DNA from: a virus
Taxonomy: Duplodnaviria > Caudoviricetes
Strand: one strand, 5' to 3'
Length of the DNA stretch: 42,276 nt
Virus record (IMG/VR): IMGVR_UViG_3300023173_000034
Location: 1-42,276 of that record
The position numbers were made by a program, and so were the translations under genes. The notes beneath the pieces were generated by a model, which did no database searches, was not told where the DNA came from, and saw only the letters and a list, made by a program, of their open reading frames with translations. Positions within the stretch are counted from its first letter, which is position 1. The number at the start of each line of letters is the position of its first letter. Of this stretch, positions 1 through 42,276 are shown piece by piece.

Positions 1-135
1 ACCTCCTAAATATGTGCTCGTGAAGCTGGAGTTGAATCCATTGGTAAACTCACCCGTAGTGGGAGCGCCAGCGCTGGTGCCAATCGTTACTACGTTGCCG
101 TAGGTGTTTCTAATTTCTTGACCAGTTAAGTTCAT
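1..135 (-). CDS. N-terminus of a probable tail fibre/structural protein (runs off the window)
   Basis: ATG at 135, open to base 1: MNLTGQEIRNTYGNVVTIGTSAGAPTTGEF...; Thr/Gly-rich; in the late cluster. Confidence 0.55.
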   Translation of the reverse strand, partial: MNLTGQEIRNTYGNVVTIGTSAGAPTTGEFTNGFNSSFTSTYLGG

Positions 136-147
136 GTCTTAATATTT

Positions 148-270
148 TTATGATTCCCAAACATCGTTAGCATCGTCCCATATCTCCGGATATGTGCTCC
201 ATATAATAGCAATGATGCTGCCGCCAACGGCAACAATCCGCTTATACATCTGTAGTCCTAAGCCTAACAT
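148..270 (-). CDS. 40-aa small structural-module protein
   Basis: Hand-translated MLGLGLQMYKRIVAVGGSIIAIIWSTYPEIWDDANDVWES; MLGLGL start and W-x6-W-x6-W tail; fills the gap between neighbours. Confidence 0.65.
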   Translation of the reverse strand: MLGLGLQMYKRIVAVGGSIIAIIWSTYPEIWDDANDVWES

Positions 271-271
271 C

Positions 272-538
272 TTAAGCGATGTATGCTAGGACACTACCAC
301 TAACAACAGATACTTCAGAGAACAGCCCATAGATGGCCGTTCCGGCAAGCATAACCTGCCCGCTTAAATCATCTCCAGCCTCGGAGGTCATTGATACAAC
401 AGAATCTTCAAGAGCATACACGACGCGGTAGTGCTCTCCGGCAGTACTGGTGCCACTCGTTACAATACGACGGAAACCAAACTGACCAAATGACGCCAGC
501 TGAAAGTTAGCTGGGTTATTGATGTTCGAATAAGACAT
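272..538 (-). CDS. small beta-rich putative virion protein
   Basis: ATG at 538 (MSYSN...); ends VSGSVLAYIA; promoter immediately upstream. Confidence 0.7.
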   Translation of the reverse strand: MSYSNINNPANFQLASFGQFGFRRIVTSGTSTAGEHYRVVYALEDSVVSMTSEAGDDLSGQVMLAGTAIYGLFSEVSVVSGSVLAYIA

Positions 539-583
539 AGCCAAATAAAAAGTTAAAAGTTAAAGGTGCAATGCTACGCACCA

Positions 584-591
584 CAAAGATA
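584..591 (-). promoter_or_regulatory. Bacteroidota -7 promoter box TATCTTTG
   Basis: Matches TAnnTTTG, upstream of 272..538. Confidence 0.6.
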
Positions 592-882
592 TTAATATTT
601 TCCTTTCCTACTTTTGGGGGATGATTGAGTACTACCACCGGGTCCAGCCCATAAGTTTTTACACGCCCAGTACCGCGGCGTTAGTTTGTTGGTCGCGCTC
701 GAGCACTTGTGACGCGCTCGAAATGACTTACGAGCAGCAGCACTATAGTTGTGCCCATAGCCAGTAGCGCCGAAGTGAATGAGCTTCTCCTGCCCGTTGG
801 CGCAGGCCTTGACCATCTTCTTCTTGCCAGCGCGGTCCGATTTCGTCGGACGGTTGCAGGCCATCTTACTTTTATTTGCCAC
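592..882 (-). CDS. small basic Cys-containing phage protein (ARKSFRARHKC...YWAC type)
   Basis: 96 aa, K/R-rich; IHFG, SFRARHKC and TPRYWACKNLW motifs recalled from aquatic phage and NCLDV proteins. Confidence 0.8.
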   Translation of the reverse strand: MANKSKMACNRPTKSDRAGKKKMVKACANGQEKLIHFGATGYGHNYSAAARKSFRARHKCSSATNKLTPRYWACKNLWAGPGGSTQSSPKSRKGKY

Positions 883-1222
883 GTCTTACTGGTTTTACAC
901 GTTTACCCATACCCACCCGAGACTTCTCAGCCTTCTTCTTGGCGAGCGTTGAGCGAGACATCTCGCCCTTCGTTACTGGGGTCTTTGACGACACACGCTT
1001 GCTAGGTCGGCAGTATTCATTCTTACCACCCCCGCCGCAGGGCTTACCCGTCCGGGTATCTACCCACTTCTCAGCAGTCCAGCGCTTTAGGCTCTTTCCC
1101 TCCTGCGTCTTACGCACACTGCCGCTAGCCTTGCGACATTTCGCAATAGCCTGACTGGCGCGAGCACTAGGGAATATCTTATACTGCGCCTTGACCTTAG
1201 TATAGCAAGCGTCTTTCGGCAT
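872..1222 (-). CDS. small basic Cys-containing phage protein (LKRW..EKWVD..TGKPCG..CRP type)
   Basis: 116 aa, very basic; DACY..VKAQY..FPSA, LKRWTAEKWVD, GKPCG and YCRPSKRVS motifs. Confidence 0.8.
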   Translation of the reverse strand: MPKDACYTKVKAQYKIFPSARASQAIAKCRKASGSVRKTQEGKSLKRWTAEKWVDTRTGKPCGGGGKNEYCRPSKRVSSKTPVTKGEMSRSTLAKKKAEKSRVGMGKRVKPVRRGK

Positions 1223-1323
1223 TACTTTTTCTTGCTGTACGGCTTAGACATAGGCTTACCGCCTCTGCTCTTATGCGTACATGGCATGTCTTTTTTCTTC
1301 TTCATGGTACAACCACAACTCAT
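1222..1323 (-). CDS. 33-aa highly basic peptide
   Basis: MSCGCTMKKKKDMPCTHKSRGGKPMSKPYSKKK; TAATG stop/start overlap with the next gene; promoter upstream. Confidence 0.65.
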   Translation of the reverse strand: MSCGCTMKKKKDMPCTHKSRGGKPMSKPYSKKK

Positions 1324-1329
1324 ATTAGT

Positions 1330-1337
1330 TAACTTTG
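1330..1337 (+). promoter_or_regulatory. -7 box TAACTTTG for the wHTH gene
   Basis: Matches TAnnTTTG, 17 nt before ATG 1355. Confidence 0.55.
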
Positions 1338-1340
1338 GTA

Positions 1341-1348
1341 CAAATATA
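1341..1348 (-). promoter_or_regulatory. -7 box TATATTTG for the basic-protein operon
   Basis: Matches TAnnTTTG on the minus strand, 17 nt before ATG 1323. Confidence 0.6.
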
Positions 1349-1354
1349 CTTTAA

Positions 1355-1966
1355 ATGAAATATCCCCTTACCACGGCAGAAAAGCGCCTGAAGGAGAAGG
1401 TAGAGAAACGAAAAGCAGCAAAGACACGCCTTCCCCTAACCAAGAAAGAGCGCGTCTACAGACAGGCAGAATACAAAAACGACTTCATGAAGTACTGGCG
1501 CGTAGTACGCCGGTGGCTGATGGTTAAGCACAACCTCAACATAACGGATATCGACATGCTGCTGTTCCTCTTCTCCGAGGGATACTTCACCGTTAAGAAG
1601 TTCGAGGAGTACCAGACCCTGTTCTCGTGGGACAAGAAACGCCTCAAGCGCCTTATCGACAACGGGTGGATACATATATGGCGCAACCACGGCGCCGGAA
1701 AGGCACGCCTATACGAGATAACGCCGCACTGCCGCGCCGTCATACAGAACATGTACCGCAAGCTAAACGGTGAGTGTATATCCGAGGATATGTACCGCAA
1801 CCCCATCTTCAGAAACGAGGCCGGATACGCCGACAAGATGCACCGCAACTACATCCTAAAGCTCAACGAGTCTATTCGACAAGGACAACGTCGCGCTCGA
1901 GTATCACGCTATAAACTTCGCCTTCGAGAATCATCGAATGACCAGCAGAACGGTCATACTGAATGA
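1355..1966 (+). CDS. winged-helix (MarR-like) DNA-binding protein
   Basis: 203 aa; LNITDIDMLLFL...LKRLIDNGWIHIW...ARLYEITPHCR pattern typical of wHTH proteins; 3' end overlaps groES. Confidence 0.65.
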   Translation: MKYPLTTAEKRLKEKVEKRKAAKTRLPLTKKERVYRQAEYKNDFMKYWRVVRRWLMVKHNLNITDIDMLLFLFSEGYFTVKKFEEYQTLFSWDKKRLKRLIDNGWIHIWRNHGAGKARLYEITPHCRAVIQNMYRKLNGECISEDMYRNPIFRNEAGYADKMHRNYILKLNESIRQGQRRARVSRYKLRLRESSNDQQNGHTE

Positions 1967-2126
1967 CATCACCGTCCGCAATAGCCGTCACATCCGTGCC
2001 TACACGCACCACGTGGGCCCTCTTATAGCGCACATTTAAGTCGTCATCCTGAATCATAAGACCACTGGAGGTGACCTTTTGCTCGTCTATTTGCTTGATA
2101 ATCAGGTATTTACCTATTGCTTTCAT
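1872..2126 (-). CDS. groES: co-chaperonin GroES
   Basis: 84 aa from MKAIGKYLIIK; EQKVTSSGLMI mobile loop, VVRVG, GDVIQY, ILERDVVLV. Confidence 0.9.
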   Translation of the reverse strand: MKAIGKYLIIKQIDEQKVTSSGLMIQDDDLNVRYKRAHVVRVGTDVTAIADGDVIQYDRSAGHSMILEGEVYSVILERDVVLVE

Positions 2127-2383
2127 CGTATCTCCCATAAAAAGTCCTCTACCCAGATGGGGGTTCTCTCTCCCATCCACGCGTTGAACGTATTAAACTC
2201 AAGGAACTCGGCGGCCTCTTCTTCGCCCATATCTCTAGCCATGATGGAGATGGCCTTACTGCGTGAGTACACAACGCGGAATGACACCGGGTCGATACCA
2301 ATGATGGCGCCGTCTAGTCCGTCGGCGAACAGCAGGCCCTCGTCATCATGCCCGCCGTAGAACTCAACAATCAAGTCCTTCAT
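2123..2383 (-). CDS. conserved acidic phage hypothetical protein
   Basis: 86 aa; ADGLDGAIIG...VVYS...EEAAEFLEFN..AWMGERTP; ATGA overlaps at both ends. Confidence 0.75.
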   Translation of the reverse strand: MKDLIVEFYGGHDDEGLLFADGLDGAIIGIDPVSFRVVYSRSKAISIMARDMGEEEAAEFLEFNTFNAWMGERTPIWVEDFLWEIR

Positions 2384-3984
2384 TTGTCCTCGTAGGTTCT
2401 AGCCAGCGTAACGATGGCGTTAGTACTCAGTATGGTCGTTGCCACACTCACGGCATTCTTCAGGGCGTTCTTAGTGACCTTCAGTGGGTCGATGACGCCC
2501 ATCTTGTACATGTCTCCGTAGACGTTGTTCTTCACATCGTAGCCGTTGTTGTCGTCATCCGACACGTCGAACATAATCTCCGTAGCGTTGAGGCCGGCAT
2601 TCTCGAGTATCTGCGTCAGCGGAGCCGATAGGGCATACGCCATTATGGAATACGCGATACGCTCCTCGCTGGAGAGCTCCGGGTTATGTGACTGTATGTG
2701 GCAGGTGTCCGCCTCGCGCCATAGCGCCAGACCACCGCCGGGGAGTATCCCCTCCTCAAGAGCGGAGCGCACAGCACACACCGCGTCATCGACGCGGTCA
2801 AAAATCTCTTTCTGCTCGACGTCAGAGTTACCACCCACATATATGATACCGATACCTCCCGTCAGGCTAGCAATACGCTGCTTTATGAAGTCCCTATCAC
2901 CGCGCTTGGTGGCAGCGTCGTGCGCTTCCCACAGCTCCTTCACTCGTGCGTTGATGTCGTCGCTCTGCCCTTCGTCGCGCACGATTACCGTGCTGTCCTT
3001 GCCGACGATGACCTTAGCGGCGTGGCCGAGGTCTTTCATCGTCACCAAACTTAGGTCATCGCCCATGCTCTCGCTTATGAACCGCCCGCCTACGCTCACA
3101 GCAATGTCACTCATCAGCTCGTGCTGCTTGTATCCGAACTGAGGGGGTGTGATGGTGCACATCTTAAGGCCGTTCTTCACAACGTTCGCCGCCAGCGTAT
3201 TACCAACCTGCGTGCTACAGGGGCCTATGATGAGGAGCTTCTTACGGTCCGCCACAATAGGCTTCAGGACCGACTCCACCTGCAAGACGTTACTAATCTC
3301 GTGGTCTGTCAGTAGGATGTACACGTCCTCGAGGATACACTCATCCTTCTTCTGGTTGTTGACGAACAGCTTGTTGTCATAGCCGCGGTCAATCTTAATA
3401 CCGTCCGTTACGTCGCAGTATGTGGCCTCGCTCATGCTCTTCTCCACCGTCACGAGCCCATTCTCTCCTACCTTATTGTAGGCCTCCGCTATGATACCAC
3501 CGATGACGGGGTCGTTATTGGCGGAGATGGCCGCCACATCCTTAATCTTACGTGCACCCACCCTACGCGAGCGCTTCTCAAGGGAGCCCACCACGTCGTT
3601 GGCGATGCGCTGCACCTGCCGGATGACCTCCGTGCTGTTCACCTCGGGGGTGATGAGCGACATACCGCGTACAGCAATGGCCTCCGTCAGCACAATAGCC
3701 GTGGTGGTGCCGTCACCGGCGCTTGTCGCCGTCCTATCGGCGGCCTCCTTCATCATACGAACGGCTAGGTTCTCCACGGGGTCAATAAGGTCGATGCTCT
3801 TGGCAACAGTAACACCATCCTTAGTGACAGTAATCCCGTGGGTATGGTATTGGCTTTCTATCAGCACCGTCTTACCGCGAGGACCGAGGGTGCTCTTCAC
3901 CGCCTTGGCGATTGTGGCGATGCCGTTGCCTAATCTGCGACGCGCATCGTCGTCGAACGTAAGGCTCTTTGGTGTGTAGTCCAT
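2380..3984 (-). CDS. groEL: chaperonin GroEL
   Basis: 534 aa; STLGPRG, TKDGVTVAK, GDGTTTA, RVDDAVCA, GILPGGG, GVIDPLKVT motifs; no GGM tail. Confidence 0.97.
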   Translation of the reverse strand: MDYTPKSLTFDDDARRRLGNGIATIAKAVKSTLGPRGKTVLIESQYHTHGITVTKDGVTVAKSIDLIDPVENLAVRMMKEAADRTATSAGDGTTTAIVLTEAIAVRGMSLITPEVNSTEVIRQVQRIANDVVGSLEKRSRRVGARKIKDVAAISANNDPVIGGIIAEAYNKVGENGLVTVEKSMSEATYCDVTDGIKIDRGYDNKLFVNNQKKDECILEDVYILLTDHEISNVLQVESVLKPIVADRKKLLIIGPCSTQVGNTLAANVVKNGLKMCTITPPQFGYKQHELMSDIAVSVGGRFISESMGDDLSLVTMKDLGHAAKVIVGKDSTVIVRDEGQSDDINARVKELWEAHDAATKRGDRDFIKQRIASLTGGIGIIYVGGNSDVEQKEIFDRVDDAVCAVRSALEEGILPGGGLALWREADTCHIQSHNPELSSEERIAYSIMAYALSAPLTQILENAGLNATEIMFDVSDDDNNGYDVKNNVYGDMYKMGVIDPLKVTKNALKNAVSVATTILSTNAIVTLARTYEDK

Positions 3985-4006
3985 AATTTGATTTGATTAG
4001 CTACCC

Positions 4007-4014
4007 CAAATATA
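4007..4014 (-). promoter_or_regulatory. -7 box TATATTTG upstream of groEL
   Basis: Matches TAnnTTTG, 22 nt before the ATG. Confidence 0.6.
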
Positions 4015-4015
4015 C

Positions 4016-4186
4016 TTAAAGGCCGTCGATATACCTAACCAAATCCTTAATGGAATGGTAGAACACCACGCCCCCCATCTCACCGTTGAAGTAGTCGTTG
4101 GAGTGCTCCCTCTTAAAGGCAGCCCACATCTTCGTATAGGGATTGTAGTGAAACAAGTAGTCCTGAAAGTGCTCCGAGTGTGCCAT
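4016..4186 (-). CDS. 56-aa hypothetical protein
   Basis: Start re-assigned to MAHSEHFQDYLFHYNPYTKMWAAFKRE..DYFNG because a promoter box lies at 4205-4212. Confidence 0.7.
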   Translation of the reverse strand: MAHSEHFQDYLFHYNPYTKMWAAFKREHSNDYFNGEMGGVVFYHSIKDLVRYIDGL

Positions 4187-4204
4187 TGTAGTAGTATTAT
4201 ACCA

Positions 4205-4212
4205 CAAATATA
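4205..4212 (-). promoter_or_regulatory. -7 box TATATTTG
   Basis: Matches TAnnTTTG, upstream of 4016..4186. Confidence 0.55.
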
Positions 4213-4454
4213 CCATATCGACACAACACGTGTCGCGCGAATGCGCACTTTGTGTCAATATTGGAAATCATAACTGGCTCTTATTGTGTAAGTTAACTCA
4301 CTCAATGACAGAAATGTCGTTTTTTGAGGGCTTTTCCCTATCTCTCTATATATATTTTACCTGAGAGATATATTTTTTTTTAATTAACTGCTCTAAAAAT
4401 CGACATAAATGGAATATAAGAGATAACTATCTAGTTTCTAATTAGATAGCTAAA

Positions 4455-4487
4455 ACAAAATCGACACAAAATCGACACAAAATCGAC
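4455..4487. repeat. 3 x 11-bp tandem repeat ACAAAATCGAC
   Basis: Three perfect copies; related copies at 4217-4226 and 4396-4405; degenerate GACACA continues to about 4500. Confidence 0.9.
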
Positions 4488-4555
4488 ACAGAGTGACACA
4501 GTGCTGGACTCATAGGACTTATATGGGCATATTGAGTCTAGTAGTAACTCCTATG

Positions 4556-4583
4556 AAAATAGAAAGAGGGGACCGAAGTCCCC
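4556..4583 (-). terminator. intrinsic terminator
   Basis: Minus strand GGGGAC-TTCG-GTCCCC followed by TCTTTCTATTTT, downstream of 4610..4762. Confidence 0.75.
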
Positions 4584-4609
4584 CCTAACCAGCAATCAAT
4601 CATATCGTA

Positions 4610-4762
4610 TTACTTCATGGAGCGCATAGCCATAGCCTCCATCATAGCCTCAGCAGCCTCCTTCTTCATCTGCGCCATCTTCTTGTGACGAAGAGCAGAC
4701 TGAATACCCGTCTCTCCGGGATTAATAGGACTGGAGTCTTGAATCATCTTTACCGTTTTCAT
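4610..4762 (-). CDS. 50-aa Met/Ala/Lys-rich helical protein
   Basis: Hand-translated MKTVKMIQDSSPINPGETGIQSALRHKKMAQMKKEAAEAMMEAMAMRSMK; ATGA overlap upstream, terminator downstream. Confidence 0.7.
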   Translation of the reverse strand: MKTVKMIQDSSPINPGETGIQSALRHKKMAQMKKEAAEAMMEAMAMRSMK

Positions 4763-4902
4763 AACCAGAGAAAATTAATACTTAACAAACCAACATGCAA
4801 CTGAAGCTCACTGTAGTCCGTCTCCTCGTCAACACCATAGTAAGCAAAGCCTACCAAGAATCCATTGCGAACACGGTTCTGAACCTGAATCATCCACTGC
4901 AT
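4759..4902 (-). CDS. 47-aa hypothetical protein, first gene of the leftward arm
   Basis: MQWMIQVQNRVRNGFLVGFAYYGVDEETDYSELQLHVGLLSINFLWL; promoter 3 nt upstream. Confidence 0.65.
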   Translation of the reverse strand: MQWMIQVQNRVRNGFLVGFAYYGVDEETDYSELQLHVGLLSINFLWL

Positions 4903-4905
4903 ACA

Positions 4906-4917
4906 CAAATATACGAA
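4906..4917 (-). promoter_or_regulatory. promoter TTCG-TATATTTG
   Basis: Bacteroidota -7 box with the typical upstream TTCG. Confidence 0.7.
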
Positions 4918-5045
4918 TATCAGATGAGTGTAGTGTTTGGGTTATATGCCAGTATACGCGCCGTGCCCCGCGCCGGAAAGCGATTTTTTTTTCGAGGGGG
5001 GGGGTCGCGATTTCAAAATTTCCTTGCGGATTTTTGGCGAATCCG

Positions 5046-5119
5046 TGTTTAAACATGCATCGACAAGGAATTAGATGTTTAAACAAATAAATCGAGCATC
5101 GGAAATGCGTGTTCAAACA
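5046..5119. repeat. three TGTT(T/C)AAACA palindromic boxes
   Basis: 5046-5055 and 5076-5085 are perfect palindromes; 5110-5119 has one mismatch. Confidence 0.75.
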
Positions 5120-5358
5120 AACAATAATAAACTGCGCACGGGGGGAGCCGTCCTCCCACCGATAAAGAGAAAGCCGTCTCACCTTAGACTCTTTTCAACC
5201 GACCCGAGGAAAGAGAGGTCGGTTAGCCCCTCCCCCGACCTACATCTCCCTTAATTTCCGACAAACTATACTTTTCTGCGTTTTGTAACTCGCTGATATT
5301 CAGTGAGTTTGAAAGTCAGTTCAGCGTTTCATACGCAAAACTTTTTTAATATGCAATA

Positions 5359-5389
5359 GTTGGAAACCGAAACCTTCGTGAGTCCTTTG
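5359..5389 (+). promoter_or_regulatory. candidate early promoter (GTTG...GAAACCTTCGTGAGTCCTTTG)
   Basis: Variant -7 box GTCCTTTG with GTTG 19 nt upstream; 16/21 identical to 9650-9670; starts the rightward arm. Confidence 0.5.
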
Positions 5390-5391
5390 CA

Positions 5392-5907
5392 ATGTCCAAC
5401 CGACATAGCATGGTCAACGAGCCATGAGGTTGGGGCGGAGATAGGCAACGAGACACTATAGTCCGCAACGCTCTTTGAAATAGCCCGAGGGGAGATAGCC
5501 ACGAGGGATGACTGCTGAAGCCGTGAGGAGTACAAGTACCGAACGGAGGCGAGTGGGAGGTGTTCCCTCCTATGAGCCAAGACAATGACCACCGCAGATG
5601 AGCGCACCATAGAGTGCGATGGTGAGCAATGGACACGAAAAGACACGAGGGAGGCAGTTGTCGCGGATGGGGAAATAGCCGAGGGATAGCGGTCAGCGAT
5701 GAGAGGCAAAATTGAAAGCCTCTGCGATGTAGCCTTACATGGTAGAGATACCATAGATGCGAGAGTAGAGCATGGGACACCATGGTACTTGATGGTAGCA
5801 CGGGGTGAGCAGAGACAAGTAGGTAGGTGCCCGAGTTAGAAAAACCGACATAAAGGTCACATGATTGAGGTGGCGGTGCAGTAGGGGTGAACCTACCGCA
5901 TTGTCAT
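5392..5907 (+). ncRNA. long structured non-coding leader or candidate ncRNA
   Basis: About 515 nt, purine-rich, no credible ORF; hairpins at 5392-5406, 5605-5624, 5702-5723, 5739-5754, 5771-5784. Confidence 0.45.
5470..5480 (+). promoter_or_regulatory. boxA-like antitermination element GCTCTTTGAAA
   Basis: Resembles rrn/lambda boxA (GCTCTTTAACA), about 80 nt after the candidate promoter. Confidence 0.5.
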
Positions 5908-5955
5908 TGGGGCGCATGGTGGTCATGAGGGGTTCGTTTCCCCTCCGCCCCACTA
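5908..5955 (+). ncRNA. minimal tRNA-like element (acceptor + T arm, no anticodon arm)
   Basis: TGGGGCG/CGCCCCA stem, CATG-GTGGT-CATG mini-hairpin, GAGGGG-TTCGTTT-CCCCTC T arm. Confidence 0.65.
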
Positions 5956-5969
5956 AAAAACCAAGAACC

Positions 5970-6182
5970 ATGAAATACATTCCTTCCACGGATGACCAAT
6001 GGATAAAGTTGGTCACCACGAGCCGAAAGTCCTTCGGCAGAGCCTCCACGAGAGGCGCGAACTACCACGCCAAAGAGCGTGGTTTGGTGGTTAAGAAAAA
6101 CCGCATTTCGGATGCTATCCGAGAGGCAATAACCGCCGACTATGAGAACACCCGTTTAGTATATGTGTGTCACGCTAAATAA
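5970..6182 (+). CDS. 70-aa basic early protein
   Basis: Start re-assigned to MKYIPSTDDQW after the A-rich leader AAAAAACCAAGAACC. Confidence 0.7.
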   Translation: MKYIPSTDDQWIKLVTTSRKSFGRASTRGANYHAKERGLVVKKNRISDAIREAITADYENTRLVYVCHAK

Positions 6183-6190
6183 TAGAAACC

Positions 6191-6319
6191 ATGACTATTG
6201 AAGCATTAATTCGTGAAGAGTTGGAACATGACTACTACGCCATGGAAACCAACCCAAGGGTCGACAAAGGCATCCTCCGCTTAATGGAGTGCGTCATTGA
6301 AGACATTCAGGTTAACTGA
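6191..6319 (+). CDS. 42-aa acidic early protein
   Basis: MTIEALIREELEHDYYAMETNPRVDKGILRLMECVIEDIQVN; its TGA stop lies in the ribozyme core. Confidence 0.65.
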   Translation: MTIEALIREELEHDYYAMETNPRVDKGILRLMECVIEDIQVN

Positions 6320-6359
6320 CGAGGGTTCAGTACCCGAAACGCCGTGAGGCGTCTTAACC
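6310..6359 (+). ncRNA. type I hammerhead ribozyme 1
   Basis: GGTTAA | CTGACGA | GGGT-tcagt-ACCC | GAAA | CGCC-gtga-GGCG | TC^ | TTAACC; all core nucleotides present; predicted cut after C6353. Confidence 0.92.
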
Positions 6360-6374
6360 AAAAACCTTAATCTA

Positions 6375-7013
6375 ATGATTAATGACTTGAAAGAAATTCG
6401 CTTGGTACGAAACCTCCGAGCCGAATACAATCAGCGAGTGCTAAAGCAGTACCGCACCGAGAATTCTCTCATCACCACTCAAGAGACCCTCCAAGGGGAT
6501 GTTTTCCTCTCGCACGAACAACGAGTTGGTGAGCGCAGAACGAGCACTCATTCTTACGGCTTTGAGGCGGACAACACTCGCAAGATGCACCTCCGCAGAA
6601 CCAAAAACGCCGAGTTGATAGAGTTTAAGTTGGTGTGTGATATCATCACCATTGACTACAACTTTAGTGAAGAGCCTCGTTTCGTTACTACGGAAATGTC
6701 CGAAGAGACGGCTCAACTCGCACCTCGTATGAAGGTCATTTACGGCACGAAGGAGGCGAAAGCCCTCCGAGATATGGCTCGTATGCAATACACCCTCAAA
6801 GACCTCTACAAGGGCAAAGAAACCCAAGGAATTGATGCCCTTGGTGCAATCAAGCCGGGCATCATCATTGACTGCCTCTCGGAATTGGTTGAACGAGCAG
6901 ATGCTGTCTGCGAGTGGGGCACGATATGGGATGCTAAAGATGTTGCATACAAACTTGAGGAAAAGGTTGACTTCCAATTCAAGACGCCGACCTTGAATTT
7001 CAACGCCAAATAA
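6375..7013 (+). CDS. hypothetical early protein
   Basis: 212-aa ORF with an A-rich start region, between the two ribozymes. Confidence 0.8.
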   Translation: MINDLKEIRLVRNLRAEYNQRVLKQYRTENSLITTQETLQGDVFLSHEQRVGERRTSTHSYGFEADNTRKMHLRRTKNAELIEFKLVCDIITIDYNFSEEPRFVTTEMSEETAQLAPRMKVIYGTKEAKALRDMARMQYTLKDLYKGKETQGIDALGAIKPGIIIDCLSELVERADAVCEWGTIWDAKDVAYKLEEKVDFQFKTPTLNFNAK

Positions 7014-7018
7014 GCAAA

Positions 7019-7071
7019 GGTTAACTGACGAGTGCTTTAGTAGCCGAAACCGCCTCCGGGCGGTCTTAACC
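7019..7071 (+). ncRNA. type I hammerhead ribozyme 2
   Basis: GGTTAA | CTGACGA | G(T)GCT-ttagt-AGCC | GAAA | CCGCC-tccg-GGCGG | TC^ | TTAACC; predicted cut after C7065. Confidence 0.9.
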
Positions 7072-7086
7072 AAAAACTCTAATATC

Positions 7087-8025
7087 ATGACAAAGACCGA
7101 CATCTTTGAAAAAGTAAAGCAGACCCTCATTGAGGGCATTGAAAAGGACGGCTTGAATTGGTTCAAGCCATGGAAGGATTCACGAGGCGGTGGTTTGGAC
7201 GATTGGCGTCCTATCAACCGCAAGACGGGTCAACCCTACAAGGGCATGAACATTTGGTTCTTGAGTTCAGCGATGCGTGACATGGGCTATGAGCACAACG
7301 AGTGGCTCACCTATAAAAACGCACAAGAGTTGGGCGGTAGTGTCCGCAAGGGCGAGTCCTCTACCGAGGTGTTCTTTTGGAACATTGGGTATTGGAATCC
7401 AACTACCAAAAAAGCCTACAAAAGCATGGCTGATGCCCTCGCCAAGGGTGAGAGCAAGGAGGACATCAAAGAATTCTTCTCGCTGAAGGTTTGGAATGTG
7501 TTCAACATTGCTCAATGCGATGACATTGAGCCACGCAACCCAAGCCAACCCATTGAGCCCGAGGAGGAGAATATCTTCAGCCCTATCGAGGAGGCGGAGC
7601 GCATCATTGCCGAGTGGGACACAAAGCCTCGCATACAACACGGAGGCAACTCGGCTCACTATAGCCCGAGCATGGACTATGTGCAGATGCCCGAACCAAA
7701 AAACTTCGTGGACGGGGACTCTTATTATAAGACGCTCTTCCATGAGTTGGTGCATAGCACGGGACATGAGACGCGCCTCAAGCGCAAAGGCATCGTGGAG
7801 TTTGATAAATTCGGCTCCGACCGCTATGCGATGGAGGAGTTGGTCGCAGAGAGCGGTTCTATGATGTTGACGGGTCTTGCGGGACTCAACCCGAAGGATT
7901 CCGATGACAACTCGGTTGCCTATGTCAAGAATTGGTCGAAGCGACTCAAGCAAGAGCCAAGCAAGGCGATTGTTGGAGCGCTGACTCAATCAGCCAAGGC
8001 TGTTGAGTTAATCATGGGCAAGTAA
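7087..8025 (+). CDS. ardC: ArdC-family ssDNA-binding anti-restriction protein (DUF1738 + zincin-like domain)
   Basis: WFKPW, PIN..TG.PYKGMN, WLTYK.A..LGGSVRKGE, VFNIAQC, AHYSPSMDY, LFHELVHSTGH, YAMEELVAE. Confidence 0.92.
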   Translation: MTKTDIFEKVKQTLIEGIEKDGLNWFKPWKDSRGGGLDDWRPINRKTGQPYKGMNIWFLSSAMRDMGYEHNEWLTYKNAQELGGSVRKGESSTEVFFWNIGYWNPTTKKAYKSMADALAKGESKEDIKEFFSLKVWNVFNIAQCDDIEPRNPSQPIEPEEENIFSPIEEAERIIAEWDTKPRIQHGGNSAHYSPSMDYVQMPEPKNFVDGDSYYKTLFHELVHSTGHETRLKRKGIVEFDKFGSDRYAMEELVAESGSMMLTGLAGLNPKDSDDNSVAYVKNWSKRLKQEPSKAIVGALTQSAKAVELIMGK

Positions 8026-8033
8026 GCCCGAAA

Positions 8034-8077
8034 GGATGGATGGTCGCAGAGGGGGTTCGACTCCCCCTCCATTCCCA
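8034..8077 (+). ncRNA. second minimal tRNA-like element
   Basis: GGATG/CATTC stem plus GAGGGGG-TTCGACT-CCCCCTC T arm, TGGTC linker, ending in CCA. Confidence 0.6.
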
Positions 8078-8128
8078 AACTTAATAACCAAACTCACGAG
8101 TGCGAGAGGATAACACGGCACAACTACG

Positions 8129-8350
8129 ATGATGACTAAAAACCTCATCTCTACGGCTAAATGGGGAGGTATGTTCCTCGCCTACAACGCCCTCTTCTTC
8201 TTGGTGGGATACTTGTTTCTCGCCTTGTTCAACGGACTCGATATGTCCACTTGGTGTAATGAGGTAGTGAATCTACTGCATGTAGTTGCGCCTTTGTTAG
8301 GGTTCGCTGTTTTCATGGCGGATATGATTGACCAACCCAATAATAAATAA
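8129..8350 (+). CDS. small two-TM membrane protein
   Basis: 73 aa with two hydrophobic segments. Confidence 0.75.
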   Translation: MMTKNLISTAKWGGMFLAYNALFFLVGYLFLALFNGLDMSTWCNEVVNLLHVVAPLLGFAVFMADMIDQPNNK

Positions 8351-8354
8351 GGCC

Positions 8355-8540
8355 ATGAAAGAAGATTTGTTAATGCAGATTTCCTCAATCCTCAGCCACA
8401 CTCACGCTCATCGGCTACTGATGAAGTTGGGCGCAAAGGTGGGTCTCAATGATGATAGCCAAGAGGAGTTTGTCAATCGGCTTGAAGCGTTTGCCGAAGA
8501 AACAATGCTTGAACTGCTCGATGAGCAAGAAGAAGATTAA
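8355..8540 (+). CDS. acidic hypothetical protein
   Basis: Start MKEDLLMQ; acidic C-terminus. Confidence 0.7.
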   Translation: MKEDLLMQISSILSHTHAHRLLMKLGAKVGLNDDSQEEFVNRLEAFAEETMLELLDEQEED

Positions 8541-8559
8541 TCAAATAAAATTAAATGCT

Positions 8560-9339
8560 ATGGAAAACTACAAGAAAGTCGAATGGAGCGACCTCGATGA
8601 GGCGCAGAAGAACATCGCCGATGTTGCGTTCAACAAGGTCGATGCGAAGTACCAAGCCCACCTCGAACGGGCTACTGAACTACGCAATATATTAATAGAG
8701 GCGGGGTTTGACAAGGATGATGTCCGTCACCCTAAATACACCAATGAAGTGTCCGAACGGGAGGAAATCATTGAGTTGGACGGCGAGAAGGTGAAGGTCT
8801 CCAAGTGGATGCATGTCTACTGCGGTGAGGTCATGATTCGTATGCCCAAGGCCATGCACGACGGACTCGGTAACTATTATATGGAGAACCTATGGACAAA
8901 TGTCAAGTTCGATGTGTCCTACCCTCGGTGGATGGCTGAACCCATCTATGATAAGAAGAAACTTGAGTGCGGTGCGCTCTCCAATCGGGCTATCAAGCCA
9001 AGCACTCTGCTTGAGAAATACAAAGAGCATTGCGAGGGTGTTGAGCATCGTATTAATAGAGAGAACGACTACCGAGTTAAGGCCAAGCGCCACCTCTCTA
9101 TATATAAGGAGAAGTACCCCGATGCTGATGTGTCGCTGAAGCGCACCGAGCGTTGGGTACAAAGCAGTCGCTCAACCCACGGGAATTGGGAGGTGAAGAT
9201 TGTGTTCCCGAACGACAACTACGCCTACATCCGAGTCAATCGCTACAACCACAACGATGATGAGATTGTATCGTTCTCGTGGAATGCGTGGGACACGGCT
9301 GACACGGAAGGCAAATTAGATATTCTATCTGCACAATAG
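8560..9339 (+). CDS. hypothetical protein
   Basis: Start re-assigned to MENYKK after an A-rich leader; 259 aa. Confidence 0.8.
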   Translation: MENYKKVEWSDLDEAQKNIADVAFNKVDAKYQAHLERATELRNILIEAGFDKDDVRHPKYTNEVSEREEIIELDGEKVKVSKWMHVYCGEVMIRMPKAMHDGLGNYYMENLWTNVKFDVSYPRWMAEPIYDKKKLECGALSNRAIKPSTLLEKYKEHCEGVEHRINRENDYRVKAKRHLSIYKEKYPDADVSLKRTERWVQSSRSTHGNWEVKIVFPNDNYAYIRVNRYNHNDDEIVSFSWNAWDTADTEGKLDILSAQ

Positions 9340-9358
9340 GTTTTTGGTTAGATAAGTG

Positions 9359-9385
9359 GGGGAGGTGTGCAGACCTCCCCTTTTT
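9359..9385 (+). terminator. intrinsic terminator
   Basis: GGGGAGGT-gtgcag-ACCTCCCC-TTTTT. Confidence 0.8.
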
Positions 9386-9400
9386 AAATCAAGTAGCATC

Positions 9401-9634
9401 ATGAGTACCATTATAGTAAACAATGTCGAGATGCCCGAGGCGCATGTCGTATTAATCTTCGCCAAGGGGGCGCTGAAGATATTGTCTATGGGCATGACCA
9501 TACGCAATGTATCCCTCACCAAGATTAAAAAGAAGTTAGCCTCGGAGGGTATAGTATTAAAGGGGAGAACGCATGTCGCATGTCTCGCCGAGGTGGAGGA
9601 GTTGTTGTCCTCATACGACAAAAAAAGTTCCTGA
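9401..9634 (+). CDS. hypothetical protein
   Basis: Start MSTIIVNNVEM, just after the terminator. Confidence 0.65.
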   Translation: MSTIIVNNVEMPEAHVVLIFAKGALKILSMGMTIRNVSLTKIKKKLASEGIVLKGRTHVACLAEVEELLSSYDKKSS

Positions 9635-9649
9635 CCAAATTTTTTATTC

Positions 9650-9670
9650 GAAACTTTCAAAAGTCATTTG
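9650..9670 (+). promoter_or_regulatory. candidate early promoter GAAACTTTCAAAAGTCATTTG
   Basis: 16/21 match to 5369-5389; 4 nt before ATG 9675. Confidence 0.45.
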
Positions 9671-9674
9671 TGAT

Positions 9675-9983
9675 ATGAAACACGCAGAAGATATCAAGAA
9701 GATGCATGTCCGCCTCTCGGATGGTGGGCTCATCGAACTGCTCTATGCGGATGAGCAAAGGCTCACCCCCATTGCAACCTTTGAGGTTGACAAAGACAAT
9801 CCATTGGAGGATGATTGGTTTGAGTTCATCTATAAGAATGAACCATACGACCTAAACATATGGTCGACCTTCACCCAAGAAGAGGGAGAGCACATGGGTG
9901 CATCTATCTATGAGGTAATCTTGGATGGAGACACCTATGATACGGATACGGCAGAGTGGGTAACAATTGGAATTTTTTCTTAA
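9675..9983 (+). CDS. acidic hypothetical protein
   Basis: Start MKHAEDIKK; 102 aa. Confidence 0.7.
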   Translation: MKHAEDIKKMHVRLSDGGLIELLYADEQRLTPIATFEVDKDNPLEDDWFEFIYKNEPYDLNIWSTFTQEEGEHMGASIYEVILDGDTYDTDTAEWVTIGIFS

Positions 9984-9985
9984 TC

Positions 9986-10234
9986 ATGAGTAAGATTTCA
10001 CAAAACTCAGCATTCAAGTGGAGCGCTGAAGATTTAGTTTCAAATGCAGATAGAGCATTTATGAATGGGCACATCAGTGCAGAAGACTACAAAAGCATTC
10101 GTATCATGAGCGATGATGACAAGTTGTTTTACTTGGAGGGTATTGTTGAGCAATTTCAAGAGCATCTAATTGAGTCCATCAATAATGATATATATGCAAC
10201 CATCGTAGACAACTTTAATCAATTAAAAAAATGA
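9986..10234 (+). CDS. hypothetical protein
   Basis: Start MSKISQ; tightly packed with neighbours. Confidence 0.7.
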   Translation: MSKISQNSAFKWSAEDLVSNADRAFMNGHISAEDYKSIRIMSDDDKLFYLEGIVEQFQEHLIESINNDIYATIVDNFNQLKK

Positions 10235-10488
10235 AAGTAGTTAGCATTAGATATTGGGAAACTCGCCGAGGCATTGGCTACGAAGCCGTAACTGATTTCG
10301 GTGGCACGATTTGGAACGATGGGATGGGTGGAGGCACATACCTCATGCCCACTTGGAAGAAGGACGGGAGTAACTTAACCAACGCCCAACTGCACGACCT
10401 ACTACCCAACGATGTACGAACGGGGTGGGCGTATGAGCAATTCTTGGACAACTTAATTAACATTTACGAAGGAACGCCATTGCTATGA
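10231..10488 (+). CDS. hypothetical protein
   Basis: 85 aa; YWETRRGIGY and IWNDGMGGGTY; ATGA overlaps. Confidence 0.75.
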   Translation: MKVVSIRYWETRRGIGYEAVTDFGGTIWNDGMGGGTYLMPTWKKDGSNLTNAQLHDLLPNDVRTGWAYEQFLDNLINIYEGTPLL

Positions 10489-10745
10489 GAGATAATAGTT
10501 TACCATGGGAGGTGTTTGACGGGGGCGTCTACGAAGACCTCCTCCTTGACACACAAATTGACTACAAGGCCGAGCGCATTGTAGTAGCGGATGAGTGGGG
10601 TACTGAAGTTCAGTACCATGTAGTAGATGTACGGGTCACCCTCCGCCACAACGGACGCCAAATAGGTGTTCACTTGGACAATCACTTTAAGTATGAACTC
10701 GAGGAAACCATCAGCAGTTACCTCACAAGAATCAACGAACGATGA
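10485..10745 (+). CDS. hypothetical protein
   Basis: 86 aa; ATGA overlaps. Confidence 0.7.
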   Translation: MRDNSLPWEVFDGGVYEDLLLDTQIDYKAERIVVADEWGTEVQYHVVDVRVTLRHNGRQIGVHLDNHFKYELEETISSYLTRINER

Positions 10746-10945
10746 AAATTAAATTCAGTGGCGATAGCATCGCCATCTACACCTCGCTTAACGGACACCA
10801 AACAAAAGTCCGCATCGACCATATGGTTCGAGATGAGCGTTGCCTTGGAGGACACAAGGTCTATGTCAAGACAATCGCCAAGGGGAGACCAAGTAAGAAC
10901 CCCTTCCGTTATGTTCCTATTAATAGAATCAAGTTCTTGTCATGA
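10742..10945 (+). CDS. basic hypothetical protein
   Basis: 67 aa; ATGA overlaps. Confidence 0.65.
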   Translation: MKIKFSGDSIAIYTSLNGHQTKVRIDHMVRDERCLGGHKVYVKTIAKGRPSKNPFRYVPINRIKFLS

Positions 10946-11106
10946 TGAAGTTTGCTAAGGAGATGCTACTTGCAACTCTCGCTATGATGCTGATTGGCTC
11001 CGCCTCGGTGAGCATTGTCCTCTATCAAGAGGGCTCTGCCGATGCTATATGGGTAGCCATGGTATGCATGACCTCATTCTTTTTATTAATCACTAAACTT
11101 AAATAA
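10942..11106 (+). CDS. 54-aa two-TM membrane protein
   Basis: Hand-translated MMKFAKEMLLATLAMMLIGSASVSIVLYQEGSADAIWVAMVCMTSFFLLITKLK. Confidence 0.65.
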   Translation: MMKFAKEMLLATLAMMLIGSASVSIVLYQEGSADAIWVAMVCMTSFFLLITKLK

Positions 11107-11109
11107 GCC

Positions 11110-11865
11110 ATGCCGAATTGGGTATACACCACAATCAAAACGGACGCCAAGAACGAAGCGTTCGTTAAGGAAGTCATGGGTAAGGGCGGACTCTGCGAGT
11201 ACTACCTCCCCATGCCCGATGAAATCCGTTTCACCAACTCCCCTAATCGTATTATAAGCGAGGAGGAGTACGCCATCAAGGAAGCGCTCGGTCAAACGAG
11301 AGAAGAGAATAACTACACCACATCGTACTACCAAACGCAGGAGATGGTCGATGAACTGAAGGCCAAGTATAGCGCAGAGAATTGGTACGATTGGGCGCAC
11401 ATGTATTGGGGTACGAAGTGGGGCGATAGCCGTATGGAGTACGACATAGACGGAGACACCATGTATATTAGATACCAAAGCGCATGGTCACCCGTCACTT
11501 GGGATATTGTTGAGACCTTCATGACTCATCTTGTCAATGCTGAGTACACATGGGAGGAGGAGCAAGGCTTCGGCGCTCAGGTCATATATATAAACGGAGA
11601 CTTTGATAGCATGTTGGAGTGGGACATGCCCGTGTTTAAGTACACGGCGTGGTTAGACACCGAGGTGCAGTCAAGTACCAACAGCAGTAAGTTCGTACAA
11701 GAAATGTACGGCTACTTGGAGGAGGACTACGAGAACAACATGGGAGTCTACGAGAAGGGGTGGCACTGCTATTCCGATTGGTATACCGAGAGCAGTCTCG
11801 TTACGGATGAGGAGATGATTAAGAAACTTGAATCCATGAAGACCGATGAGCAGATTGAATTCTAA
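11110..11865 (+). CDS. DUF1281/YubB-like ferredoxin-fold protein
   Basis: MPNW start, NWYDW...WGTKWG and SAWSP motifs. Confidence 0.8.
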   Translation: MPNWVYTTIKTDAKNEAFVKEVMGKGGLCEYYLPMPDEIRFTNSPNRIISEEEYAIKEALGQTREENNYTTSYYQTQEMVDELKAKYSAENWYDWAHMYWGTKWGDSRMEYDIDGDTMYIRYQSAWSPVTWDIVETFMTHLVNAEYTWEEEQGFGAQVIYINGDFDSMLEWDMPVFKYTAWLDTEVQSSTNSSKFVQEMYGYLEEDYENNMGVYEKGWHCYSDWYTESSLVTDEEMIKKLESMKTDEQIEF

Positions 11866-11875
11866 TCCCAAAGAG

Positions 11876-11989
11876 ATGGAGCAGTTCATGCGAATTGCTA
11901 TGGCTCGGCTAAGAGGCGAATATAGATTCGCCCCTCAGCGCCGAGCAGTTGCCGCCCGAATGTATACTAAATGGTTAAATAGAAAATGA
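11876..11989 (+). CDS. 37-aa basic protein
   Basis: MEQFMRIAMARLRGEYRFAPQRRAVAARMYTKWLNRK. Confidence 0.65.
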   Translation: MEQFMRIAMARLRGEYRFAPQRRAVAARMYTKWLNRK

Positions 11990-12282
11990 TGTTTCGTATA
12001 CCGAGCATCAGTTCAAACCTTAAAACGAAGATATGAAAACACCAATGCAAGAGTTGATTGAGCAACTCCAAAACAAATACGAACAACTACAACAGAGCGG
12101 AGACCTTGTAGCCGCTATGTATGTACAAGATGCAATTGAACTTGCACACTCTATGCTTGAAAAAGAGAAAGAGGCAATATGTGAGTTTGCTGCAAACTAT
12201 GCTACCGGATGCGATAGTGGAACAATAATCACATCAGACCAAGCATTTAACGAAACCTTTAATGCCAAATAGAAAATGATGT
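11977..12282 (+). repeat. 16-bp direct repeat AAATAGAAAATGATGT flanking one gene
   Basis: Identical copies at 11977-11992 and 12267-12282. Confidence 0.85.
12033..12272 (+). CDS. hypothetical protein (MKTPMQELIE type)
   Basis: 79 aa; MKTPMQELIE...MLEKEKE...FNETFN. Confidence 0.75.
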   Translation: MKTPMQELIEQLQNKYEQLQQSGDLVAAMYVQDAIELAHSMLEKEKEAICEFAANYATGCDSGTIITSDQAFNETFNAK

Positions 12283-12437
12283 ATAAGTTGACCTTTGTCC
12301 CCACTCTGCGCAACACCCTCGCCGTTAAGACTTGCGTGTTGGTAAAGAGTGCCGGCTCCATTGAGGAGTTGTCGAGAATGCAGTACGAAGCCCCCAATCC
12401 CTTGGAGTGGATGCTTGAATCTATTGAGGAGTTATGA
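12276..12437 (+). CDS. 53-aa hypothetical protein
   Basis: Hand-translated MMYKLTFVPTLRNTLAVK...LEWMLESIEEL; ATGA overlap with the next gene. Confidence 0.55.
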   Translation: MMYKLTFVPTLRNTLAVKTCVLVKSAGSIEELSRMQYEAPNPLEWMLESIEEL

Positions 12438-12763
12438 AGAAGGTAGAAGAGATGTATCCCGAAACGACACAAGCGTTTAAGGAGAAGATGGAGGAGATGT
12501 ATGAGACCTTCTGCAAGAAGATGTGGGACTACGGCAGTAATAACATCGCCCTTGGGCGTGACCTATCGGAAGACCACAACAAGAAGATGTCCCTGATGGG
12601 CATATGGTTCCGCAGTAATGACAAGATGTCACGCATCGAGAACATCCTTGAGCGAGGGGACTTGGCGAGCACCGCCAATGAACCACTTGAGGATAGTTAC
12701 CTTGACTTGGCCAACTATTCAATCATCGCAACCATCGTCCACAAAAATTTGTGGGGTAAATAA
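12434..12763 (+). CDS. DUF1599 / nucleotide-modification-associated (all-alpha NTP-PPase-like) protein
   Basis: K..DYG..NI, R.NDK..R, EPLEDSYLDLANYSII. Confidence 0.8.
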   Translation: MKKVEEMYPETTQAFKEKMEEMYETFCKKMWDYGSNNIALGRDLSEDHNKKMSLMGIWFRSNDKMSRIENILERGDLASTANEPLEDSYLDLANYSIIATIVHKNLWGK

Positions 12764-12779
12764 ATTGTTCGTAAATTAG
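12748..12779 (+). promoter_or_regulatory. middle promoter TTTG-N20-TAAATTAG
   Basis: -33 TTTG at 12748-12751, 20-nt spacer, -7 variant preceded by TTCG; upstream of the recombination/replication genes. Confidence 0.6.
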
Positions 12780-12801
12780 CAACGCAATCAAATCATAAAC
12801 T

Positions 12802-12936
12802 ATGAATCAACTACCTGACAATCAGGAAGATAGAGTCACTATCGTATCGAGCGACTCGCTCTCCACCATGGTGGACTTGTTCAAATCTTTTGGCGAATAC
12901 TTTCAATTTGATAAAGGAGATGTACATGAAGAGTGA
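12802..12936 (+). CDS. 44-aa acidic protein
   Basis: Hand-translated MNQLPDNQEDRVTIVSSDSLSTMVDLFKSFGEYFQFDKGDVHEE. Confidence 0.55.
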   Translation: MNQLPDNQEDRVTIVSSDSLSTMVDLFKSFGEYFQFDKGDVHEE

Positions 12937-13303
12937 GATATGGAAGCAGTCCATAGATGATGGGCTCTCCGCCCATATAGATTACGGCGAGACCGAGGCC
13001 ACCATTCTTTATGGTGTGCGCCTCGAGAAGGCCGGCAACAACTACGATTTTTTTATTGCATACGAGGGAGACTTCTATAGGAAGATGCCCCCCAACTATG
13101 TAGACACCATCCTTGAGTTAGGGTGGCGCAAGGGGCTGTGTCAACTCCTTGTTGACCGATGTCAAAGAAACATCGATTCAAGGCAGTCATCTTTAGAAAA
13201 GCAACTAAATGCAGAGGCTCCCGACCAAAAAGAAATCGACCGACTCGGTGTAGTCATTAGTAACCTTGAAGCCAAGCGTGATAAATACGCGGTTCAACTT
13301 TAA
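12920..13303 (+). CDS. hypothetical protein with C-terminal coiled coil
   Basis: Start MYMKSEIW. Confidence 0.7.
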   Translation: MYMKSEIWKQSIDDGLSAHIDYGETEATILYGVRLEKAGNNYDFFIAYEGDFYRKMPPNYVDTILELGWRKGLCQLLVDRCQRNIDSRQSSLEKQLNAEAPDQKEIDRLGVVISNLEAKRDKYAVQL

Positions 13304-13317
13304 TCAATCAATCAATT

Positions 13318-13896
13318 ATGTCAAATTCCACTTTCAAAACCTTATCCGAGGTAAGTATCAAGGGTAAGACCGAACGCAAGGGTAATCTTGATTACCTCTC
13401 TTGGGCAACAGCATGGTCTATGCTCAAGCACCACTATCCCAATGCTCAACGCATTGTATATGAAGACCAAGCCACCGGCTTGAACTTCTTTACCGATGGC
13501 CGTAGTGCATATGTCAAGGTGGGTATTGTCGTTGATGAGTTAGAGCACATCGACTACTTGCCCATTATGGACTACCGCAACAACGCCATTCCCATTGACA
13601 AGGTAACATCCTTCGATGTGAATAAAACCATTCAGCGGTCAACGGCTAAGGCTATTGCGCTCCATGGTCTCGGCCTATCCTTGTGGATGGGTGAGGACAT
13701 CGCCGATGTGGCTCCCGTAGTGCAGAGCGCACCCGAGCAACTACCACTAAAGGTTGGCGATGCCAATTGGGAGAAAGTCTCTAAATATATAGAGGCTAAT
13801 AAGGGGCTTGGCTCCGATGCCATCATCAAGAACCTTGAGGTTAAGTATAAGATTACTGCCCAAGTGAAGACTGCCATCAATAAGGCTTGCGCGTGA
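13318..13896 (+). CDS. Sak/DUF1071-type single-strand annealing recombinase
   Basis: LDYLSWATAW, LPIMDYRN..I, VNKTIQRSTAKAIALHGLGLSLW.GED. Confidence 0.88.
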   Translation: MSNSTFKTLSEVSIKGKTERKGNLDYLSWATAWSMLKHHYPNAQRIVYEDQATGLNFFTDGRSAYVKVGIVVDELEHIDYLPIMDYRNNAIPIDKVTSFDVNKTIQRSTAKAIALHGLGLSLWMGEDIADVAPVVQSAPEQLPLKVGDANWEKVSKYIEANKGLGSDAIIKNLEVKYKITAQVKTAINKACA

Positions 13897-14633
13897 TGCA
13901 GAACATCATCGAGAAACTCAACGATGATGCGAATTACTACGGAGAATTGGGGAGGCAGTTCCTCTCCAACTCCGACATTCGCTCACTACTAAAAGACCCG
14001 CGGTCTTTTAAGCAACCACAGCCCGAGAGCAAACCACTCATTGAGGGGCGCTACTTCCACACCCAACTCCTTGAGCCTGAGAAAGTTAAGGACATTGAGG
14101 TGGTGGATGCATCTACTCGCAACACCAACATCTACAAGGATGCTGTTGCGAAATCCAAATCGGACATGCTATTATTAAGAAGCGAGGCTGATGAGATTGA
14201 CGCCATCGTGTCTGCGATGAAGAGCAACTTCCGGTTTTACGAATTAATCTACGGAGACAACAACGCCTATGAGGTTCCCAATGTGCAAGAAATAAAGGGC
14301 GCAATGTGGAAGGGCAAGGCTGATGTTGTCAATCACTCCGAGGGTCTTGTGATTGACCTCAAGACCACACAAAATATCGATGACTTCCGTTGGTCGGCAC
14401 GCAAGAATAACTACGATAGCCAAGCGTATATATATCAGATGCTCTTTGGTTACCCGGTGTTGTTCCTTGTTGCCGAGAAGGGAACCGGTCGCCTTGGAAT
14501 CTATAATGTCAGCGAGGACTTTCTTCGTGGCGGGGAGGAAAAGGTCGAGCAGGCTCTTGATGTTTACCATAAGTTCTATGGCGAGCATGCTACTGAAGAC
14601 ATCGATAATTATTTCTTTTCCGAAACCCTTTAA
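13896..14633 (+). CDS. RecE/ExoVIII-like PD-(D/E)XK exonuclease (DUF3799-like)
   Basis: LSNSDI, GRYFH..LLEP, WKGKAD, IDLKTT, YDSQAYIY; TGATG overlap with the recombinase. Confidence 0.88.
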   Translation: MQNIIEKLNDDANYYGELGRQFLSNSDIRSLLKDPRSFKQPQPESKPLIEGRYFHTQLLEPEKVKDIEVVDASTRNTNIYKDAVAKSKSDMLLLRSEADEIDAIVSAMKSNFRFYELIYGDNNAYEVPNVQEIKGAMWKGKADVVNHSEGLVIDLKTTQNIDDFRWSARKNNYDSQAYIYQMLFGYPVLFLVAEKGTGRLGIYNVSEDFLRGGEEKVEQALDVYHKFYGEHATEDIDNYFFSETL

Positions 14634-14643
14634 TCCCTGAACT

Positions 14644-14925
14644 ATGGCTCAAGAAAAAATCTTCGCCGACGGCTTCATCTTGAAGCGCAGAGAAAAGGCT
14701 CCCGACTTTGTATTGGGTAGTCTCTCTATCAAACTTGAGGAGGCACTCCCCTTCTTGAACAGCAACCAAAAGAATGGTTGGGTTAATCTTAATCTTATGA
14801 TATCCAACACGGGTAAATACTATGTGGAATTGGATACATTTGTCCCTAAGAAACAAGAGGACAATGCTCAACCTGCGGCGCCGACACCAAGTGTTGCCGT
14901 AGACACGGAGGACTTACCATTCTAA
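14644..14925 (+). CDS. putative single-stranded DNA-binding protein
   Basis: 93 aa, flexible tail ending DTEDLPF; between recombinase/exonuclease and primase. Confidence 0.7.
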   Translation: MAQEKIFADGFILKRREKAPDFVLGSLSIKLEEALPFLNSNQKNGWVNLNLMISNTGKYYVELDTFVPKKQEDNAQPAAPTPSVAVDTEDLPF

Positions 14926-14929
14926 TTAG

Positions 14930-14952
14930 GGGAGGGCGAAAGCCCTCCCTTT
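14930..14952 (+). terminator. hairpin, probable leaky terminator
   Basis: GGGAGGGC-GAAA-GCCCTCCC-TTT between SSB and primase. Confidence 0.65.
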
Positions 14953-14967
14953 ATAATCTTTAATCTA

Positions 14968-17397
14968 ATGAGCGAGAGTTTAGTAACCATTTTTAGGAAC
15001 ATCAAGGAGACCGAGCAGCCCTTCTATAGAGATGTGGACTTTATCCTTAATAGAATCAAAGAGGGCGCATCCAAAGAACTCGTAAAGAGAATCCGCTTGG
15101 AGAAAGAGAAGAGCGTCATCAATGAACTGAAGCAACAACTGCCTGCCGTCTGCTTTAGTGGCACATTCAACAAGAGGCAAGACAGCGCTATCCAAGAGCA
15201 CAGCGGATTCCTCTGCCTTGACTTTGACGGCTACAAAAAACAAAAGGAATTACTCGAGGCCAAGGAGCGCTTGGCCAAGGACAAGTATGTATACTCGGTG
15301 TTCATTAGCCCGTCCGGCAAGGGACTCAAGGCTCTCGTGCGCATCCCGGCGGAGGTAGACAACCACAAGAACGACTTCAATGCCCTTGAGAATTATTTCT
15401 CTGATGAGCACTTCGACAAGACAAGCAAGAACATTAGTCGTGTGTGCTACGAATCCTACGACCCACTCATCTATATCAATCACAACTCAAGCGTATGGAC
15501 AAGCCTTGAAGACCAACGCTACAATGAGATTGATAAAAAGAAAGACCGACCCACCATTCCAATCACGGATGAGAACAAGATAGTTGACATCCTAATCCGT
15601 TGGTGGGAGAAGAAATATCCCATGGTGGAGGGGCAGCGCAATCACAATGTATATATCCTTGCCGCCGCATTCAATGACTTTGGCGTGAGCAAGTCTCTCG
15701 CTACCTATGTGCTGTCTCACTATCAAACCTCTGACTTTGGGGAGGGTGAGATTAAGAGAACGATTGACTCAGCGTATTCAGCCACCGAGAAGTTCGGTAC
15801 CCGATACTATGAGGACGAGGATAGGGTAACCCAAATCAAGAACAAGTTGAGAATGGGTGTGCCAAAAAAAGAAATCCGTCATCAACTTGAAGAGTCCAAT
15901 GTTGATGGCGATACTATTGACTTGGTTATCTCTCGCATCGAAGAGGAGCAGGCCGGTCAAAAATTTTGGACAAAGAGCGACAAGGGTGTGGTTAAGATTG
16001 TGCCTATTCAGTTCAAGATGTTCCTCGAGGACAACGGTTTTTATAAATACAATCCGGAGGGCAGTAAGAACTATGTGTTCGTAAGGGTAACCAATAACCT
16101 CATCGACCACACGAGCGAGAACGAAATTAAAGACTTTGTTCTTGACTATCTGCTTGACCTTCAGGATGCATTGGTGTACAATTACTTCGCTGACTTCACC
16201 CGATACTTCAAGGAAGATTTCCTTACGCTATTGGCGTCTATCGATGTGTACTTCATCGAGGACACCAAGGATGCGGCCTACCTATATTATAAGAACTGCG
16301 CCGTAAAGATTACGCACGACCGGGTGGAGACTATCGACTACCTTGACCTCGGTGGATATGTGTGGAAGGACCACGTAATTGACCGGGTCTTTGAACCCGT
16401 CGATGAACCGACTACTGATTTTGAGAAGTTCATCTGCAACATCTGCAACAACGACACCAACCGGATGAAGAGCATGGAGTCTACCATTGGGTTCCTGCTT
16501 CACGCCTACAAGGATTTGTCGTTCTGCCCCGCCGTCATCTTAAACGATGAGGTCATCAGCGATAACCCTGAGGGTGGTACGGGTAAGGGCTTGCTCATGA
16601 ATGGCATATCACAATTAAAGAAGTTGGTAGTCATCGACGGCAAGTCGTTCACCTTCGAGCGCTCGTTCGCATATCAGTTGGTATCGGCAGACACGCAGAT
16701 ACTATGTTTTGATGACGTTAGAAAGCACTTTGACTTTGAAAGGCTGTTCTCCGTGGTGACGGAGGGATTAACGCTTGAGAAGAAGAATAAGGACGCCATT
16801 AAGATTCCGTTCAGCAAGTCCCCCAAGATTACTATCACTACCAACTACGCCATCAAGGGCGCAGGCAACTCGTTTGCCCGGCGCAAGTGGGAGTTGGAGT
16901 TGCATCAGTATTATAACAAGCACTACACCCCGCTCGATGAGTTCGGTAAGTTGTTGTTCGGCGATTGGGACGATGATGAGTGGTTGCAGTTCGACAACTA
17001 CATGATTAACTGCCTTCGTGCTTACCTACGGACGGGATTGGTGCAGAGTTCGTTTGTTAACCTGAAGATTCGGCAGTTGTCAGCAGAGACATCACACGAG
17101 TTTATTGAGTGGTGCGGTCTCATCGACGGGAACATAGCATCGGAGGTGATGCTTGCTTTGATTGATGGGCGCAAGGTTTACAAGCATGAGTTGTACATGG
17201 ACTTTATCCAAGAGAACCCGGACTTCGCACCCAAGGCTAAGATGACTATCTCCCGAACGAGGTTCAATAAGTGGCTCACATCTTACTGCGTATTTAAATC
17301 AGAGGTTACGCCCGAAGAGGGGCGCGACTCGCAGGGCAGGTGGATGCGCATGAAGAGCAAGCATGAGTTAGAGAAGAATGGAAAATTTGAATTCTAA
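14968..17397 (+). CDS. primase-helicase (BT4734/VirE-N primase + PriCT + P-loop helicase)
   Basis: KQQLPAVCFSG, LCLDFD, FISPSGKGLK, SRVCYESYDP; EGQRNHNVY; GGTGKG Walker A, LCFDD Walker B, ITTNY. Confidence 0.9.
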   Translation: MSESLVTIFRNIKETEQPFYRDVDFILNRIKEGASKELVKRIRLEKEKSVINELKQQLPAVCFSGTFNKRQDSAIQEHSGFLCLDFDGYKKQKELLEAKERLAKDKYVYSVFISPSGKGLKALVRIPAEVDNHKNDFNALENYFSDEHFDKTSKNISRVCYESYDPLIYINHNSSVWTSLEDQRYNEIDKKKDRPTIPITDENKIVDILIRWWEKKYPMVEGQRNHNVYILAAAFNDFGVSKSLATYVLSHYQTSDFGEGEIKRTIDSAYSATEKFGTRYYEDEDRVTQIKNKLRMGVPKKEIRHQLEESNVDGDTIDLVISRIEEEQAGQKFWTKSDKGVVKIVPIQFKMFLEDNGFYKYNPEGSKNYVFVRVTNNLIDHTSENEIKDFVLDYLLDLQDALVYNYFADFTRYFKEDFLTLLASIDVYFIEDTKDAAYLYYKNCAVKITHDRVETIDYLDLGGYVWKDHVIDRVFEPVDEPTTDFEKFICNICNNDTNRMKSMESTIGFLLHAYKDLSFCPAVILNDEVISDNPEGGTGKGLLMNGISQLKKLVVIDGKSFTFERSFAYQLVSADTQILCFDDVRKHFDFERLFSVVTEGLTLEKKNKDAIKIPFSKSPKITITTNYAIKGAGNSFARRKWELELHQYYNKHYTPLDEFGKLLFGDWDDDEWLQFDNYMINCLRAYLRTGLVQSSFVNLKIRQLSAETSHEFIEWCGLIDGNIASEVMLALIDGRKVYKHELYMDFIQENPDFAPKAKMTISRTRFNKWLTSYCVFKSEVTPEEGRDSQGRWMRMKSKHELEKNGKFEF

Positions 17398-18668
17398 TGG
17401 TAGAGTATAGAGATTATCAAAAGGATATTATAAATAGGGGCAGTGACATCCTTGACAAGCATGGGTTCTTGTACCTCGCTATGGAGGTTCGCACCGGCAA
17501 GACACTCACCTCCCTCGGGATATGCGAGAAGGTTGGAGCGGACCACGTGTTGTTCCTTACCAAGAAGAAGGCGATATCTTCTATCACGGCAGACCTTGAT
17601 AAGTTGTGCCCATCGTATGCCATCTTCGTTATTAATTACGAGAGCATACACAAGTTGCCCAATGTGAAGTGGGATATTATTATATGTGATGAGGCGCACT
17701 CCATGGGGGCATTCCCCAAGCCAAGCGGCAGAGCGAAGAAGGTGGCGTCTCTTATATATAAGAACAAATCCAAGGTCATCCTGCTATCGGGGACACCAAC
17801 CCCCGAGTCCTACTCGCAGATGTACCATCAGGTGTATGGCATCCCGAATAACCCATTCAGAAAATATCGTAACTTCTATGCTTTTGCCGCCGACTATGTG
17901 CACATTACATCCAAGCGGATTAACGGCTACGAAATCAAAGACTATGGGGGTGGCCTCCGGCACATCCTTGACATGATGTCACCCTATACCATATCCTTTA
18001 CGCAGAAGGAGGCTGGGTTTATTGTGGAGACAACCGAGAGGATTCTTGAGGTGTCTCTACTGCCATCCACCTATAAGATTATAAAGAAACTCAAGAAGGA
18101 TGCTGTGGTTGAGGGCAACGACGAGGTTATCCTTGCAGACACGGGCGTCAAGATGATGAGCAAGGTGCATCAGTTGTGCTCGGGGACTATTAAGTTTGAG
18201 AGCGGTAACTCTATGGTGCTCGACCTATCGAAGGCTGAGTTTATCAAGAGTCATTTTGCAGGCAAGCGCATTGGTGTCTTCTATAAGTTCAAAGAGGAGC
18301 TCAATGCCATTAAGAAAGTATTCGGCAAGGATGTAACCGAAAGCCTCGACGAGTTCAACAAAGGGCGTCAGGTCATAGCCTTACAAATCATCAGCGGACG
18401 TGAGGGTATAAGCTTACGGGAGGCGGATGTGTTGGTGTACTACAACATTGACTTCAGCGCCACAAGTTATTGGCAGTCACGCGATAGGATGACCACGAAG
18501 GACCGACCCAAGAACGATGTCTATTGGATATTTTCAAAGGGTGGAATAGAGTCAGAGATATACAAAGCGGTAACCAAGAAGAAAGACTACACGCTGAATC
18601 ACTTTAAACGAGACCTCGTAAATTTACTGAATGATGACGGAGCAGCAGATACAGGGCAAGAGGATTAG
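17397..18668 (+). CDS. SF2 (SNF2-like) helicase
   Basis: VRTGKT, IICDEAH, LSGTP, GREGISL, YWQSRDR. Confidence 0.9.
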   Translation: MVEYRDYQKDIINRGSDILDKHGFLYLAMEVRTGKTLTSLGICEKVGADHVLFLTKKKAISSITADLDKLCPSYAIFVINYESIHKLPNVKWDIIICDEAHSMGAFPKPSGRAKKVASLIYKNKSKVILLSGTPTPESYSQMYHQVYGIPNNPFRKYRNFYAFAADYVHITSKRINGYEIKDYGGGLRHILDMMSPYTISFTQKEAGFIVETTERILEVSLLPSTYKIIKKLKKDAVVEGNDEVILADTGVKMMSKVHQLCSGTIKFESGNSMVLDLSKAEFIKSHFAGKRIGVFYKFKEELNAIKKVFGKDVTESLDEFNKGRQVIALQIISGREGISLREADVLVYYNIDFSATSYWQSRDRMTTKDRPKNDVYWIFSKGGIESEIYKAVTKKKDYTLNHFKRDLVNLLNDDGAADTGQED

Positions 18669-18876
18669 GCAACTCGAGGCGCAGGGGTACTATGTCATTA
18701 AGTTAATAAAGACAAATAAGAACGGCATACCAGACCTCATTGCCATACCTCCAGACTGCGAAGTGCTTTTTTCCGAAGTCAAAAGGCCGACGGGAAAGCT
18801 GTCGGAGTTGCAGAAGTATAGATTAAAAGAATTAGATAAACATGGATGCAAGACAGAAGTATACCGAGGCGAATGA
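18631..18876 (+). CDS. VRR-NUC domain nuclease (putative Holliday junction resolvase)
   Basis: TEQQIQ, NGIPDLI, FSEVKRPTGKLSELQ. Confidence 0.88.
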   Translation: MMTEQQIQGKRIRQLEAQGYYVIKLIKTNKNGIPDLIAIPPDCEVLFSEVKRPTGKLSELQKYRLKELDKHGCKTEVYRGE

Positions 18877-19180
18877 ATGTATCATATCGGAGGAGTTCTT
18901 AGAATCAATCCGAACATTCAGAAAGGGAGTAGCCATCAACATAGGTGCGCTATTAGATAAGACCATCCATCAAGTCGACGACAACATGGAACTCCCACAA
19001 CTTTGGGGCGGTGTTGTTGATAATGACGGCAGTGATTTTTATTTTAGCATAGAGGTTTGGTCGCAAGATGACGGAGAGAATACCGCCATCATAGGCATAC
19101 AAGAGATAAGCCTTGACGACTACCTCGATTTAATTAACTCTAATAGATATCTACATGAACGAGTGGACGTATGTAATTAG
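18842..19180 (+). CDS. acidic hypothetical protein
   Basis: ORF track; start uncertain. Confidence 0.6.
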   Translation: MDARQKYTEANECIISEEFLESIRTFRKGVAINIGALLDKTIHQVDDNMELPQLWGGVVDNDGSDFYFSIEVWSQDDGENTAIIGIQEISLDDYLDLINSNRYLHERVDVCN

Positions 19181-19688
19181 TACGATTAACGCAGTTCTTG
19201 GCGTTGATATACTGAATGGACGCCGCAACAGGGAATTAGTTGATGCGCGTACTATCTTCTATTACATCATGAGAAATGATTTCAATAAGAAGGTGTCGGC
19301 CATAGGGAAGCATGTGTACAAGCACCATGCTACGGTCCTTCACTCGCTGAAAAGTTTTGATATTCTAGTTAAGTCTGATAGAAAGTTTAAGGAGGACTAT
19401 CAAAAGGTTGTGTCTGCCCTCAATGGGGCAGAGGAAGTCGGAGTGCTATTGACCGAAGATGAGATTAAAAAAATACAAGAAGAAAATTCTTACTTGCTGA
19501 GTCACAATGAATTACTAACTTTAGAATTAGAAAAGAAATCCAAGACAATAAAAAAGTTAGAAAACGATATGCTCAAGTTTTCATTTTATATGCCATTGTT
19601 TGACAGGATTTCTTATGCCGCCCCTCAAGGAAAAGAAGAGGAGCTCATGAAGAAATTAAATACTTTTTTGAATGGATTACAACTATAA
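19155..19688 (+). CDS. DnaA C-terminal (domain IV)-like HTH protein with coiled coil
   Basis: RRNRELVDARTIFYYIMR...SAIGKHVYKHHATVLHSLK resembles the DnaA IG..FG.RDHTTVLHA signature. Confidence 0.75.
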   Translation: MNEWTYVISTINAVLGVDILNGRRNRELVDARTIFYYIMRNDFNKKVSAIGKHVYKHHATVLHSLKSFDILVKSDRKFKEDYQKVVSALNGAEEVGVLLTEDEIKKIQEENSYLLSHNELLTLELEKKSKTIKKLENDMLKFSFYMPLFDRISYAAPQGKEEELMKKLNTFLNGLQL

Positions 19689-19899
19689 CAACATGGAGGA
19701 AATCATCGCTAAGAAGTGGTGCAATAGATGCAAGGTTCATAAACTATTGGAGATAGATGCGCGCCTATATACTCAACTCGGGAAGACCTCCAGCAAGAAA
19801 GAGAAGCAAGAGGTTAAGCGCATGTCTAAAAAAATTTACACAAATATCAATAAGATAGACCCTGAAATTGGGAAGATATTGTTATCTTCAATGGATTAA
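19672..19899 (+). CDS. basic hypothetical protein
   Basis: 75 aa. Confidence 0.7.
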   Translation: MDYNYNNMEEIIAKKWCNRCKVHKLLEIDARLYTQLGKTSSKKEKQEVKRMSKKIYTNINKIDPEIGKILLSSMD

Positions 19900-19909
19900 A
19901 TAACTAAGG

Positions 19910-20107
19910 ATGCCCATACACCACATTCATAGTCAGAAAGTTTCAAGCATAAATCACCTAATGAGGGAGCTCAACTCCCTAACGGATGACATATATGAAT
20001 CATTGATGGATGAGGACCACGAGTCCGCCGCCAATGCAATGACTATATTAATAGCGCAGGTGTCCGGCATCCTTGAAGCATTGAAGGATGGGCAGGAAAA
20101 CGGTTAG
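19910..20107 (+). CDS. hypothetical helical protein
   Basis: 65 aa. Confidence 0.65.
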   Translation: MPIHHIHSQKVSSINHLMRELNSLTDDIYESLMDEDHESAANAMTILIAQVSGILEALKDGQENG

Positions 20108-21116
20108 GCTTAGGCTCAAGAACGAAGAGTATGAGTTAGTCCAAAGCCATAGGGCTCTAAAGGAAGAGTGCGAACGCCTCGGTATTCCGGTCGAAAGCAT
20201 AAATCACTATTGGCATAAGGGGAAGCACTTCTCTATGCACTCCACCACGAACAACCCCTCCGTGTCGTGGGATGATATCAAAGATGGTATCATAAAGGAG
20301 ATGAAGACGTACTCCCCGAAGTACGAACCCATCAAGCGCACCAAATCAAAAGACCCTCACTGCTTAGTCATAGACCCAGCGGATGTACACATAGGAAAGC
20401 TGGCTACATCATTTGAGACCGGAGAGGAGTACAACTCCCAGATTGCAGTATCCAGAGTCAAGGAGGGAGTGCAGGGAATCCTTGACAAGTCAAGCGGATT
20501 TAACATAGACAAGATTGTTCTCATCGGAGGCAACGACATCCTGCACATAGACACACCGCGTCGCACCACAACATCAGGAACCCCACAAGATACGGATGGA
20601 ATGTGGTATGATAACTTCTTGACTGCCAAGCAGTTGTACGTGGACATCATAGAACAGCTCGTTCAAATAGCTGACGTTCATTTCGTATACAACCCGTCAA
20701 ACCACGACTATACCAATGGTTTCTTCTTGGCTGACGTTATCATGACGTGGTTCCGAAGCCATAAAAACATAACCTTCGACTGCTCCATAAGCCACCGCAA
20801 GTACTTTCAGTATAGCAATAACCTTATTGGAACTACGCACGGAGACGGAGCCAAGGCTCAGGACTTACCGTTATTGATGGCGCAAGAGTCACCCGATATG
20901 TGGGCATCTACAAAGCATCGGTATGTATACACGCACCACATACACCATAAAACATCTAAGGATTTTATTGGTGTGACCGTAGAGAGTTTGCGTAGCCCAA
21001 GTGGCACGGACTCATGGCACCACCGAAATGGCTATCAGCATAACCCTAAGGCTATAGAAGGATATATACACCACCCAGAACACGGCCAAGTGGCGAGATT
21101 AACTCACATATTTTAA
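20088..21116 (+). CDS. calcineurin-like metallophosphoesterase
   Basis: ADVHIGK, GGNDILHID, SNHD, THGD, HHIHH motifs. Confidence 0.88.
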   Translation: MGRKTVRLRLKNEEYELVQSHRALKEECERLGIPVESINHYWHKGKHFSMHSTTNNPSVSWDDIKDGIIKEMKTYSPKYEPIKRTKSKDPHCLVIDPADVHIGKLATSFETGEEYNSQIAVSRVKEGVQGILDKSSGFNIDKIVLIGGNDILHIDTPRRTTTSGTPQDTDGMWYDNFLTAKQLYVDIIEQLVQIADVHFVYNPSNHDYTNGFFLADVIMTWFRSHKNITFDCSISHRKYFQYSNNLIGTTHGDGAKAQDLPLLMAQESPDMWASTKHRYVYTHHIHHKTSKDFIGVTVESLRSPSGTDSWHHRNGYQHNPKAIEGYIHHPEHGQVARLTHIF

Positions 21117-21119
21117 GGA

Positions 21120-21218
21120 ATGGACAAAGAGACGAGAGAAAAATATTTACAGTTTGCTTTGGTGGTTGCAATAGATATACTACTTTGGGTGTGGATTATT
21201 AAATTCCTTACACTCTAA
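21120..21218 (+). CDS. 32-aa single-TM peptide
   Basis: MDKETREKYLQFALVVAIDILLWVWIIKFLTL; TAATG overlap with the next gene. Confidence 0.55.
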   Translation: MDKETREKYLQFALVVAIDILLWVWIIKFLTL

Positions 21219-21373
21219 TGAAATCAATCGAAACGTATAAGCTTGTTGGCAGCCTGCACCTGCTGCCCTATGTGACTATTTGTTATGATAGTTTAATTTG
21301 CGAAAAGGCAATCACAATTGGGTGGCTTTGGTGGGGTATATCCATTGTAAAAAAAGATTCCCTTCACCTATGA
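21218..21373 (+). CDS. 51-aa hypothetical protein
   Basis: MKSIETYKLVGSLHLLPYV...IGWLWWGISI...; overlaps at both ends. Confidence 0.6.
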   Translation: MKSIETYKLVGSLHLLPYVTICYDSLICEKAITIGWLWWGISIVKKDSLHL

Positions 21374-21537
21374 AATACCGCGTTCATTATACCTACTTTG
21401 ACCAAGCCGTAAATAAGGCAGCGAAATGGGAGCAGAGAGAAAAGGACTTTGAGACAAAAGAAGAAGCTCGTAATTTTGTAAAGAAGATAGATTGGAACGT
21501 ATCAGTTCGTAACGTAAACATTCAGCCAGTGCCATGA
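21370..21537 (+). CDS. 55-aa hypothetical protein
   Basis: Start re-assigned to MKYRVHYTY; FETKEEA motif. Confidence 0.7.
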   Translation: MKYRVHYTYFDQAVNKAAKWEQREKDFETKEEARNFVKKIDWNVSVRNVNIQPVP

Positions 21538-21689
21538 GCGACTATAAATTTCTCTACTGGGATGACCCCGGGGATAGTCAAGATGATGTAGACAATCAGG
21601 AAGCCATCAAGCGTATGGAGATTATCATGCGCAACGGAAACTCGGGCGTCCATTACGACATCTACGAGGACGAGGATGAAGATTCCTAA
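21534..21689 (+). CDS. 51-aa acidic protein
   Basis: MSDYKFLYWDD...RMEIIMRNGNSGVHYDIYEDEDEDS. Confidence 0.6.
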   Translation: MSDYKFLYWDDPGDSQDDVDNQEAIKRMEIIMRNGNSGVHYDIYEDEDEDS

Positions 21690-21900
21690 TCCTAAATATG
21701 TAGAGGGGGAAACCTTTATCGTTGATGGGAAGAAGTACTTAGTTCTTGATTACCTGATGGTCACAAAAAAGTTTCAGGTGTCAGAGCAGTTCTCTTATTA
21801 TACCATACAAGACCTACAAACAAACAAGGTGTACCAAATGCCTTGGTCCAAAATACAAAACACAGAATCACGCTACGCAGGAATCCTCCGATATGAATGA
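21676..21900 (+). CDS. hypothetical protein
   Basis: 74 aa. Confidence 0.65.
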   Translation: MKIPNPKYVEGETFIVDGKKYLVLDYLMVTKKFQVSEQFSYYTIQDLQTNKVYQMPWSKIQNTESRYAGILRYE

Positions 21901-22261
21901 CCCAAAACACTTCGACTATTTCGCTGACCATCCATCATTAAGGGGTGAGGCTAAAATACCAATGAACGCAGACGAGCTCTTTCGCTCGGTCGAACAATGG
22001 GCAGTGGCCAGAGGCCTTGACGACCCAAAGAACAAAAGCAAGCAGGCGCTCAAGGTTATGGAGGAGGTTGGTGAGACCATGGCCGCCATGGCTCGAGGCA
22101 ACAAGGCCGCACTCAAGGATGGCATCGGTGACTCTATGGTCACGCTAATCATATTGGCTATGCAGTGTGGACTATCTGCTAGGGATTGCCTGGCTTCTGC
22201 TTACGATGAAATCAAAGACAGGAAAGGCAAGACTGTCAATGGCGTATTTATAAAGGAGTAA
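21893..22261 (+). CDS. MazG-like nucleotide pyrophosphohydrolase
   Basis: WAVARGL, KVMEEVGE, DGIGD, AYDEIKDRKGKTVNGVFIKE. Confidence 0.9.
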   Translation: MNDPKHFDYFADHPSLRGEAKIPMNADELFRSVEQWAVARGLDDPKNKSKQALKVMEEVGETMAAMARGNKAALKDGIGDSMVTLIILAMQCGLSARDCLASAYDEIKDRKGKTVNGVFIKE

Positions 22262-22268
22262 TCCTCCC

Positions 22269-22341
22269 GCGCCTTTAGCTCAGTGGTTAGAGCAGTGGAC
22301 TCATAATCCATTGGTCGTAGGTTCAAATCCTTCAAGGCGCA
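22269..22341 (+). tRNA. tRNA with CAT anticodon, probably tRNA-Ile2 (lysidine, reads AUA)
   Basis: GCGCCTT/AAGGCGC acceptor, GTGGA-CTCATAA-TCCAT anticodon arm; body resembles ileX-type tRNAs; one T-stem mismatch; CCA not encoded. Confidence 0.85.
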
Positions 22342-22345
22342 CACC

Positions 22346-22418
22346 GCCCCCATAGCTTAATGGATAGAGCAACGCACTTCTAATGCGTAGGTTGCTGGTT
22401 CGACTCCAGCTGGGGGTA
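22346..22418 (+). tRNA. tRNA-Arg(TCT)
   Basis: GCCCCCA/TGGGGGT acceptor, ACGCA-CTTCTAA-TGCGT anticodon arm, GCTGG-TTCGACT-CCAGC T arm; CCA not encoded. Confidence 0.92.
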
Positions 22419-22454
22419 CAAAGTGTAAAATAAAAACACCACAAAGTGTAAAGT

Positions 22455-25400
22455 CTACTCTCCAAGCATAGCCTTTCGGTACGCCTCAATCTCCTTATCG
22501 CTTTTCTTCTTATCTCCTCCTTCTATAACATAGTCAGAGTAGTTGAAGAGCCTGAGCAACGCCTCGCCCGGGTCCTTTGAATCGGGGATGGCTTCGATAT
22601 TCTTAACCATCTTGTGGATGTTAGAAGCAGGGATGCCCGTCAGTTCTGTGATGTGATTAATCATTCTCCACATGTACTTATCCTTCTTCACTGGGTCAGT
22701 AGCCTTGGTGAATGATTTGATATCCTTAAATACCAATCCAATCTGCTCGAATACAGGGAGCGTAGTAAATTCTCCAGCCCACGGAGCGCCACTAACGAGG
22801 TCCTTGACTGCCGTAAGAATATCTCCAACAATAAACAAGGCGTTGAGGTTGCCAAGCAATGCCGCACGGCCAAGTGCCTGCTCATCCTCCTCATCCCAAT
22901 CGGAAAGTAATCCGGGAAGGCCGAGGGCAACCCATTGGAACACCATAGGAACAAGGATGTGATATGTCACTACTCGTCTTGCGATATCACCATATCCGTC
23001 CTGTGTTGGTAGACCCTTCATCTTTCTACTTAGGCTCATGAAGGCGCTCATCTCTCTGCGAAGCAACGCCTTTGGTGAAGATAAGAACACATTCAAGAAT
23101 CGGTATGCAGGGCCGCCAGTTTGGAACCAGTCCTTGTTGGTAATGCCACTATCTTGCTGCGTTCTGAGTGCCTGTTTAGTCGCCTTTTCGCTCGCATACT
23201 TCTGAGCCCCAGCCTCGTCACCGGGATTCTTCTCCAAGTACTGCTGCTTGTAGTACAAGTAGTTAGCAAGACCACCCATGATACCACCCTTGTCACCCTG
23301 CTTAACCAAGTACATGAGTGAGTTCATTAGGTTTCTCGTCTGCTCTTTTGTGACTGTAATATCCTTGCCACCTACCTTTTTATTTACAAGGATTGGAGAC
23401 TCATTGAGAGAACCCTCATAGCTGTATCCTTCTAGGATATCTCCAATGTTTGAGTTCTCATATCTCTCCTGAAACAGGGGCGAGTTAGCATACCACTCCT
23501 TCCATAGTTTGCGAGCCTGAGGAAGAGCGAGGGCAGTGTACTTACTCCAGTTTGTGTAGCCGATATAGTCAGCAAAGGCAAATGCAGAAGTGAGCTGCTT
23601 CAGGAATACCGTTGGGTTGATGGCAAGCTTAGACTTGATATACATACCCATCATAGCATTGGCAAGCTGAGATTCGTTTTGAGAGATTCCCTTTCTTGCA
23701 ACCTTTTGCATCATGTCCTTCAGAGCGTCGTATGTATTCTTACCACCGAGCTCTATGATTGCTGCCTTTACGTTCGCATTGTCAAGAACCTTGCTCAGGT
23801 CTCTCATGGCCTCAGCATAGGCACGGAAGTATTCCATGTCTTTGAGGTATGAGTTGAGCACCGAGTTGCCATCGACACTTTGAATGGGACGAGAGTTCTT
23901 TACCCTCGCCTTGGTAGACTGGCCACCAACGCTGGTCTGGTATTCAGAAGAGCCGGCCAGTAAGTCGAACTGAAGGTCGCCCTCTTCGCCCTCTCTAAAA
24001 ATTCTGCCTGCATAGAACTGATTCCATGGCATGTTGGTTCTATAGATGGCCTTGTATACCTCGTTGTATTTTTCATACAGGCTGGGATACAGCTCGTTAA
24101 CCTGCCAGTCTGCCCACTCTTTTGTCTTGGCATCAAGTCTGTCGGTAATCTGCTGCATGATTCTAGCATACTGGTTCTTACCAAACTTCTTCTCAAAGGA
24201 TGCCACATTAGCGGGGTCCTTGTATTGATTATACAAGTAGTAAGCTTGGTTATTACTGAGAACAACCTCAAGCTTTTCAAGCTGTCTAATTATCTGCGCC
24301 TTACGTTTGTTGGTGGCAGAGTCGTATTCCTTCTTCAGCTCATTAGCCTTCTCCTCGTTAAGCCATATGACATTCTTGTCATTGATGAGGTCTTTACTCA
24401 CAACAGGCACAGCATTACGCTGCATCTCAAGCTTGTAGTTATCGCCCCATATCTCCTTGGCTTTGTTGCTGATGATATCAAACACTTGTTTCTTGCCAGA
24501 GACAAAAGAAACTCGAGCCTTGAAGAGCCTGTCATCAAAGATTTCCATGAGCTTGTTGCCGCCCATGGCCTCAGACAGTCCGCTTGATATTCTTTGAAGC
24601 AATAGAGCGAGGTCCATTTGCTTGGTGAAGAACTCATCCACGCTGTTCTTTATCTTACCAACAAAGGACTTAATACCTCCATCAAAGGTCTTCCTTCTCT
24701 GCTCCTTGTTCTTAAGTTCTATAAGCTTCTCCTTGTTAGCCTCTTCACCCTCCTCGGAAAGGTCGAGCTCCTCACCCGTGATGCCATTGTAGGCGTCAGA
24801 TATAAGATGCTCATAGTAAGCACGTTGAGCATCAATCTCTCCGCGCATCTGCGAGCGACCCGTAGATATAAGAGTACGGAGGTTGTCTCTCACGGCAGCA
24901 AGGGCGTCTACCTTATGCGGGTTGTTATCCTCCATAAGCATCGCCTCGTTGTACATAAGAGCAATAGAGAGCGCGTTCATCTCGTCGCTCTCTTCCTGCG
25001 TCAGCGCGGTCTTTACAGACAGCTTATTGAATCTCTTCTCCTGCTTCTGCATTAGGTCCTCAATGTTCTGAGCAGACATACCCTCATCTACGAGCATTGG
25101 GCTCTTCTTATTGGTAAGGGAACCAAGGATGTTCTGCAAGGACACGCTTACTCTGCCCACTCTACGACCCGATACCATTCTAGTGGTGGGGGTCTTCAGG
25201 AGTTTGTCAATAGCAGCACTTAGGTCACGCACATAGAACTCGTTGACGAATCCAGTGACGCGCTCCATCACTGCGGGCAGTGAGTCTGGAGTGGCGTCTG
25301 TGATAGCCTTCATCAGCTTGTTGACATCAGCCTTATTGAATACGGTCTTAGGCAAGTTCTTGCGGATGAACATGCGCATAGCGCGCTTAGCTTTTTCAAG

Positions 25401-28400
25401 TTCAGCCGCGCCCTTCTTCATGTTGGAAAGCATCGCACGCAACGCCTTGAAGTCCGCTTGGAACTTCTTGTTGGCGGCGGGGATGTTCAATGCCTTGTCC
25501 AATCCAATCTGCATCTCCGCCTGAATGGTTGGGCTCTGCGCTTTAAAGAAATCAGAGTTAACCAACAGCTCCTGAGCCTTGGCTCTTACATCCGCAGCGT
25601 TGTGTAGCAACACGCCCAATCTCTTGGCATTAGCATAGCGCTTAATCTTCTTGGTCAACTCGTTGAAGAACGCCTGACCCTGAGCAACACCGCCCTCCGC
25701 ATTGGCGAAGCCATCGGGGAGCATAGTGCCCATCACATCGATAGGCACAGCGAGTGCTGACTTAATCTCGGTGGCGCTGTATCCCTGCTCCTTCAAGAAA
25801 GCAGCTATAACTCTATCGGTGTAGCCCCTCTCGCGCACATCATTGATGAACTCGTAGATGCTCTGCGTTCCGGCGCCATAGCCTTGGCGGCGTAGTGAGT
25901 TGGCGCTTCCGCCCCCGCCAATAACTCTAAGGAATGGGTTGAAGAACTTCCCATCCAGCGTCATGTGGTAACCGGAGACCTCACCGGTGCGCTCATCACG
26001 TCTAGGCTTTGTGCCGAGCCTGTCATCAAGCTTGCGCACAGCGATTCTAAACTGAGCGGGGTCGGTAGTAGCGGGAACAAATCCCTTATGGTTCATATTA
26101 AAGCGGTGACCTAGCTCCTGAGCCTGACTCTGAGGCTTAGCGCTCCAGTTCTGGTATGCAGTGGCGTCGCCCCTCTTCTGACGGATAGCGGGAGGTGGTT
26201 CAACGCCAGCCTCTGCCCTTAGGTATTCACCGTGGAGTCTCTGTATATCATTAAAGAGCTCTTGACTTATAAATCCGTCTTTAAGCTCTTTGCGTGCTAA
26301 AGAATATCTTTCTGGGTCAACGCTCTTAGCCAAGAGATTGCCAGAGCTTTCCAGATACACACTGCTAATAAATTCACCATGGTCATCCCCGGCTATTTCC
26401 TCAATACTTCCGAGCGATTTCACTCTACTTGAAGTTGAAAAAAACGAACCGCCAACCGTAACTAGATTTGATATGACAATGGGAGTCGAGCCGGGACCCT
26501 CTTCTGAGCCTTCCCAAATAAGTAGGCCTGAAGCAACAGTCTTGAGCTTTCCGGTATCCTTGAAATTTTCTGACGGCTTAAACTGTAACCCGCCACCCAC
26601 ATATTCAAGGTCGCCAAAAGAATCTACTTCTACATTAATGCTAACTTCTCCGGAGACGCTTCTTAAAGACCCAAGATTTATAGCGTGACCCGCGTAATCG
26701 TCTGACGCCGAAATGGTCAAATAATTTACAGTTTCTAAAGCCCCCAAGTCAAACCCTGAATCACCTAAGCGGACTCTAAGAGAACCGACAATTTCTTTTA
26801 AGTGTGGACCAAGGGTTCTTAGTGTTTTATTGTCAGTTATTTGTAACGACCCTTCAAGTTTTTTTAATTTACCTAGGTCCCTCAGTCTTGATTTCTCTCC
26901 TATCACAATTGGGCTTGACCTAACAATTTCCTCAAGTTCTCCAAAGCTTTCTAAAGTATCCGGAACCCCGTATTCAAAACGTCCAAGACGCTTCATCTTG
27001 CCAAGCGTTATTATTGAAGGCGGTAAATTTAAATCCCCTTCAACAACCTTCAACTCCCCAAGAGACATTAATTTTTGTGCATATGACAAATCAAGATTGT
27101 CACCTACACGCTCTAATTTACCAAGAGACTCAAGCTGCCCTGCGCTATACAAGTTAACATTATCTTGGACAGTGGTTAAATTGCCAAGGCTTCTTATGTC
27201 GTTTACTATATGCACACCTTGGTCGACACTTGTTACTCCTATATGAAAATCTAAGGAGTTTTCTTGTATGAATAAATCACCGCCAACTAACTCAATATTA
27301 CCGGTGCTGTTTTTATCATATATGGTTGCGTCCCCTTCAACAGTTTTTAAATTAGCGGGGATGAGCTGTGACTGTTGGTTGTAATGTCCCGCGATGACCC
27401 TCAAGCTTTTAGCACTATTGGAGATAGCGTTTGAAACCATTCGGACGGCCCCCTCTTCGCCATACGCCTCAACGAGGCTTGCAAAAATGTCAAACGATGT
27501 AAAGCTCCCTCCCGAATAGAGCACTACATAGTCTGTAGCATGCGACACATAATCGGATGGGTCCTCGTTATTTATCGCTTCACCGAATAACTCAAACACC
27601 CTAGCTTTTCCTTTTATCTCAAGCCTGCTGCCAATTTGCTTCCCATCTCTCATGGCCTCTATCGCCGCAGCTTTTAAGCCCATACGAATTAAATTGTCGC
27701 CATAAAAGTTTCCAATAAGAACCTCGGTCTCCGGGGTTAATTCTTCCATGCCTCGGGCAACTTTTCCTTTTATCTCAGGAGCAACATCGTTAGCATCAAT
27801 CTTTAAATTAAAGTCCTCATTGAGTCGCTCGACGAAACCATTTCCCCCATACTGCATGAAGCTGTATCGGTTTGCTTCAGCAGTAAGGCTAGATACCGTT
27901 CTAAAGTCCTGCAAGGTTAAAGGGCGCTTCGATATCTCCTCCCTAAACATCCTTATCTTTTCGTTGAAGCGCTGCCCCTCTGCCCATTTCTCACCGCCCG
28001 GAACGGCGCCACTTTCCAAGAACTGCTCAGCTACAGGGCGCATCTTTGGCTCCATCTGTTGTCCTTCAAGGATACCTCGCACCTCTTCAATGCTTCCTCT
28101 TCTTGTTCTTACGGCAATACGGGCTTTTGGCACGCCGCCTTTATCCGTTGTTACAAAGACATAGAAATCGCCGCCCCTAAGCTGCCCTTCGGCTCCGGTC
28201 TTTGTGCACCATGGCGTATCCTGAACAAGCTGACTTAAGGCGTCTGCGTTGTCATTAATATCTTGCTCACTAACACCGTCGCCACCGGGGAACTTAAGCC
28301 ACGTGCCCTCAGCGGTATCGTACATCTTAAATGCCTTAACAACATTGGGCGCGTTGGCCATCATCGTCTCAACGTATTCTTTTAATACTGCGTCTGATGA

Positions 28401-31400
28401 TATGGTCTGCTCGCCAACCATTCTACTAATGGTGCCCTCGTCGTATGGCGTGTAGTTACGAAGAGTTTGGCGATTTCTCTTTTTGTAGCTCCCTGTTCTA
28501 GCGTCGTAGTTATGTGTGACGACAGCATCGAAAAGCATCAAGCGAATGGCGGGGGGTATACCGATTTCATGTTGTAGAAAGGCTGCCCATTTCTTTATAG
28601 TGTCATCTTGAGTGACTTGATATTCGTTTAGCACACGCATTCTGTGATAATCACTTTCTGCCTTCTCTTCAATTTCCGCAACCGTTTTCCTACTGAGACC
28701 CATCCGGTCTGCTTCTTTTGCCTGACCAAGAATATCTTTGGTGATGTTATCGCCATCGTATATTTTAAGAAAGTCAATTATATAACTATCAGTTTGGTTA
28801 ACCTGTGCGCCTATAGCAAACGCTATAGATTCTAGAAATCTATATACAGCCTGTGCTGGAGAGCTGCTTTTTGGGAATAGGCGGTTGGCCAATAGGATGA
28901 CAGCATTAACATCTTTGAGATTTGTTTTTTTAACGTCTGCCCTATTAACATCGGCGGATGTATCTGAATCAAATAATAGGCTATCTAAAACCCTTTCAAC
29001 AATGCCTTCGGCTCTACTCGCTTGAAGGATTTCTTCGCTGGTGGGCTCTACTCCATCTTTTTTATAGCCCATTGCCGTGAAAAAGCGACCGCTATCTTCA
29101 AGAACTGGAAGTATCTCCCCCAGCATCTTAATGGCTTCCTGCTGGTACTTCTCTTGGATACCAGCCTTCTGATACTTAATGCCTTCAGTCGGAGTGATGG
29201 TAATCAATCCCTTCTTCTGACGCATAGCGTTCTTAGTTTCAAGGGTCTGAGGTGAGCGCTTCATGCTTTGCGCACCATCATAAGCTACTCGAGTAACAGA
29301 GAATCCAAACTTCTCATAGAACTTAGTCAAGTCCTTGGCCATCTTTGCGAGCTTGGCTTCAGAATACTCTTTACGAGTTACCGGGTCTCCTTGATATCGC
29401 TTTGTTGGATACGCATCAAGTTTAATAGTCAGGCCAAGTTTATCGGCGGCTGCCGTAATACGATTCATTAACCTAGTGCCAGCTCCAGTTCCAGCAAGCC
29501 TTGGGTCAAATAATTCAATGCCATCTATGTATATAACATTACCCTCTTTAGGGCTGATACGTATGTTCATTTCAAGCTCCGGATTCTCAACCGAAGTGTC
29601 CATAGTCATAAATCCACCCCGCATAATAATGCTTGGGAATATGTGGAAGTCTGGGTCGTTTGCCATTTCGGCAAACAAGTTGGCTACATTGTTGTAAGGC
29701 TGATAGAATTCTCTACGCCAATTGAAATCCTCATCCATGAAGTACACCCTCACTTCGTCCGCGGTAAGAGCATCATCGGTACTTGTTGGATATGGTTTTC
29801 TTCCCTTTCTGTTCAGGCTTTCACGAGCCTCCTCGTTGGTCATCGCCTTCTTCTGACGAAGTGCTGGCTTCTTGACCTTGATGTTCTCGATAGCCATCTG
29901 CTGCTCTCCCGTAAGCTGAGCTGCTGGGAGGGCATCTTCTAGAGTAATGACCGTGGGCTCCTCAACTATATCGGTAGGAATCTCAGCGACATACTGAGCG
30001 CCCATGGCGGAGCGTGCAGCCTGAGGCTTCGCTCTTTCTCCAATCTCTATCTGAGGACCGGTTACTGGCTTGGCCTTGGGATATACTTTGCGCACATCCA
30101 CGGCCTTATCGAACACCATTATGGGTGTCCCCTCAATAACAAACGGATAAGAGGGGTGGGTATCCATTCCCTCCTTGCGGGTATCGATTACCTTGCTGTC
30201 CTTATTGAACTGAATAGCAGATATAATATCTCCATATTGTACCTTCTCAAGAGATGGGTCGTTGACATAGTCAAGAACGCCCGTCTTCATCTTTGCCGTT
30301 GGCATCAATGGCGGTATCCCAAAGCGCTCATAAGAGGTGGCAGAGAAGAACGACTTAGTGAATGCACCACGAGTGTCATATGAGATTACTCCCTTGCCTT
30401 CAATGGGCATAAGGTCTCTCAGGTCTTCCAAGGTTTCTATTTGTCCCTTGTGTCCTTTCTTCTCTAGCTGTTCGGCAATAGTAACGCCGGGAGTTCTTGA
30501 TGCTGTTCTAAGTTTGGCGTTGACATAGTCAATCAATTCCTGTGGAGACGCGCCCTTCATGACGGCGTTCTGAATTTCCGCCATTAGATATTCATAAAAG
30601 GAAAGGCTACCAGCAATACCATCAGAAGCCTGAGACATCACCAATCCTACACCATCGCTCTCTTTTACTTTCTTTAGAATCTTGTTGGCTGCCGTCTCGC
30701 TAGTAAACGCCCAGCCCATACCGCTACCATAGGGGTATAGGTATCCACCCTTGAAGAAGTATCTCGTTCCAGATGGGCTCTCAATTTCACCATAGGTTGC
30801 TTGGTCGGCTGCAAATACAAACGCATTAGCGCCCGACAAGTCGTTGATGCTACCGCGCTTGATAGCCTCTATGTCGATGCCACCTCGGTTAAGCTGCTGC
30901 TTGCGTGTGGCGTTTATGTTTATAGAATCTGAGCCCTTCTCATTAATGTTCTCAGCAACAGTGCCAGATGCGACTGTTGAGCCGGGCTCCGCAGCGCTAT
31001 CAAGAACAACGAGGTCAGCCGCTACAATCGCCTTGCCTCTCGCAACCTTGCGGGCGAGGACGTCAAGCATAGCGGTTACGCTCTCGTCGGTTTTACCAAA
31101 CTCAGAAGGAAGAGACACATTGAATGCTCTCGCCAATCGCTTAATAAACTCTACAATCTGTCCCTTAACCGTCGACGTTGCGTTGACGTACTCTCTAGAC
31201 AGCGCACCCATGAGCTGAGCGAGGCGCTCCTCATTCTGGAAGTTCTCGTCGTAGTTCTGTGCGAAGGCATCAATCTCTTTTGCTAGGGCACTGTCATCCG
31301 CAAGAGTCTTGCGGACATTCTCCATCATGGTCTTGGCCACAGCCTGAGCCTTGGAGTCCGTTCTAACCTTGTTCAAGAATATAGCATGGAACACCTCGTG

Positions 31401-33845
31401 CGCTACCGTGCTTGCGTCCGCTGTCGCAAGGTTGATATGGATTACGCCATCGTTGTAGGCGCCCTCATCTGTCGCTGCTGTTCCGGTGTTCTTAGAGAAC
31501 TCCTCGCCTGTGGCGTGAAGTATAATCTTCACATCGGGCAACAGCTTTTGAATGGCCTTAGCTCCACGAACGGCGAGCTTCTCAATGCGAGTCTGCTCCT
31601 TAGTGAGTGGCTGTGCGCCCGTCTCATTAACGACCAGATTGTCGGAGAGCTTTCTACCCCCCTCGAATACGGCAGCAACCTCTTCATTTGTGGCGGCAGC
31701 TACTGGTGCTTGACCAAGCGCTTCAGCCTTGAGGTCTTCGAGTTGTTGTTGCTCCTCCTCAGTGAGGGTTACTTCTTCTTCGACACGCGCTTCGGGAGCG
31801 ACTTCAGGTTCTGCTTGGGGTGCTCCTTCCGCCACTTCTTCGCCAACTCTGGCTTCTGGCTGAACAGGAACTTCACTTGTTGCTTGCTCTTGAATGGCAT
31901 CTTCTTGTGATTTTGTATATAGTTCTTTTATCTTCTCATCAATCTTAGCGACCTTTTCTTTTGCTATAGACTGAACCGCATCGTCCTTACCGGCGACCTT
32001 TTCTAAAGTTAACTGCTTTTCTCTTACGAGATTAAACATCTCTGCCTGAGCTTCCTCCGGCATATCCTCGGGGATTTTACCAAGAACGTCAATGAACTCA
32101 TCAACATTGGCAATCACCCTATCACCTTCGGCTCGTTCCATCTTGCCAGCAGCAACCTGTTGGTCGATGTACTCAGATACTTTTTCTCTTTTAATTGCGC
32201 CAACAAATTCCTTGGCCTGCTTGAAGTCTTCTGATGTAACACCCTCAGGTCTAGAGAATGCACCGACTGTTCCAGCTATAATGCCACCGCCAATAGCTTC
32301 TTGAGCTCCGGCATATAGCACGTCCATCACAATTTCTTGTGCGGTCTTTGGCTTGAAAATATTCTTGCCTTGAGAGTCGGTTACATATTGATTAATCAAA
32401 TCATTTGACAACTCCTGAAGAGCACCCGTCTCAAATTCAGAGAGGCCACCCTTTGTAATCTTACTGGCGTATCCCCTTAATCCCTTGGCTTCTTGGCGAA
32501 CAACTCTTTCAAAAGCCTCGGCTCCCACGTCTTCGCCCATTCCAGCAAGTCGGGTAAGAACCTTACCCGCCAAAATTCTTTTCACCATGGGCATCCCATT
32601 CAGGGTGTTTCTCAAACCAACTCTTTCAAGTATTCCCTCAATGCCAGCGGTGGCGAGTAAGTATGTTTGTCTTTGAGCCTCAGTCATTTGAAGGTCTGGA
32701 TTCGCAGCAAGCTCATTTGCTAATTGCTCTTCCGCCGCCTGATAAGACATGTCCATAAAAGATAAGCCCATCGTAGAAGCAGATGTTGCCATCGCGGGCA
32801 ACGAGGTCATTAGTCCACGAACGGCACCCGAAAAGAATCTATCCTGAAGCTCTCTCTCTTTTCTTTTATCAATGGCGTATCCAGCCTTTTTGATAATTTC
32901 CTCTCGGCCCGCTTCCTTTATATATGGTAGAACTTCATTCTCAATACCCTTGTCTACCGTGGCAAAGTATTCCATGTATGCCGCATTGGCCGCAAGGGCA
33001 TCTGAGTAGCCATCATCAATGGCCTTCTTATACATAACATATAAGTCGGGGTGCTTATCTTTTTTGTCCTCAATAAAGCGAGCAATCACCTGACCGTTCA
33101 GTGAGTTCTCTTCTCGGATATTGTTAACCCAGTTTCCAAATCCCTCAATGAGACCGTTCCACTTGTCGCCAACCCACTCTCCAGCAGTAACTTCTACTGG
33201 CTCAAGTAATTCTGATTTATCCTCTTTGGGTTTTACTAAACCTTTTACTACTTGGTTAAATGCAACAAATGGGGCGGCAAGCGTTGGAACCTCTGGAGCC
33301 TTTATCTCCTCGGGTTGCGGCATCTCAACGGCGCCCTCTTCAATGCGACCCTCCATAACTGCCTGAGCCTCTGGAGATATCCCTTCTTCGCCAGCAATAG
33401 CGCCGGTCTCAAGGTCCATAGTAATGCCCTCCTCGGTAACAACCTCGGTTGGTCTAGTCTCATATGGCACAGGAATGGGCTGCTCTTGTGGAGCAACACC
33501 GCCCGCCTCTTGGATAGCCTGCTGCGTCTGTGGCGCTAAGCGTGGAGACGGGGGGAGTGTAAGGTCACGCCCGGGTAAAGAAGCCAAAGTAGGCGTCTCC
33601 ATAGGAGAAGCCAACTGCTCTTCTTGAAAAGAAACCTCTGAAGGTTCTTCTTTTTTTTTTAATGGAGCATACTTTACATCGAACTCTTCACGCCCTTTGG
33701 TATATAAGCCGTCTCTAGTTACAACACCAAATACTTTATCTCTATATTGTGGGTCTTCGTACTTAACTATAAACTCTTCATATGAGTTGGTATAGTAACC
33801 CTTAGATACGAGGGTGTCGTATAACTTTTTGAGCTCGTCATTCAT
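22455..33845 (-). CDS. giant polyvalent internal virion (ejection) protein: zincin peptidase, GNAT, PcfJ-like WC domain, L-domain/LRR-like repeats
   Basis: 3796 aa; HEVFH (about aa 816) followed by EERLA; GTGAGTRLM...KFYEKFGF GNAT; PWCT...GDFYVF...RIAVR...EVRG; repeated LGxLxxVxGxLxL units. Confidence 0.85.
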   Translation of the reverse strand: MNDELKKLYDTLVSKGYYTNSYEEFIVKYEDPQYRDKVFGVVTRDGLYTKGREEFDVKYAPLKKKEEPSEVSFQEEQLASPMETPTLASLPGRDLTLPPSPRLAPQTQQAIQEAGGVAPQEQPIPVPYETRPTEVVTEEGITMDLETGAIAGEEGISPEAQAVMEGRIEEGAVEMPQPEEIKAPEVPTLAAPFVAFNQVVKGLVKPKEDKSELLEPVEVTAGEWVGDKWNGLIEGFGNWVNNIREENSLNGQVIARFIEDKKDKHPDLYVMYKKAIDDGYSDALAANAAYMEYFATVDKGIENEVLPYIKEAGREEIIKKAGYAIDKRKERELQDRFFSGAVRGLMTSLPAMATSASTMGLSFMDMSYQAAEEQLANELAANPDLQMTEAQRQTYLLATAGIEGILERVGLRNTLNGMPMVKRILAGKVLTRLAGMGEDVGAEAFERVVRQEAKGLRGYASKITKGGLSEFETGALQELSNDLINQYVTDSQGKNIFKPKTAQEIVMDVLYAGAQEAIGGGIIAGTVGAFSRPEGVTSEDFKQAKEFVGAIKREKVSEYIDQQVAAGKMERAEGDRVIANVDEFIDVLGKIPEDMPEEAQAEMFNLVREKQLTLEKVAGKDDAVQSIAKEKVAKIDEKIKELYTKSQEDAIQEQATSEVPVQPEARVGEEVAEGAPQAEPEVAPEARVEEEVTLTEEEQQQLEDLKAEALGQAPVAAATNEEVAAVFEGGRKLSDNLVVNETGAQPLTKEQTRIEKLAVRGAKAIQKLLPDVKIILHATGEEFSKNTGTAATDEGAYNDGVIHINLATADASTVAHEVFHAIFLNKVRTDSKAQAVAKTMMENVRKTLADDSALAKEIDAFAQNYDENFQNEERLAQLMGALSREYVNATSTVKGQIVEFIKRLARAFNVSLPSEFGKTDESVTAMLDVLARKVARGKAIVAADLVVLDSAAEPGSTVASGTVAENINEKGSDSININATRKQQLNRGGIDIEAIKRGSINDLSGANAFVFAADQATYGEIESPSGTRYFFKGGYLYPYGSGMGWAFTSETAANKILKKVKESDGVGLVMSQASDGIAGSLSFYEYLMAEIQNAVMKGASPQELIDYVNAKLRTASRTPGVTIAEQLEKKGHKGQIETLEDLRDLMPIEGKGVISYDTRGAFTKSFFSATSYERFGIPPLMPTAKMKTGVLDYVNDPSLEKVQYGDIISAIQFNKDSKVIDTRKEGMDTHPSYPFVIEGTPIMVFDKAVDVRKVYPKAKPVTGPQIEIGERAKPQAARSAMGAQYVAEIPTDIVEEPTVITLEDALPAAQLTGEQQMAIENIKVKKPALRQKKAMTNEEARESLNRKGRKPYPTSTDDALTADEVRVYFMDEDFNWRREFYQPYNNVANLFAEMANDPDFHIFPSIIMRGGFMTMDTSVENPELEMNIRISPKEGNVIYIDGIELFDPRLAGTGAGTRLMNRITAAADKLGLTIKLDAYPTKRYQGDPVTRKEYSEAKLAKMAKDLTKFYEKFGFSVTRVAYDGAQSMKRSPQTLETKNAMRQKKGLITITPTEGIKYQKAGIQEKYQQEAIKMLGEILPVLEDSGRFFTAMGYKKDGVEPTSEEILQASRAEGIVERVLDSLLFDSDTSADVNRADVKKTNLKDVNAVILLANRLFPKSSSPAQAVYRFLESIAFAIGAQVNQTDSYIIDFLKIYDGDNITKDILGQAKEADRMGLSRKTVAEIEEKAESDYHRMRVLNEYQVTQDDTIKKWAAFLQHEIGIPPAIRLMLFDAVVTHNYDARTGSYKKRNRQTLRNYTPYDEGTISRMVGEQTISSDAVLKEYVETMMANAPNVVKAFKMYDTAEGTWLKFPGGDGVSEQDINDNADALSQLVQDTPWCTKTGAEGQLRGGDFYVFVTTDKGGVPKARIAVRTRRGSIEEVRGILEGQQMEPKMRPVAEQFLESGAVPGGEKWAEGQRFNEKIRMFREEISKRPLTLQDFRTVSSLTAEANRYSFMQYGGNGFVERLNEDFNLKIDANDVAPEIKGKVARGMEELTPETEVLIGNFYGDNLIRMGLKAAAIEAMRDGKQIGSRLEIKGKARVFELFGEAINNEDPSDYVSHATDYVVLYSGGSFTSFDIFASLVEAYGEEGAVRMVSNAISNSAKSLRVIAGHYNQQSQLIPANLKTVEGDATIYDKNSTGNIELVGGDLFIQENSLDFHIGVTSVDQGVHIVNDIRSLGNLTTVQDNVNLYSAGQLESLGKLERVGDNLDLSYAQKLMSLGELKVVEGDLNLPPSIITLGKMKRLGRFEYGVPDTLESFGELEEIVRSSPIVIGEKSRLRDLGKLKKLEGSLQITDNKTLRTLGPHLKEIVGSLRVRLGDSGFDLGALETVNYLTISASDDYAGHAINLGSLRSVSGEVSINVEVDSFGDLEYVGGGLQFKPSENFKDTGKLKTVASGLLIWEGSEEGPGSTPIVISNLVTVGGSFFSTSSRVKSLGSIEEIAGDDHGEFISSVYLESSGNLLAKSVDPERYSLARKELKDGFISQELFNDIQRLHGEYLRAEAGVEPPPAIRQKRGDATAYQNWSAKPQSQAQELGHRFNMNHKGFVPATTDPAQFRIAVRKLDDRLGTKPRRDERTGEVSGYHMTLDGKFFNPFLRVIGGGGSANSLRRQGYGAGTQSIYEFINDVRERGYTDRVIAAFLKEQGYSATEIKSALAVPIDVMGTMLPDGFANAEGGVAQGQAFFNELTKKIKRYANAKRLGVLLHNAADVRAKAQELLVNSDFFKAQSPTIQAEMQIGLDKALNIPAANKKFQADFKALRAMLSNMKKGAAELEKAKRAMRMFIRKNLPKTVFNKADVNKLMKAITDATPDSLPAVMERVTGFVNEFYVRDLSAAIDKLLKTPTTRMVSGRRVGRVSVSLQNILGSLTNKKSPMLVDEGMSAQNIEDLMQKQEKRFNKLSVKTALTQEESDEMNALSIALMYNEAMLMEDNNPHKVDALAAVRDNLRTLISTGRSQMRGEIDAQRAYYEHLISDAYNGITGEELDLSEEGEEANKEKLIELKNKEQRRKTFDGGIKSFVGKIKNSVDEFFTKQMDLALLLQRISSGLSEAMGGNKLMEIFDDRLFKARVSFVSGKKQVFDIISNKAKEIWGDNYKLEMQRNAVPVVSKDLINDKNVIWLNEEKANELKKEYDSATNKRKAQIIRQLEKLEVVLSNNQAYYLYNQYKDPANVASFEKKFGKNQYARIMQQITDRLDAKTKEWADWQVNELYPSLYEKYNEVYKAIYRTNMPWNQFYAGRIFREGEEGDLQFDLLAGSSEYQTSVGGQSTKARVKNSRPIQSVDGNSVLNSYLKDMEYFRAYAEAMRDLSKVLDNANVKAAIIELGGKNTYDALKDMMQKVARKGISQNESQLANAMMGMYIKSKLAINPTVFLKQLTSAFAFADYIGYTNWSKYTALALPQARKLWKEWYANSPLFQERYENSNIGDILEGYSYEGSLNESPILVNKKVGGKDITVTKEQTRNLMNSLMYLVKQGDKGGIMGGLANYLYYKQQYLEKNPGDEAGAQKYASEKATKQALRTQQDSGITNKDWFQTGGPAYRFLNVFLSSPKALLRREMSAFMSLSRKMKGLPTQDGYGDIARRVVTYHILVPMVFQWVALGLPGLLSDWDEEDEQALGRAALLGNLNALFIVGDILTAVKDLVSGAPWAGEFTTLPVFEQIGLVFKDIKSFTKATDPVKKDKYMWRMINHITELTGIPASNIHKMVKNIEAIPDSKDPGEALLRLFNYSDYVIEGGDKKKSDKEIEAYRKAMLGE
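31769..31900 (-). CDS. nested +1-frame 43-aa basic protein (MPFKS type)
   Basis: MPFKSKQQVKFLFSQKPELAKKWRKEHPKQNLKSLPKRVSKKK; A-rich upstream region with A at -3. Confidence 0.7.
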   Translation of the reverse strand: MPFKSKQQVKFLFSQKPELAKKWRKEHPKQNLKSLPKRVSKKK

Positions 33846-33849
33846 GCTC

Positions 33850-33857
33850 CAAATTTA
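33850..33857 (-). promoter_or_regulatory. -7 box TAAATTTG
   Basis: Matches TAnnTTTG, 4 nt before the giant gene's ATG. Confidence 0.55.
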
Positions 33858-33878
33858 ATAAATTATTAGCTATGCTTC

Positions 33879-35591
33879 TTAATCGAGCTCGCCAGTAACC
33901 GTGGTTGTTTGGGTTGTTGTTTGAGTTGATTGTTTTTTCTTAAGCTCATCTTCAATAAACGTCTTAAGCTTAGTCATCTCAGCAATTCGGTCAGCCTCAT
34001 CTGTGTAGTCAAACTCAACAACAAATTCTTTACCTTCTGGAGTTGTGATAGTTATCTCATCACCAGCCAATGTGCCAGTGGTTTTAGCTGAATACCCGGC
34101 TCCAAGAGCCTTAGCGACTCTGTCCATAATTGGTAGTGCCTCTTCTTGAAATAATCCAAACACACTTGGGTCAGCGATATTAGACTCTGTGAGTATCTTG
34201 GTTGATTCAGCCCTTGGGTCAAGCGCTCCAGCCGATGTGAATCCTTGACCCGCATAATCTTCGCTGCGCCCCTTGTATGGACTCTTCTGCCAATCAATGA
34301 AGGTCTGCTCAATAGGCAATCCCGGAATCAAGAAGCCACCGGCTCTAGTTGCAAACTGCTCAAAACCACTTGAGGCACCAGTTGGAGCCTTTGGCATGGC
34401 AAGTCTTTCAATTCTTCCATCCGTAAACGTGATGTTCATATTGCCATCAGCAGTCTTATTAATAGACTTAATGGCTGGGTTCAGTGCGCGTATGGCATCA
34501 GCAGCAACGGCTGCTTCATTAGCGCTTCCTGAGTAGAGCTTACGAACGAGCTCGAGGTGTGCGAGGTTCTGCTTCTTTTGCTCTCCCCTTCCAAGTTCTG
34601 CTTCCGTCGGACGCTGAATAGGCATGGGAGTTTCAGCGCGGTCAAGCTGTACTCTGAGCTGAGCGCGAACCGCCTCTGCGGCTGCCTTGCGCTGCTCTTC
34701 CGTAGGTTTGGGTTGGTATAAACCAGAGCTGTCCTGCTCTACCAATATCTTCTTTGGGTCGGATGCCGCCTCTTTTGGGTCTACGGTAAACGTATAATCT
34801 AAATAGTCTGTAAGAATACCACCGATGTTTCTAGGAGACGTCATCATGGACGCTATGATATCGTTCTCTGCCTGAACATATTCCTTTCGCTGCATGATGT
34901 CCTTCAACGCCATGACGCCTCCCGCTCTGATTGAACGGGTGTAGTCCCCAAGAACCTTCACTCTCTTAGATACTTCTGCCGGAACATCGTACTTATTAAT
35001 CTGGTCTTTTGATTGGGCCGTCATTGCGGCAATACCCATATACTTAGATGGGTCTGCAATCACGTTTCCGTCTTTATCTTTTTCCGCAATAACAACACTA
35101 TAACCTAGTGGGTCAACAAAGATGGCTGTACTAGCTGGGTCTCGATACTTGTCCAGCATTTCGTTTTTAAATTGCTCAAGCGCTCCCGCCTCGCCATTCT
35201 GCAAGCGCTCCATAGCCTTAGCGTAAAGGTCTCTATCCTGCTGAGCCGCATCAGCCAACAGGTTAACGCCATCCATAATGTTCTGACGCTTCTTTAAATA
35301 TTCATTTGGGTCTAGAAGACCGGCCTTCATCTGCTTCTCCGCTAGCAATAATGCTTCGCGGATGTTTGACGCGCCATCCATGAAATAATCACTAGATGTC
35401 GGCGGCAAATTCTGCTGCATTTTTTCAGCAGCAACAAGAGTCTCTCTAGTTTTATCGTCAATAGCCTGACGCTTCTGCTTTCTCTCTTCTGAGATTTGTA
35501 TCAAATCATCAGATAACGTTTTACCTATGGACGCCCAATCAACAAACGCCTCATCGCCCCGCTTAACGTATCCTAAATAACTCTTAGCCAT
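33879..35591 (-). CDS. putative internal virion/ejection protein
   Basis: 570 aa, helical; lies between the pilot-like gene and the giant gene. Confidence 0.7.
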   Translation of the reverse strand: MAKSYLGYVKRGDEAFVDWASIGKTLSDDLIQISEERKQKRQAIDDKTRETLVAAEKMQQNLPPTSSDYFMDGASNIREALLLAEKQMKAGLLDPNEYLKKRQNIMDGVNLLADAAQQDRDLYAKAMERLQNGEAGALEQFKNEMLDKYRDPASTAIFVDPLGYSVVIAEKDKDGNVIADPSKYMGIAAMTAQSKDQINKYDVPAEVSKRVKVLGDYTRSIRAGGVMALKDIMQRKEYVQAENDIIASMMTSPRNIGGILTDYLDYTFTVDPKEAASDPKKILVEQDSSGLYQPKPTEEQRKAAAEAVRAQLRVQLDRAETPMPIQRPTEAELGRGEQKKQNLAHLELVRKLYSGSANEAAVAADAIRALNPAIKSINKTADGNMNITFTDGRIERLAMPKAPTGASSGFEQFATRAGGFLIPGLPIEQTFIDWQKSPYKGRSEDYAGQGFTSAGALDPRAESTKILTESNIADPSVFGLFQEEALPIMDRVAKALGAGYSAKTTGTLAGDEITITTPEGKEFVVEFDYTDEADRIAEMTKLKTFIEDELKKKQSTQTTTQTTTVTGELD

Positions 35592-35596
35592 TGGTC

Positions 35597-36457
35597 TTAC
35601 TTATTGTATTGGCCCATTAGGAACATCATATATGGGTCTACGGATTGAGAAACTTGATTCAAAAACACATTTGGATAACCCGATTGTCCTCTTTGGGTAT
35701 CCATTACATATCCTTCATATCCAGTAGGATAGTTCTTATCCATGTACTCCTTCAGCTTTTGCTGTTGAGACTGGAATTGATTGAACATATCAGACTCTCC
35801 GGGCATTAATCCCTGACCAATCTGACTTCCTGCCTGACCGCCTATCTCACCAAGCGATTGACCAATTCCCTCTGCCGCCTCCATTCCAGCTGCGGCCTCT
35901 CTGGCCTTTTTATATAAGGGCATCCCAGTGGCTAGTGTGCCAGCGGCATTAACCAATCCCATTGTTCCGCTCGTCATTGCTTTGCCAGCGGCTTCCTCAG
36001 CCTGCGCTGCTGCCACCTGAGCGCCGAAGGCTTCCCTTACGTCAAGATTTGATAGCAAGCCAAGTCTTCTGGCTTCATCCTCAGCGACAGCTAAATCTCT
36101 TTTATAAATATCTTGAGCCATTGCTTCGCGCTGCTTTTCAGCGGCAGTGAGGCCAAGGGCGCCAACTCTTCCAACACTGGCAGCGAGTTCCCTAGCTCCC
36201 GCTTCTCTTGCAGCCTCTATGGCCTGCATAGACTGTGCCGTTATCTCGCGCTGAGCCGTCTCATATGCTTCAGTGGGAACCTGAAGTCTTTCAAGCGGAG
36301 CCTGCGTAAGCTTAGCCCTAGCATCTGCAACCGCCTTAGCGGCAGCAGCTTCAGCCTCTTTCATGTATTTTTTTTGCTGGGCCGCTTGGGTATAGCTCAT
36401 CAAAGAACCTCCAACCTGAGCTCCAACTGATATTAATACGGGTAATGGTATTGGCAT
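35597..36457 (-). CDS. putative pilot/ejection protein
   Basis: 286 aa; hydrophobic N-terminus, Ala/Gln-rich coiled coil, Gly-rich segment. Confidence 0.7.
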   Translation of the reverse strand: MPIPLPVLISVGAQVGGSLMSYTQAAQQKKYMKEAEAAAAKAVADARAKLTQAPLERLQVPTEAYETAQREITAQSMQAIEAAREAGARELAASVGRVGALGLTAAEKQREAMAQDIYKRDLAVAEDEARRLGLLSNLDVREAFGAQVAAAQAEEAAGKAMTSGTMGLVNAAGTLATGMPLYKKAREAAAGMEAAEGIGQSLGEIGGQAGSQIGQGLMPGESDMFNQFQSQQQKLKEYMDKNYPTGYEGYVMDTQRGQSGYPNVFLNQVSQSVDPYMMFLMGQYNK

Positions 36458-36464
36458 AACTTTA

Positions 36465-36472
36465 CAAAGATA
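36465..36472 (-). promoter_or_regulatory. -7 box TATCTTTG
   Basis: Matches TAnnTTTG, 7 nt before ATG 36457. Confidence 0.55.
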
Positions 36473-36474
36473 GT

Positions 36475-37230
36475 TTAAGGATATGACTTAAATATGCCAG
36501 CCTCAGCGCTAAAGAGCTCCACAGGCTGTGTGTTTTCATTCGTTAATGTAACCTCGCAGAAATAACCCAGTGTTCCATGTGATTCTGCTTGAGGATTTTT
36601 AACATAAAATATATAGTTTCCCGGAGATGGAACGGGCCCGGCTGTGGCATCCACTGTTACGGTTGTATAATCTGACGATACACTAACAACATCGCCGACC
36701 AACAACTCTTGGGGCGTTGAATAAAAGTAGATAGCATCTCCATTGCTAATCATCGTTCCGACATTGAATCCGAAATCAATTTCATACAGGCTTCCGCCAA
36801 CATTGGTAACGCTAACCGCAGTTCCAATGCCATTGACGGAACGCTGCTTTAGATTAACTACATTCTCATGCGCCCTAATAAAAGCAAAGTATGAGCCTTC
36901 TTTAAGTTCAAACCATCCGCTCTCAATAACACCAGTCTGCAAATCGGTAACCGCCTCGGCTTTCCATGAGTCGTCAGACTCAAGGGATATAGTCTTGAAT
37001 ACTTTATTCTCTGTTGGCGATTGATTGAACACCGTAGTTATTGAGCAGTTTGGAGAATTGTGAACGCCATAAAACTCACCGCGACTTTCATTGGTGTGGT
37101 GTTTAAATATATTACCGCCATTGAACGTATACAGATTATCACTCATTCCAATAATATATTCTGGAATGTAGGAATAAAATGTGGGAAATCCCTTTACGGA
37201 TGGGCTATAAGATAGTGTTTTATCGCTCAT
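36475..37230 (-). CDS. C-terminal-like part of the tail stabilisation/muzzle protein
   Basis: TLSYS...GFPTFYSYIPE, LYTFNGG, NKVFKTISLES, FELKEGSYFAFI. Confidence 0.7.
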   Translation of the reverse strand: MSDKTLSYSPSVKGFPTFYSYIPEYIIGMSDNLYTFNGGNIFKHHTNESRGEFYGVHNSPNCSITTVFNQSPTENKVFKTISLESDDSWKAEAVTDLQTGVIESGWFELKEGSYFAFIRAHENVVNLKQRSVNGIGTAVSVTNVGGSLYEIDFGFNVGTMISNGDAIYFYSTPQELLVGDVVSVSSDYTTVTVDATAGPVPSPGNYIFYVKNPQAESHGTLGYFCEVTLTNENTQPVELFSAEAGIFKSYP

Positions 37231-40200
37231 TATAGACAGGTTATTTCTAGTTGATACTGAGCACCAGCTCCCACTGATATAATTCTAACGGTTGCATTTT
37301 CTGGGAAGGCTGTAGATTTACTTACGGCCATACTTCCAGATGTAGTGACAGCACCGCTAGATGTTGTGGTTCCATTGTATATAACTTGGAACTCAATGGT
37401 TCCAGCAATAGGACCAATCGTCCACACAAGATTAAATGAGCCTGTGGCATCACCAAGGGCAAGCGTGAACTCAGTCACCTCGTCAGCTCCGATGTTTGTA
37501 TTAATAAGAGTGCCACATGGGACTACCGTTGGAGTCCACTCAACAGCGTCATCCGCTTTAATTGAAAGGACATATTCATCTAGGTATGGGTCATATCCAC
37601 CGAGCTTCTGTGAGCGCGGAGAGTTGTTAAACTCATCTCTAAACCAAGAGCCCATTCCGTATTCGGATACAACCTCAAGTGTTTCATTATTATAGCTAGA
37701 GCCACTGAGCTTAAGGACTGCCCCTCTGGTCACGTCGGTGAAGAACTTATCCTTACCAAATGAGGCAAAGCTTTCGGGGTTCTGACTGATGCCATACTCC
37801 TCGAGTCTAGCAATCTGAGTACCAAGAACTTCCGGAACAGAAGTGATGGCTCCGCCCGCAGCGGCATCAGACAATAAGTTCTTGCCCGCAAGTACATAAG
37901 ATATCTTATCCTCCTGAAGAACAAGGATGTCTGTCTGTCTTCCGTGAAGCTTTTGAATAGAGGCGAATGAGCGCTCCAAATCCTTATAGTTGACAAGGGC
38001 TGTGTTGAACTCGTTAAGCTTATTGACGTTGGTGTCAGCGTTATAGATGCCACTGTATATGACGGACGCAAAACGATGCGCCTCTATGTAGTCCTCTTCT
38101 GCAACAGCGCTGAATCTGTTTCCTATAACAACAGCGCTAGATGTTATTCCATCTGAATACCTATACCCTTCTACGCCATTTCCAAAAGTATAGCAATTGA
38201 AGAAGTCCAAATTAGATATTGCTGGCTGCGATGGTCCTTGGTTCAAGACATTACCCCTATGATATCCTCCAACAATTTGAAATGATTGAGAGCTCTCATA
38301 GTACAGTTCATCATTCACTGCCTCCGCTTCCGTTTCAAAAGCTATGAACGTATTAACGGAGCCTCCGAGTGAAAACTTGCCAGCGTTTATCTTCATATAT
38401 AAACCATCGGGAGCTCCAGAAATAAAGCCATCTGGTTGATACTGAACATCAAGAACGTCAACAGTTACCAATGACGAAACTGGTCCGTTGGTGTCAGTCT
38501 TTACTGTCAAACTATCCCCGGGCTTTGGAAGCAACTGGTTCTGGCCCTCAAGAAGAAACCAGTACTCATTGCCCATCGCTACCGTATTATAAAACTCACG
38601 GCTATATACAATGTTGTAATTGCCTTTGGATGGCTTTATAGTGTACTTATATGTCGTTGCCCACTTGGGGGGGAGGTGGTTTATTCTAGTCCTAATAAAG
38701 TTTTTGCTTGATGATGTATTAGGTCCGAAGAATGTGCTGTTGGTTTCACAAATAACAGACGTTGAGTTTCGTCCAAACTCATCCATGTATATGATTCCAA
38801 TATCGTATCCCGTATTGCTGTGCAAACTGTTAGCTTGGTCTTTCTTGTAAAAAACAGAAGAGACGGATGTGGCTGAAAAATACTGAGCGATATATCTAGT
38901 GTATGGCGCCGTATCGTTCGCCCGAACAAACTTAGTTACAGGAAACTGGAATGATATAACATCACTAGCGGCAACTGAAGCTGTAATTATCGGAGTCGAT
39001 GCTGCCGTAGTGCCATACTCTTCTTTTACCCATGGTCCACCGGGAGGGGTTGCGGTATCCACTGGGTTTGGTACAGCACACTCAAATATGTCCGTCCAAG
39101 TCAAGCCCGTGCATATAGTATCTACTGGCTGTATGTTTACAGCTGTCCCTATGGTATCCTGAAAATGCGTTGAATTCCAGAAGTCATACGCTGTAGCATA
39201 ATTTGCGTCAGCCGTTATAACAAACCTTATACTAAATGGAGTCATGGGGTTCAACGTTACCGATGTTCCCACGGCCGTTGTTGCCCCTAAGTCAAAATTT
39301 ATATCCATGTAGAAAACGTCTCCCTCTTCTATGGATACATTACTAAAGTCTACCTCAATGATTGAGTCTGGAACGGGTACTGGAGGTGCAATATAATATG
39401 CGCCTCCATTATTCGTTGAATCAGTAAGGCCATCGGCAAGGATGGATTCACTAATTGGCTCTACGGTATAGTCAATGGTTATTGGCTGATTATCAGAATC
39501 AACAATATCGTATCCATCTACATAGTTTCCAAATGTGACGCGATTCCCCATAATGGTTTGCGCCTTTGCTAAACGCGGCACATTGTCATACACCCTTAGC
39601 AACTCACTTTCTGGAAGCGTAGTGTATATTTTGTTTGCCGAAAACTTGACAGACACACTGGCGTTATCTGCCCATCCCTGCTCATCCTTATCAAACTTCT
39701 CAATTACATTAACAATGTTTGAGTCATTAAGCTTAAAGCAAACATCTATGCCAACTACTAGGTCGGAGCCAGTATTTATTGTAATCTCAGCAGCGTTAAA
39801 TAAGCTAGACATTCCCGTATTGGTTACGGTGTCGTCATCAAGCTCAAAAACACCGGGCACAAATGCAGCATTAGAAAATTGAGACAATGCGCTATACTCC
39901 CCATCTTTATACTTATATCTGTACGCAAAACATACAAATCTGGTATCTATAAAATTCTCAAATCCCCCTGCGGTAAGTGTTGTTACTACAGGAGAGGCCG
40001 ACGGAGGTGCGGTTATCAATGCAATATCTGCCTCAGATATTTGGTCAACGCCAGCCACGGGAAAGGGGTAGTGTCTATTGACGTTAATCTTTCTTGGCTG
40101 ATTGTAGTTGTCGGTCCACAAAAGCAGGTCATCTACAATATTGACCCCCGTGATTAAGTATTGTGGGTTGAAGTTTAAAACAGACGTAGATATAACGTGG

Positions 40201-40523
40201 TATGTCAGTGCATCAATAACCTCATTATAGGATACAATCATATCAACGCCATCTACCGGAGAGTGAACAAACCAGTAAATAGTCTCAGTTGAATCGTTTT
40301 GAATAGCGCCAATACACACAGCGCTGCTGCTTAGTGCCGAGCCGTTATACTCGAGGGTAGTTAGTTGGGTGTTACCCCTTACGTTTTTTACAGAACCAAC
40401 ATTGGTGCCCTCAACAGAAGATACCTCCACGTTGAGTGCATCAACGTACTCTCCGTTGGGTATGAGCCTCTCATCAAGGCTCTTGTTCATGCGACCCTTT
40501 ATAAAGTTGTTCTGTACGTTCAT
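37230..40523 (-). CDS. tail stabilisation/muzzle protein (crAss-like, P22 gp10 analogue)
   Basis: FIKGRMNKSLDERLIPNGEYVDALN, LLWTDNYNQPRKIN, FAYRYKY.DGEYSALS, EYGISQNPESFA. Confidence 0.85.
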   Translation of the reverse strand: MNVQNNFIKGRMNKSLDERLIPNGEYVDALNVEVSSVEGTNVGSVKNVRGNTQLTTLEYNGSALSSSAVCIGAIQNDSTETIYWFVHSPVDGVDMIVSYNEVIDALTYHVISTSVLNFNPQYLITGVNIVDDLLLWTDNYNQPRKINVNRHYPFPVAGVDQISEADIALITAPPSASPVVTTLTAGGFENFIDTRFVCFAYRYKYKDGEYSALSQFSNAAFVPGVFELDDDTVTNTGMSSLFNAAEITINTGSDLVVGIDVCFKLNDSNIVNVIEKFDKDEQGWADNASVSVKFSANKIYTTLPESELLRVYDNVPRLAKAQTIMGNRVTFGNYVDGYDIVDSDNQPITIDYTVEPISESILADGLTDSTNNGGAYYIAPPVPVPDSIIEVDFSNVSIEEGDVFYMDINFDLGATTAVGTSVTLNPMTPFSIRFVITADANYATAYDFWNSTHFQDTIGTAVNIQPVDTICTGLTWTDIFECAVPNPVDTATPPGGPWVKEEYGTTAASTPIITASVAASDVISFQFPVTKFVRANDTAPYTRYIAQYFSATSVSSVFYKKDQANSLHSNTGYDIGIIYMDEFGRNSTSVICETNSTFFGPNTSSSKNFIRTRINHLPPKWATTYKYTIKPSKGNYNIVYSREFYNTVAMGNEYWFLLEGQNQLLPKPGDSLTVKTDTNGPVSSLVTVDVLDVQYQPDGFISGAPDGLYMKINAGKFSLGGSVNTFIAFETEAEAVNDELYYESSQSFQIVGGYHRGNVLNQGPSQPAISNLDFFNCYTFGNGVEGYRYSDGITSSAVVIGNRFSAVAEEDYIEAHRFASVIYSGIYNADTNVNKLNEFNTALVNYKDLERSFASIQKLHGRQTDILVLQEDKISYVLAGKNLLSDAAAGGAITSVPEVLGTQIARLEEYGISQNPESFASFGKDKFFTDVTRGAVLKLSGSSYNNETLEVVSEYGMGSWFRDEFNNSPRSQKLGGYDPYLDEYVLSIKADDAVEWTPTVVPCGTLINTNIGADEVTEFTLALGDATGSFNLVWTIGPIAGTIEFQVIYNGTTTSSGAVTTSGSMAVSKSTAFPENATVRIISVGAGAQYQLEITCL

Positions 40524-40524
40524 G

Positions 40525-41448
40525 TTACTTTATCCACTTATCTTGACCACGCAAATTCATAAGCAATCTTCCGGGGTGGATGTTGCTAATTCTAATCTTG
40601 GCATTGCGCAACAACGCCGTCTTTTCCTTGCGAGCTCTATTGACAATGTATTCTTGCACTCCAAGCTTGGAGGACAGGATGGCATATCTAATGTATGCGT
40701 AGATGTAATCTTCGAATAGCTTGTTGACCGTAATCAAAGAGGCGTCACCGCCCTCCATGCCATCAGAAACATACTCAAGGATACAAACCTTGTTGTCCAT
40801 TCCTGAGCTGAAGTTTATAACGCCAGCCTTCTTGTCTATTCTAAATGTGGGATTAGCGTTTGCCGTCTCCGTGTTAAGACCATACCACCCTCCAATGCCG
40901 TATTCAAAATACCAAGAGCCATTATAGAACCAACCTTCCTGCCCATCAAAAGGACTTCCCTCATTGAGGTATATGCTCTTCTGCTGTCCCGTAATTCTAT
41001 CGTAGTCGATGTTTGAAAAAGTGGGCTCAATAATGTTGCCGCTTTGGTCAAACAATATCTTGCCGCTTCCGTCCTGAAGGTATGCCTTTGCGCTATTGAG
41101 CTGGATATTTTCTGTTAGCGGGAATATGACGCCATCTTTGTACATAGAGATGCGCACCCAGTTTACGTAATCGGAAGGCAGAACAAACCTAAGTTGACTA
41201 TCTACGCTCAGTTCAAGAACCTTAATTTCTTTAAATGCGTCATAGTTGAGTTCCTGAATGCCGCGCTTGGCGTGAAACAAAACCTGATATCTATTTGTAT
41301 TATTCACGAGCTCGTGATTACCCGCATAGATAAGCATGAAGTTGTTTACAATATCCTCAAGGCTAACATACTGATAGGTGCCCCAGTTGGCATCATCAGG
41401 AGAAGAGCCACTGTTCGCATAATATTGATACTCGGTTAGGTATGCCAT
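40525..41448 (-). CDS. tail ring protein
   Basis: YVSLEDIVNNF, FHAKRGIQELNYD, LPSDYVNWVRIS, ILEYVSDG. Confidence 0.75.
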   Translation of the reverse strand: MAYLTEYQYYANSGSSPDDANWGTYQYVSLEDIVNNFMLIYAGNHELVNNTNRYQVLFHAKRGIQELNYDAFKEIKVLELSVDSQLRFVLPSDYVNWVRISMYKDGVIFPLTENIQLNSAKAYLQDGSGKILFDQSGNIIEPTFSNIDYDRITGQQKSIYLNEGSPFDGQEGWFYNGSWYFEYGIGGWYGLNTETANANPTFRIDKKAGVINFSSGMDNKVCILEYVSDGMEGGDASLITVNKLFEDYIYAYIRYAILSSKLGVQEYIVNRARKEKTALLRNAKIRISNIHPGRLLMNLRGQDKWIK

Positions 41449-41451
41449 GGT

Positions 41452-42153
41452 TTATTGTTCGCTAGCGTTTTCTTTTTGTTCCTCTGCGTTTCCAAATGTA
41501 TAGATATCGCCCTCTCTTACTGAGATGCCAGCGTATTGCAAAATCAAATTGACCAACTCAGGTTCATCCGTGGCTGGCAACTCAAAGTCTTGATAATCAA
41601 GGGCTGACTGGTTGAATACAGGCTCGCCATTTACGAGTGTGAAATAAGTCCACTTGGGGTCCTGAGGATATCTTATGTAAAACGCAGTGATGTCCGTTGC
41701 TCCATTGATTGTAGATGGCTGAATTTCAATATTGTTGCCACGCTGCACATACAATGGGAATGTTTGCGTAGGCGCCATAAGCGTAGAGGACATATATCGC
41801 AACTTGCTCTCAGCGATAGGCTCAACAATCTTTGTTGTTGGATTGTATTGTACTACATCTAAAAGGTAATAATCAGCTGGAAGCGCGTAAGAGTTTCCAG
41901 ATACCTGAGTAAGTTGGGCTGATTCAGAAAAGGTAGATATGACCTCCTCATACTGTTTGGTTATATCGGCCAATCCAGTACCAGACATACGGGCGTTCTC
42001 CTTGTTAATCTGATTGTTATACTTTTGAAAGTACTGCTCAAAAATATCTAACTGAGCCTGCTTTGCAAACTGGTTAAAATCAGCCGGAGAGATGTATCCG
42101 TAGTTATTTTTATTTATTACCGACAGCACGGTATTGCGCACTGAATCTATCAT
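41452..42153 (-). CDS. tail tubular/ring (gatekeeper-like) protein
   Basis: INKNNYGYISPADFNQFAKQAQLDIF, YIRYPQDPKW, DFELP..DEPELVNLILQYAGI. Confidence 0.75.
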   Translation of the reverse strand: MIDSVRNTVLSVINKNNYGYISPADFNQFAKQAQLDIFEQYFQKYNNQINKENARMSGTGLADITKQYEEVISTFSESAQLTQVSGNSYALPADYYLLDVVQYNPTTKIVEPIAESKLRYMSSTLMAPTQTFPLYVQRGNNIEIQPSTINGATDITAFYIRYPQDPKWTYFTLVNGEPVFNQSALDYQDFELPATDEPELVNLILQYAGISVREGDIYTFGNAEEQKENASEQ

Positions 42154-42168
42154 ATGCCAACTTTTTCA

Positions 42169-42176
42169 CAAAGATA
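42169..42176 (-). promoter_or_regulatory. -7 box TATCTTTG
   Basis: Matches TAnnTTTG, between the terminator and ATG 42153. Confidence 0.6.
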
Positions 42177-42179
42177 GAT

Positions 42180-42208
42180 AAAAAAAAGGGGCCGCTATTC
42201 GCAGCCCC
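42180..42208 (-). terminator. intrinsic terminator
   Basis: Minus strand GGGGCTGC-gaata-GCGGCCCC-TTTTTTTT. Confidence 0.85.
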
Positions 42209-42234
42209 TCTCCAACACTAAAACACAAAACAAC

Positions 42235-42276
42235 TTACTCTAGGTTTCTATCCAATAGCTTGATAGTCTCAATACC
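42235..42276 (-). CDS. C-terminal end of an upstream gene (partial)
   Basis: ...GIETIKLLDRNLE-TAA, followed by the terminator. Confidence 0.5.
   Translation of the reverse strand, partial: GIETIKLLDRNLE

Follow-up and report, generated by a model that had tools for sequence, protein, structure and literature searches.

The window analysed here, a single 42,276-base contig of a tailed phage, contains two sequences, HH1 (6309..6360) and HH2 (7018..7072; all coordinates are on the plus strand unless stated otherwise), that are by sequence real type I hammerheads for which self-cleavage is predicted. Each ribozyme appears to be packed against the initiation region of the gene that follows without covering it, and the two likely divide a long early transcript, by constitutive cutting, into messages the size of a gene, with short 5'-OH leaders. 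The question addressed is why phages carry self-cleaving ribozymes between genes, for which the length of these leaders provides a measurable constraint.

Anatomy and detection of the two hammerheads

In HH1, which is delimited here to include the flanking conserved A residues at 6309 and 6360, stem I (6310-6315/6354-6359) is followed by the core CTGACGA (6316-6322), a 4-bp stem II with the loop TCAGT, GAAA (6336-6339), a 5-bp stem III with a GTGA (GNRA) loop, and GTC, after which the cut is predicted at 6353|6354. HH2 has the same order of parts, with stem I at 7019-7024/7066-7071, the core at 7025-7031, a stem II of 1 + 3 pairs with a U bulged at 7033, GAAA at 7046-7049, a 6-bp stem III with a TCCG (UNCG) loop and a predicted cut at 7065|7066. 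Both copies contain CUGANGA, GAAA and NUH together with the A15.1-U16.1 and G10.1-C11.1 pairs, which we take to be the hammerhead consensus core and which were seen fixed in the family alignment, and in both stem I is open and stems II and III are closed by loops, as expected of type I topology.

A preliminary description of this DNA had proposed two hammerheads with an intact core, and both are complete: a type I descriptor recovers HH1 and HH2 in the window as against one match in 300 dinucleotide shuffles (both strands), and a model made from HH1 and 18 relatives, with HH2 left out, scores HH2 at 58 bits, where the next match in the window reaches 10 bits. A finder for types I, II and III run over the window returned no hammerhead besides these two. 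The same description had stems II and III paired, with a GNRA loop in one copy and a UNCG loop in the other; those loops exist, both on stem III, but the pairing of stem II in HH2 is interrupted by the bulged U7033. A search with Rfam hammerhead models, which it had proposed as a check, matched neither copy, as the Rfam 15 hammerhead families gave no match at E<=1 in the window and none at E<=10 in 6250-7150 (901 bases); the HH1/HH2 subfamily lies outside the coverage of these models.

Two 15-nt blocks are identical between HH1 and HH2, one of them spanning the first 12 leader bases, and a single ancestral cassette is the probable origin of the two copies. In nearest-neighbour folding, the probability of stem I is just 0.13 and 0.23 in the two copies. 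Within 6313-6335 of HH1 and 7019-7045 of HH2, the sequence of loop II is the complement of the ACUGA with which the core begins, which accounts for a competing fold predicted for HH2. Just 3 of 148 relatives have such a loop II (among the matches listed), so that the complementarity is probably incidental, although it could slow cleavage.

Related hammerheads in other phages

HH1 and HH2 belong, as their sequences indicate, to a large family of phage hammerheads, which was sampled in three ways. A pattern with TAA/TTA in stem I found at least 139 viral loci (about 860 stretches estimated) holding at least 176 distinct type I hammerheads (the first viral set); a core-only pattern found at least 125 loci (about 10,000 stretches estimated), in partial overlap with the first viral set, and gave 77 distinct hammerheads in 64 of the 125 loci among the matches listed; and a metagenome scan found at least 139 loci, with 155 hammerheads in 117 loci, 152 of them new relative to the earlier sets, again among the matches listed. 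All three sets are samples in which only identical ribozymes were collapsed and near-identical phages were kept. At least 36 loci carry two or more hammerhead copies, ahead of changing genes, and the genes that flank the hammerheads differ between relatives.

Pairing of stem I was assessed without preselection in 133 distinct core matches, 131 of them with full flanks. Where stems II and III are good, 67 of 76 core matches have five or more stem I pairs, as opposed to 6 of the 55 others (among the matches listed), and 5% of swapped stem I partners reach this level. In a 19-row alignment of HH1 with 18 of 19 length-matched members (one L225 copy omitted), the rows of which were picked for pairing, 12 of 15 pairs are changed on both sides. 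These compensatory changes support the helices, so that the covarying stems noted in the preliminary description are upheld, and stem I appears to be selected for pairing and not for sequence. A contig of another sequence in metatranscriptome run X2 has the core and stems II-III of HH1 (6315-6354) with a different 5-bp stem I; it stops 19 nt past the cut and has loose ends, and by its sequence represents natural covariation in the same habitat.

Several unpaired positions are conserved as well. In the core-only set, U1 and A3 of loop II are present in 37 and 35 of 37 members and the A residues at -7 and +7, which flank stem I, in 37 and 33 of 37; the corresponding counts in the metagenome set are 130, 123, 130 and 129 of 135 (among the matches listed in both sets). 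Pseudoknots between loop II and the flanks show no excess over shuffles (110 of 316, where the shuffles average 103, among the matches listed) and were rejected; taken together with the conserved unpaired U and A positions, this makes a non-canonical U-A contact the likely tertiary link.

Two relatives deserve separate mention. In L265, a hammerhead whose loop II is very large (3493-3630) is followed about 360 nt on, before ardC, by a core-less site (3940-3998) that retains the hairpin of stem III, the GTC and a leader of 21 nt; by eye, the upstream core could pair with the core-less site through 6 bp of stem III and 6 bp of stem I, and the site could be either a decayed copy or a second cut site served by one core. 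Elemovirus (MT497075.1, L365), cultured on Flavobacterium sp. BAL314, carries at L365 8994-9057 a type I ribozyme of the HH1/HH2 family with a 28-nt leader and a predicted cut at L365 9049 (near 27452 of MT497075.1), over which the record annotates a short reverse-strand ORF, and at L365 7210-7260, before its first rightward gene, a type III hammerhead recognised by eye. This phage and its host provide a cultured test system for ribozymes of the HH1/HH2 type.

Leader length and start-codon geometry

Both predicted cuts lie exactly 21 nt before an ATG, as had been described: the HH1 leader occupies 6354..6374 (ATG at 6375) and the HH2 leader 7066..7086 (ATG at 7087). The former consists of 6 nt of stem I and 15 nt of unpaired initiation region, with A at -13, -12, -11 and -6 and C at -3, and the latter has A at -13, -12, -11, -6 and -3. 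Because of the identical 15-nt blocks, these two equal lengths are not independent observations.

Leaders in relatives were measured to the first ATG past stem I that opens at least 30 codons. Such an ATG lies within 60 nt in 143 of 152 hammerheads of the metagenome set, and 138 of these starts lack a Shine-Dalgarno (SD) motif; among the SD-less leaders of up to 40 nt (n=137), 127 measure 18-26 nt and 20 exactly 21 nt (all among the matches listed). Leaders of 21 nt make up 8 of 73 in the first viral set, where the median is 22 (among the matches listed). Two random SD-less leaders are equal in length in 10-11% of cases (0.114 in the metagenome set) and two leaders in one locus in 15 of 73 (among the matches listed in both instances), and one phage has five leaders that share their first 12 bases and measure 19, 19, 19, 20 and 21 nt. 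The fixed 21-nt spacing of the preliminary description is thus rejected, since it is a minority length in relatives and lengths spread even among leaders with identical first 12 bases; the equality of the HH1 and HH2 leaders is nothing special. The claim survives in a looser form, in that the spacing to the start codon is constrained, and it is this bounded length, seen in 127 of the 137, which argues from sequence for a link between the site of cutting and the initiation of translation.

What sets the bounds is suggested by the start codons. In SD-less leaders of the metagenome set aligned on the ATG, A peaks at -13/-12/-11 (82/87/78%), -6 and -3 (among the matches listed), and in Flavobacterium johnsoniae A-13, A-12, A-6 and A-3 promote initiation (Baez et al.; PMC6847099), with a zone of low pairing at -20..+20 reported around starts (PMC6847099). 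Stem I of HH1 and HH2 lies at -21 to -16 and so outside these four positions, contrary to the earlier proposal that its 3' strand is part of the initiation region. In 134 relatives stem I covers -14 in 28, -13 in 11 and -12 in 4 (among the matches listed). Relatives with SD motifs have longer leaders, and the motif falls in stem I in 0 of 81, 1 of 33 and 0 of 5 (three counts, among the matches listed). The number of free bases before an ATG is 16-20 for other structures in the window and 15 for both ribozymes. A 16-base pattern was used to look for leaders that occur as modules in their own right, apart from the ribozyme. It returned mostly chance or coding matches and this candidate was rejected; the informative matches, judged by eye, were the core-less site in L265 and a set of five hammerheads from a single phage.

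On the other side of the ribozyme, an upstream ORF was found for 60 of 77 core-only members and for 142 of 152 metagenome members, and in 55 and 134 of these, respectively, its stop codon is no more than 16 nt from the core or falls within the ribozyme (among the matches listed). These positions indicate that the hammerhead fills a gene junction, and also that a terminating ribosome would sit on stem I.

Genome context and the probable early region

The phage encodes GroEL, Sak, an exonuclease, a primase, a helicase, virion proteins and two tRNAs, and it is of the lytic type. Its 1,097-aa virion protein is matched by 87 phage records, 86 of which are named for Flavobacterium, Cellulophaga, Tenacibaculum or Maribacter, and its start codons have A-rich upstream regions devoid of SD motifs; for these reasons a Bacteroidota host is likely, probably one of the Flavobacteriaceae. 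Matches in host genome contigs (7 loci) are mixed, come mostly from metagenome-assembled genomes and are uninformative on the host. Among the virion genes, a 3,796-aa protein (22455-33845, minus strand) is without a match in Pfam or PHROG at E 0.01.

HH1 and HH2 lie where a run of small rightward genes starts, which we infer to be the early region. A 42-aa ORF (6191..6319), which has no family match, ends in a TGA (6317-6319) that is the UGA of the HH1 CUGA core. Between the two predicted cuts is a 212-aa ORF (6375..7013), whose TAA stop lies 5 nt before stem I of HH2; it has no Pfam or PHROG match and four relatives of 73-84% identity, and a search of viral contigs returned no relative. HH2 is followed by a gene for a 312-aa anti-restriction protein of the ardC family (7087..8025; PF08401 ArdcN, PF18818, phrog_7245).

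Ahead of the first early gene there is a long structured untranslated region (5330-5900), which may be an antitermination leader. It includes a boxA-like motif at 5469..5480 that is similar in two relatives, L310 and L265. A putative, non-canonical promoter is placed near 5390, and the first strong terminator-like hairpin downstream (9358..9388) is the likely end of the early transcript.

Two folds resembling a mini-tRNA, each with an acceptor-like stem, a TGG linker and a T-arm, bracket the hammerhead-bearing genes. The first (5909..5952; folding z -2.0), in which the T-arm loop is variant, ends 18 nt before the ATG at 5970 and is a candidate host-nuclease cut mark of the HH1/HH2 operon; the second (8034..8077), which has a CCA end, starts 8 nt past the ardC stop and is a candidate 3' boundary of the ardC piece, with a z of -0.7 that is not significant by folding alone. 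A PreQ1 match at 5923-5970 was rejected, as it scores 29 bits against a gathering threshold of 39 and overlaps the first fold. Related loci contain 14 further distinct folds of this kind, a count made without a chance control, of which six share the strand of a type I hammerhead and several lie 19-21 nt before an ATG.

Part of the region is present in six metatranscriptome runs, in two of them with contigs at a share of at least 0.4. Contigs of run X1 (5708-6944 and 6938-8118) bridge both predicted cut sites, which runs weakly against complete cleavage; since X1 depth is flat near 5 and 4998-5250, upstream of the putative promoter, is covered too, DNA carry-over and incomplete cutting look the same in this run. 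Runs X3 and X4 cover neither cut site.

The link to ardC

The association with ardC was followed in 67 ardC loci, which provide 50 distinct complete upstream regions. A hammerhead cut is predicted within 130 nt upstream in 6 of the 50, comprising three type I, one type II and two closely related type III ribozymes, and one more type III before ardC was recognised by eye in L283, outside this count. No hammerhead was found upstream in the remaining 44, from which it follows that the cut appears dispensable for ardC; the ribozyme is likewise not ardC-specific, judging by its distribution. A motif like the Bacteroidota -7 element occurs in the last 60 nt upstream in 14 of the 50, a count made without a chance control, and cut and promoter look like alternative ways of making a 5' end. 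In the closest ardC relative, L310 (64%), stem I is changed and the leader measures 22 nt. Several loci (L267-L278, L302, L311 and L318) share a different element at the place of HH2, 110 nt upstream of ardC, which consists of two spaced conserved boxes and a G-rich hairpin 13-15 nt before the ATG and is a candidate promoter or RNA element.

Proposed processing of the early transcript and alternative readings

A hammerhead cut after GUC leaves a 2',3'-cyclic phosphate on the upstream piece and a 5'-OH on the downstream piece. In the reading that we prefer, transcription would run from the promoter near 5390 to the hairpin at 9358, and each cut would release stem I, a duplex of 6 bp and -4.1 kcal/mol. 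The upstream piece would keep its stop codon and end in stems II and III, while the downstream piece would start like a short primary transcript, minus the 5'-monophosphate, with a complete initiation region. Lacking the monophosphate, it would be subject to slower 5'-end-dependent decay, which would uncouple the lifetimes of the early genes, ardC included. The 21 nt would then comprise 6 nt of stem I and the roughly 13-18 unpaired bases needed by a Bacteroidota start, making leader length a packing limit and not a timer or switch. The mini-tRNA-like folds before the first gene and after ardC would fit as further cut marks.

Hammerhead-made 5'-OH ends are not efficiently phosphorylated in E. 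coli, according to an unpublished remark (PMC4191395), and 5'-OH substrates are cut poorly by the 5'-sensing route (PMC4191395). RNase E also cuts by direct entry, which is common, whatever the 5' end (PMC4191395), and the cut of the Bacillus glmS ribozyme leads to decay (PMC6765202), so that stabilisation by the cut is not assured. A more elaborate version, in which early operons of Bacteroidota phages would be divided by elements that make 5' ends and can replace one another (promoters, hammerheads of whatever topology and mini-tRNAs that host enzymes cut), with hammerheads gated by translation through the upstream stop on stem I or core and handing ArdC a decay-resistant 5'-OH message trimmed to a minimal leader, is speculative and in its entirety rather unlikely.

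The preliminary description had seen in cleavage a possible translational on-switch. In such a switch, release of stem I's 3' strand and loss of the bulky three-way junction would turn downstream translation on. The tightly bounded leader length would fit such a switch, as would the position of stem I (-21..-16), which reaches the margin of the low-pairing zone (-20..+20; PMC6847099), and in RNA viruses of fungi and plants translation is promoted by self-cleavage, in a different, cap-related setting (PMC13725137). On the other hand, the known initiation determinants lie outside stem I. Mean predicted openness of -15..+15 rises on cutting from 0.660 to 0.725 (+0.065, n=233), with a gain above 0.1 in 52 of the 233 relatives (among the matches listed), but control starts from the same loci gain equally on truncation, from 0.609 to 0.681 (+0.072, n=294), 83 of the 294 by more than 0.1, and when uncut are less open than the ribozyme starts (0.61 vs 0.66). 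In HH2, -15..-1 is already 0.94 unpaired uncut and 0.95 cut; in HH1 the same segment goes from 0.60 to 0.47 and +1..+15 from 0.22 to 0.46. Determinants paired in the uncut RNA and freed by the cut, the mark of a sequestered site, were thus not found in these computations. The predicted accessibilities speak against an unmasking switch, as does the leader rule, which argues for punctuation, and the on-switch is accordingly an unlikely explanation; a modest boost of translation by cutting is possible because -21..-16 lies at the edge of the low-pairing zone.

About equally hard to sustain, and distinctly unlikely, is a reading in which a ribosome that terminates at a stop in or near stem I unfolds the ribozyme, so that less upstream translation would mean faster cutting, and processing or decay of the early messages would be timed in this way. 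The upstream stops in the core of HH1 and 5 nt before stem I of HH2 are as this reading would have them, and in relatives the stops cluster at -10 to -8, -3, +1 and +11 relative to the core (among the matches listed). The same overlap is, however, predicted by dense gene packing together with the stop triplets that the motif has built into all three frames; the TAA of stem I is not required, as GGTTAA is found in only 7 of 37 core-only members, and 17 of 77 members have no upstream ORF found nearby (among the matches listed in both counts).

Early phage genes need to be transient, and cutting could expose their messages to host nucleases and so shut them off, in the manner of glmS. The glmS ribozyme is a precedent for such a decay timer (PMC6765202), but in nearly all relatives listed the cut leaves a full initiation region downstream and a stop codon with two hairpins upstream, ends that a decay trigger would not need to preserve, which renders this explanation improbable. 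About as improbable is the idea that the copies are mainly repeats for shuffling early genes, or make circular RNAs between two cuts, with cleavage incidental: the two shared 15-nt blocks and the differing flanking genes would suit it, but strong covariation of the stems around a fixed core suggests selection for catalysis and not for DNA identity, no circular joints were found in the RNA contigs (at low depth), and no circles were detected by Perreault 2011 in the systems reported there (PMC3088659).

Comparison with known systems

The element, the anti-restriction link and the processing idea have been in print since 2011. Clustered prophage hammerheads were shown to cleave in vitro and in E. 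coli, with ardA directly downstream in several cases, and were proposed to process polycistronic RNA into gene-length mRNAs (Perreault 2011; PMC3088659); the same source places a hammerhead of the haloviruses HF1/HF2 13 nt before an early start codon (PMC3088659). As in those systems, the window phage carries more than one hammerhead on the same strand, placed around single genes of a phage transcript, the genes are not constant, and an anti-restriction gene lies directly downstream, ardC here and ardA there (PMC3088659). Unlike them, the window has type I ribozymes with a 6-bp stem I, a 4-bp stem II, a 5-nt loop II and no pseudoknot excess, in a phage of lytic type with a likely Bacteroidota host, and a leader of 18-26 nt tied to A-13/A-12 is seen here but does not appear in the two results sections of Perreault 2011 that were compared (PMC3088659). 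The hammerheads of Rfam 15 share the catalytic core and three-way junction with HH1 and HH2, although their models fail to match either copy.

The processing proposal was taken up again by Weinberg et al. 2019, who describe function as undefined and roles as largely elusive (PMC6765202). In RNA viruses of eukaryotes, type I hammerheads have been connected with translation (Lopez-Galiano et al. 2026; PMC13725137), where those in the 5' UTRs of chrysoviruses and fusariviruses, like HH1 and HH2, are located upstream of a start codon and their cleavage is linked to translation (PMC13725137). The hosts there are eukaryotic, initiation is cap-independent and the UTRs are much longer, so that these cases are no evidence for unmasking in bacteria.

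A literature search, in which subscription papers were largely outside the range, found no study of leader length after phage hammerheads. What is added here is the leader rule, by which leaders mostly measure 18-26 nt and stem I ends shortly before A-13/A-12, and the cultured phage Elemovirus.

In phage T7, the early transcript is cut by RNase III, through which each early gene, the anti-restriction gene among them, obtains a short 5' leader, and RiboJ is an engineered insulator that likewise gives a defined short 5' leader. HH1 and HH2 would act in a similar way. They differ from the former in being predicted to cleave themselves and to leave a 5'-OH, where T7 relies on a host enzyme that leaves a 5'-phosphate, and from the latter in being natural.

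Follow-up and report, generated by a model that had tools for sequence, protein, structure and literature searches.

A tract before a terminator-like hairpin in the early unit of a tailed phage is complementary to predicted ribozyme-released leaders and may act as an anti-leader

The early gene unit of a tailed phage carries, just before a terminator-like hairpin, a short tract perfectly complementary to a leader predicted to be released by a hammerhead ribozyme upstream in the same unit. The chance that this tract is an anti-leader, keeping down translation of ardC and the other first genes of the early unit, is put at about even. Such a function is probable in view of the complementarity, the specificity for leaders and the recurrence in a few phages. 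This reading stands ahead of three others, which in falling order of probability are a generic terminator-side motif, chance, and ribozyme inhibition or a relic.

The window, i.e. the whole stretch of DNA that was analysed, is a virus record of 42,276 bases from a phage that encodes virion proteins, Sak, primase, helicase and GroEL; most of the sequencing runs that contain it are of salt marsh origin. Its host is likely to belong to the Bacteroidota, since TAnnTTTG boxes (a promoter consensus taken from the consulted part of PMC9723704) precede late genes and the A-rich leaders have no Shine-Dalgarno sequences. No exact box on the plus strand was found for the early unit itself in the promoter scan. 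The unit starts with a tRNA-like hairpin, genes 5970 and 6191, hammerhead 1, gene 6375, hammerhead 2 and ardC, and continues with a second tRNA-like hairpin, genes 8129, 8355 and 8560, the tract, the five-T hairpin and gene 9401. No cultured phage matches this early region. The features are as follows, with predicted pairing energies to the tract.

5908–5969, plus strand: tRNA-like acceptor/T-arm hairpin and leader of gene 5970–6182; third predicted target, −15.6 kcal/mol
6310–6359, plus strand: type I hammerhead fold 1, predicted cut 6353/6354; overlaps the stop codon of the small ORF starting at 6191
6354–6374, plus strand: predicted released leader of gene 6375–7013; best predicted target, −19.3 kcal/mol
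7019–7071, plus strand: type I hammerhead fold 2, predicted cut 7065/7066
7066–7086, plus strand: predicted released leader of ardC (7087–8025); second predicted target, −17.4 kcal/mol
8034–8145, plus strand: tRNA-like hairpin (8034–8076), leader and first codons of gene 8129–8350; fourth predicted target (8133–8145), −15.4 kcal/mol
8560–9339, plus strand: ORF of 259 aa, of no known family; its stop codon overlaps the tract
9338–9351, plus strand: candidate anti-leader tract, with 13 perfect pairs to 6355–6367 and a G-U pair at 9351; starts inside the stop codon
9358–9385, plus strand: GC-rich hairpin and 5-T run, terminator-like; ORF 9401–9634 follows

Both hammerhead folds, as read from the sequence, have the cores CTGACGA/GAAA/TC and a stem I of GGTTAA:TTAACC. 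They show the type I features (a CUGANGA, GAAA and UH core, three stems and an open stem I), and both are putative type I hammerheads with predicted self-cleavage. Neither fold was scored by the Rfam models. The family is estimated at about 370 IMG/VR stretches, and 144 distinct copies were fetched; among the printed copies nearly all lie a short distance before an ATG, and stems II and III differ in sequence but, by eye, remain paired; variants of stem I are also paired. The hairpin at 5908–5969 was not called a tRNA by ARAGORN. Acceptor/T-arm hairpins of this type, at 5908–5952, at 8034–8076 and at about 9008–9056 of another phage locus (L300), are placed before early genes much as hammerheads are, and might be cut sites for RNase P/Z.

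Several further properties of these leaders can be pointed out. The leader of gene 8129 has a small hairpin with a possible pseudoknot (8090–8122); the same 33 nt are present in RNA-run contigs in a different context, and similar leader folds come after hammerheads in L003, L045 and L117. At 6310–6319 of the window, and in L059 and L038, the stop codon of the upstream gene is inside hammerhead stem I or the core, and a terminating ribosome could thus gate cleavage. The cultured Flavobacterium phage elemoA (MT497074.1; L709, 7997–8056) has a type I hammerhead fold preceding an early gene, beneath a CDS annotated on the opposite strand, and offers a tractable system for this ribozyme class. A related phage (MW202828.1; L710, 14476–19908) has a repeated palindrome between early genes in place of hammerheads.

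The first-pass annotation had described AGGTTTTTGGTTA at 9338–9350 as the exact reverse complement of 6355–6367, and this was found to be so; 6355–6367 is the only minus-strand match of the 13-mer when up to two mismatches are allowed. Its second proposed match, of 11 nt to the ardC leader, is likewise perfect (11/11 over 7067–7077), and over 7067–7079 this leader has 2 mismatches to the 13-mer of the tract. The tract had been termed a 3′ UTR sequence, but it opens with AG, and this dinucleotide belongs to the TAG stop codon (9337–9339) of ORF 8560–9339. The duplex does cover the stem I 3′ strand and the upstream initiation region, including the adenines at −12/−13, as had been proposed, but the AUG lies outside it: at gene 6375 the pairing spans about −21 to −8, and at ardC −21 to −6. 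What had been taken as the operon terminator is a hairpin at 9358–9381 that may be a partial terminator, because it has a run of only five Ts and a 77-codon ORF begins at 9401.

Folding predictions show the tract unpaired (p 0.8–0.9) when the RNA begins at the stop codon and partly folded if upstream coding sequence is attached; a single-stranded seed directly 5′ of an intrinsic terminator is predicted. No match to an internal promoter for a separate small RNA was found at 8900–9345. Two contigs from RNA runs are found here, X15, which stops at 9380, and X19, which covers 9362–9750; contig ends are not RNA ends, and DNA carry-over is possible. The tract was also considered as a promoter −33 element, which is ruled out by the absence of a −7 box at the proper distance. 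A −33 reading does suit similar tracts in L050, L300 and the elemoA phage. Separately, the 8 nt of the terminator loop (9366–9373) are perfectly complementary to the final codons of ORF 8560 (9328–9335); the resulting helix (−11.2 kcal/mol) forms before the hairpin is complete and could couple read-through into gene 9401 to translation.

When 34 start regions of the phage were ranked by pairing to the tract, the four targets listed above came first, and the next value was −11.4 kcal/mol. Each of the four genes lies behind a hammerhead or a tRNA-like hairpin (two each). Shuffled controls, which the first-pass annotation had proposed, reached the best value in only 3 of 500 cases over the 34 start regions, in a test that is post hoc and with four targets that share one A-rich motif and so are not independent. 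With the seven early start regions, the best value was reached in 4 of 2000 shuffles and the sum of the top two in none of 2000. Among the 27,253 21-mers of the genome, the tract also pairs best with the two ribozyme leaders, by a margin of 0.3 kcal/mol over the next; when all 25-nt windows were ranked as partners, the 6375 leader was first and the ardC leader seventh. Leaders in two Bacteroidota genomes rarely pair so well: 0/344 and 1/416 do so at −17.4 or better, 3/344 and 6/416 reach −15, and none reaches −19.3.

A different explanation is chance, i.e. that a G/U-rich spacer fits A/C-rich leaders and was picked post hoc from many windows. In its favour, inverted perfect matches of at least 13 nt number 22 pairs in the window, inside the range of 8–24 given by 20 Markov simulations. 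A bare 13-nt inverted match is thus not rare, and what is above chance is its position and rank. The question had been raised of whether G/T-rich tracts match initiation regions equally well at random, and the answer is mixed. It is no for the tract, but yes for the phage's two other G/U-rich pre-terminator spacers, at 4587–4613 and 42212–42238 (both minus strand), for which shuffles did as well in 48 and 243 of 500 cases, respectively; the first of these fits the Sak leader at 13318 (−18.8), yet the 48 shuffles equal it. The shuffle and ranking results for the tract itself speak against chance, which is considered improbable.

How the tract might act can be outlined. The ribozymes would cut the RNA while it is being transcribed, and the resulting 5′ ends, beginning UUAACCAAAAA, would be unpaired. 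The tract would be made last, a ribosome terminating on the overlapping stop codon would mask it and the hairpin would cap the 3′ end. The hairpin-capped 3′ end of the finished transcript would then pair with the ribozyme-released single-stranded 5′ ends, and translation would be damped. In a free 3′ piece the seed should be open, and the adenines at −12/−13 should be covered on binding; in Flavobacterium, adenines at these positions and low structure promote initiation (PMC7797042, citing Baez 2019, as far as the source was available). For binding to the cut leaders, a gain of −14 to −17 kcal/mol is predicted, vs −6 for stem I. We infer that cleavage occurs in vivo, that a 3′ piece persists for longer than the messages do, that the tract is exposed when the stop codon is free of ribosomes, and that translation is repressed.

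The first-pass annotation had left the choice between a small RNA and a long-range contact. Pairing of either type is favoured by a specificity that exceeds that of shuffles and host-like leaders, but a purely cis contact fails for the 13/13 target, because the second hammerhead separates this target from the tract. As hammerhead 2 cuts between the 6354 leader and the tract, this leader would have to pair in trans. The ardC message could close on itself in cis unless 8034–8076 is cut. In the minimum-energy folds of both 7066–9386 and 6354–9386 the 5′ end is closed onto 9337–9351. The further proposal of a negative feedback that shuts off the earliest genes is favoured by the pairing to early leaders and by looser matched tracts elsewhere, but "damps" is better supported than "shuts off". 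With one tract per two to four targets, damping would need a longer-lived 3′ piece.

The complementarity could have another basis at the ribozymes themselves. The tract might invade stem I of uncut precursors and slow cleavage; the predicted gain on uncut ribozymes is −13 to −16 kcal/mol and the cut site is reached. Hammerhead cleavage is generally fast relative to transcription of 2.3–3 kb, however, and is expected to be done long before RNA polymerase has travelled that distance. Or else the tract is a relic of an inverted hairpin-leader cassette. The minus strand of the element does read as a hairpin followed by TAACCAAAAA, and at 6 of 59 viral sites real leaders are laid out in this way, but there is no ATG-led ORF behind the element on that strand. 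Stem I invasion or a relic is held to be the least probable of the readings.

Matched tracts were also looked for in other phages with hammerheads. A downstream stop codon and terminator were present at 30 of 70 hammerhead loci, giving 37 elements; omitting the window, and L045, which is itself a hammerhead, leaves 35 spacers (loci L081–L130, most of them with flanks of 300 nt, contributed leaders only). Of these 35 IMG/VR phage spacers, each between a stop codon and a terminator downstream of a hammerhead, 5 contain GGTTA, against an assumed 3% (binomial p 0.004; 0.018 by lineages), which is a further argument against chance. In four loci, L061, L033, L038 and L059, the stop-GGTTA-terminator spacers are located 2.9–4.4 kb downstream of the first ribozyme and follow genes that have no relation to 8560, and 0, 0, 0 and 2 of 100 shuffles, respectively, were as good.

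L061 is an unrelated phage whose spacer pairs at 22 positions with its own, different leader, and L061 was not chosen for the matched-tract feature, which also argues against chance. With the shared core held fixed, none of 107 foreign leader sets matches the tract of the window, or that of L061, as well as its own leaders do; foreign sets match as well in 20/107 cases for L033, 13/105 for L038, 33/105 for L059 and 107/107 for L007, the first three being weak matches and L007 no match. The combined p, with the window and L059 left out, is 0.03. As L038 and L059 are a single lineage, the other hammerhead phages provide one strong independent case (L061) and two weak lineages.

Other searches gave less. 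A tract before a terminator with at least 10 perfect pairs was found in 0 of 69 other hammerhead loci, by a criterion less sensitive than the duplex-energy test, and five long hammerhead phage records had no clear same-strand spacer matching ribozyme leaders. A broad own-operon permutation test, which counts in favour of chance, gave p<=0.05 in 9 of 135 cases, about chance level. It used 135 protein-family representatives of 179 spacers, with two reverse-leader families dropped and start sites called crudely, and missed the strong G020 case, whose target was in another fetched piece.

In G020, a terminator-side tail (L703, about 6270–6310, vs L702, about 17222–17252) is complementary over about 30 pairs to a start region located 9 kb upstream (−43 kcal/mol, 0/30 shuffles) and is the strongest candidate anti-leader found. 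The G/U-rich tails of G017 and G018 suit the leader of their own gene by eye, and 15 and 3 of 30 shuffles, respectively, were as good as their best partners. G019 has 12 perfect pairs across the AUG of a ribozyme-led gene, from the opposite strand (4/30 shuffles). In L300, the 10-nt G/U loop of a post-stop hairpin at about 8962–8987 complements early codons of a gene near 7422; this hairpin can also be read as a promoter.

The first-pass annotation had also looked to compensatory changes in related phages. The closest relative, G021, is 89% complete and syntenic (ArdC 64%, helicase 80%), but it has neither gene 8560 nor a tract before a terminator; this absence is a point against an anti-leader and for chance. 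In G021 the terminator overlaps the ardC stop codon, and a hammerhead precedes ardC with a different leader. ORF 8560 has no Pfam or PHROG match and only two homologues, at 92% and 81% identity, and close relatives of ORF 8560 or ORF 6375 were not found in IMG/VR. A metagenome scan gave one contig (L134) in which the protein is 100% identical and the UTR, by eye, is identical also.

The alternative that carries most weight, although it is considered somewhat unlikely, is that the tract is a recurrent Bacteroidota terminator-proximal UUUUGGUUA motif that affects the message in which it lies, by providing a site for an RRM-type protein or nuclease. Its mirroring of the leaders would then be incidental, since strong leaders in Bacteroidota have TAACC and runs of A; TAACC is indeed enriched in the leaders of one Flavobacteriaceae genome (28/416 vs 13.4 expected). 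TTTTGGTTA precedes a GGGG hairpin in 113 viral stretches, vs 13 for a control of the same composition. There are 59 distinct viral sites with the hairpin, 31 of them after a stop codon, 6 reversed leaders and 22 unclassified. Many sites are behind virion genes, as judged from translations, and no same-strand hammerhead was found in the fetched flanks of the 59. In GTDB, 33 of the first 80 motif matches are Bacteroidota by title, and 18 of the 33 are directly after a stop codon; pairing to the own leader was absent from the sets of bacterial matches and virion genes examined. It is also in line with such a protein site that RbpB prefers a G/U/A motif (10.1101/2021.04.27.441718, in the part consulted).

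Against a general motif, TTGGTT occurs in 0/54, 3/62 and 0/42 unselected spacers, the non-Bacteroidota control being one genome, and genome-wide G/U-rich spacers in hosts are ruled out by this rarity. In addition, the match runs past the core into phage-specific letters in both the window and L061, and just 4 of the 34 start regions of the phage pair. In five motif records the complementary 9-mer was found elsewhere just once or twice. The TTTTGGTTA sites may be of a separate kind, recognised by a protein or nuclease, or may be the same type of anti-leader with distant targets. As a separate observation, two protein families of 475–483 aa, probably major capsids (L138, L142, L154, L173, L552, L558, L581 and L593), retain TTTTGGTTA between stop codon and terminator while the hairpin loops vary.

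An anti-leader would have counterparts among known systems, which are described here from the available parts of the sources. Pairing between 5′ and 3′ UTRs has been shown by experiment for icaR mRNA of Staphylococcus aureus (PMC3868564), where, as predicted here, a 3′-UTR motif is complementary to the initiation region and initiation is blocked. However, icaR pairs with a Shine-Dalgarno sequence within one monocistronic mRNA, whereas the phage leaders are A-rich, have no Shine-Dalgarno sequence and come from predicted ribozyme cuts; the targets are 2.3–3 kb from the tract, the best one on a separate RNA piece. One-molecule pairing of the icaR type is possible for ardC, according to the fold, if 8034–8076 is uncut, but not for the 6354 leader after the hammerhead 2 cut. 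In Bacteroides, the FopS RNAs consist of a seed plus terminator and block initiation, including the 3′-UTR-derived FopS-14 (PMC11697453), and the small RNA GibS has also been described (PMC7366714); a FopS copy is reported in a phage (PMC11697453; PMC7366714). The likeness is in the single-stranded seed followed by a terminator hairpin, the pairing beside start codons and the Bacteroidota background. The phage seed differs, being 13–14 nt long, starting on a stop codon and having no promoter match, and the tract region gave no match to FopS/GibS in Rfam at gathering score or E<=10.

Clustered hammerheads have been described in phage and prophage transcripts, including those flanking ardA and the HHphage of HF1/HF2 (PMC3088659). 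As here, they are found just before early genes and beside an anti-restriction gene and are thought to cut polycistrons; the accessible part of that report describes no antisense partner for the released leaders and leaves the purpose of hammerheads just before early genes unresolved. In Bacillus subtilis, distal anti-RBS 12-mers repress at over 500 nt; such complements lower both translation and mRNA level and are normally depleted (PMC12697547). This resembles the phage tract in that a 12-nt complement is far downstream, but those are engineered reporters with Shine-Dalgarno-type sites, at hundreds of nucleotides and in cis only. In the largely open-access literature, supplements aside, we found no description of an antisense partner for phage leaders released by ribozymes. 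Thus, the pairing logic is known from icaR and FopS-type systems, and ribozyme-released phage leaders as targets are probably new.

A wider proposal, which is tentative and in our judgement rather doubtful, is a protein-free timer of early genes that unrelated Bacteroidota phages have built repeatedly, in which single-gene messages share a single-stranded 5′ tag and a 3′ anti-tag, on the last-made, hairpin-capped piece of the transcript, silences them in trans. If this is true, ribozymes and tRNA mimics would cut the first transcript, and each phage would carry an anti-tag that fits its own tag. An RNA partner directed at ribozyme-made ends would give those ends a regulatory role, and it would show a down-switching of translation in a phylum whose ribosomes ignore Shine-Dalgarno sequences.
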